The translations under genes were made by a program, and so were the position numbers. A DNA stretch of 63,767 nt, filler included, from Folioceros fuciformis (Eukaryota): assembly GCA_049999805.1 (NCBI GenBank). It is 6 parts of 6 records of this genome, joined end to end, with 100 filler letters (N's around TTAATTAATTAA, not from the genome) between each part and the next. Parts side by side here need not be neighbours in the genome. Positions count along the whole stretch, not along the records: positions 53,293 to 61,100 come from JBNGIO010001634.1; 5 more parts are not named here. The stretch is one strand, 5' to 3'. Positions 1 through 63,767 of the stretch are shown one piece after another. The notes under the pieces were generated by a model. That model saw only the letters and a program-made list of their open reading frames with translations. It did not search any database and was not told the origin of the DNA. Every line of letters starts with the position of its first letter. Within the stretch, counting starts at the first letter, position 1.

Positions 1-552
1 GTGCTGTGGATTGGAGATATCCAGCGTCTCCAGCGCAGGGAAGGCCTCCGCCACCAGGGCCAGATCTGCGTCGTCCCACGCCTGGAAGCGGGAGCAATTG
101 AGGTGGCTGATGCGAGGGCATCGCCGGCCTAGCGCGAGGATAGCGTCCGCCGGCAGGTGCTGCTGACCCTGCAGATTGAGCGACCGGAGCGGAAGCCCTG
201 CCTGGGCAATCGCCTCCAGCGGCCGCGCCAGGGAGCCGTGGTACCGGGACAGATCCACCTCCGTCACTCCGGTGAAGCGCGCCAGGATGCGTGGCAAGCC
301 CCCTGGAAGCCCCGCGCACGCAGAGCTCAGCGCAATGAAGGGCCGGCTCCGGTTCGAGATGTAGAGGAAGCGCCTGCACGTCATCGACACTGCCTGCCAA
401 CACGAGCTCGACTGCCCCAGGTGCTGGAACACCAACTCCCAGCATTCGTCTGGTAGGTCAAATTCCAACTTCTCTTGCATCGCCGTCAAGTCTCCTCCTC
501 CTACTGCTGCTGCTGCTCCTGCGACCATGGTGTCCACCGCCTTATCCGCCAT
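1..552 (-). CDS. F-box/LRR-repeat protein, 5' part (runs off left window edge)
   Basis: Manual minus-strand translation from ATG 552 (alternative 528): MADKAVDTMVAGAAAAVGGGDLTAMQEKLEFDLPDECWELVFQHLGQSSSCWQAVSMTCRRF (F-box motif LPDE.W..VF..L...V...C.RF), followed by LRR-like LRSLNLQG, ISHLNCSRF, LETLDIS. Missing from the ORF track because no stop lies within the window. Confidence 0.8.
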   Translation of the reverse strand, partial: MADKAVDTMVAGAAAAVGGGDLTAMQEKLEFDLPDECWELVFQHLGQSSSCWQAVSMTCRRFLYISNRSRPFIALSSACAGLPGGLPRILARFTGVTEVDLSRYHGSLARPLEAIAQAGLPLRSLNLQGQQHLPADAILALGRRCPRISHLNCSRFQAWDDADLALVAEAFPALETLDISNPQH

Positions 553-3311
553 CAACGCTTCCCGCAGGCAATCCTTCTTCTCCTTCTTCCTCTGGTTCAC
601 AGATCACCTCTTTCCTCCGCTTCTCCCCCTCTTCTTCTCGAGAGATCGCTGTCCACAGCCCCTCCTTCTCCTCCTCTTCCTCCTCTTTCTTCCGCTTCTC
701 AGAATAATGTTTTCCTCTGCTCCTTCTCCAGTCTTTTCTCTCGCTCTCAAATCAAAGGAAAACTAGATCCCGGTGCGCCAAGGTTTGCCGCGCACAATGC
801 GCGGGAAGCATTACGCTTGGAAGGTACAACAGCTCCCACGGTAAGTCCGCCGCTTTCTCCGCTGACATTCGATCCACGGCCAAACGGGAGTGAAGGGAAG
901 CGAAGCGAAGGGAAGGATGCCCTTGGGGGGCCTCCTACTGCTACAAGAAGATGCGGCTGAAGGTGGGATGGAGAAAAAGTGGAGTGGGGAAGGAGAGATC
1001 AAAGGGCTCGTCTTCCTCGCCGTCCTCAGAGAAGAGACAACAAAAGCACACGGTGGCCCCTGAGCAGCGCACTCCCTTCATCACCCCGCACCCGCGTACA
1101 GGTTGAACCGCACCGTACCCGACCGACACGCGCACCCTCGCGGCAAGTGTATCTCCTTCCTTCCTTCCTTCTCCTTCCCTCCTTCCGCTACCAGTCTTTC
1201 GCCTAATTTCCCAAATCCGATTTCGGGTCCTCCTTCCTTCCGCCGTCCCTCTCTTCCACTTGCGTCGCAGGACTTTGGTGAAGCAACGGCCCACGTAGCA
1301 ATCGTCCAATGAGGAAGGATAGGCGGAAACGGGAGGCGGAGGTAAAAGGAGGCGAGGCAGGGGAAGGGCAGAGCAGGGCAGGCGGGAGGAGAGCTGTCCT
1401 CAAAGTATCTCCTCTAGCCTCCAGATCCAGCCATATAAGAGCGGCGATGTGGCGCCCACAGAGGCCGCGAGCAAGAGAGAGGGAGCGAGAAGAACATACA
1501 AGACAACTGTCCAGTACAATACGCACCGAGATGGCTCCTGCTCCTCCCAATTTTGGATGGTATGTAATGCGAAAACAACGGGGTGCCACACGTCCCGCCT
1601 CCTGCAGTAACGTCACAGGAGCGGCTGGTCCCAGCTCCACCTGCCGGTATCACACTCGAGCCCCGACATCGGAAACGCAGGCAGGGTCAGGGCGGGTCTG
1701 TCAGGTCGGGTCAGGTCAGGTCAGTTCAGGTCACAGGTGGACCAGGCTGGTGCAGGCTGCAGAGTGTGGAGTCTGCTGCACCAGTCCGGTCCCCGATTCT
1801 GCTGGCCCAGATGTGAGATGCGCGGAAAGGCAACAGAGACGGACCGCGACTGCAACCGCGGCCTGTGGGCTGATGAGCTCTGATGATGGTGTGGAAACAG
1901 GTTATTTGCGATGGGCTACGGCCGCTGCTGCCACCTGCAGGCAAGCAGCAAAAGCAGCTCTGGAACGGCGTCGTTCGCCAGTCGCAAGCGGATAACCATG
2001 GGGACACCCGCAAGTGGGCACACTGGGCACGGAGGAAGAGAAAGGAAAAGGATGCTCCAACCTGCACAAGGTGGCCCAGCCCCTCCAAACGCCTACTTCA
2101 GTCCTGTCCTGCCCACTGCGAGTATGTACTGTACCTACATACATACATCCGTAGTAGCAATGGCAGCTATAGCTGTGGGCGGCTGTGTAGCGGGGCAGCG
2201 CAGACGGGGTAACGTTGCCCCTTCCGGCGCTGCCATACCAGGAGGAGGAGGAGGAATAACTTGTCCACTTTCGAACTCGGACTCGGGATGTGTACTGTAC
2301 ATGGAATACGGCGTGTGGGTGAACTATTTCTTCTAGTAGGTACTCACTCACCAACTGGGCATTGGGGCCATTGGTGTATGATGGAGCGGTTGCAGCCTTG
2401 CAGGTGAGGACAAGACTTCCCAACCAGGGCCAGGGCCTGGGCCTGGCAACATACATTACATACGCAGGCAGGGGTGAGGGGGGACACTGCTGTGCTCTCT
2501 GGAAGGCGCTGGTCCCTATCCAAAATGCTAACAGATGGCAGGCAGTGCAGCATGATGTAGCAAGTGAAGAAGAAATTTGTTGGCTTGTCTTGTTTGTTCC
2601 GCAAAACATAGCCACATACATGCAATGCGTCCTCGACCTTGGGGTCCGTCCATCCCCCGCACGACAGGTATGTATTCCAGAGTTGCATTCCTTTCCGTCC
2701 AATAGAAAGAAGGTGTTTAGAACCGAGGAGCTTTTTGCCGGGCCAATGGCGTGCTGCCAAGTAGCGCGCAGTACACCAATCTCCGAGTTGAGCGTCCAGC
2801 TCAGGCACCGAAGCTGAGCAGAAGCCGATGCCACCCAACCATTGGGCCCAAAACAAAAATGTCAAAGACGGGGGGCAGCAGCGAGCAGGGAAGAGCAAGG
2901 CGGTGAGAGGAAAGTGAGCTGTTGAAGGCAAGGCAAGGCGGGGCGGAGCGGAGAAGGAGGGAGGGACCGGGGACGGTGGTGAGGCAAGCAAGTTGCAAGA
3001 AGGAAGGAATCACGTTGATATCATGCGGACCTGCCAATGAGATGGGCGGAAAGGTGCGCGAGTAAGTATCAGAAATCACAAATGCTGGTGCTGGCTGTTC
3101 GGAATTAGGGCGGGGCGCCGCGGCTGTGGCCTGAAACACGGGGTGGGCCAGCAATGGGACCAGATTCCGACGCAGGGACTGTACGGATATGATGCTGTTT
3201 GGTGCCATGACTGGCGTTCGGGGTTGGGGTATGGGTATGGGTATGGGGTATCATCATCCTCTCATTCCGCCTCTTTCTGCTTCCCATTCCTCTCTTCCCC
3301 ATTGCTTGGAT

Positions 3312-3358
3312 GACTGGACTGGACTGGACTGGACTGGACTGGACTGGACTGGACTGGA
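3312..3358. repeat. (GACTG)n pentanucleotide microsatellite, ~9 copies
   Basis: Directly visible tandem gactg/ggact units. Confidence 0.95.
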
Positions 3359-5552
3359 AGGAATTTGTTTCTGAGCTAACTGTTTGTACAGCACCCCAAA
3401 ATTAGAATAGAATAAAATACATACATACATGTATAGTACAGTATGCGGTGGGGACGGTGAGAGAAAACCTGTACGCCAAGTCAGTCCAGTGCCAGTTAAG
3501 AGTAGACACAGTAGTGGCAGGTTTTGATTGTGGGCTGCGTGTGCTGTACTGTCGTCCGTCCAGCTTCCAGCTGGTGGCCCTCGTGACCAACGATTGTCTC
3601 CATGCCTGTAGCATGGGGTGTGATGAGTTACGTGCGACGACCACAGTCGTCGACGCTGACGCCTGTTGCTTCTCCGCCTCTGTCTCTGTCTCTGGTAACT
3701 GTCCCGGCCCGGCCGGTCACCAGGTGACCGGACACCCCACTCATACATGTACTCTACGCTCAGCTCTACGCGCCTTTTTCCTTTTTCTACACGTTGGCGC
3801 CGCGTTCACGGGAAACGGTCCTAGCAGGCCACCTCCCACACAGACTTTGGCCCCGCCCCACTTCCACCAGATTCCCTACCGCCCACAAAAATCGGACCCG
3901 ACCTGACCCGACCCGACACCATCTTCGTTCTTCCCGCTTGCCTATCCTCCCAGGGCCATCCTTACCTACGCTGCTGCTGCTGCTGCTACTACTACTACGA
4001 CTAGAACTACTCCACACGCACAGCCGCGACGCTTGTTGTGTGCTGGAAGAAGGAGGAATCACCGTGTTGTCTGTCTCGCCTCCCGTTGGTCGATGCTTGC
4101 CGCGTGAAATGGACCGGCCATCTTCAGGGAGGGTTCACATCTTTGGTCACGGCCCCGGGGCTACCATCCTGGCTCACCCAAAGAGAGCAACAACCCAATG
4201 CATGAATCCGTCACACGGGTTAGTGCTTTCCTAGCTGTTGCTCTTCTGAACCGCCCATGCAAAGGTTGGTTGATCAATGTGAGCAGCCTCCGCAAGAACG
4301 GCTGCGAGTGATGGGCCTTGCCCCTTGCCTTGGAGATGCCACCACCCTCGCTTCAGGTCAGGTCAGGTTAGGTCCGGGTGCGTGGCCAGGAGATCACATA
4401 TCATCAGATTGTGTGTCCATGCGGAGATGGTTGTGGGTCCTAGGGACTCCCAAGATATTTTGTTCCTCGGTTGTGCTCCTAGTCACGACAGCAGATATTT
4501 TTCTAGATTAGGAGGGAGGACATGAACCTCAAACGCATCAGCGTAGTGCTGCTCGAAACGCACTCAAGCTTGAATGCATGGACACACACACAAAGAAGAA
4601 GACGAAGAGGACGTGTGATGGAGACATTTGGAAGCTGGGTTTGGCTGGGCTGGGCTGGGCGGGGTGGGGTTGGGATAAGCTCGGATACTGGCCTACTAGC
4701 CCAGGCTAGACCAGGCGGATCTGGTGAATATTCACCGCAACACACACAGGAAGTAGGAAGGGGTGCGCCATGGGCGTCATAAAGGTTGATGACAGGACAG
4801 GATGCCCTGCCCTGCAACGCCATGGAATGTAATAATAATAAGCCAGGAAGGAGCAAGAGGAAGGCTCCTTGCACACGAAAGGCAGGACACGCAGTCTGTG
4901 GTCCCGCATCCCGCATCGCTCTGTGCGCTGTGCGCTGTGCGCTGTGCCTCAATCAAATCTGCTGGCACGCTCTTGTCTTTGACTTCACATGCTTGTGGGT
5001 GGCCCTCGGCCGGAACCGACCCACCCACAGCGCCGCTCCATGTGAAGCTGTCATGAGCCGGGCCATTTCTGCATGTGAGTCCCTCGCCTCTCCAGCCTGG
5101 CTCCTTCTTCCCTCCTCAACTGAAGCTTCCCGAACTCTCAACCAGCCGGACTGCTCTACGGCCTACGGCTCGGCGCCTATGTATGTACCTCACGAGTCGC
5201 CATGCGACGTATGCACGAGTGTGAGTCTGTGTTGCGTATGTATGTATGTATCCATGCATGCATGCATGCATGTACATGCGTACATCCACCGGACCGGGCG
5301 CTGTGCTTTTGGCGGGAACCCCCGATTTCTTCGGTTTCGAACCCCGCCCCCTTACCTCTGCCGTGCGGCGAAGCGCTCCAGCTCGACATCGCGCTCCAGG
5401 GCCCGGGATGATGATGCGAGCGGGCTGGAGGAGGAATTGCCGTGCGCCCATCCATTTGGTGTCGGAACGAGAAGCTGGGCGTTTCCTCGCTCATTGCCTC
5501 TCCGCCTTTGTCACACTCTCGTGCATGCAGTGAGCGGGGGAAGAGCGCGGTG

Positions 5553-8500
5553 ATGGAGCTGCAAGGGGACGCTTCTCGGAAGCGGCGGGCTTCCGGCATC
5601 TCGCCGCTGGCCAGCCGGAGGCGTGTGGCGCGCCATGACGAGGCCCTTGACTTCTTTGTGCCCGTGCTGGCCGACGCAGGCTGCGTCGTGCTAGGTCCGG
5701 ACGGCCCCCTGCTCGTGTGTCGGGACACTCACCAAGTGCAGCATCACTTGGAGCAGCAGTTCAAGAGCAACCCTGGGACTCTTGCGGACAAGTTCCTCGC
5801 GGGCCTCCAGTCGCACATTTCGGATGATGACAATTTGCGCAGGTTTGGAGCAATGCTAGCCCCTCTGGCTGGATCTGCCTGCGTTCATGTGTAATGCTGT
5901 CGGTTATGCGTGACAAGAGTTGCACCGTGGCTAACTCGCAAGATTTAGAGCAGGATTCTCCTCCCTATTTCAGGTTCCAGCAAAGGCAACGTAGGCACGT
6001 GTGACAGCCTTGCTCGGGTGTTGCTCTCCGTCGGGCCGTTACAGACTGGCGTTGCAAATATGCTGCTGGAGAAGCTTCCGGAGCACGTGGGAGGTGTGGA
6101 GGCTCGGTCCTCAGGGCTCCTCCCCCCCGTCATGGAAAGCACTGCCAGGCTCATCCTCAGCCAATTCCGATGGCTGGACCAGCTGGTGGATAGTACTAGT
6201 CTTACGCACAAGCTTGTGGAGGTAGTTTCTATATGTCCTACTGGGCTGAAGAAGGAAATCATCACGTTTCTTCCAGAAATCGTGCTCGATCGGGACCACC
6301 AGATGCTCATGGAGTCCCTGCAACGCCTGCTGGAGGATGACTCTCAGTTGATCACCGCGGTTATGGAGGCTTGCTCTAACCTGAACCTCAGTGAGGACCT
6401 TCAAGAACAGGTTAGCACGATCAAGTCTGCCCTTCTTCTACATTGCCCAGTTGCATAGCACGATCCGAAACAATGCTTTCGCTGAACTTGGTTTTGTCGT
6501 TTGGCAGGTCATTGCGTTAGGTCTAGCCAGCCTCAGGTCATCGGATGTGGAAGACCTGCCAATTCTTGTGCGATTTCTGTTGCAATCCGGCTCTGGGGTG
6601 CATGTGAAGCGAGTGGTTCAACAGCTTCGAAACAACTTGCATTTTGTTACAGTATCAGACGTGCGAGCGCCAAAGCCTGACAGGAAGCAGAAAGGGAAAT
6701 CTGTCACAGCTGACTCTGAGGCGCTCGTTCTTGACGCCATCCGGACAGGACTTCGTTTTCAAAGTGTAACTTGCCTACACCATGTCCCCTATTGGATCCT
6801 TCTTGGTATGGCCCGCCCGTGGGCCTCATGTCACATGATTGGCAGGTGATCTGTGAAGCTTTCCTGAAAGAAATCAAAGGCATATGTGGTGATCAAAATC
6901 ACAAGGTCGTCGACCTATGGATACTCCTCATTGTGCACGCTAATGGCGGTGTGCATCGGAAAGCTGTGGAGCAGCTGTTGGTGAAAAAGGTCAACAACAA
7001 TGAGGTGGCCCATACTTTGCTACGCCAATGCATTCAAGGACGAGCACCTTCAGTAAGGGTATGCTAAAGTTACTACCATCGCCTGTAGACTCAATCACTG
7101 GCAGTACTACCTGACCCTGAGCATTTGGGGGAGTCCTGGCTGGCTTCACATGATGGCTGCTGCAGGACTATTTCCGGACGATACTGGCCATCTGCGAGGT
7201 TTTCGTGAGAGGCCCAGAGGACACATCCAGGCTGTTTGGTGTCCAAAGCTATGTTTTGCTGTTTGAAGAGTTCGCCGATGCCTATCATCGGCAGGAGGTG
7301 AGTCCTATGTTGGTGCCCGCTTACGAAGCAACAGCAGTCTGGTGATCATCCAAGGCATATATTTGCGTGGGATATTAGATTTTCCACCTACTCCCTTTTT
7401 ATACCGCCTGTTGTTTCTATGTCGCCAAGGTTCTCGGATCTCTTATAACACACACTGGATCAGGCGTTGAACATGAAGTAGGTGCTGCACTGGATGCCCT
7501 CGTGTTGCTGGCAACCAAGTATCCAAGAGAGCTGCTTCCTATATCTTCTTTCATTAATGGTGAGCTCCATCGTTCAACATATTGTTGCTCAGAGCCCGCT
7601 CCCCACCCCCTCCCCGTCTCCCCTGTCTCTCGTTATGAAGAGAGTCGTGTGTCTACCCTGAATTGAGTCCGTTCCTAATAATCGTGGTGCAGGGATTCTT
7701 GATTATCTGGAATGTTTCAAAGACGCTCACCTTCATCAGGTATTCATCGCCGCTCGTTACGTCACACGACTTCGTGCGTCCCTTCACATTTGCAGGACCC
7801 TCAAAGTTCTGTAACTCGCAGGTGTATCAAATATTCAGCAGGCTAGCTGTCACTGCATGGTCTCCTGGATGCTCATCAAGCGGCTCGTCTATTGCGGATG
7901 AGCTTCTCATCATAATAAGAAAACAGGTCTGTGTCCATCTCTGCTAATCGTTGTCCATGGATTTCGCACCCTGCTCCGAATTGACCCATGTCGACCATGT
8001 GATTATCTTCATCACAATGCACAGATCACAAACCCTGAACCAAGGTATCAGAGAATGGGGGTGATTGGTGCTGTCGGACTGGTTGCTTCTCTGGGCCAGC
8101 CACTGTCACGCGGAGGTCCGTTTTTTCATGATGACGAAATCCCAGTTAGGTTCTCTCTAGCTTCCTTCGTGTCTTCTGGTTTCTTGGTACAGGTTCGGTG
8201 TCAATTTGCTGCCGTGTTAGCCGAGCCCCTGCGCACTGAACGCCGTCCACTGCCCTCTCTGGGCCGGCACAAGAATAGTGGTAGAATCGCGCACTGCAGT
8301 CGTATAATTTCAGTCGCTTTCACTCTCTCTGGCAGCCAGCAACTGTCGAGGAAGCAATCTCCATCCTCCATATGACACTAGAGACGTGCAAATCATCATC
8401 ACTACTGCGTAGTTTCTTGTATGATGAACTGTCTGTCCAGGTAGAAAAAGGAGTGCTTCATATGGGCATCATAGAATGGTATGTATGCCAATCCTTGTAT

Positions 8501-11500
8501 TGATGACTTGCATTGTGTGCACTAGTTTACCTATGCTCTCCGTCGTTTGCTTTTTGATCATCTCATAATGCGGTCGGCCTCAGCAGCAGCGTCACTGTTG
8601 TTTCGTTGTCTGACACTGCTTTCCAGGGTATCAAAGCACACAACTGAGTTTGAAACTCTGTTTCTGGGAGATGTGGATGGAGGTCTGATTCAAGGAATCT
8701 ACCCTGAGTGTGGATCACTTGCAGGTTGGTGTTTTAGGGATATTGTAGATATACCTGAAACTACTACTTCATCTACCACATTTTTGCCCCATTCAGCTGC
8801 ATTGTTGTTGATGTTCATTTTCGTGCAGGGGAGACCTGGATGAACCTGGATGGTGATGCATCACCTATAATTGTGAACTTCCTACCCCTTCTAGCATCCG
8901 ATGACCGAAGGTGAATGCTTGATGTCTCAGCGTTAGTGCAGACTTTCTCGCAGTAGATGCCACGACGCGTGCCTGGAACCGACTGTTAGACCGTGTTTCC
9001 ATACTTAGCAGGCCTTCACATGTCAGCAGCACACAGCCTTTGCTCTTCTTGTGTTCCAACTTCTGCCTGCTGGCATCGGTGAGAGCCTCTCGTGAAGTGA
9101 GTTTCATATCTCGTAGTAAACCAATATCCACTTAAAAAAACCTTTCTGCTGCCATTTCAGGTGGAGAGCTTCACCCATCGGGGCTCGTTAGGAAGCATTG
9201 ATGCTCTTCTGGGATGTCCGTTGCACTTACCAAACCAGGGGGCAAGTTCGCTTTCCTAGACCCGTTCCCTCGAGTGTGACACTGTATGCTTTAAGGACCG
9301 TTATTTTCTCGGTTACTATCCCGTGACAATCTCACCTGTTGCTGGATTCAGCTTCTCGGAGGCGAAGGATGGAAGATGCTTTCCAGAAGACAAAAGGAGA
9401 TATCTTGCTTTGCACTGTACTTCGCAGTGAATTGGATCAAAGAACTTGTAAATGACTCCACATGCTTTCTTAAGTTTAAATCTATGCTGGAGATGTAGCA
9501 ATATATTTTCGTTGACCTGGCAGATGAATGTCTTTTCCTCTCAACTTGCTGGTCAAGCTGAGAGCGTGACTCCAGCAACTCGAAATGATATCCCGGCAAA
9601 ACTACATAAGCGGATAAGGAACGTCATGTAAGGTTCACTGTGAGAACTCTAATCATTTTCTGAAATGTATGGTGAATGTTCTTCTGCCTAATTTCCAGCT
9701 GCACAGATATCTCGAGCATTTACTTGACGAGTGTTTGAAGGCGGTTCCTTACCTCTCATTCCCGGAGCTACACTCTGTCAGTGAAAGTGCCGTCCCGAAT
9801 GACAGCAAAATGGTTCAGGCCAAGAATGGTTTTATGAAGCTTGACTCTACCAAAGCAGGAAAGAAAGGCGGACGGAAAACCAAAGCTGCTGGGGATGATA
9901 ATGTGACTCAAAACGGAAACTGTGGTAAGTCGCAAGGAAAAGGCAAGTCTAAGCAGCCAGATGAAGCAGCAGGCATGAGCTTACAAGAACAAGGTCATCA
10001 AACCAGTACACATGCTTCAGAGCCACAGCTTGCTTCAGCTCCTCACAAAGGGGAAGGAGGTGGTGGAGTTTACAGTGGCCTTTTGGAAGCGCAGGCGTGG
10101 AAGTTTCGGCCTTTGAACCTCTCAAGCATAGGGATACTATGCAGTTTCCAGGTAGGCTAATCTGGTCTGTAGGGCCTCTTCTAGTGTCATGTAACTTTCA
10201 CTGTCATCTTCCTGACTGTCCCTGCAACATGGTTTCCAGGACTCTGACAAGTCATGCTGCCACGATCCTGAGGCACAGGTGTGTAGATTGAACTTCACAC
10301 ATCAAAATGATGTCTACAAGCCATTCTGCACAAGCCTCTTATCAGCTTTCTTACACTATTGTGTCCTATTTTCAGCTTGCACTTGCCCTTTATCTTCTCC
10401 GAGATCTCGATCACAAGCTCGAAGTCTGCTTAGTGAGGCATGCTCGAAGGCAAGCTCCCTGGATCGCAACATGTACGCCCCGTAAAGGACCTTCTGGTTT
10501 GGGAAGCATGCTGGATGTACATCTGCTTGAGAAGTTGCAGCCGTTGTTTCCTCGCCTCAGGATACATCTGGACAATGCCGTTGGCCTTATCCTCTCAGGT
10601 GATCTGTGCAGCTCTATGAAAGGCATTTGATCCCATTGATCTCTTCTCCATGGCCCTTAATAACATGCTGTTGTAACTGGAGGCTGTGCAGAATCGAGTG
10701 GAATAGATGCTTGTGATCATTGGGTCACGGAGTCCGTAGCTGCAGGTAACCCTGAATGTGACAGCTTGAAACCAACAAATCCTGAGACAGCGCAGGCTGT
10801 ATTTATAATGACCCTTCGTTGCCTCAACAAGGTACAAAAATCAAGGACTGCCGTTTGCAGATCATGTGGGGGCAAGTCACCGGTGTCCTGACATTCGGCA
10901 TTGCTGCTGCAGATCTTAACCTACCCCAGGCTGGCCACAGTGGAAAATTGGACTGTGTTGAAAAGTTTGCTTCATGCCTTCAGCTCGGTTGAAGCTGCAA
11001 AGCAAATATTTGACGACATCATGATTCCACCTCCACCTCCTGATTGCCTCGAGTATCTTATGTGTTGCACAATTGCGTACCTGTATGAATTATGTGAATC
11101 AGGTCAGTTGGAACCTGCGACGCCCAAGCTGTCTGTTTGACTTTCATTTCAGCAGCTCATTGTTTGACTGATAAAATAATCACGTTCGTTGCAGCCTGCA
11201 AAACCTCATTTTCGATCGCCTCAGAATCAGTCTTGGTTCTGAAAGCCTTGGTAGATTGCGTGAAGGTGTGCCTTGAAGGTGGTGGTGAGAGTAGAAGGAG
11301 ACAATCCATCTCCGTGCGGATACCAGCACTCTTGCCCTACCTTCGAACAAAGCTGAGTGCCGCTGCTGGAGCAGTACTGAGGCAAGCGTGGGATGAAGAT
11401 GACCAAGGGAAGGGCTCGAAGACACGAGTGAGTGGTCTGGATTTGCTCACTTTGATCGAAGAGAGCTTGCGCAGTTCAGAACTCAATGTCAGTTTGATAT

Positions 11501-13048
11501 CCTCGCTTGATCAGGGGGATCTTCTTCCACAGTTGCTGCGAATATATTTTCAGAATAATGAGTATCCCCTTGATCTCTTGGAGGAAGTTGCTTGCAACGT
11601 GATGCCCCAGGTTACAACCGCATGCGTTGTCTTGGAAGAATCTCTTTGTTCCTTCAGAGCATATATGAAGAGTTCCTTGAAAGTTCCTGCAGGTGGCTAG
11701 CAAGGGAGGTCGAGCCGGACTTGCTGCGTATCCGTCCCTCTCTACTACAACGTTTGTAGTGTGGTATCGGGTGCAGGTTCTCTTCCAAGATGCACTTTAC
11801 AGTACATTTTTTTCATGAATTTGGATGCTTACACCCGCAGAATGAACCGTCGAGATTGAATGAGCCCTGGTGATCTGCCTCATTATGTGAGTCTCTGTTG
11901 ACAGCACGAGGAGGTTCTTGCGATTCTAGGAAAAGTGGTGAGCACATTGCCGAGTTTGACTGCTACACAATTCACAATTAATGGCGGCCGTCTACTTGAG
12001 AACTTTGATTGGGTTTGCAGGTGAAGGAAATCTTGACGAAAGCCAAGGAAAGGCCTTCGCTCACGAAAGAGATCATTCTGAAGCTGCTCAAGCGTGTCGA
12101 ACAATGCATCAAACTTCATGTCTCGCTGGTCAATTTAACGAAGCTACATAATAAGGTATACTGCTTTCTACGTGAAGTCAAGGCGAACCTTGCAAGGTTG
12201 ATGTGGTTTCTCAGGCGGGCTGCCTAAAACGTGTTCGATGGCCAGACACCTGTGCACACTGTCGCGGTCAAAAGTGGAGGGAAATTCGTTGACACCTTCC
12301 TGAAAGGTCAATTTTCACTAACCTAATTACGTTTTGGTTACGTGGATTACTTCATCTTGGTTAAGTTGTATTTCATCTGGTTTTGCAGTGATGGACTTTC
12401 TTCGGGCTCAGTATGAAGGCCATAAGGATGTTGTCAACGTTCTGGTAAGCTCAATGTCTGCTAAAAATCGTCTTAGCAGCTCTCCTGACCATGCCCACTT
12501 CTTTCTCAGGTGAAGGAGCTGCAAAAGGCTACTAGAATCATTCAAACGCTATGCTCTGAAGCCAAGGTTAGCGTTTGTCCTGTCCCCGGCATGCATTAAC
12601 TCTCCTCTGGGAGGAGAACCGAAAGAACTGAATATACCCTTGTTCGGGCATTGGTAGGGCCAAAAGAAGATGCCTGTTACATGCAAAGTGCCTTTTGTGA
12701 AACGATCAATGGAGCGGTATGTCTTCTGCGTGAAGGCTTTGCTGCACGGCACCTCTCACGGAGATTCATTCTGGATGGGTAACTTTTCATTTGGCTGTGC
12801 CAATTACCTTAACCTCAACGGCGCGATTTCCCAGTAGTTATGGATGACATGAATGCTCATTTCTTTCAACAGGTAATCTCAGACATAAGGACCTTCAAGG
12901 GCGCGAAGTCGGTTCTCAACTGACTACCAGCGACGACGACCCCGAGGACGACCAATTAGACATGGACGACGATGAGGAGGAGAACGGGGATAACGACGGA
13001 CATGATGGTGTTGTTTCAGAAGATGTATCGGACGAACCAACCTTCTGA
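5553..13048 (+). CDS. FANCD2: Fanconi anemia group D2 protein homolog (multi-exon)
   Basis: Exons encode SLARVLLSVGPLQ..MLLEKLPE, ARLILSQFRWLDQLV..KEIITFLPEI, IDALLGCPL, YFAVNWIKEL, LQKATRIIQTLCSEAK and the C-terminal FWMGNLRHKDLQG plus an acidic tail. Many ~100-bp GT-AG introns. ATG at 5553, TGA ends at 13048. Confidence 0.9.
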
Positions 13049-15030
13049 TTCTGGGCGGTCCTTGAGCTGGCTTGGTATCCCTCTGTTCCTCAACTCGCCA
13101 ATGAGATAACCGCCCGTTGGAGCTGGTCAAATTCGCCGCTGCAGGATGCAAACAATCCGGCATGCCTCGAGATCCATGATTTGGCTGCCGCTCTTGGTTG
13201 TCAGGGCTGTATCTTTCTACAAGGAATTGCACTAAAGCTGAGTCGTTGTAGGTGCTCCATGTCCTAGAATTTGAATTTCTTGCCCTGTAATTTAGAGTTA
13301 TCCCTGTGAGAACACTGGTGTCAGCGATGTCTACACTTGTCACATGCACGTGTCGGAATCAGTAACATCGTCCGCGGTTAACGCATGTAATATGAAAATC
13401 GAATTCCAGAAATGAATACAGGGGTTCTTTTTCTAGCTAAGGCCTCACAATATGTAGCTTGAACAGTGCGTAGTCAAACTCATTGAAATTTGTCGTCGAT
13501 TGGCCGGTGTAAGGTAATGACAAAGGAGCTAAAAGTCTGCCACACCCGGTTCAACATGCATTTCCAAGTGAAGGTCCGTCTTAAGGAGAACATCATGCCC
13601 TCTAGCACTCAAACATCAAATAGGTGGCCCAGCTATAAAACTAAGGCATGTCCTTCTTGGGTCGGTAGAATGAATTTTGCCAGTTAGAGGGTATCCTGCC
13701 AAATAAACCTTATAGCTTTGTTCTCATAGCACACCCATGAGAGAAGGGATAGCATCAAGCCCTGCATTCTAGTAAATACCCCCACTTAAAGGATGCTCAA
13801 GAAGGGAGGCCAATAATGCTAAGAGTGCTACCCACTTAATGTAATAAAAGACGTACTACATGTGGAGGTCAACAATTGCCAAGGTTTATGGAAAGTAATT
13901 ACTAGCTAATAAGATACTGAAAACATACCTCAAGATATGGAGAGGCAAGGATCCAAAGCTTGGTTGTGGCATATAATGGAAGGCGATATGATCCACCTGT
14001 GGTATGTATTGAGTATCCTCTCAAAGGCTCAATTGCAAATTATCAGACACATACAATACAAGTACAAAATGTTTGAGACCTTTGATGACTAAGAGCTTGA
14101 CCTTCTTGCACACGGTTGTATGGAGACTATAGCCTCTCCATCAAGTTGAACAATCGGCCAAATATTAAGGACATCAAATGCATTTTTGCACCATTGAAGC
14201 GAATGACCAACAAAAAGCCATGATGGATCTAAGCGCTCATGGAACATGAAGAGATTCAATATTTCTTCGAAAGAAGATATTAATAAAGCCAAGTGTGAAA
14301 GGGGTGGTATTGTCGTAATGGTGATCAAAGTTAAGTGATATAATTGAAATTGAAGGAGTTAATTTTCAATCCTGAAAAAAAAATGGATCCCTATAGATTT
14401 TTTTGCTCTAGATATAAGATGAGCCTACAACTACCATTGCAACCACTATATGAGACCGTGGACGTTTCTTACTAATGTTAGACAAGCATTTGCACATATA
14501 GATGGAACAATTAAGAGGGTAGGTTGGATGACTTGCATACTCATCCCTTCTAGATTGGATGGGTTTACACCCTTTTTCAAATGGATATGAAAATAATTTT
14601 ATTATTATAAATAACATATACTAGTGGGCAAACTTACATAGATCATTTATTCATATTTTTGCTCATGTCAGTATTTATTGGTATTATAGCATACTACATG
14701 GAAACCTACCACTACTTCTGTCAACATAACAACTCATTTCTACAACATCTAACCAACACTCCATAGCAACATGCTCTATATAATACATGCGGGTCAAATG
14801 GTGTAATTGCAATACTAGAGGTATATTCCATCGCTGTTTTGTGATGATCATAGTTTCATTACTTTATCTTAGTTGTAATTTGATTGATATTCTTATCTTA
14901 GTTGGTATTATTATCATATATTTAATATAATATCCTTATAAATATCATATATTTTATTTCACTTATGCTAAATGACCTTGAGGATTCTCTTTCCTCTCTT
15001 TCTTTACCCTAAACTTGCTAGTCTCATGTT

Positions 15031-15130
15031 NNNNNNNNNNNNNNNNNNNNNNNNNNNNNNNNNNNNNNNNNNNNTTAATTAATTAANNNNNNNNNNNNNN
15101 NNNNNNNNNNNNNNNNNNNNNNNNNNNNNN
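15031..15130. other. Artificial contig spacer (N-run with TTAATTAATTAA six-frame stop)
   Basis: 100-bp N/TTAATTAATTAA/N linker, present five times identically in the window. Confidence 0.98.
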
Positions 15131-15316
15131 GGGTAGCCTGCGCTGCGCATTTGTTTCCCAAACGGTCTGGCCTAGCGAGGGGATCTCGAGGATGAAGCCA
15201 GCTGGCTGGGGGTTGTTTGTGTGTAGCAGTAGCAGCATGTAGGAGGTGGCATGGCAGGAAGTGAGTCGTGAGTCGTGAGTCGTGAATCTTCATGAGCAGG
15301 CGCTCCAGGTGATACG

Positions 15317-15318
<2 letters not shown>

Positions 15319-15347
<29 letters not shown>
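15319..15347. repeat. (TG)n dinucleotide microsatellite
   Basis: Directly visible tgtgtg run. Confidence 0.95.
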
Positions 15348-15351
<4 letters not shown>

Positions 15352-15920
15352 TGTCTGGGATTCAGATTCCGAAGACGTGCAAGCGGAGGAGAAGGCAGAC
15401 GTATGGATGTACGTGGCCGGCCACGTAAGCCGGGGACGCACCCGGCAAGCGGCCCAGCTCGGGCCAAACATTCCCGGGACAGCCCGCACCAACAGCGCAC
15501 CTCCCTTGTAGGAATCGCCACCGCGTCCGACTGCGAGTCGGGTTGCGGTTTTGGCAGCATCCTGATTCCCCTGCATGATGGGCTCTAGAATACTATACAC
15601 CCCAGATTCCTCCCATCTCTCCTACTCAGATTCCTCCACCGCCGCTCCGATCTGGTCCCATGAGTCTGTCAGAACCTGGCAGGCATGGCATTCACTCCCA
15701 GCCAGCGCCATTGCTGCCATATCCTCGGAACTCCAAGTCAGTTGCAACCTGCGCATGCATGGAACATTTTCCGCACTCCAGCTCCGCTCCGCTCCCCTCC
15801 CTCGAGTCACCAACCCGACTCACGCCTACAAATACCCATGCTGGCCTGGCCTGGCCTGATCGAATGGCCCAACACCTACTACATACATAGTGGCCTGGCA
15901 TGGCTCTGGCCTGACCCTGT

Positions 15921-15925
15921 CTCTG

Positions 15926-15968
<43 letters not shown>

Positions 15969-16022
15969 CCCTGGCCCTGGCCCTGGCCCCGGCCCCGGCC
16001 CCGGCCCCGGCCCCGGCCCCGG
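15921..16022. repeat. Compound hexamer microsatellite (CTCTGG)8(CCCTGG)3(CCCCGG)6
   Basis: 17 contiguous hexamers counted directly. Confidence 0.95.
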
Positions 16023-16950
16023 CCTAGTCGACGCGCTCAATAGGGTACAACTGGGCTTGTTGACTGGCCCCGCCCGTGATCCTCTCCAGTACAGTCCTTC
16101 GAACAGCCAACGGCAGTGCGGGGAGGGAGGGGCCGGCCATGCCCAAATCTTTACAGCGGGAGCCACGCAGCGCAGGCCACCTTGTGATGTTGCGGGTGGT
16201 GGGGCTGGGACGTACTCGGGAGAGTTCCCGAAGGACTGCCCCCAGCTGTGCCCATGTTCTGCCGTTCGGGGAAAGGGAAAAGTCTCCCAACATGCTGCAA
16301 TAAAGTATCCGGGTTAGGGCTACAGCGCGGGCTGCGTGGATCCATACACAAAGACAGGTTAGCTATCTTGGCCGTGGAAGCTTGATGCCTGCCCACCCCC
16401 CCGTCTCTCTACTCCTTCCGTGAGGAGGGGGGGAGGGTAGGTAGGTGGAGCCTGTACACCCATCACTTCAGCATTCCGTTCCGCCCACAAGTAATGCTTC
16501 CTCACACTCCTACAACTTTGGACAACAGACTATCTACCCCCTTCATGGAAAGGGGAAAGGGAACCCCAGATGCGAGAAGTGGGTAACAAGCGGTTACGTT
16601 GACAGACTGACTCTTGGCAGTGAACAACAATAATATATGAGTGTAACTCGAGTACCTGTAAAGGCATCCGGCCATGCCACAGACAGGACGACCGAAACAT
16701 GGGTGCTCAGACATTGAGCGCCCCTTCGACATATGATAAACAAGATGCACAACAGAGACTGCAATACAGTCCAAATCCGTGCCTGCCTTTCCCGAGTCAA
16801 AAAGCTAGCCGAGAATGTATCTTTCCTGTAGTCACTCAAAAGCTACTCAAGAGCTACCTTTTCTTAAGATCCGGGAGCTCACATTCTTCGGTGGGGATTC
16901 CCGTGAGCTCCAGGTTGGAGCACTCACCTCCATAGCCCAGACAATAAATC

Positions 16951-18546
16951 CTAGTCCGGGAGTGCAGTACCACGTTCCAAATTGTTCTTGATCTCAACCG
17001 TGTACTTGCCAAAAGCTCTTTCAATCTTCCTGTTGAAATGCTCATTGCGGTCGTTGATAGAATCGATGTCCTTCTCTTCATGGAACTTGCGGCGTCTGCT
17101 GAAGTCCTTCCGACTTTGGTCTCTGTGCATCAGCTCCTCGATCATTCTATCGACATTCCGCTCGGGGATATCTGGAGTCTGGACCACCCAACACATCAAC
17201 CATACATCAACTATTCACAAGACCGTGTAGCCAACAAAACAGTCCTTTACTGTTTTGCTCCGATTACCATCCGCTTCCACACAAACTTTTCAGATAAACA
17301 CTCATGGAAATATATTCCAGGACGTTTAGAAGATAGCTTTAGCTTGCCAGTGTGTTCTGTCACCTTGCCGTATTGTAGGCTCGCTCCATCCCGGTAGAAG
17401 TCAGGATCACCATCCCTCGCTTTCATGTAGTCCTCCATTGTGTTTGGGATATTCTTTGTCCTCTTCTTGTATGCAGTGTACAGGGAGCGCTGATTGAACA
17501 CTGCACCGCAACAGACCCAAAGAGAGTGTTAAACGAGCAAAGCAGGCTTGGAGGTGACCTACAGGACCAACGTTTCGGCTCAGCCTTCTGAGAACCTGTT
17601 TACTCACCATCCCAACCAAAGGCTGCTGGCTTCTTGTCCCACTTCTTGTACTTGACTTCTGCAGATTCTTGTGTTTCCAACATGTACGCTTGGCTCATTT
17701 CCAATCCATTGGAACTCAATTGTTTCCCTAACCGCTCCTTCTTTTCCTCAAACCACTTCTGCTTGGAAATGCCTCGAGACTCTTTAGGGGCTTCTTCTCT
17801 CTTCCTCTCCGCAGCAATTGCTGCCTGGTTTGCTTTTCGAGCAGCATTCTGCAAAACCATTGTAAATCAGTCTCTGCCACTCACACACGTCCTAACAATC
17901 GAGTCTCCTCCAACAAACAGCATGATAACCAGCCTCCACACGAAGCAAGCTAACAGAATAGCGTCTTCACCAATTTCATACGCAGGTCGAACAGCTTCTT
18001 CTGATGCTCAGACATGTTCGCATAGGCTTCGCTGTCCTTTTCAATCCCGTCCACAACATCCTTGCCTTCTCCATTCCCCCGCTCATCTGCCCTTTCTGCA
18101 GGTTCAAGGGTTTCTGAGGCATCTTCAGCTGGCCTCTCCGCGTCCTCCGCCTGCCTTTCAGAGCCTCGACCCAGCGACGAGGGAAGGGTTTCTGCAGACG
18201 CAACTCCTGAGTCCAGAAAACAACAACAAACAATCCACCCATGAGCTCATAAACTGCTGATTCACTTCAGCCAACAAAACTTTTTTTTTTTTTTTTTTTT
18301 TTTTTTCTCCCGTCTCCCGTCACGAGCCCATCACCGCAACATAGCACTCTTGTCAGCAGGAAGCGTCCCTCAGAAACCCGCAGCCACAGAATCCCAAAGT
18401 TGCTCACCTGATGCTGCCTCTGCCTGAGCAAGGGCTTCTCTCTTCTCCGCGATCACCCTGAAGCAGTACTCCACACACTCATGATACGGATTCTCTGCGT
18501 TCACGCAGCCCGGATGCACCTTGCCGGTCATCTCCATCTCTACCAT
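16951..18546 (-). CDS. SYF2: Pre-mRNA splicing factor SYF2 (GCIP-interacting p29 family), multi-exon
   Basis: N-terminal VHPGCVNAENPYHECVEYC; middle KKWDKKPAAFGWD|VFNQRSLYTAYKKR; C-terminal FSRRRKFHEEKDIDSINDRNEHFNRKIERAFGKYTVEIKNNLERGTALPD*. Confidence 0.93.
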
Positions 18547-18964
18547 GCTGAAGCAGCGGAATGTAAGCCGTCCGTCCGTGAAACCTAGCAAAACCAAAGC
18601 CTCGTCCACTATCCCCCTTCAACGGCCTCCTCTCGAGGGGCACGAGCCCGAAGCAATTCTTGATTGCAAGACACAGCTCGACATTGTGGTGTGGAATCCA
18701 TAGGCATCACTCCCAGGGCATTAGCAGACGCCTTCCACAACGTACGACTCCATGCCTTTCAATCGACCCAATCCTTATACACGTATTTACATATATAGTA
18801 GTTGGTGAACTAGGTGTACATCGTAGTTACCAATATGGCCCATATGTCGCCACGCGAGTAACATGCTGTCGGTAAAACGTAGCCCGTGGAAGGTAAAACT
18901 CTGGAGTACACGATCTCAACGAGGCGAGGCGACGCGAGCCCGAGGTAGGCCATAAATGCGTCTA

Positions 18965-18972
18965 AAACCCTA
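18965..18972. promoter_or_regulatory. telo-box (AAACCCTA) in the divergent promoter upstream of SYF2
   Basis: AAACCCTA ~420 bp upstream of the SYF2 ATG; telo-boxes are common in plant housekeeping and RNA-processing gene promoters. Confidence 0.35.
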
Positions 18973-19353
18973 CAAGCCCCTGGCTGGTTTCGGTGGCCCC
19001 AAAATGTGCACCTGATGTTCGAATGTGCGTTTGCGGATCTCGATGGCACATGGAGAGTTCTTAAAGAGTGTCAGAGCAGGGGATTGGTGGAGTTCAGGAC
19101 AGGATGAACGCAACGGGCCCGTTCTACGAAGTATGTCTTGTGCCTCACTACATTGTCTATTCTAGCTCTTCTGGGAGGATTTTGTTGCTGGATTCCGGCT
19201 GCATAGATGGAAGCCAGTCAGAGTAGATCACTAGAAGTGTCGGGCAGGGAGATGCTGGCAGTCAGGACTTTGTGAGGGCAAGAGAGTGAGGAATTTCGCA
19301 TATCTATGTAGGGAGCACGCAGGGACGGTTGCGGACTGCCGAGGAGGAATCGC

Positions 19354-20190
19354 ATGGCTCGATCGGGCATGGTGAACTTTTGTGCTCTCGTGATCATCAT
19401 CTTCGCAGGGTTCACCTTCTATCAGAGGGTGCTCATGGAGTGTAACGTTGCTCGGAAGAACAGGTCTTGATTCTTGACAGTGCTGTGAAGGATTAGTTTG
19501 CTGTGATGCGATTGCTGAAAGAGCAGGAATTTGAAACTTCTGCGACTCTTGCATGTGGTCTTTGTGGAGTAAGGTCGGGGAACTATTGTGGTTTGTGTAG
19601 TGTTCACTTCGAGCGTGTTTATGACGAAGCGCAGGACGAGGTGGCCGAGTGGAGGAGGAGATACGATTCTCAAGTGCTGCGGGCGGATGAATGCCATGCC
19701 AATGTCAGTTATCTGGACCGCGGTAAGTACTGCTGTCATCACATGCCAGGTCTAAATCGTGATCCTGGGGAATTCGTGTGCGCAGACGACCAAGCAGCTT
19801 GTGTTGCAAGCGGAAGAGGTGAAATTATCTAGTGCGCAGCTGGAGTTCACACAGAAGGTACCAAACACCGTTGCCTCTCAAGGTTATGCGACTGCGCTTA
19901 TGGTTTCCCCTCACTGCTCTCCGTCCCGCACAGGAAAACCAAAAGCTGCTGGACGAGATCATCCGATTGAACGCAGAACTGACCAAGTCGAGAGAGACTC
20001 ACGTTGATGTTGCCTCAAACGGGTACGGTGTGTGCAGTTTTTTTTTTTTCCTTCGGAGGACTCTCTTCAGGAGGTTCTGGTAGATGTATGTACTTTCTAA
20101 CTCAGATCGCTGATTCCTGTGGGCAGGGATCACGCAATGTTGAGCGTGGATGCGGAGAAATTGAAAGGACAAATTAGAAGAGATCTCTAA
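19354..20190 (+). CDS. Small hypothetical single-TM coiled-coil protein (about 5 coding exons)
   Basis: Spliced reading MARSGMVNFCALVIIIFAGFTFYQRVLMECNVARKN|VHFERVYDEAQDEVAEWRRRYDSQVLRADECHAN|TTKQLVLQAEEVKLSSAQLEFTQK|ENQKLLDEIIRLNAELTKSRE..|..EKLKGQIRRDL*, with GT-AG introns. Start codon uncertain. Confidence 0.6.
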
Positions 20191-20794
20191 TTGCAGCCCT
20201 TCTGAAGACAGAACAAATGTTCAGACTAGGAAAGTAGTAACTGGTGGCCGCCCATGCAGCCGAATCATCGACGCATTGCTATGGACTGTGGAATTGAAAG
20301 AATCTTCGTGGGTTCGGAACGTGGGAAGTGTTCTACGTACGGACGTATAGCACGCAATTCTTCCCAAAACCCGCATGGCCTTCTAAAATGTGCCGATGAG
20401 GTCTGTAGTTTCTTCTCTATAATACTTTACACGTATCCAAACGTACTGTTTGCCAGTGTCCTTTGTAGTGGCAAAGGGGGATCGCCTCCTCGAAGGACCC
20501 GTTTCACATGGCCGGTACATTTATTTACGTATGGTTTCGCTTTTTTCACTTGATCTCCTTATTTTATCCTTGAAACTTGTATGTTTTTACCCAAAAGTTG
20601 TAAAAAAACTCAAGTTAATAAAGTTAGGGACTGGGGTGGGTTAGAGGAAGCCCGACCGAGTTTACTATCCGCGGAAATGTTTGATTTCACTTGCGTCTCA
20701 TGTTCGTTGTAGTGCCTCAGTGGATTGCTGTGGAGATTGATATCTGTATCCGAACCGCATCAAAGGACAGTGTGGAGTCGTGTCAACGTTCACC

Positions 20795-28346
<7,552 letters not shown>

Positions 28347-29024
28347 GATCAGGCCTGGCAGCATGTTTCTAGCATGCAAAATTTTGGTGCACTGAGCCCT
28401 TACTACTAGATACAAATGATCCATCGTCACCGGTTGTGTCAGTGTTGCAAACCCGGGAAATGGGTTATTATCTCTGGAAACTGTGGCAGTCCACATTAGT
28501 TCTAGGTAGGGCCTGTGATTTGAGAATGGATGTAAAATATTGCTCAAGTCGTTCAATTTCATGTATCGAACACACGGGAAAACAAGTTATGTACTAAGAA
28601 CAATTGTATCCATAGAAGTTGCTTGACTAAGAAGTGAAATCGGAGAGATTGAGCCTGTCTAGCTCATCAATAACTACTGTACTCGTTTGGCTTTGTACGA
28701 TGCAAAATCGAAGCGCCATACGAGCTGACTGCCTCGCCGCCTCAAATTTGCCTCCGGCTGACCTGCAGGCTGGCTATGGATCCGTTTAAAGGGGGTGTGC
28801 ATCTCGGGCCTCTGCCCACGTACTTACAAGGGGGAATGGGCTCTGCAGATCCTACAAGAGAGGATTCGTGGTACAAAGGAGCGAGTACCCTAGAGGCTCT
28901 TGGCCCGACTGAGGAAACTGTCGATCGGCGTCTCGGAGTGATTGAGGACGAGGTTTTGGCACCACTGTGGGCCGAAATCCAAAGCAAAATACCGCTGGAG
29001 GCACAAATGATTCTGCTTTAAACC

Positions 29025-31643
29025 ATGGCTGCGTGGCGCGTGGCACGTCATTCACACAGGGCCACAGCAGCGTCTCTGGATCCCGTAAGGACAAATTGGT
29101 GGGATAATCTGCGTGGGGAGCCCCAGGAGGCCCTCGGATTGTACAGGCCACCTTGGGTGGGTGCCCAGCAGGCTGATCTTGACATGCCAGTGGGATATCA
29201 AAGGAGCGTAACGGCTGAAACTGTGGGCCAATTATGTAAGCAGGGTCAGCTCAGTGACGGTGTTGAGGCTCTGGGAGTTATGGTGAAGACGGACTCTTGT
29301 GTTTCTCAGTCTCTCTTTTATACTGTGCTCAAAAAATGTATCGTCCAGAGAGACCTCGTTCTGGGTCGCCGCGTCCATGCCCTCACCGTGAAAGGGGGGT
29401 ACGAGTCGGATACGTTTTTGTGCAACCATTTATTGCGGATGTATGCTACTCATGCCAGGTTGCAAGAAGCCATGGATGTCTTTGCAGTAGTTGCCGAACC
29501 AGATGCCTTCACATGGTCTGCCGTAATATCTGCACAAGTTAAACACGGACAAGACAGGCAAGCCATAGAGCTGTACCATCAAATGTGCAGGTCGGGTGTG
29601 AAACCGGATGGCCATGTTTTTGTAGCAGCCCTCCAGGCTTGTGCAAGGGGAGCAGACTTGGAAACTGGGCAGCAGGTGCATGCTCATGTGTTGACCAGTG
29701 AGGTTGAGCCTGACATGTTTGTTTGTAATTGCTTGGTGGACATGTATGCAAAGTGCGGCAGCTTGGAGGAAGCTCATAGAGTGTTTGATGGACTTGGCCA
29801 GAAGAATGTTGTGACGTGGACTTCTCTGATAGCAGCATATTCCCAGCAGGGCATGTGGCAAAAGGCTCTTGGGCTTTATGGGGCTATGCAACAAGAGGGT
29901 ATGGTCGCACCGGATTCGGTGACGTTTGTGTACCTTCTCCAGGCATGTACAAGCGTGGGCACCCCGGCCTTGGAGACCGGGAAACAGCTTCATGCACAGA
30001 TTAGAGACAGAGGACTTCAATCTGACATGTTTGTAGCCACTGGTTTGGTAAACATGTATGCGAAATGTGGCAGCTTGGATGATGCTCAAACAATGTTCGA
30101 TGGGCTTCCTCAGAAAGATGTGGTGATGTGGAATGCCATGATAGCAGGATATTCCCAGCAGGGCATGGGGCAGGAAGCGCTCCAGCTTTACAGGGCTATG
30201 CAGGACGAAGGTGTAACTCCAGACAATAGAGTTACGTTTGTCTCCCTCCTGCAGGCTTGTGCGAGTGTAGGAGACCTACAGCAGGGGAAGGAGCTCCACT
30301 TACTCATCCGGGAAAGAGGCTTTGAAGCTGACGCAGTCATTGTTAGCAGCCTTGTAAACATGTATGCTAAGTGTGGGAGCTTGGTGGATGCGCGTAAGGT
30401 GTTTGACACTTTGCCCAGCAAGGATGTGGTGACCTGGAATTCCATGATAGCAGGATATGCTCAGCAGGGCCTCGGGCGCGACGCCTTGACTTTGTATGGG
30501 AACATGCAACATGAGGGCATCACTTCAGCCAATCATGTCACGTTTTTGTGCCTTCTTCAGGCATGCGCCAGTGTTGGAGCATTGCAGCAGGGCAAGCAGC
30601 TTCACTTCGAGATTCGGGAACGGGGTCTAGAGGGCGATGCGTTCATTAGCAGCTGCCTGGTGGACATGTATTCAAAATGTGGTAACTTGGAGGATGCTGG
30701 CAAACTCTTCGACAGTCTGCCCAAACGAAATTTGGTAACATGGAATGCTCTCCTGAATGGCTACGCCCAAAATAACGATGGTCGCATGGCCATCCAGTGT
30801 TTTGAAGATATGCTGCGGCAAGGTGTTCAACCAGATGAGACTACTTTCACATGTCTCCTTGTGGCGTGCAGTCACGCCGGACTGGTGCAAGAGGGCCAGA
30901 GGTATTTCAGACTGATGGTGGAAGAGCATGGGATTGTGCCCTCTGACTACCCCCTCAGTTGCATGGTTGATCTTCTCGGTCGCTCTGGCCAGCTGGATGA
31001 GGCCGAACATCTGTTGCGGAACGCATCGTTCGTGAACGATGTTGTGGGCTGGACAGCGTTGTTGACGGCGTGCAAAGGGTATGGCGATGTAGAGCGTGGA
31101 CAACGGTGCTTTGATCATCTTGCCAAATTAGCACCTGAGGATGCCAGTGCATATGTGCTGCTGGGGACTATCTATGCGAACGCTGGCAGGTGGGACGATG
31201 TGGATAGGATTGAAAGCTGGAGGAAGTCGGCCGGTGCAATGAAAAAGGCTGCTAAGGCATGCATTGAAGTGTCGAAGGAGGTGCACGAGTTCACAGTAGG
31301 TGAAGAGAGGTCTGACATCTCTCCAACACTGATGAGCCTGAATAGTAGATTGAAGAAAGGAGGGCACGTGCCGCAAACACAGGTGGTGCTTAAGGCAGTG
31401 TCCGAGCAAGAAAAGGAGGATGCTTTGTGTGGGCACGCGGAGAAATTGGCATTGGCGTACGGTCTTCTGCACACGCCGGAAGGCTCAACTTTATTAGTTA
31501 CCAAAAACCTGCGGATGTGCAACGACTGCCACAGTAGCACGAAGATCATGTCGCGTCTTGAAAAGCGAGACATCGTTGTGAGAGATGCACACCGAGTGCA
31601 TCGATTCGTGGATGGCTCATGTTCGTGTGGCGACAGACATTGA
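29025..31643 (+). CDS. PLS-class PPR protein with E1/E2 and DYW:KP-type (HAEK...DRH) deaminase domain; candidate organellar U-to-C RNA editing factor
   Basis: Intronless 872-aa ORF: Arg/Ala-rich N-terminus, ~17 L/S/P repeats, E1/E2, KKAAKACIEV in place of the PG box, zinc motif HAEKLA...CNDCH, terminal CSCGDRH. Confidence 0.93.
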   Translation: MAAWRVARHSHRATAASLDPVRTNWWDNLRGEPQEALGLYRPPWVGAQQADLDMPVGYQRSVTAETVGQLCKQGQLSDGVEALGVMVKTDSCVSQSLFYTVLKKCIVQRDLVLGRRVHALTVKGGYESDTFLCNHLLRMYATHARLQEAMDVFAVVAEPDAFTWSAVISAQVKHGQDRQAIELYHQMCRSGVKPDGHVFVAALQACARGADLETGQQVHAHVLTSEVEPDMFVCNCLVDMYAKCGSLEEAHRVFDGLGQKNVVTWTSLIAAYSQQGMWQKALGLYGAMQQEGMVAPDSVTFVYLLQACTSVGTPALETGKQLHAQIRDRGLQSDMFVATGLVNMYAKCGSLDDAQTMFDGLPQKDVVMWNAMIAGYSQQGMGQEALQLYRAMQDEGVTPDNRVTFVSLLQACASVGDLQQGKELHLLIRERGFEADAVIVSSLVNMYAKCGSLVDARKVFDTLPSKDVVTWNSMIAGYAQQGLGRDALTLYGNMQHEGITSANHVTFLCLLQACASVGALQQGKQLHFEIRERGLEGDAFISSCLVDMYSKCGNLEDAGKLFDSLPKRNLVTWNALLNGYAQNNDGRMAIQCFEDMLRQGVQPDETTFTCLLVACSHAGLVQEGQRYFRLMVEEHGIVPSDYPLSCMVDLLGRSGQLDEAEHLLRNASFVNDVVGWTALLTACKGYGDVERGQRCFDHLAKLAPEDASAYVLLGTIYANAGRWDDVDRIESWRKSAGAMKKAAKACIEVSKEVHEFTVGEERSDISPTLMSLNSRLKKGGHVPQTQVVLKAVSEQEKEDALCGHAEKLALAYGLLHTPEGSTLLVTKNLRMCNDCHSSTKIMSRLEKRDIVVRDAHRVHRFVDGSCSCGDRH

Positions 31644-32450
31644 CGCTCTCTCACAGTCTGACCGGTCCAGTTCCATCGTCAAAGAAGCTTTCTGTCCTGC
31701 CTCTCCCTATATTATTTATCCCACCGACGTCACTTGGGGCCCTTTCGTGCAAGATAATCCCGTTGCATAAGCAGGAGATCAGCAGCTGCCCAAACCGTCG
31801 GTCGCTCAAAGCTGTAAAAAAGGCTCAAGGCTTGGGCCCGTTGTTCGCTTTCCGTTGCACCAATTTTTGTACTACATAAATGCCCACATGTCGTCCTCCG
31901 CGGTTCTCGATAGCACACAGCGCGACGTCAATTCCTTTCGGCTGGAAGTGCCTAGCCCAGGCGTGATCGGACATCCACCACCTATGCCAGTTCGACTCCA
32001 GCGGCCAGCGTTCATTCCAGATCTGTTTCATAACTGCAGAAGTGTGCGAGGCGTGAAGGTAGGTAAGGCCTTTTAACATAGCCAGCTGAACTCTGGCACG
32101 TCGCGTACCGCCTGGAATGGACACCATTTCATAGCAATGAAGAGTCAATTCAGACTTGAGTGAGGTACGCACCTTCTTCCTGTGTCAGGACGGCCCAGCC
32201 GAAAGCTGCTGCCAGCGCCCTTGGAACGGACAGGAAAGCACGTGCCATCTCTAGCTTTGCAAGTCTAGATGGTGATCTATCGTTTAACACAGTGGTCCAA
32301 AAAATCCAGCGGTACCAACCCGCCTTCCTTTGATTTACTGCGAGGCAATACAAATGCATACACCGGAGGCTGGTGCCACTCATTACAGTAAAAAACTTTA
32401 TATGGGCACAAACCTGCCTGTTGCTTGAGGTGCTCCATGTCTGCAATAAA

Positions 32451-33455
32451 TCATAAGCCTTGAAGGACGGCAGTAGCAGCGAGGGTCGCTATGCCCCAAA
32501 CTATGTACCACCGCGACACGCACATGGAGAATTGCGCTGCTGATTCAGGCAGCGTCTGAGGACCGGGTCCCCCAGCAGGAGGGAAGGAGGGCGATGGATA
32601 AGGTGGTCCTGCTGGAAGTCCGCTTCTTGACATCAGTAAGTCCGCGGAGTTTTGTAAACTACAGAAAGTGCTGAGCTACAGAAATGACAAGTGAGAGCTC
32701 AGGAGATCAAGATGACGCACCTGGAGATTTAGGACTCGGAGGGGAAGGCTCCGTTGGCGGCAAGGGAGGAGAATTCGCATCTGGAGCCGGCTGGACTGGC
32801 GGCGAGGTGGAAGGTGGTGAAGTGCCTGCAGTATCAGCAACCAAGACGGCACAGTGTCACATGTTTAAACCCAGCGCAGGGCCAAGCGCATCAACACACT
32901 CGTAAACCTAATTAGCATCCCCTGCCATGACCAGAAAATCCCGGCGTCCCTCGTGGAGGACAGAGTAAGCAATTGCAATCCAGGAAGACCTCTCCCAAAA
33001 CGAGGAAATGGCCGCCGAGAACAGAGGCAGGCCAACAGGCAGGCGGCACACCAGCCTTACTCAGACCATCTCAGGTCTACAGATTGGCCAATCAGCAGAC
33101 GGATACTACGACCATAGATGGAATCGATACCTGGACAAGAAGAGGGATTGACGCCGGTGACCCCGCACAGGCCGGGAAGCTCCAGGGCACGCGTGGCGTT
33201 GATGCCACCGGTGTTGCCAGAGGACGTGACGCTACACAGGCAAGTTGGCTCGCTCGCCGCCACCGATGCTAACCCGGAGCAGCACTCCTTTGATGGAGCC
33301 TCCGTGCTGCCTGTGACGAAGCCGAAACAGGGCAAGAGGGTGTTGACGACATTGTCGCAGTTGGGAGCAGGCGGCGAGGCTCCATCCGCCAGGGCTGCGC
33401 CACTCGCAGTGGCCATGGCCATGACCACTACAAGCAACACCACAGAGAGCCGCAT
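32451..33455 (-). CDS. GPI-anchored non-specific lipid transfer protein (LTPG/xylogen-like), 3 exons
   Basis: Signal peptide MRLSVVLLVVVMAMATA; 8-Cys motif C-x9-C-x14-CC-x12-CLC-x-C-x-C; Pro/Ser-rich exon 2 (32721-32825); hydrophobic C-terminal tail WYIVWGIATLAATAVLQGL*. Confidence 0.88.
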
Positions 33456-34627
33456 TGCGACGACTGTGGACCTCGGCAGCTGAGAATTTCCGGACAGCCT
33501 AACGGAATGGTAGTAGCTGGGATGAGAAGCCGATTGGAAGGACCGGTCCCGTGGTCTCGCCTTCTTTCTCACGAGGGAAGAACTGTCTTCCTTTGAGAAG
33601 CGTGCTGTCCCATGTAGCTCGCATACCGATTTATTACTGACAGGTGAGCGGCATATTTGATGGCTCTCGTGTTCCGTACCATGTACGACAAGTAGGAACT
33701 ACATCGGTGTAGCTCATGTGCGAGAACTGACTGTCGACGGCTTCGACAGCTCGTTCGCTCCATACGTTGCTCACTCCCATTTCGTACTGAGTGAGACATA
33801 GGCCGTGCAGGCTGTAACTCCACTTTGGGCTGGCCATAGAACCGCAGGATTACAGAGTGAGGGACGGGGTATACAAGACAGCGAGAGGCAGTTACAAGAC
33901 CTGGAGCTGCAGGAACTGATCCTCTCTGCCAATTAGGATGCTTGCAGTTGTACCTGCAGATTACCAGCCTGCAAGCTATGCTTCGAGCGAGCTCGCAAAC
34001 TGCTAAATACTTTCCGTTTCTTCAGTCGGTCGTCCAGAACATTAGGCCCATGCCAACGAAGCAGTTGCAGCTGGTATAGACGAAGCTGCAAGTTTGAGTA
34101 TTCAGTTTAAAACCAACCATCCATCCCTCTGTGGACTACCCGGCTGCCCGGCCCGGCCCGGCCCGTTCGTTGGCTTTAGCCTACAACTTTACCCCCCACC
34201 GAAAAGTGTTGAGGGATTTAATGCAGGCAGTTGCCCAGTCGAGATCGCCAAGTAGCGATCGCCATATTCTTAAGTCTAGACCTACAAAGGAAGAAATATT
34301 TCTGTCGTGGGACTGACTCCCATTTCAAGGTTGCGAAAGAGATCTGTTCCAAAAAAGCGCTCTGACGCCAGAATGGCGCGCCAAGGTACACACAAGTGAG
34401 GTTGCCAAGGTACACAAGCGGTGTGGTGGCGAGTCAGCTGTTTGTTTCGTTTTTGGTTTACATGATATGAATTCACGTGTAACCTTGCTCCTCTCCGTAA
34501 AGTGTGTACCTTTAAGGAAGTTGGGACACCCGGATCGGCCAGCTCGTTTATTGTATGAAACTGCTCTTCCCGCGAAAGAGACTGCACGTCCAGGAAGCGA
34601 TTCAGGCCACCCGTGCATAGCCGTATG

Positions 34628-35140
34628 TTGTACGAGACGGGGATGAAGTTGATACAGAGATGCGACAAAGCCAGGTCTTCATCCTGCTTTCAAGGAGTTC
34701 ACAGTTCATCGGAACTCCGGAGGCAAGTCCCCCTTGAGGCAGATCAGTATTAGTGTTAAGATGCGTGGTGTTTCGTCTCGTACAATAAAGTTCTAGTTCT
34801 GTTGTTGCCGAAAATTGTACCCGACGGGATTGAAGTTGCGGCATAGATGCGACAAAGCCATGTTTTCATCCTGCCTGCAAAGAGGTCTCAGTTCATTGGA
34901 ACTCCGGAGGCAAGTCCCGCTTGAGGCGGATCAGTGTTAGTGTTAAGATGCGTTGCGTCTCGTCTCGTACAACATAGTTCTAGTTCTGTTCTTGCCGTGA
35001 ATTGTACCCGACGGGGTTGAAGTTGTGACAGAGGTACGACAAAGCCATGTTTTCTTCCTGCTTTCATTGGAACTCCAGAGGCACGTTCCCTTGAGGCGGA
35101 TCAGTATTAGCGTGGGTGCGTCTTTTCTAGTATTAAGATC
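34628..35140. repeat. 187-bp tandem repeat, ~2.7 diverged copies
   Basis: Anchor AGATGCGACAAAGCC at 34658 and 34845, variant AGGTACGACAAAGCC at 35032; period is exactly 187 bp. Confidence 0.9.
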
Positions 35141-35499
35141 GTGTATGTCTTGTATCCTGCAACGGAGTCATATCCGGACATGAATGGATTCACATCTACA
35201 CGAGTTCACTGGAACCGTACACGATTAAGATGGGGTGCACTTGCTTGGTTTCCAGTTCTTTCCCAGTACCATGGGGTGCGCGTGGTTAAGGGCTCACTTG
35301 TAATTGATCTAGGTATAAAACTCTGTTATAAAGTAGTAATAGATAAAAAGTCTCCGACATCGCTACCAAACAAAAGGACGAGAATGATGGCGGAAGAGGA
35401 ATCTCCTAATGAGGCTCCTAATGAAACGCTTTTCCTTCGCTCCTGAGATCTTCACTCGGGCTCAACAGTCATCCGTCAATCAGAATTGGAGAAAGCGGG

Positions 35500-38033
35500 A
35501 TGACAGAGCACGTCAGTCAAGCCGGCCAGCTGGAAATGGAGAGTCCTTTGGATTCGACATCCGAAACCCGTCCTCTGGTTGAAGTGCTTGCGGTTGAAGA
35601 GGCCTGCCAAGGCTTAGCGGAACAGGAGACGGCAGAACAGTTCATCAGAGTGCAACAAGAACAAGAAGAGATTGACGGGATTTATTGGTTGCTGGTGTCC
35701 CTGTACTGCAGCCATTTTCTGGCAAGATGGGGGAACAGGTCCGTCCTGCAAAACTACAGCTCCTCCGACAACTTGAAATCAGAAATTGTTTTACAGAAGT
35801 CAATTTAGGGTGCACCTCCATCGTATGTCTGTCTGCCTCGTTTATGCTTGAGACACGGATAGGATTCTCAGGCATGAAAATGAAGAATGTTCCGCACAGC
35901 ATTGAGCATTGAAAGCAGCATTGTCTTTGGATGGTTTCAAGCTTACTTGCGTCATTCTGGCTTTTTGGCTGAAATTATCTCTAAAGTGGGAGCAAGAGTG
36001 TCAGATGTCTTCACTGACATGGATTTTTGGAAACCTTGTACTTTCAGTTAATTCGTCTCATTCTGTCGTGTAGTATGTGGGACTTTGCAGTTGCACTGTT
36101 TATGATAGATATCTGGCCTGAGTCACTTCTGCTGGGAGCCATATATGGCTTAGTGGAATCTGCAGTTGTTGTAAGCCTTGGTGTAACCGTTGGCAACTGG
36201 GTAGATAACACACCACGCCTTAAGGTTCGTTCTTCGTGTTCTGATGCCACCATCTCGTGAGCTTGTTCTCAAACTTATCAACCACACATCATTGACTTTG
36301 ACTGCTGCATCTGCATTTGTGTACAGGTAGTGCGGCTATCTCTAGCAGTGGGAAATGGATCAATCATGGCAGGAGCCGTTGCTGTCTTGATTTTGCTGTT
36401 ACATCCCGGTGCGACCCCGGGTGGCTCTGCGGCATTCGTTGCCCTTGTTATCTTCGTAGACCTTGCGGGAGGCATTTCTAAACTGGGTCTTCTTGCAACC
36501 GATATTGTTGTTGAGAGGGATTGGTGAGTCCCATATGATCTGGTATACAAGGTTTCTCTCCCATTTGGGCTTTTGTCTGACAAGGAACTTCGTTTGGTTT
36601 GTTGGCAGGGTGGTTGTGATCTCCGAGCAATTCAAAGAAAACGGATCAAGCTTGCTCAGCAAAATGAATGCTGTCATGCGTAGAATTGATTTGTGTTGCA
36701 AGCTGCTTGGTCCTGTAGCTGTCGGTTTCCTCATGAGTAGCGTGTCTTTAGTGGCCACCGCCATAGTAATTGCTGCCTGGAACCTGATCACCGTTGGGTT
36801 ACAGTATCATCTTCTTTTCTGGGTGTACCGGTCCATAGCTGCTTTGCAAGTCAAGCATTCTTCTTCTGACAATCCAACAGAAGTTTCGAGCTCCACATAC
36901 GAAATGCTAGGTGTGGATGATCCAGACGGGACCAATGAGGACACAGAGAATGCAACAAGATCATCCGGACGAAGTCTGTTACTGAAAATATCTGAACTTT
37001 CCTTCATCAAGGGATGGAGGGTTTACTTGGGGCAGGAGGTTGTGCTTGCCGGGATCGCCCTCGCCTTGTTGTACTTCACGGTCTTGAGGTACTCGAGAGC
37101 TCATGGTCACCTTGTGGATGGTCAACATGTCTTTGGAATGTGCATCGTTTTAGATATCTGATGGGTAACATGGATTCATCTCCTATCCCTACAGCTTCGG
37201 ACCCCTGATGACTTCAGTACTCCAATTGAAAGGTGTGCCTCCCTATGTTTTGGGCCTGGCTCGTGGCGTGGCATCCCTTGCGGGTATTGCTGCCACTGTT
37301 GCCTACCCTTCAGTGCATGGACAACTTGGACCAGTGAGGACTGGGTTGTGGGCAATTTGGATCCAGGTATTGTTCCGCCTTCCAAGTGGTTACCTCCACA
37401 TATCATTATGTCAAACTTAGAGTCAGCGGTTGACGTTCTCTATGCAACAGTGGTCACTTCTTGCCATCAGTGTGGCTTCCATCCTGGTCTCCAGCCCAAC
37501 CATATCAGCTTGGCTGCTCATTGGAGGAGTTTCTGCCTCTCGGTTTGGCCTGTGGCTGTTTGACTTGGCCGTAACGCAAGTGATGCAGGTGTGATGATCC
37601 TTCTTTTTCTCCATTTAAAGCGAGAGATATGTTTGTGCCAGCCAAATCTCACACAATCGCACCAAACTGCAGGAATCTGTATCAGAGCAAGAACGAGGAG
37701 TTGTTGGTGGGGTTCAAAACTCTTTACAGTCCTTCATGAACATGCTCCCTTTCATTGTTGCCATGTTCATTCCAGCTCCTCAGGTGAGTCCTCGCTGGGA
37801 ACTAAAGTTGCTGAAATTCTCGCAAAAATTACAAGACCTCAGCCCTGACCTTGTGCTATCTGTTGCAGGACTTTTGGATTCCTATTGCCGTATCATATCT
37901 GGCAGTAACCACGGCAGCCATCTTGTACGCTCTACACGCATACCGTGCCCGCGGCCACCTCTTCCACTTTCAAAACGTTGTTCTATGTATGTCCTTGAAA
38001 GATCTGCTGAAATCAGTTTTCTTTAAAGACTGA
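35500..38033 (+). CDS. IREG: Ferroportin / IREG (SLC40A) iron-metal efflux transporter, multi-exon
   Basis: LYCSHFLARWG..MWDFAVALFMI..LLLGAIYGLVES, DIVVERDW, MNAVMRRIDLCCKLLGP, LALLYFTVLSFGPLMT, SRFGLWLFDLAVTQVMQ, ERGVVGGVQNSLQ. Confidence 0.93.
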
Positions 38034-39056
38034 GAATTCGACTGGCTCGATCACGTAAATGTGTACCAATTATGGGAATTATCATACTTTGGTCATCGAG
38101 GGAAACTTGCGAGCCAGGAGAATTCCAGGCGGGTTGTCGCTAACAACCAGGTTGATGCACCATGTTTTGTGCCGTTGATTTACCTACTATGAACGGAGCG
38201 GCGGTCTCAAGAAGGCAGCAAGAGTGCCGGTAGTCGCAGAGAGCTTGTGTAGGGAGTGTTGATATCGCTAGATAAAACATCTTTTCGAACCTTTGTAATC
38301 CCACCCCTTCCTGAAACCTGACAAATTTATTTGTTGGAAGAATGCACACCTTTCGTGTTGTAAGTGACGACTTGGTACGGGTACATCAAAGTTAGCTGGC
38401 TATCAAAAACAGAGGGTCATGTACAAGCATGCGCCACGAGCGGACCAAGGATAGGCAGAGGCTCAAGCGACAAGAGGAAACATGACGACCACCAGCATCA
38501 GGTGCACAACAACTTCCGACTGACTGCAGGCCGTTGCCGGTCGCGTATTGTGGATTGTTCACACTGCAGTTTCTTGCCCTGGGTAAGCCCGGTAGGAGGA
38601 CTGAAGCTTGATCCTCCTATTTGTGCTTGCCCCTTTCGCGGGTAGGAGCCATCAGTAGGTCGCACTGCATAGCCCTTTCCATGCCGATGGGCAGATGCTG
38701 GCAATTCAAAAAAGAAAAGGAGAAATTTAAATCAGGCGGGCCTCTCAGTGGGGTTAAAAGAAAAGACAAAACCAGAAACCAGCGTACACTCGCTATCCAC
38801 TCAGCAGTTTGACAGGAAAGCTCAGGAGAAACATGATAAGGGTGGATTACAACTCTCTACGCGACACTCATCACACGGCTACAACATCACGAATCTAGAG
38901 TAGTCAGCCCTGCAACATCCGATCTCCACCCAAGGAAATTCAACAACGCCAATCATACCGAAGCTTGCATAGTACAAAATCCTAACGTCGTATCTTGCAA
39001 CCTACATTCATCAAAAAGTTTGGCCGGGGTGTAAACCTCACAGTCCAAGTTCTGCA

Positions 39057-42000
39057 CTACTTCCATTCCGTTATGTTCCTTGGCCACAACTGTCTAGCTC
39101 GTCCAATCGGCGAATCAAACTTAGACTTGCGTCTGTCTCTTAGAACTTTGGATTTGCAACTCATACCTGCGTAACCGTGATTGTCCAGTACCTCTGCTGG
39201 AACAATTGGAGATCCCCTGGACGCCACCTCAAGCACGATACCTGCGTCAGGCGTCCCCATTCGTCCCCAGGCACGAGTGTCAACAGCTGGTGAGGAGAAC
39301 GGTGGATGCACTGAACACCCGTGACCGTTACTGGCACCGTTCGTTGCAGTTCCATTGTGAGAACATGAGTTGACAGAGGTTGGGCTCCCATTGGGGACTA
39401 TGCACACCTTCGAACCCCCGCACAAACCCGAATTCATCACGTTCCTATTTATAGCTCTCTTCAGATCCTGAAGCTCACTACAGTTCCTGGAGATAGTCCG
39501 TCTCAGGTCCTGAAGCTCACTCTCAGTCGGCACCGGCCCCTGTTTGTTGGCACTAGCAGCATAGGAGTGTGCTCCACTACTCCTATCCAATCCTTTCTTC
39601 AAGTTCTGCAGTTCACTCTCCAACCGGGCCAGTTCCTGCATACCACGGCACAGGCAATGAGACAACAGAAAGGCGCAACTTGTTCCAGAACTTTAGGGGA
39701 CTCCGACGACCTACAGCCTCTACGCCAATTAATTGAGCTCCGAAAGTTACATAGACCTTTGATCATGACGGCAGCTCTTATGATTGGTTGAGAGGACTGT
39801 ACCCTGCGGAGCAAGTCGTTGTCAGTGACACCCTGTAAAGATTCAGAGACCCTGTCTGAAAGCCGCTTATTGGGATCATTCCACCCATTGTCCGACTCAT
39901 CTGTCTCGCTGCCTTCACTACCAGCATCTACGCCAGTGGTGCTACCGTCACCTATCTCAAGAGACCAACTATGCCGTTGACGGCTTTCTCCAGATCGAGG
40001 TCGCCGTCTTTGCTTGGTAACCGGACTTACCTTAGCAGCAGCTACCTCGGGCGGAGACTTGCCTCTGGTTGTACAAGGTATCGACTGATCGATAGCCGTG
40101 GGGCTGAGCTTACTTTCAAAGAAGCCAGTTAGTCTAGTAACATTTGAGCCCCTGCATTTTTCGGTGGGTCGGACTCCATTACTGTCACGGGCACCATCGT
40201 CACTGACTTCAAAATCAAGCCTGCTGCAACTTACGCTCTCTGGCCTTACGTCCCCAGCTATTGTTGAAGGTTTATCTTCTTGCATCCTCCAATCCTCCGT
40301 CGTACTTTTGTATGAACTAGCAGTATCCTTTTCGTCAATAGGATAACCATCCGACTTGGATTTGTATTCACTGCTCATAGCCGTGTCAGCAGGAATCTGA
40401 AGCTGAATGAGATTCGAATATCTTGAACCAGCAGCTGTCAAGGTCTGATTGTGCAAAATAGGCACAGGCGCTGGAGCTACATGACCTCTGCTAATGGTCG
40501 GTGCAATACTTGACCCCATACTCTGGGCCATCAATCCATCTTCTATCATAATCCCTTCTTGAGCTGCAATTTCCATGATCTGGTCTTGGTCTAACCCAGA
40601 ACTTTCCAGGACCAACCACAAGTTGTTGAGTGCTTCCCTCTGATCGTGAATAATTTGATCCCTGATAGCCATCTGAAACTGAAGCTCCATATTTGTCATG
40701 CCCTGGACAGATAGCAATAGACTGAGATATGAAGTGACAATGCTGCGACAAGACTACCTACTCATTCCGTAGGAGGGGAATTCCCCTTACGGATATTCCA
40801 CTCTTCCGGAATCAATCACTAGAGGGGTATTACTTACCAGTAACCTGTACTGGGATAGGATACGAAGAAACGTTTTGTTACGGTCACTTGCAATCGCTTC
40901 ATCAATCAGTCGTTGCAACTGTTTCCGCTGCGCCTCATTAGCCTCAATGTCCTAGTCCAAGCAGAGCGGACACCAACGTGAATTATCCGTCATCCTCGTA
41001 GTCCAGAAAGTTTCTGCTAAAAGTTCCACATTGGGTACCTGTCTGTAATGTGCACCAGCCTCATCATTATCTCGAATGTTGTCGAGTATTACTTGCCTTC
41101 TTTCAACCAGTGAGTCAATTTCTTGTTTGTCAACGTTCTGTCAGAAGGCGAGCCATCTTCAAACACAAAACTATGTTCCACGTTTTGTAAAAGAAAATTC
41201 AAATGGAGTCCCTCCACTGTACAAGCCTTCAAACCGTATGGTAGGAAGATCATAAGAAATACCTGCTTTCCTGTGATTAGTTCATCCAGCTGCTGAAGTT
41301 CTACTTTGTTGCGGGTATTCATGTCCTCGAGCTCAAAAACGGCTTTCTGTAGGTTGATACGCTCCTCCACATTTTCATTGATGTCACTACTCAAAACATC
41401 TAGCCATGATAGTTCATCATCTGCTGTCTTGTCTGCCGTTCGAGCACTCAGTTGCGTGTCTTTCTCTGCCAGCTCTCTCCTCAGCTGACTTACCTCCACC
41501 TGCAAAGGTAGTCATGAATGGTTGGCACCCAACAAAAACTCTTACTTCCAGCACGTAAACAGGGCATGCTAGTACCAGGGCTCAAGTGTACCTGAAGGTT
41601 GTCGATCATCCTTTGATAGTCGGCAACGTGAGCATCCACCGTGCCTACGTTAGTCTGCACCAACAACTTCAATTAGACTCCACGAGGCCAACCAAAATGC
41701 AAGTCACCGAGGCGAAGCTCAGCATAACCGGTCACCTGAATATGCGTTTTGATCTCCTTCGCCCGGTCAGCATACTTTAACGTGTTAGTAGTATGGTGGT
41801 ACTGATCATCTCCAGACGATACATTGGCAACCATTACAGTCCGCGAATTCCCACTCAAGCCATCCTTCAAAAGCCGTGTCAGCTTGCTGCACTTGCCACA
41901 CAAACATTACTTACTCGACCTACACTTTTCGTGAAGCGACAATCGGCATATGATCCAGTAAACTACGTTCAGTATGTATCCACACCTGTTACGGTATGGT

Positions 42001-44006
42001 ACATAAGCAAGACCTTTCTTCTGCTGCTTGCCGAGTGCGTTAATGCATGTTGCCAGAGCCAACAGCGAACGGTTAATGTTCGCGCCATCCCTGAGCTTCT
42101 GTCCGGCATTATTTGTTTCCGAAGCCCGCTCACTGTAAGGCACACGAGGCTCCCGTGAGCAATGCAAAAGGTCGAATAATAGATTAGAGTTGAGAAAGCA
42201 AAAAAACTCTACTGTTCAAGAAACGCACCTGCCTGCAAGGTCAACCAAAGCCAGCTTGCCTTTAAGCACCTGGGATCTATACTGGTTTTTCTGTTTCCTC
42301 TTGACAATGATTTCCAATACAGCATGCGAACTGCAGACAGAAAAAATCCAAGCTAAAACCAATAGCAGCAAAGGCCCTATCAAAACACTCCAGCTACATG
42401 GCCGGTGATTCGATTAATACTGGCCACGGCGTCCGCTAAGGAGCATGACTAACCGTGACGAGGTAGCATTTGCATCTGTACTCTCTGTTTTCCTTCTACT
42501 ATTCCCTTGATTGAGAAGCTCCAAGATCTTCTCAGCAGAACTGACCTGTATGCAGTGAACCTGGCCCAGTCAGACCAGTTCTGCACTAACAGCAGTTACA
42601 GAAGCAGCAGATACAGCTGATAAGGAAGAGAGATCTCAAACACTTTCCGAACAAGAACAACCCCTCAGACACAGACCCGCCATGCATGATCGCAAAGACA
42701 TAAGAGGAGAGCTTACCTGTATGCGTTTGAGGCCAGCCACCGTGATTCCTTGATCAGGATCTTCACGAAGCTCCAAGTGGCCTGATGATTTCTCGAGCAG
42801 ATCATATATCACCTGCGAAAATCACAGTGAACAGAGTCATGGCAAGTGGTGCTGCGAGGATGTGCAACACAGGACCATGCCCAAAAGATTCTTAGAATGT
42901 ATGCGTCAAGGTTCGCACCTCATTGTAGACTTCGAGATACGAACAAGTAACTTCAAATTCATGTTCGTTGTCCTTTTTCGATATCAGGGCAAAAATTGCC
43001 TGCAAGCTTTGGACCATCAGGCCCGGATCTTCGGTTGTTCCAGCCATAGTGTGTGTCTTACCACTGAAAACACAATTGTTGCGAAACGCGGTTTGACAAG
43101 ATCAAATATCGATGGGACTGGCTCTTGTGCGAACTGTCTGCTTGAGATCCATGAACAACATATCAGGATACCCGGCATTGCATGAGAGAATCGTGTGTTA
43201 CCTTCCGGTAGCGCCATACGCAAAAATGGTGGCATTGAGACCCCGGACCACACCCTCAACCATGGTACCCACGGTGTACTTGTATACATCCTGCAGCCAT
43301 TAGCCCCCGTCCATTCTCCCTTGGTGACTTTACTTTTCAACTTTGACATGAAATTTAACCATCCAACTCTTTTCATTCAAGCTGCTAAGACTTGGCGTTG
43401 AAAATAGTTCAATAAAACAGCAGAACGTCGAATACAAACAGTGACTGCCCAAGAACGCCAGAGTAAGAGAAAGCCAGAACTGGTGACCCGGGCAATCAAC
43501 GCAAACCCTTCCAGATCCAAAACTTGACATTGCCGTTTTGCTTTTTCACCTGGTTTGTTGCCTCCGGTCCAAAGGCAACATCAAAGACATATTTCTTCTC
43601 CTTGCTCCTATTCTGTACACGATCTAAGTAATCCTTTTGAGTGTCCGGGTCAAGAACAACCACAACCTGCACAAAAACCACACGCATGCGAACTCAGGCA
43701 CCATACGACCCCATACTTGAGCATGCATGATATGATCCAATCAATCAAGTATTCCCTAACCTTGTCATCTACTACCCGGAGGATGTCCCGACTTCTGGTC
43801 TGCTCTTTTGGTGTGAGCGGTCTGCATCTCACAGCTACCTAAAGTTTGCCCAAAAACCCAAAAACGAGTTAAGAGCGGCTTAAATCCGCGATATCCAGGA
43901 AGCCCCCAGACAAGTCAGGGAGGCTAAGGCGCAGGATCTGCACGAGTTCGCGTACCAATAGCGTTGTGGCTTGCTTGGACTCCGGAGGTCGGATAGCACG
44001 CATCAT
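39057..44006 (-). CDS. KIN8B: Kinesin-8B family motor (KIF18/19-like), multi-exon
   Basis: [48 protein letters not shown] (P-loop), [64 protein letters not shown], coiled-coil tail. Confidence 0.92.
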
Positions 44007-44988
44007 TGCACCGCATAGAGCTTGTCGCATTGCGAAGGAGACATCAGCAGGACTCCACCCCGCCTCTCTCTGCACTTTTCCCGCGGCTTACTGCAAACAA
44101 GCAACCATGCACCAGGGACTACCCGTTCAGAAACTTCCAGTTCCTGAGCTCGCACCAGGTCTGGCAATAACAGTGCGAGTGCACTGTGTTACCTGGTCGT
44201 GACTGTTTTCGTCACCCACAGCTGCAGTCGCAGCATTCTCACCATCCAGCCATACTTCAAACAGCACCAGATCTGTAACACAAGTCCAAGTACTACCACG
44301 TTACCCTAGTCCATCCAACCATGCTGTCCTAGTGCCTTCCACACTCCCTTCCAGCAGCAGCACCTTCCCGAAAGCCACGCTGACAATTTCATCCCCTCGC
44401 TCCCCGAGTTCAGCCTCACGAGTACCCTCTCCCACGCATTGTACGGCACCAAAATCGGCCCAGCGCCTCAGAATTACAGCCAATTCCACTTACACTTGGC
44501 GGCCTTCTCGGACGCGAGTTCGACTGATAGACCGGGACCGCCGGCGAGGACTCCACCACGTTGCACGCCACCGGGCCCCGGATCTAGCACAGCTAACCGC
44601 CTGCAGGCCAGAAAATACCGTTCCGTGCACGCTCGATCTCCACGGCCGGTCCTCCCTACCAAACTAGGCTCACAAATCTCAGCCTCAGCTGCCGAGAGCA
44701 GCGCGCATCCACGCACCTCACTGCACCGCAGCTACAGGGCAGATTTATCCCTGGCCACGCTCATCCACTCCAATGCGGCGGCTACATTGCCGAGCGAAAT
44801 TCCAGAGCAGTCCAACCTCCAGCCCCGATCTGGAGGCGGAGGCCGAGTCCCTCAGAGTCCAGCCTGGCAGATCCCCGTCAAGGCGGCTGTCCTGCAGGCA
44901 TTGCCGGCCCGATGCGCGTCGTCCTCCAGGCGCTTCAGCTGTCCCCGCGACTCACATCCCGGGTGTCCCAGCACGCACATTGCGCACA

Positions 44989-45088
44989 NNNNNNNNNNNN
45001 NNNNNNNNNNNNNNNNNNNNNNNNNNNNNNNNTTAATTAATTAANNNNNNNNNNNNNNNNNNNNNNNNNNNNNNNNNNNNNNNNNNNN
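44989..45088. other. Artificial contig spacer
   Basis: N/TTAATTAATTAA/N linker. Confidence 0.98.
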
Positions 45089-47557
45089 GAATGGAGGACA
45101 CACGAAAAGGTGAGAGGTCCGTGCAGTGACAAGCCACATGGAGTAGCAACTCCCGTCTGAACTGCCAAAATCCGAAAGGCTATTAAACATCGGGGAAGGA
45201 GCCGTTCGCACATGGACACCCAGTCGCCAATCCCGGGTCTCCGAGTCTGGATCCCCTTGCCCTCCTCCCTTGCCTTACTTACCTCCCCCGTTTGTCCAGT
45301 ACTGCTCCAGGGCGTCAAATTCCGGAAAAGACACAAAACAGCAGCAGACACGCTTCCTCTCCCTTCCCCATGTTTGCCAAAGCCAGTGCGCAGGCTCCAC
45401 GTCCCGAGCACAGCCTGAGAATAGGCCCACAGCCAACGCCACCTACCTGTCTAGTGTTCACCATTTGGCTGGCCCTCGTCCCCATCCCTCTGGCCCCATC
45501 CCCCCGGCCCCCCGGGCCACCAACACCCATGAACCAAACGCGGCCATGAGCATACGCTGTCCATCCCGGAGTCAAGTGACTACGGTTCCCGCTCCCGCAA
45601 TCAGACTCCGTCATTCCAGCAACGACAGGCATGCAATTTCGCGAATTTCGCAGGTAGGTTTGTGCCTTTCCACTGTAGGTCTGCAGATGAAGGACACGCC
45701 TTACCAACATCAATGTTAGGATCGTCGGACGGCCAGTTACAGTACACGGAGCGCCGGCTGCTTGAGAGCAAGGGATCCTCAGCCGGTGAAACACACTTCA
45801 CATCCCATGACCCAAGATGTAGAGATGTGTCTGGTTAGGTGTGACGGTAGAGGACGGCACGTCACGGCCCGTGTCTTGCGAGGCTGGGACTCCTCCACCT
45901 CCCTCGCCCGGCTCTGTGTGTATGCGTCGAGTGCTACCTGGAGACCGATGGGAGCCGGTCGCCATAAAGCGACGGAGTGGGTAGCCGCGTTCACACAGTC
46001 GCCAGCCCTAGCCATGCCTTTCCTTGCTCGTGGACTGGAGGAGATGGCGGCCGCGAAAGGTGGCGTGACATGCTCTGACTCGACAAAGCCTGCCTGGCGG
46101 GAGTGGGAGCTGGAGGCGGGGCCTAGACGCGTCTCCTCCTTGTGTCTCCTGGTTGGAAGCAGCGGCTGCCTGTTTTTACTCATCGTAAACGTATCATGAA
46201 AAGTTAACATCCTTTGTTAGAGCTAGTAAAAGATGGGGCGTCGTCAGCAGGCGTCAGCAGTAGCCAACAGCCCGATTCGCCCAAACCCCTTGACATACAT
46301 GGCCTTCACACCACTGGCACGTGACTACCAGCTGCTGCCACTTACGTGCAAAGCCCCCTCATCATCTCTCAGCTCAGGCGCGGCTGGGAGCTGGATATGC
46401 CTTATTTTACACTATCCCAGGCTGGGGTTCCTCACAGCGTCGCGGCTAATGGCCGCAGCTAATGCTAAGGCTAATGCTAATGCGAAACCGAGTGCCAGGT
46501 TGCGCCGCGGCTGCTTTCGCCACCGATCGCTGCTCCCCTCAGCCAGGGAGGCTCCATCTCGACAGAAGAGCTCGCAGCTTTTTCCCATCTCAGCAGCTCC
46601 ACAACCCTGTGCATGGCTTCCGCTATTCTTCGTCTTCCCCTTCCCCGGCTCAGGGAGCTTCTTCTGCCGCTCCGCGCTGCGTAGCCCTCGCGCACTCCGG
46701 CACAGCGTATTCTCTTCTGTGTCGGCTGCCCTGCCTTGTCTGTTGCCCATCGCCGCACCTTGCACAGCGGATTCCCTTCTGTGACAGCGTGCCTCGTCTT
46801 TCTCCCATCTTCCCGTCTTCTGCCAGCTGCGGGGCTCGCTTGCTGCAGCCGCCTCGCTCGCCCATGTTTTGGTCCGGCTTCCTCTTCCTCTTGGCCCTGT
46901 TTCTGCTCCTCTTCTCTGTCGCTGTCGAGTCGTGCCGTGTAGCGGCTTGCGGCCCCGCGGTGTGCTCTGTTTCCGGGTCCCGGATCCTTGGCATTCGGAG
47001 GAGGGTGGTCGTGCTGGGAGGGAGGAACCTGCGGACCAGACTGAGACTGCGTGGCGGGAGGAGGAAGGCTTGGGGGGCTAGCTCTGCGGTCTGGGATTGG
47101 CACGGCCTTGGGCTGTGGGGTGTAGTTGGTTCCTCCCTCTGCCCTTCTTCGCTGTTCTTGTGCTGCTACGTGTAGCGGGCGATTGCATCTGCGGAGGTAG
47201 CGGGCACCGGGTGGTGAGGATGGTCGGCTGCTGCTGACGAGCTTCTGGGCTGGCCAATCTGTTTCTTGCCGTCCATCAGGTGAGGGGGTGATGAAAAGAG
47301 AAGCACGCTTCTTTTTTCCTTAGCTACGGCTGGAGCTAACTTGTGGGCTTCCGCTTTCGCGCAGCCTGCATTGCGCGCCGTCGTCGAAGAATGGAAGTGG
47401 CTCCCTCTTCCAATGCAGCGATGCAATGGCTCTCAGAACTTGTGGGTGTTGATCTGGGAGAGTGATGGCGCCGTGGGATGAACGCACTCTTGTCTTGTCG
47501 TGTCTTGTCCTGCTCTGTCCTGTCTTATGTTGACCACTCGGTGTTTGCTGGCAGGGT

Positions 47558-47649
47558 ATGGACGACCCGGCACTCGTCCGCCATTTGGACAGCCTCTACA
47601 AGCCGGTGGACCAGGTTGCGCCCATGGCCAGCGCCTGCAACAGCTTCGA
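47558..47649 (+). CDS. Possible first coding exon of an unknown gene truncated by the contig end
   Basis: Pyrimidine-rich acceptor (..gctggcag|ggt) then ATG GAC GAC CCG.. MDDPALVRHLDSLYKPVDQVAPMASACNSF, open to the contig edge. Upstream sequence resembles a 5'UTR/intron. Confidence 0.3.
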
Positions 47650-47749
47650 NNNNNNNNNNNNNNNNNNNNNNNNNNNNNNNNNNNNNNNNNNNNTTAATTA
47701 ATTAANNNNNNNNNNNNNNNNNNNNNNNNNNNNNNNNNNNNNNNNNNNN
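47650..47749. other. Artificial contig spacer
   Basis: N/TTAATTAATTAA/N linker. Confidence 0.98.
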
Positions 47750-48028
47750 TGAGTCGTGTGAGAGTACTTGGAGCCTAGTGTTGAGTCGTGTGAGAGCGAG
47801 TGGTTTGTAAGTGGTGCGCTGCGGAGAGAACAGACGAGATTCGAAGCCATTGCTTCCTTTTACCCTGCGTAAGGAAGGGGGCGTTACTTCTAATATGGTA
47901 CTCTAAGTGTTGAATATCTTAATTTACAATAGATTTGTAGAAAGAAAGAGGAAAATCCATCTACCCCAAACGGAAAGTGAACAATAGGACCATGAACTAA
48001 GGCAGCTAGCTAGTCCATGAGCCGACTT

Positions 48029-51013
48029 TCAAACTTGTACACATTCCTCCACCATCTCGAAACGGTTATTATCGCCGACCACAAAACTTATGACCCGTCC
48101 TTCCATGTCTGTCCACCAACTCTGGCCTGGTTGCTTCCGTGCCCGAACTCTTGCTCTCCGCGCCTGCATCCCCTGCGCCTGCTCCCACATTTTCGCACCA
48201 GTGTATATGTTCGACATCAACACATAGGCGGCCGCATCGTTCTCGTTCAGTTGTACTGCTTTGTCGAAAGCATGCCGTCCCACAGCCACATTGCTCCACT
48301 TTTGACACGCACATAAGAGAGTGTGCCAGACTGAAGCACTAGGCAGTATTGGCATTGTTGCTATCAGAGCGAGAGCCTCGTCCAGATGATTTGCACGAGC
48401 CAGGAGATCCACCATGCATGTGTAGTGCTCCACCGCGGGAGTGAGGCAATAATGTTTGATCATACTCTCAAAGTACTCTCGACCCTTTTGCACTATACCA
48501 CAGTGACTGCATACCTGGAGTACACTAAGGAATGTGATGCCATCTGGTTGTATGCCATCCTCTTGCATTCTCTGAACCAATTCAAAGACCTCCTGGCTGT
48601 CCCCTTGACTGGTGTAGCCTGCGATCAGTGCATTCCAGGTGACAGCATTTCTTGTCGGTAGTGCATCAAACAGCTGCTGGGCATCCACCATGCTGCCTGA
48701 CTTTGCATACATGATGATCAAACTGTTGGCTAAGGTCAAGTCTGCTTGTCGCCCTTCTTGTTCAACATCTGCATGCAGTTTCCTTCCAACATGTACAGCT
48801 GCAACACTTGCACATGCCTGGAGGAGGCAAACGTATGTCACGGAGTCGGGTGCAGCCATGCCTTCTTCTTGCATAGCCTTATAGACACAAAGGGCTTCTT
48901 GACCCATGTCCTCCTGCACATATCCTGCTATTAGAGCAGTCCATGTTACCACATCCTTCCAGGGAAGCCTATCAAACACTCGTTGGGCATCTTCCAAGCT
49001 GCCACACTTTGCATACATGTTCACCAAGCTATTGGCTACAACCACGTCGGCTTGCAGCCCTGCATCTTCTATCTCTGCATGAAGCTCCTTCCCCATCTCC
49101 AAAGCTAGGGTGCCTACATTTGCACATGCCTGCAGGAGGGACACAAATGTAACAGAACCTGGTGCCACAATGCCCTCATTTCGCATGGTGCTGTAAAGCT
49201 GAATAGCTTCTTGGCCCATGCCCATCTGGGAATATCCTGCAATCATGGAATTCCACATCACCAAATCTTTCTGAGGAAGCCCGTTGAACACACTCTGAGC
49301 AACTTCCAGGCTACCACACTTTGCGTACATGTTTACCAGGCTGCAGCCTAAAACACTATCAATCGTAAGGTTTTGCTGCTGTATCTGTGCATGAATCTCT
49401 CTTCCCTTCTTCAAAGCCGAGGAGCCCACACTGGCACATGCCTGGAGGAGAGACACAAATGTCACAGAATCAGGTGCAGCAGTGCAGCCTTCTTGCAGGG
49501 CACTGTAGAGATGAAGAGCTCGCTCACCCATGCCATGCTGAGAATATCCACATATCATAGCATTCCATGTCACCAAAGTTTTCTGGACAAGTGCGTTGAA
49601 GACGTCCTCAGCATCGTCTAGCCTACCACACTTGGCATACATGTTAACCAGGCTGCTGGCTACAAACTCGTCATCTTGAAGCCGTCGTTCTCTGATTTGT
49701 GCATGAAGCTGCTTTCCCCTCTCTAAAGCGGGGGCGCCAACACCTGCACATGCCTGCAAGACACACACAAATGTTACAGAATCGGGTGCCACGATGCCTT
49801 CTTCTTGCATGGCCCAGTACAGACCAAAGGCGTTCTCAACCATCCCCTTCTGGGAATATCCTGCAATCAAGGCATTCCATGTCACCAGATCTTTGTGACG
49901 AATTCTGTCAAACAATCCGTGCGCGTCTTCCAAGCTGCCACACTTTGCGTACATGCTTACCAAACTGTTGGCTACGGGCAAATCAGCTTCAAGCCCTTGT
50001 TCTCTGATTTGTGCATGAAGATGCTTGCCCTGCTCCAAACTCGTAGTGCCCACATTTGCACATGCCTGTAGGAGGCATACAAATGTCACAGAAGTAGGTC
50101 TAGCAATGCCTTCTCCTTGCATAGCACTGTAAAGACGAAGCGCTTCGTGCCGCATGCCCTGCTGGGCATAGCCCGCTATCATGGCGTTCCACAACACCGC
50201 ATCTTTCTCCCCAAGCCCATCAAACACTCTCTGAGCATCTTCCAAGTTGCTGCATTTTGCGTACATGTCCACCAAACAACTAAAAACAAACAAATCAGGC
50301 TCAACCCCACTGGCCAACAAATCAGCATGCACCTGCTGTCCATTTTTTAAGTCCGCTCCCCTCGCACACGCCTGCAGTGCTGCTACAAACACATGGCCAT
50401 CCGGCTTCACATTTGACCTGCACATCTGATGGTAAAGTTGTATAGCCTCCTTATCTAGCCCGTGCTTAACATGTGCAGAGATGATGGAAGACCAGATGAA
50501 GGCATCTGGCATGGCAACATGTGTAAACACATCTATGGCTTCTTGCAACCTGGCATGAGAAACGTACATTCGCAGGATGTGGTTACACAAGAACGTGTCC
50601 GAAGCATAACCTCCTTTCACTATGAGAGCATGTACACGACGACCCAGGATGACATTCTTCTGGACCACACATTCTTTTAAGATAGCATAAAGAAGAGACT
50701 GAGAAAGACGACGGTTCGCCTGCACCAGAGCCCCAAGAGTCTCGACAGCCTCAGTGAGCAGTCCTCGATCACATAGCTGGCTCACATTTTCAGTGGTCAA
50801 CCACCTTCCGTATCCCGCAGACCTGTGAAGGCCACTATCAGCTGGTGCACGACCCACGTGCAAATTGAGAGCAGCCAAATGCCCATCCGCGGAAGCTGGC
50901 TTGTGGACGTTATCTGGCCAGACGAGCTCCTGGCGCCCACCTTTCCCAGCCAGACCCTCCCTTGAACGGGCTGAGTCGATTGCCACGCTGCTACCTCTTG
51001 ACGCTTCCAGCAT
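48029..51013 (-). CDS. PLS-class PPR protein, E+ type with WW-type PG box and truncated DYW (no deaminase motif)
   Basis: 994-aa ORF with ~23 L/S/P repeats and E1/E2, then KQPGQSWWTDMEGRVISFVVGD and a stop ~12 aa later; no HxE/CxxC. Confidence 0.92.
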   Translation of the reverse strand: MLEASRGSSVAIDSARSREGLAGKGGRQELVWPDNVHKPASADGHLAALNLHVGRAPADSGLHRSAGYGRWLTTENVSQLCDRGLLTEAVETLGALVQANRRLSQSLLYAILKECVVQKNVILGRRVHALIVKGGYASDTFLCNHILRMYVSHARLQEAIDVFTHVAMPDAFIWSSIISAHVKHGLDKEAIQLYHQMCRSNVKPDGHVFVAALQACARGADLKNGQQVHADLLASGVEPDLFVFSCLVDMYAKCSNLEDAQRVFDGLGEKDAVLWNAMIAGYAQQGMRHEALRLYSAMQGEGIARPTSVTFVCLLQACANVGTTSLEQGKHLHAQIREQGLEADLPVANSLVSMYAKCGSLEDAHGLFDRIRHKDLVTWNALIAGYSQKGMVENAFGLYWAMQEEGIVAPDSVTFVCVLQACAGVGAPALERGKQLHAQIRERRLQDDEFVASSLVNMYAKCGRLDDAEDVFNALVQKTLVTWNAMICGYSQHGMGERALHLYSALQEGCTAAPDSVTFVSLLQACASVGSSALKKGREIHAQIQQQNLTIDSVLGCSLVNMYAKCGSLEVAQSVFNGLPQKDLVMWNSMIAGYSQMGMGQEAIQLYSTMRNEGIVAPGSVTFVSLLQACANVGTLALEMGKELHAEIEDAGLQADVVVANSLVNMYAKCGSLEDAQRVFDRLPWKDVVTWTALIAGYVQEDMGQEALCVYKAMQEEGMAAPDSVTYVCLLQACASVAAVHVGRKLHADVEQEGRQADLTLANSLIIMYAKSGSMVDAQQLFDALPTRNAVTWNALIAGYTSQGDSQEVFELVQRMQEDGIQPDGITFLSVLQVCSHCGIVQKGREYFESMIKHYCLTPAVEHYTCMVDLLARANHLDEALALIATMPILPSASVWHTLLCACQKWSNVAVGRHAFDKAVQLNENDAAAYVLMSNIYTGAKMWEQAQGMQARRARVRARKQPGQSWWTDMEGRVISFVVGDNNRFEMVEECVQV

Positions 51014-51906
51014 CTCACACCTTCAGGTCAGACCAGTGGAGTTCTTTCAAAAGCCCTGTTTGTCCCAAGACCTTTCCCCTGTCGGGCCCTGAAAGCTTGT
51101 TGCATTGGGAAAGTGTCACCCTGTGTGATTGAAGGAAAAAGGGCCACGCAAACCATTACCTGCTGAATCGAAGGACTCACGGCTTGATCCCCAAACCTGG
51201 CTCCAGTGGGCCAGGTGGAAGATGGCAGCCTCCGTATCCATTGGATGTAGCAAGGCCAGCTGCTTCCGCAATCTCAGCACCAAGGCAGACAAAGCTCCTC
51301 CTGCACGGCTGAGTGGTTGAACTGTTCACTGCTACTGGAGCGATTGTACACACTGTTGGAAACATGGTGAGTAATGAGTGTCACAAGGTGACCACTTGAT
51401 AATATGGCATCCCTGACCAGTGGCAGGATGCTTCATTTTCCAATACAAAGCACATGGACATGTAGAAACTTGCTCACATGTAGGAGCCGGGTCGCCACAT
51501 CCCTGGCTGTGGATGGACGACTTCGGTCAGATTGGTTATCAGTCGTTGCTTTTGAGAGCCAAGTAACAAACCTGCAAGCAAGCAAGCAAGGGCGTTGGTT
51601 GCATTACACTCCCAAGGGAAGATGCCGTCGGGTTCCACATCACAAGAGAGGAGCTCATTACCCAAACGACGAAGCACAGGATGACAGTTGCTATGCAGTA
51701 CTGCTGCAGTTTGCACCAGTCCCACTGCCGCTTCCGGCTCCGTCCTGAATTCAGGCAACTGCAATCAGTGGGAGTGCAACCATGCCGTCCCCCGAGGCCG
51801 CCTCCTTCTGTCTCCTCGTCAAGGACCATCCTGTCCAAGGTCCCTCAAATGTGAGAGGTTTCTGATATCAATAAAGACACTTATGCGGGGCAGCTCTCAG
51901 ACTGTC

Positions 51907-52834
51907 ATGGCGACTGTGGGAGCCGTCACCCTTCCCGGTTCTGGAGCAAGCTGTCTGGGGAGAAGAGCTGCAGTCCACAATGTGCGAGCTGAACGTGCCT
52001 ACTCGGCCTCTCGCAGTGGTCATGGCTGCGTCCAGAGCGGGTCTGTTCAGGCCAGCCTTGGTGAAGGGAGCAATTCAACCAGGAAAGGTGGAATATATTG
52101 TGAGTATGGCGAGCAGCGTTGCTCTACACGCACTTCAGCCTCGTCGAGTATGCAAGTTCTGCTGGCCATTGGAGCTTCAGCCTTCGTCTCTGCTGCCAGT
52201 CTGAGTGGTGGGTTCATGCTGGCCTCCCATCACGTCCTCCTCGGTGTGCTTGCTGACTTCACATCTTTTCTCTTCAACAGGAGTGGAAGCGGCTCTTGCT
52301 CAGGAAGGAGGGGCTCTGTTCAACAGAAGCTGTGCTGGCTGTCATTCCGGAGGTGGAAATGTCATCCAACCTGTAAGTCATCCGTGACAGTGCTGTTGCC
52401 ACTGACTGCTTTGTAGCTTGCAACCATCTCATGGTCGACATTTTCCTATTCAGGGAGCAACCTTGCTGGCTAAAGATCTACAAAGGTCAGTGGATCAATC
52501 CGGAATGTGACATCCCCGATTTTTCTGACAGATGGTTCTAAATACGTGGCGTCTGTGGATTACAGGAATGGAATAGAAACTGTAGAGGATATCTACAGCA
52601 TCACTTACTCTGGGAAAGGAAGAATGCCGGTAAGATGGCTCTGAAGAATCCTTGCTGTTACGGTACGTTGGGTATTTACTTCCAGTCGATCGTATTGGCT
52701 CATTCCAGGGCTTTGGCGAACTGTGCACACCACGGGGCCAATGCACTTTCGGACCACGGTTGAGCGAAGTTGATATAAGAACAATCGCAGAATACGTGAA
52801 GTCGCAGGCTGAACAAGGATGGTCTCGAAGGTGA
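51907..52834 (+). CDS. petJ: Chloroplast cytochrome c6A, 5 exons
   Basis: Transit/lumen-type N-terminus, heme motif CAGCH, GKGRMP axial Met, and the c6A-specific loop insertion with two Cys (CTPRGQC); ends EQGWSRR*. Confidence 0.93.
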
Positions 52835-53192
52835 ATGAAAGAAGCGAACCTGAAAATTAAAATTATCACTGTTCTCAACTCTTCCACCATGGTACAAAGG
52901 CCGCAATGGCAAATATCAAACTCCTGCCAGATAAAGGGGTTCGATCCCCTTTGAGGTTGCGCACGACTACACAAACAGCTCTCATCATGTGCAGATTCTT
53001 TAGGAAAACACCATCTGTGTTCTATTACTCCTCTTGCCTGCGAGGAGGCCTGTTTCCCCATTGCTTTCCCTTCTCCTTTTCTTCTTCGCTTTCTTCAGCA
53101 GATCTGGAAAAGCATCACCTGCCTGGTTATCCTTAACGACACTTGCCAGCAGATTCGCTGATTCCCTTTTCTTGAGGCCTTTCAGTTTTCTT

Positions 53193-53292
53193 NNNNNNNN
53201 NNNNNNNNNNNNNNNNNNNNNNNNNNNNNNNNNNNNTTAATTAATTAANNNNNNNNNNNNNNNNNNNNNNNNNNNNNNNNNNNNNNNNNNNN
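53193..53292. other. Artificial contig spacer
   Basis: N/TTAATTAATTAA/N linker. Confidence 0.98.
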
Positions 53293-53934
53293 TATGACGA
53301 GCCATCTGTCACACTTTCAACTAAGTGGCCCGACTGTACAAGACGTTCGACAACTGTACACTGCTGAGTGGGTCGGCCTCTCGCCTTTGTACCACCCACA
53401 AATCCCATCTCCTCGATTTCAATCCCGATCATCATACACAAACTGCGGCATCTGGTGGAGGAAGTTCGAACTGCAGTGCATGCCCACTTGAACGGCGGTG
53501 CATCATCAGTATCGCTAGATTCAGCACGGGACAAGGGATCTCGGCCAAGCTAAACCACTTTCACTAACATACATCTCATTTTCAATCTACAACTACTATG
53601 GGGGGGTTACCTAGCCAAGACATGACAAGAGTCACAAACATCTCCGCCCTGGGGTACATGAGAATAGCATCAGGGGGCTTACTTTTTGTGAAACACAGTC
53701 CAGTAAACGAAAGAAACGACTACTCCAAAATGTCCCTACCTGGAATCTTCTCCAGCTTTCACAGCAATGCGGAACTCCCATCCCCAATCCTGGTGTCAGC
53801 AGAGCACAAATATGGAGCTTAGTCGACACCAGTTACCATGTTCCAATGGACCCCTTCGGCACAGTGATCACAAGACATCGATGGGAGGAAGTGGCAGGAC
53901 TGACTCGCCATTCCTCCTGTCACCTCTCCTCTCC

Positions 53935-54265
53935 TTTGGTATGTTGTATGTGGACTAAAAGCAGCATATAATCCACACTGGACCTGGACTCTGTCCTCTC
54001 CAAACTTCTCAACAGCAACTTTTTGCGTTCGCTCAATATACAATTGCATGGCTTGTGGGAGCATCCAGCGTTCATAGTCAATGCTGATAGATATCATGTT
54101 TCGGCGTATGTAACAAATGTCGTTGGAATGTTTTGCGAGAAAAGCAGCAGTATCATCTACTCTAGACTCTCTGTCGTCTCCGAAGTTGTCACAGCAACTA
54201 ATCATCTTCCGCTCTCTAAACACCTGCATGGCTTGCAGGAGGATCCAGCCTTCATCTTCAATGAA
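53935..54265. repeat. Diverged 180-bp direct duplication
   Basis: 54001-54083 aligns to 54181-54263 (tgcatggcttg..gga.g.atccagc.ttcat..tcaatg). Confidence 0.75.
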
Positions 54266-54594
54266 TTATGATGTGCAACTGATGTGCCTGCTCTCCCAGC
54301 GCGCACCTGACCACCATGGAGGTTCTTCTCACCTCCCTTCCCTGCACCCTGGGACGCCCTTTCCATCAGCCTGTCTCCCTTCCACAGGCTGTCCCTTGAC
54401 ATGATGTACCACTCGTTCCCAGCCCCATAACAAACCCTGCCCTTGCTACTGACGGCTCGTGATCTCCGAGAGCTCCTCCCTTGACGACTTGCCAAAAAAT
54501 GATTGATCACCAGGAATGGGGAACCAATGCTTCATCACATGACTCACAGGAGTTTCAGAGTGGTTTGAATGCCAGCCCAGTCCCCGTTACCTCC

Positions 54595-56536
54595 TCAGCT
54601 TGTAAAGAGCTCGGGCTTCACAGCCAGGGAGTTGGGTTGAGGAGCACGCCCTACTTTGTTGTTGGCGACATCTGCCATAGCAGCATCCCTCAAGAGAGCG
54701 ATGTCCGAGGCCCCTGACACCATGTGATAGTTTAAGTTCAGCAGAGCGGCGGGTGGCAACTCGGCATTCGCTAACCCTGCCAAATAAACCGGCGTCCTCC
54801 GATGAGCATTGCAGTTGATGACGGCTTCCTCTGCTTTCCTCATGAACTCATGAGGCTGGTTCACGTCTGCCGAAGGAGGCAACCCATGTGAGTAAAGTGC
54901 AAGGTCAGCACGCAGCAACTTAGCAAGCATAGGTGCACCCAAGGATGCAGGTTGTAGAGATTACCATGGAAAATACCCATGCTCGCGCGCAACGCCAAGG
55001 GTACAATTTGGATGCAATCCACGCCTTCGATGGAGGCAATTTCGGCCACATTGCTCAAAGCCGTGACGGAACTGACCTCGCAAATGATAAATAGCTCGTT
55101 GGCGTCCATGCGAGCCGCAGTGCCGTACAAGGAGGACCGCACCAGGGGACGGCCAGCGTTAGTCCTGCACTCCTGCACCAGTTTCCTAGCACCCTCGGCC
55201 GTGTCGATGTCCGCAAACATGATACCAGAAGGCCCCAAGTCCAGCGCCCGGCGAACGACCTGCCCAGAAGGCCTAGCGGGCAGCCTGAGGATGGACGGGC
55301 ACCCTGCCGAGGCCAGCGCGTGGAGGACAGGCAGAGTGTGCGCATGGTCGCAGGGGCCGTATTCCAGATCCACAACCACGAAATCAAACTTGGCCAGCCC
55401 CAAAATCTCAGCAATCATTGGAGAGAAGCTTGCACAATACGCTCCATACACCGGCGCTCTAGATATCCTGCTTCTGATGGACAGACAAGCTTCCCTGAAC
55501 ATCCTGTTGTCAGCCGGGTGAAAGGAGATTCCGCTGGCGCCGAGAGGAGGATGAGAAGCGCCCCTGGAGGAGACCGAGGTGACCGCGGCTTCCGTACCGG
55601 CCCCGCTAGGGGCGCCTTGAGCTGAAGCCGCCACAGTGACGGGAGGTGGAGGGGGACCAGCAACCGGAGGAAGAAGCAGAGCATGCGCAGGAGGAGAAGG
55701 TGGAGAAACAGCAACAGGAGTGAGAGGAGCCGGACGAGGCAGCGGGCTCGGCCTGTCTCCTGGACCGGCGGCACCTGGTTCCAAGCTCAAGAGCATCCGA
55801 GCACCTGCACAAACACAACAGACATGCATTCGGCATGGGAAACTGAATCAAACCTAGCAATCCAAGAGAACCGAAAAGGTTTATAAAAGACACGCTGCCT
55901 TCGACCTTGGACGGGCGAATCCGCGCTCTCCACCACCCGGTCGATTGCGTTTTGCAAACTAAGCATGTCGGCGAAGTAAGGCCATCGGGAGTTGGCCTCC
56001 GTCTTCTCCGACAGAAACCGCTTCCTCAGCTTCTCGAATTTGGAGCGCACATCCCTCCAAGTCTTTGGGGGGCTGCAATCCGGATGCGTAGCGAGCATGA
56101 CAGCCAGCTCCTGCCAGTCCCCCTTGGTGTGGCATTCCGCGCGCCGAGAAACTTGCAGAGATTCATAGCAGTGCAGAAGATGGTGCACCAGGGGCGGAGT
56201 CCACTGGTCCCTGTAACACCCGTCCTTCCGCAAGTCCAGCTCCCCATTAAGAACCTTGGTGAATTCCGGGTCCCGGGCATAAGTCCAGTCGGGGTAGGGG
56301 GACGCCACCTTCGCGTTGTTAGCCAGGGCCAGCACGGCTACCGCTGAGCCGTCGAGCCTGCCCTTCTTCCGGTCCGGCTCCATGCTGATGAAGGCGGGGA
56401 TGGGGTAGGGACAGAAGGGCTCTTGTGGCACTTCTGCCTCGTAGCCGGGCTCCGGCTTCACGTCCGCTGCTCCCGCGTTGCGTCCTACGTCGGAACCCGC
56501 GCCCGGTGCCGCTCCAGGAGCCATGGCCATTTCCAC
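54595..56536 (-). CDS. Trihelix (Myb/SANT-like) DNA-binding domain fused to a degenerate HpcH/HpaI aldolase domain, 3 exons
   Basis: Exon 1 (~56536-55906) has WTPPLVHHLL..WQELA..KTWRDVRSKFEKLRKRFLSEK..WPYFADM. Phase-1 GT-AG introns at 55905-55805 and 54964-54867 join it in frame to a Pro-rich linker and the aldolase fold (AEILGLAKFDFVVVDLEYGP, RALDLGPSGIMF, IASIEGVDCIQ, YHMVSGASD). Exact start codon uncertain. Confidence 0.75.
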
Positions 56537-57241
56537 TTCCAGCAGTTGTGAACCAGCAGCAGCGTGGATCTTCGGCGGAAGGCCTTCTTCTTTCTCTTGC
56601 CCGCCATGATTAACCCGTGGGGCTGTCTGAACCTAAAATTCGAACCCCAATTTGCGAAATCCCACATGTGTTTTCCGAAACCCCACATTTTGAGGAACCG
56701 CATACGTATGAATCTTGTTTACGGAAGAACAAATTTCGGAAACCCCAGCTGGATCTGCGAAATCCAAGTAGCCCATCAGGGTGCCGGATGTCATGGCGAT
56801 CACTGGACGACAGTAAGGACAGACTCACTCGCGACACAAGCCAAATGAGCACCACAGTGCGTGCTCGGAACACCACATTGTGCAACAAAACAACTCACAA
56901 ACTTAGCTTAGTCGTAACATTTCTCATTACACCACACCACACCACATCATCAACAAAAGATACAGGTGTGTTACAATTTTAGTTAGCGTAACATGAGCAT
57001 GAGCTGCCAAGCAATGATACAAATGCTGGGTTATATGGAGACAACCTCGTAATAACACATCATATAGCGTAGCTGTTTACAAACAAGATCAAGAACAAAG
57101 AGATTAGTGTGGATGTCCGACAAAAGACTACTATCAAAGGGACTTCATGGACCAAATGCAACCATTAGACGCACGGTTTAATAATGTTATTCAAAAATAT
57201 TAATAAACTGACCCCCCCCACCGGTTTATCTATTTACTATT

Positions 57242-57258
57242 TTTAGGGTTTAGGGTTA
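57242..57258 (+). repeat. Short interstitial telomere-like (TTTAGGG)2
   Basis: tttagggtttagggtt within an AT-rich intergenic stretch. Confidence 0.5.
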
Positions 57259-58157
57259 CTTGAAAACAATTTAGCGTAAATAACGCAGCATTAAAGCAGT
57301 TTAAAGTAAGGCCAACAATTCATGTTCCGCAGCGAGACTCAGGCAGGAAAAAACCTGCAACTCCTGGCGCTGAACTGCCTTCCAAGCCCGACTCTCCTGC
57401 TCCTTGCTTCAGAGTCCAGTTTTGCGGATTCCCGCACCTCACTTCGTCAGAATCTGAACAGGCGTACGGTAGTTGATGAGAACGAAGATCGTACACAACT
57501 AACACTTCATCTTGAGAATAGGAGGAAGATACTCTAGATTCAATCAGGAAATAGGGCACCGCTTTTACTGCATATGGATGTTCCTGTACAACAGATGAGA
57601 GGATGAACGGCTGATTTAAGTCGTCTACGGCTACTATCTGTCACCACCACATAGCTGGAGTGATAATGAAGGACAGAACTGAGTGTATAGGCTCTCAATG
57701 CCTATCCTTTCCCACTGGACCACACTTGTCCTCCTCATAATCCAAGCGCAGATTGAAGAACTAAATAACAATACCTGTTAGGTCCCTGTCAAACAGCTCT
57801 AGTCGAGAGCACTGCAAAACGCAGTTCCTGAATATTGTCAGGACAGGTGCCTAACTTACAGTTGATTTAGACGCCCGCAAGTGCATAAGAAACCTGCAGT
57901 TGTATTCCGTGCTTGGGCTACAAGAAGAAGAGTAATCCAGGCTGGCTTCAGCATCCTACATGCATTTAGCCACACAAAGGTTAGGCTAGGAATCGACTTT
58001 TCCCATTGTACGATTTCTGTGTCATTCCTTTACTACCCCAGGAGGTTAACTCTTATTCAAGAATGAACCACTCCAACCTTTGTGCAATGCCTGGTAAAAT
58101 CATATCATGACCGATTTCCTTCTGCCTCCACCTGCTGCGCAACCAACCACCCATTAC

Positions 58158-59396
58158 TCAGAATCTGATGCCTTCCTCCAGTTCTCCTGTGTCCCTCCTT
58201 TGCAACCCTCCTCTCGGCATGTCTCTTTCTGTCCGTCTCTTGAGACTCCTTCCTGTTCCTGCTCGTTCCCCAGTTTGATCGGATTCAAAATCAGAATCAG
58301 ACATTCGGCTGTATGATCTCTTCGACCCTCTCCGCTCACTTCTTTCCCTCGTCTCTGAATCGGCCCCTTTCTTGCGGTCTCTTTCACTAGTTCCAACCTT
58401 CCCATGCTTTTTGGTAGGGTGGACATCCGCGTCCCGCTCTGTCTCAGCATTGGAGGACGTTGAGCGACTACCCTGTTCATCCTTCCCATTCCTAAGGTTT
58501 CTGCTCTTCCTCGAGTCTTCCGCTTCAATTCTTACGGCCTGCACCTGACTAGGACCAGCCTGCTCATCCTCCCTCCCAACAGTTTGAAGACGGCTTGGTG
58601 CAGAAACCTCCCTACCCCGTCCTTGAGGTTGTCTGGCCGTCTCAGATTTCACTCTGTCACTATTCCTCCTCCTTGCAGAATCTTCACCTGCATCCTGCTG
58701 AACAACAGTAGGCTTGGGCGCACTGCACAACAACCCATATCTTAACACGCTGAGGTCGAAACCTAGAAAAGCTAACAAAACGTGACAAGACATGGGCCTC
58801 CCAAGGTGACTTACGGTGCAAATCCAAGACCTTCTACACGCTGTCCAGGTGAATAATCAGGAGCCGAGTCGTCTTTCACTCCCCTTTTAAAAAGCTCTGC
58901 GGCCTCGTGCTTGTCAATATTGCTACCGCGTGGCTTAGTATCCCGCTTGGGAGCCAGACCTAAAGCTTCTCGCATCAACTGCTCCTCCTCCTCTTTCACC
59001 CTTGCAATCTCCGCCCTCGCAGCATCCGCATCCTTCTGCGAACCGCCCTTGGCATACCAATGCAAATCCTTTCCTGCAAATCACACGTCCAACGCTCACT
59101 ATCCTGTCCACTCGGCATCAAACACTGACACACACAAACATTTACGCACCTTTCTGCCATCTGCCAACCGGAGCCTTGATGCTGTGGCCAAGATAATTCT
59201 CCCGATGCTTGTCATTTTTCACATCGTCCCAATTAAATTCTGCGAACCCAGTGAATCATAAGTAAGCATCGCCAACACCCACACGGTCAAGCAGAGCCCA
59301 AGAACCAGATACACCGCATTCTGCGCATTCTGGATAAAGTGAGAAATCCTTACGATCCCGTCCGCCTCTGACGCCACCGCGAGATGGGTGATACAT
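58158..59396 (-). CDS. MMTAG2: Multiple myeloma tumor-associated protein 2 (C1orf35) homolog, 4 exons
   Basis: [72 protein letters not shown], followed by a charged Arg/Ser/Asp-rich tail. Confidence 0.9.
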
Positions 59397-59951
59397 GATT
59401 CCAACCGGCTACAAAGGCCAGCCAGCTCGATGCCCACCTGCGAAGACGATGCCTTCAATGTCGTGCCGAAAATTGCCGGTCCGCTACAGAACCCTAATAA
59501 CCATGGCCGAGAGTCAATGCCTCCGGCAGGCATACATGTACTGTACATATATAGAGATGCATGCATGTAGAAGTATGTACATCTATGCACGCATCTGTCT
59601 CGGGGAAACGAACCTGGTGCCCTAAACGACCAAAAGCTCGTAGAAAAAGCAACCAGTTAGCGTCCATCGAGGTGGCCAACGTGAATGCAGGAAGAAGCGA
59701 GAGGACGCGCTCGGCGTGCCAGGCCGCGCCTCCCCATTGGCGCAAGCTTCCTGACTCTTTGGTGCCGATGTATCAGCAGGCCGATGTGCGCTTTCCAAGT
59801 GTAGCTTCCAGGAAGTCCCAGCTCAGCCCGTCGGGGGCAGTACGTATATCCAGTTTGTGCAGTTGGTGTTGCTGTTTCGCCCGTCATTGAAGTTGCCGTT
59901 CCGAGGGTTCACTGATACCCTTCCTGATTTGCTCTCCACCTTCCCTTCGCG

Positions 59952-61100
59952 ATGGCTTCCCTGCCCTGCCTCGTGGCCATCTCCGCCCTGGCCTTGGCCC
60001 TGGCCCTGGTCTTAACAGCCTCAAAGGCTCTGGCCGCAGTTGCAGAAGCTCACACAGCAGGCAGCGTCCGCGGCCAGGAAGGCAGCGATCTTGTTTCTGC
60101 TCTTCTTGGGGCAGTGCAGATGCCGGGGGTTTGGGTGGGAATTGCGGCCGTAGCGGCCGTGATGGCGATCACGGCGCGGGGCAAGAAGCCGAAGCAGCGT
60201 GGGGTTCGGGTGGAGCTGGCCCCTGCGTCCGAGACGGAGCCCGCGGAGGAGGGTGTGGTGTACCGCAACCACAGATTCCTGAGCTTGGTGGAGGATCTGG
60301 ACGGGGCGGCCACCTTACCCGCGCTCTTCGAGCAAGCTTGCAAGGAGAAATTCCCGCACAACCGGCTCCTTGGTACCAGAACCCTGGTGAAGCGAGAGGT
60401 GCAGAAGACCGCGGAAGGGAAATCCTTTGAGAAGCTGGTGCTGGGAGGGTACGTGTGGCTCACGTACGCGCAGACATTTAACCGAGTGTGCGATTTCTCG
60501 TCGGGCCTGGCGAGCTTGGGCCATAGGAAGGGAGAGCGGGTGGCCCTGTTCGCAGAGACGCGCGCGGAGTGGCTCATCGCGGCGCAGGCCTGCTTCAGGA
60601 GGAATGCGCCCGTAGTGACCATCTACGCCTCGCTGGGGGAGGAGGCGCTGGCCTTCTCGCTCACGGAGACGGAGGTGACGACGGTGGTTTGCGACGTGAA
60701 GCAGCTGCAGAAGCTGGCCGGGCTGCGGGAGCGGCTCGGGGCGGTCCTCCGGGTGGTGTACATGGAGGACTGGGAGGAGGAGGCGGCGCTGAAGGAGGTG
60801 GTGGAGTCGACTCGGGGGACCGGGTGGACGGTGCTGGCTTTCTCCCAAGTGGAGGCCCGGGGGCAGCAGAGTCCGGTTCCGGCCGACCTGCCAGCGCACT
60901 CGGACACGGCCGTGATCATGTACACCAGCGGGAGCACCGGAATGCCCAAGGGCGTGATGATGTCGCACCGGAACCTGGCGGCCACTGTGGGCGGGATTAC
61001 ACAGCTGTTGCCGGGGCTGGGGCCGGACGACACCTACATCGCTTACCTTCCGCTGGCGCACGTCCTGGAGCTAGCTGCGGAGGTGGTGATGGTGGGGAGC
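59952..61100 (+). CDS. LACS: Long-chain acyl-CoA synthetase, LACS8/9-like, 5' partial (truncated by contig end)
   Basis: YRNHRF..LFEQAC..LLGTR..FEKLVLGGYVW, TIYASLGEEAL, AMP-binding IMYTSGSTGMPKGVMMSH, AYLPLAHVLELAAE. Confidence 0.92.
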
Positions 61101-61200
61101 NNNNNNNNNNNNNNNNNNNNNNNNNNNNNNNNNNNNNNNNNNNNTTAATTAATTAANNNNNNNNNNNNNNNNNNNNNNNNNNNNNNNNNNNNNNNNNNNN
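61101..61200. other. Artificial contig spacer
   Basis: N/TTAATTAATTAA/N linker. Confidence 0.98.
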
Positions 61201-63767
61201 ATTGGCCGTGGTGTTCCTGATTCGGAGCTATATCGTTTGGATGCGATTTGTGAGTCTTCCTCTGCAGCACCAATCATCACTTCTACTACTCCAGCGGATC
61301 TACCTGCCAGTGAACAGGCCAAGTTATGGCATGCCCGCCTCGGACATGTAAATAAAAACTCTCTCATCAAGATGTCTACACAAGATTGTTATGTGGAACC
61401 TCTACCTTCTTGCTTCAAACATTTACCTATCTGTGAAGCTTGTCTGTTGGCTAAACAAAAGGAGAAGCCTTTTCCAAAACATGCTTACAGAACTTCAGGG
61501 CTGTTAGATCTTGTGCATGCCGACATCTCTGGTAAACTGCAAGTACAATCTTTAGGAGGAGCCCTATATTATCTTACAATAACAGATGATTATAGCAGGC
61601 TTACCTGGACGTATACCATGTCTCGAAAGAATGAGACTTTTCACTTCTTTAAGGAGTGGTTTTTCATGGCTCAAAGACAGTCTGGCTGCTTACTCAAATG
61701 TTTACGTTCAGATAATGGAACTGAATTTTGTAACAATACTTTTGATGCCTTTCTTAAGGATCATGGTGTGCTACGCCAACTTACCGTTTCTTATACTCTA
61801 GAGCAGAATGGGGTTGCCGAGAGAAAGAATCAAACCCTCATGGGGATGACCCGCAGTATGCTTAGCCGGGCATCCCTCCCTGCAGAGTATTGGGCAGAGG
61901 CTCTCACCACAGCTACTTACATTCTTAACCGCCTCATTACGACTTCACTTCAAGATAAGACACCTTTTGAGATGTTTCTGGGGTCGCAAGCCAAGCATCT
62001 TACACCTTCGAGTGTTTGGTTCACCTGCATACGCTTACATTCCACCTGAGAAGCGTCAGAAACTTGACAATAGATCACGAGCTTTGATCTTTGTAGGCTA
62101 TGGGGATGAAGCTAAGGCTTATAAGTTAATTGACCCCTCTGATCTTACCCCTGTCCTTGCACGAAGTGTTGTTTTTAAAGAGCTGTTGCATTCTGCTTCT
62201 CCAGATGTTGGTGTTCATCCTTCCTCCGATTCTGATTCTTCTGATGATGACTCTTCAGTTACGGATGTCTTCGCCACACCTCCTACTACCTTCCCTGGAG
62301 CAACTGATGTGGTCGAGCCACCTCCTGTAGAGCCTCCAGATCCTCCAAACCCTGTTGATTTCCCTGACCCCATTAATGATCATGCATCAGCTGAGGGTAC
62401 TTCAATTCCAGATCAGAATCCTGTTCCCTTGGAGCTTTCCACACATCATGCTGATTCAGAGGAGGACTTACCACCTGTCGAGGCAGTACCCCCTTCCCGT
62501 TACAATTTGAGAGCACGAATTCCTCAGGCATAGTGGAAGGAACCCCCTTATAAATCTATCGATTTTCGCAACAGTTCTGCTCATACAGCAATTCCAGGCA
62601 ATGTTCCTATACATCTAGACCCTACCTCTATGGATGAAGCTTACTCTGGACCCGATGCCCATCACTGGCAAGCTGCAGTAGAGGAGGAATATCAATCTAT
62701 TATTAAGAACAATACTTGGATACTTACAGACTTGCCCGGAGGGCGTAAACCAGTAAGCTGCAAATGGGTGTTTGAAACCAAGCTAAATGCCGATGGTGAA
62801 ATTGCTCGCTACAAGGCTCGGCTTTGTGCACGTGGATTCAGCCAAGTTGCAGGTCTTGACTACCAAGAAACTTTCTCTCCTGTAGTCAGAGCACAAAGTA
62901 TTAGAATCCTGCTTGCTCTTACTGCTGAACTTAACCTAGAATTGCACCAAATGGATGTGTGCACGGCATTTTTACATGGTGAAATTGAAGAGGAGATATA
63001 TATGGAACAACCTGAAGGATATGTTAACAAACAATGGCCTAACAAGGTCATGAAACTTCTCAAGGCCCTTTATGGCCTGAAGCAAAGTGCCATGCTTTGG
63101 AATAAACGGTTGGATACTCATCTTAAGAAATTAGGCTTTCTTCAAAGTGCTGCAGACTCTTCAGTGTACTATTTGGCTGATGGATCTGCATTTTGCATCC
63201 AAGCCATTTACGTAGATGACTGCATCTTTGCCTGCACAGATACATCTATATTAGAAACAGTTAAAACACTCCTTAGAAATGAATTCGAAATGAAGTATGT
63301 GGGAGAGTTAAAATTCTGCTTAGGCGGTCAGGTTTTATGTCACAGAGATGCAGGCCTAATCGTTATACATCAAAAGAAGTACCTAACTGAGATTTTGAAG
63401 CGATTTCAGCTTGACCAAGCACGTCCAGTATCCACTCCAGGCTCTGTGGGAGTGAAATTAACTTCTGACCAATGTGCCACTTCTGCTAATGAGCTTGCAG
63501 ACATGGAGAAAGTGCCTTATAGGCATGCAGTAGGCTGCCTAATTTTTATATCTAACTGGACTAGGCCTGACATAGCCTATTCTGTTAGTGCTGTCTCACA
63601 GTTCATGGAGAAACCTGGTCGAGTACATTGGGCAGCAGTGAAACGTATCTACCGTTACCTTAATTAAGGGTACCATGACCGTTGGACTCTTTTATCAATC
63701 TGGATCACCATCAAGTCTCAAATTATCTGCATATACCGATGCTGATTGGGCTACAGACTCTGAATCT
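61201..63767 (+). mobile_element. Ty1/copia LTR retrotransposon pol fragment (pre-integrase, integrase, RT, RNase H start), disrupted
   Basis: LWHARLGH..CEAC (Zn finger), HADI/RSDNGTEF/EQNGVAERKN (DDE), CKWVF, YKARLCARGFSQ, QMDV.TAFL.G, LYGLKQ, YVDD, RPDI, YTDADWA, in INT-RT order (copia). Frameshift ~61975, in-frame TAG 62531-62533, frameshift ~63662. Confidence 0.95.

What the first reader, a model, noticed from the sequence alone, without database searches (positions are those of the whole stretch)
54595..56536. Trihelix DNA-binding domain fused to a catalytically dead HpcH/HpaI aldolase: candidate metabolite-sensing transcription factor
Seen: three minus-strand reading frames join through two ~100-bp GT-AG phase-1 introns (55905-55805, 54964-54867) into one ORF. 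Its order is trihelix/Myb-SANT domain, Pro-rich linker, then a complete plant-type HpcH aldolase barrel. Established: in HpaI/HpcH class II pyruvate aldolases the DxEH His, the Arg, the QIE Glu and the GPxD Asp (the latter two being metal ligands) are catalytic. Seen: here these read DLEY (H>Y), ICEVSS (E>S) and IVPLAL (G>V, D>A), while the Arg (ILRL) and the LD.G Asp are retained. Inference: this is a pseudo-enzyme kept as a ligand-binding or oligomerisation module on a transcription factor. It would be analogous to known trihelix/amino-acid-kinase fusions, but I do not recognise this partner from described proteins.
Basis: partly seen in the sequence, partly recalled or inferred. Interest (0 to 1): 0.8.

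Follow-up and report, generated by a model that had tools for sequence, protein, structure and literature searches.

The report
Plant DNA-binding protein with dead aldolase
A moss-like plant has a spliced gene that joins a DNA-binding domain to a sugar-acid enzyme barrel that has lost its catalytic residues; a second organism keeps the same fusion, and the dead enzyme most likely bundles several DNA-binding heads together.

Summary
Three minus-strand exons give a 578-aa protein: a trihelix (Myb/SANT) domain, a Pro-rich linker and an HpcH/HpaI barrel. Contigs of one public run skip both predicted introns. A 597-aa single-frame protein from elsewhere, P0001, has the same architecture and is the only close relative found. 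Both copies lack His45 and both metal ligands, carry Gly172Val and Gln147Glu, and have lost the YPPxG loop; 105 of 105 plant HpcH rows keep His, Gln, Glu, Gly and Asp. An intact paralog remains in the genome. The barrel changed fast once and was then constrained again. The nearest trihelix proteins end in a helical block, probably a dimerising coiled coil; here the barrel stands in its place. Best reading: a transcription factor whose dead barrel is an oligomerisation scaffold (0.5). Metabolite sensing is possible but unsupported (0.22), since the pyruvate/metal site is destroyed. It is a new variant of a known kind (BZR1-BAM, trihelix/amino-acid kinase); my searches found this pairing in no paper.

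The parts
55906..56530 (-). Coding exon 1 (residues 1-208 plus one base): N-terminal region, conserved segment, trihelix domain
   Evidence: covered without differences by a run-X1 contig 55904-56614
56207..56386 (-). Residues 49-108: conserved segment of no known family, with a basic cluster (residues 54-58) that looks like a nuclear localisation signal
   Evidence: 46 of 60 identical to P0001, more than the trihelix itself at 40 of 86; no Pfam hit at E<=10 for residues 50-108; low model confidence; the NLS consensus is recalled, not from a call
55961..56212 (-). Trihelix (Myb_DNA-bind_4) domain, residues 107-190
   Evidence: Pfam E 4.6e-9; confident helical model; VIA-align to Arabidopsis GT-1 2jmw Z 7.4, rmsd 3.3, 71 aligned
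55805..55905 (-). Intron 1, 101 nt, GT..AG, phase 1; both spliced and retained forms seen. Retention gives a 247-aa trihelix-only frame ending at 55787
54965..55804 (-). Coding exon 2: Pro-rich linker and strands 1-6 of the aldolase barrel
55485..55948 (-). Linker, residues 195-315 (spans intron 1), 20% Pro, poorly conserved
   Evidence: 35 of 107 aligned residues identical to P0001; Pro content; pLDDT under 50 in the P0001 model
54652..55484 (-). HpcH/HpaI pseudo-aldolase barrel, residues 316-560 (spans intron 2). Y357 = H45, R382 = R70, E451 = Q147, S453 = E149, V476 = G172, A479 = D175
   Evidence: 161 of 239 aligned residues identical to P0001; P0001 model matches HpcH/HpaI structures, best E 3.2e-15
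54867..54964 (-). Intron 2, 98 nt, GT..AG, phase 1; absent from the intact paralog
   Evidence: paralog barrel lies in one 332-aa open frame
54595..54866 (-). Coding exon 3: strands 7-8, helix 8 and stop codon
56485..56607 (-). Out-of-frame upstream ORF of 40 codons overlapping the first two in-frame ATGs; possible translational control
   Evidence: its ATG lies within the run-X1 contig that reaches 56614; function not tested

Best explanation
A lineage-restricted, expressed trihelix transcription factor in which a duplicated plant HpcH aldolase replaced the C-terminal helical (coiled-coil) block of a SIP1-type trihelix protein. Shown: one spliced frame, both domains, loss of catalytic and metal-binding residues, an intact parent enzyme elsewhere in the genome, the same state in a second organism. 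Inferred: the protein is nuclear; the barrel still assembles as a trimer or hexamer like HpaI; three to six trihelix heads on roughly 120-residue flexible tethers then bind clustered or distant DNA sites with avidity. Intron-1 retention would give a barrel-less form or a degraded message.
For: Architecture. Dead site: H45Y, Q147E, E149S, G172V, D175A/S in both copies against 105 of 105 intact plant rows; Glu and Asp are the metal ligands and His and Arg are catalytic in AbHpaI (PMC8560999). Constraint: barrel 161 of 239 identical against linker 35 of 107; 80 of 100 plant-invariant columns identical between the copies against 82 of 140 variable ones, p 0.0003; stem 0.74 with tips 0.29 and 0.28, next to tips 0.23 and 0.18 for the intact paralog and its nearest relative. 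Replacement: a profile of the C-terminal block of 7 of the 15 nearest trihelix proteins hits genomic SIP1-type proteins (L013 E 7.7e-5) but neither fusion protein at E<=10; in another trihelix, ASR3, such a region is needed for homodimerisation (PMC7794824). HpaI hexamers rest on helices 1, 2 and 8 (PMC8560999); these are 32 of 39 identical between the copies against 30 of 52 for other helices, p 0.012.
Against: Oligomerisation was not shown. The helix test is post hoc and weak: 1 of 5 active-enzyme control pairs shows the same enrichment (p 0.005), the other four p 0.07-0.97. The inter-subunit loop is shortened and poorly modelled (pLDDT under 50 at P0001 447-462), which could weaken the trimer. 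The trihelix is divergent: 40 of 86 identical between copies, and P0001 scores 24.8 bits, under Pfam's cut-off of 27, so DNA binding is not certain. Only two sequences are known; no dN/dS could be computed. The intron-1 junction contig is short and from one run.
Confidence: 0.5

Rival explanations
1. Metabolite-sensing transcription factor: the pocket was rebuilt as a metal-free binding site for a small acid or other ligand, and binding tunes oligomer state or DNA binding.
For: R70, D42, E44 and D84 are kept and both copies share the same new pocket residues Y19, Y45, E147, S149, V172; 23 of 43 departures from plant-invariant columns are the same new residue in both copies. BZR1-BAMs are proposed to integrate metabolic signals (PMC6394054).
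Against: Both metal ligands are gone, so the metal-bridged pyruvate site cannot form; G172V probably fills the carboxylate site (role of that loop recalled); the loop lent by the neighbouring subunit is shortened; pocket identity of 11 of 12 is not above the 80 of 100 background.
Confidence: 0.22
2. Protein-interaction adaptor: the barrel and the conserved residues 49-108 are docking surfaces for chromatin or other partners, and the Myb domain may come from a Harbinger element, as in domesticated Harbinger Myb proteins (that class is recalled).
For: Residues 49-108 are the best-conserved part, 46 of 60, and have no family. The genome has 112 Myb_DNA-bind_4 matches, many with stops, and at least one (L022) lies beside a DDE_Tnp_4 transposase.
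Against: 15 of the 17 hits of exon 1 among 1.84 billion representatives are near-identical RDEW-type trihelix domains; 14 were read and all 15 aligned. The tree joins the fusion with them at 93/84, not starred and on a long branch. No transposase-like frame of 110 aa or more was seen at 45100-63767 apart from a Copia-type element, and no terminal inverted repeats flank the gene.
Confidence: 0.13
3. Residual or new catalysis: E147 replaces a lost ligand and the barrel does a different reaction near chromatin.
For: Q147E places an acid two residues from the lost E149 in both copies, and R70 and E44 are kept.
Against: D175 and H45 are also lost and D175 differs between the copies (A, S); the intact paralog supplies the normal activity.
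Confidence: 0.07
4. Non-functional or incidental chimera: two genes or a decaying fusion read through by chance.
For: Intron 1 is retained in a contig at depth 21.7 against 55.8 for the spliced one; a truncated, diverged copy of exon 1 exists elsewhere (L004).
Against: P0001 keeps the same two domains in one frame with domain-selective conservation and the same derived residues.
Confidence: 0.05

Closest known systems
BZR1-BAM transcription factors (Arabidopsis BAM7, BAM8)
   Same: Plant DNA-binding domain fused N-terminally to a catalytically inactive metabolic enzyme domain; DNA-binding domain and NLS in exon 1; parent enzyme oligomeric (BAM2 tetramer) (PMC6394054 and PMC10400034, passages).
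   Different: Other DNA-binding domain (trihelix, not BZR1) and other enzyme (HpcH aldolase, not beta-amylase); separate origin; found here in two sequences only, whereas BZR1-BAMs span ferns to angiosperms.
Trihelix/amino-acid-kinase chimera At3g10030 (rice Os04g33300)
   Same: SIP1-clade trihelix fused to an enzyme domain with the parent enzyme gene kept separately (PMC5526864, PMC12569286, passages).
   Different: Kinase fold rather than aldolase barrel; whether that kinase domain is inactive was not stated in the passages read.
SIP1-clade trihelix factors of the RDEW type (P0109-P0123; likeness to At3g54390 is recalled)
   Same: Closest trihelix sequences (E 1.1e-5 to 7.4e-4, 30-36% identity); trihelix followed by a Pro-rich linker.
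   Different: They end in a conserved helical block that the fusion lacks; the fusion's trihelix is much diverged and preceded by its own conserved segment.
Plant HpcH/HpaI class II pyruvate aldolase-like proteins and bacterial HpaI
   Same: Same barrel; the pseudo-domain lies inside the plant clade, 100/99; 40-47% identity to plant rows.
   Different: Catalytic His, both metal ligands, GPxD Gly and the YPPxG loop are lost; an intron is present; the N-terminal extension is replaced by a trihelix exon.

Membership tests
Active HpcH/HpaI class II pyruvate aldolase | HpcH_HpaI barrel fold | tested here: met
   Pfam E 6.8e-19; P0001 model with eight strands matches 4mf4, 1dxe, 7et8, TM by target 0.75-0.79
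Active HpcH/HpaI class II pyruvate aldolase | Metal ligands Glu149 and Asp175 | tested here: not met
   Ser and Ala (Ser, Ser in P0001) against 105 of 105 plant rows; role from PMC8560999
Active HpcH/HpaI class II pyruvate aldolase | Catalytic His45 | tested here: not met
   Tyr in both copies
Active HpcH/HpaI class II pyruvate aldolase | Catalytic Arg70, with Glu44, Asp42, Asp84 | tested here: met
   All kept in both copies
Active HpcH/HpaI class II pyruvate aldolase | Trimer/hexamer assembly | tested here: inconclusive
   Only conservation of helices 1, 2, 8 could be tested (32 of 39 against 30 of 52; 1 of 5 controls alike)
Active HpcH/HpaI class II pyruvate aldolase | Aldolase activity | not testable with these tools
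   Needs an assay
SIP1-clade trihelix transcription factor | Myb_DNA-bind_4 trihelix domain | tested here: met
   37 bits over cut-off 27; P0001 24.8 bits, under it; GT-1 structure second in VIA-align, Z 7.4, a middling score by the tool's own note; Foldseek gave no match at E<=0.001
SIP1-clade trihelix transcription factor | Groups with SIP1-type domains | tested here: inconclusive
   Top hits are RDEW-type; tree support 93/84, long branch, and those rows were chosen as top hits
SIP1-clade trihelix transcription factor | C-terminal alpha-helical (coiled-coil) domain | tested here: not met
   No hit in either fusion protein at E<=10
SIP1-clade trihelix transcription factor | Nuclear location and sequence-specific DNA binding | not testable with these tools
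   Only a conserved basic cluster at residues 54-58
Transcription factor-pseudoenzyme chimera (BZR1-BAM kind) | DNA-binding domain and dead enzyme domain in one chain, intact parent kept | tested here: met
   (inactivity judged from sequence)
Transcription factor-pseudoenzyme chimera (BZR1-BAM kind) | Same partner domains as a described chimera | tested here: not met
   Trihelix plus HpcH; described pairs are BZR1 plus beta-amylase and trihelix plus amino-acid kinase
Harbinger transposon Myb protein | Neighbouring DDE_Tnp_4 transposase and terminal inverted repeats | tested here: not met
   None seen in the ORF list (four neighbours scanned) or among repeats at 53300-60000; an old domesticated origin is not excluded

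The most novel reading that the evidence does not exclude
The barrel is both scaffold and sensor: a hexamer carrying six tethered trihelix heads whose rebuilt, metal-free pocket (Y19, E44, Y45, R70, E147, S149, V172) binds a small metabolite and gates DNA looping or avidity, giving this early land-plant lineage its own metabolite-controlled transcription factor, built independently of BZR1-BAM.
Probability: 0.2. Interest if true: 0.82.

Novelty: new variant of a known kind. Interest (0 to 1): 0.58.

Why it matters
It adds an independent case of a plant transcription factor built from a dead metabolic enzyme, here with the parent enzyme and the ancestral trihelix layout both available for comparison. 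Because the barrel stands where a dimerising helix normally is, and its ligand site is largely destroyed, it offers a clean test of whether such enzyme domains are kept as sensors or as oligomerisers, a question that also applies to BZR1-BAMs and the trihelix/kinase chimera.

Tried and rejected
Complex prediction of three barrel copies was not available, so oligomer state is open. Cluster look-up for P0001-P0004 could not be made, so P0001's organism is unknown and no DNA for dN/dS was obtained. No RNA holder on record was listed; the one holder is a guessed RNA run; runs X2 and X3 laid nothing. Metagenome scans: 0 of 286 pattern matches confirmed for the barrel; 1 of 34 for the trihelix, L034, a 33% match resting on one shared 8-residue word, rejected. 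Shorter-length search: 19 hits among 8000 scored candidates, best P0124 is an intact aldolase, no further pseudo-copies. ESM Atlas: no usable hit for P0001; only generic Myb/SANT clusters under 0.9 for the N-terminal part. Foldseek on the exon-1 model: no match at E<=0.001. P0108 (match to residues 41-74, 7 stretches in a 936-aa protein) set aside as repetitive, not read. blastn found no hit between the gene and L004; a gapped local alignment did, score 129 against at most 35 in 30 shuffles. A bacterial donor for the barrel was rejected. Earlier scan notes: three look-ups, nothing. Papers: 'trihelix' + 'HpcH' 0; 'HpcH HpaI' + aldolase + Arabidopsis + plant 0; At4g10750 + aldolase 0; some searches listed papers, none describing the fusion by title or abstract start.

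Full report
Gene model. Splicing at 55905-55805 and 54964-54867 gives one open frame of 578 codons from ATG 56530 to TGA 54595; both introns are GT..AG and phase 1. Exon 1 carries Myb_DNA-bind_4 (E 4.6e-9) and exon 2 HpcH_HpaI (E 6.8e-19). One public run holds 0.87 of the stretch's sampled words; its RNA status is a guess. Its contigs match without differences from 53600 to 56614 and skip exactly both introns. The intron-2 joint is well bridged; the intron-1 joint rests on a 56-nt contig with 26 and 30 letters a side, below the tool's 31-letter standard. A second contig keeps intron 1 (depth 21.7 against 55.8). This is one run of one study and may come from the same material as the genome.

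A second copy. A search with the barrel part for longer proteins gave 107 hits among 1938 candidates. The best, P0001 (597 aa, unnamed 2307-nt contig), is 66% identical; the rest are 39-51% and 306-409 aa long. P0001 has both domains in one frame, though its Myb score is under the Pfam cut-off. It is not among the own-genome matches, so it most likely comes from another organism; G000 may be incomplete. It was the only hit for the N-terminal part among 2866 candidates and the only one at E<=1e-10 among 1.84 billion representatives. Identity by region: residues 49-108, 46 of 60; trihelix, 40 of 86; linker, 35 of 107; barrel, 161 of 239.

The barrel is a pseudo-enzyme. Numbering was carried over from E. 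coli HpaI through P0003. In the Acinetobacter enzyme (numbers two higher) Glu151 and Asp177 bind the metal and Glu46, His47 and Arg72 do the chemistry (PMC8560999, passages and section 10). Among 105 intact plant rows (104 of 106 fetched proteins, two dropped for lacking the anchor motif, plus the genome's paralog) H45, Q147, E149, G172 and D175 are invariant. The window has Y, E, S, V, A and P0001 Y, E, S, V, S; both keep D42, E44, R70, D84, both have Y at position 19, and both lack the YPPxG stretch. The genome has 2 PF03328 matches among 2 candidates: this one and an intact paralog, L002. A model of P0001 has eight strands in a confident barrel and matches HpcH/HpaI structures first.

History. 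With bacterial-type rows included (37 rows, LG+G4), the two pseudo-domains form a clade (100/100) inside the plant clade (100/99), position unresolved, on a stem of 0.74 with tips of 0.29 and 0.28; the intact paralog and its nearest relative P0003 have tips of 0.23 and 0.18. A plant-only tree (35 rows, mixture model) shows the same long stem. Whether P0003 and P0001 share a host is unknown, so the rate comparison is indicative. Plant-invariant columns remain more conserved between the copies than variable ones (80 of 100 against 82 of 140). This fits a burst of change followed by renewed constraint, not decay.

The trihelix side. Fifteen of the 17 hits of exon 1 are RDEW-type trihelix domains. 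Seven of them show a C-terminal helical block; a profile of it finds genomic SIP1-type proteins but neither fusion protein. In a tree of 34 domains (25 of 112 genomic matches fetched; duplicates, rows under 70 aa and weak rows left out) the fusion joins the RDEW group at 93/84, unstarred and on a long branch; the genome's best match to an RDEW protein is 37-40%. A Harbinger origin is not excluded: L022's Myb lies beside a DDE_Tnp_4 gene. The exon-1 model has four confident helices and aligns best to Sap1 (Z 10.7) and GT-1 (Z 7.4); Foldseek gave nothing at E<=0.001.

Mechanism. HpaI is a dimer of trimers held by helices 1, 2 and 8, with the pocket completed by a loop from the neighbour. Those helices are 32 of 39 identical between the copies against 30 of 52 for other helices (p 0.012), but one of five active pairs shows the same, so this is weak (first version 33 of 40 against 126 of 195, 0 of 3 controls alike). 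With the barrel standing where a dimerising helix normally is (ASR3 passage, PMC7794824), the scaffold reading is the most economical: several tethered heads binding DNA with avidity. Sensing cannot use the old metal-pyruvate site, but the shared new residues leave a rebuilt pocket possible.

Host. Not determined. GC is 50.2%, a PLS/E-type PPR gene lies nearby, and the intact paralog groups with liverwort sequences, away from angiosperms. This fits a bryophyte; a hornwort paper reports GC 49.6% and expanded SIP1 and PLS-PPR families (PMC7027989, passages). 'Hornwort' is an inference.

What is known. BZR1-BAMs fuse a DNA-binding domain to an inactive beta-amylase (PMC6394054, PMC10400034; passages). 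A trihelix/amino-acid-kinase chimera is listed for Arabidopsis and rice (PMC5526864, PMC12569286; passages). Reinhold 2011, Soyk 2014 and Kaplan-Levy 2012 were seen only as cited there. Ten searches found no trihelix-HpcH fusion; PMC11712027 has no 'aldolase' or 'fusion'. The hornwort paper's supplement (two files searched, one cut when stored) lists one gene annotated only as PF03328, sequence not seen. Subscription papers, bioRxiv supplements and domain-architecture databases were not searchable, so an automatic catalogue entry may exist.

Verdict. Real, spliced and conserved in at least two organisms; catalytically dead by sequence; a new domain pairing within a known kind. Scaffold 0.5, sensor 0.22, adaptor 0.13, new enzyme 0.07, non-functional 0.05. 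Interest 0.58.

Noticed in passing
L004:1488-1888 (G000:C4403): Diverged partial copy of the trihelix part of exon 1 and most of intron 1 (247 of 421 columns identical), ending in a stop after the trihelix; groups with the window's gene at 99/90.
   Followed up: partly
window 56607-56485 (-): Out-of-frame upstream ORF of 40 codons in good ATG context, overlapping the first in-frame ATGs; Met50, where strong conservation begins, lies 102 bases past its stop.
   Followed up: partly
window 53819-54265 (-): 148-aa open frame with an internal 54-nt repeat (80% alike, 180 nt apart), no Pfam hit, on the same run-X1 contig as exon 3; long 3' UTR or separate gene.
   Followed up: partly
window 48029-51022 (-): 997-aa single-frame PPR protein with an E motif, of the organellar RNA-editing type.
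   Followed up: no
window 59928-61148 (+): AMP-binding enzyme, probably a long-chain acyl-CoA synthetase, cut by an N gap.
   Followed up: no
window 61153-63667 (+): Copia-type retrotransposon frames (RVT_2 E 3.8e-75), in pieces.
   Followed up: no
G000, PF13837 matches; L022: 112 Myb_DNA-bind_4 matches, many with stops; L022's SIP1-like Myb lies beside a Harbinger-type transposase, so part of the apparent SIP1 expansion in this genome may be transposon-borne.
   Followed up: partly
L002 (G000:C6230:33991-34674): Intact HpcH aldolase with no intron in the barrel; the fusion has one, so intron 2 was probably gained after duplication.
   Followed up: partly
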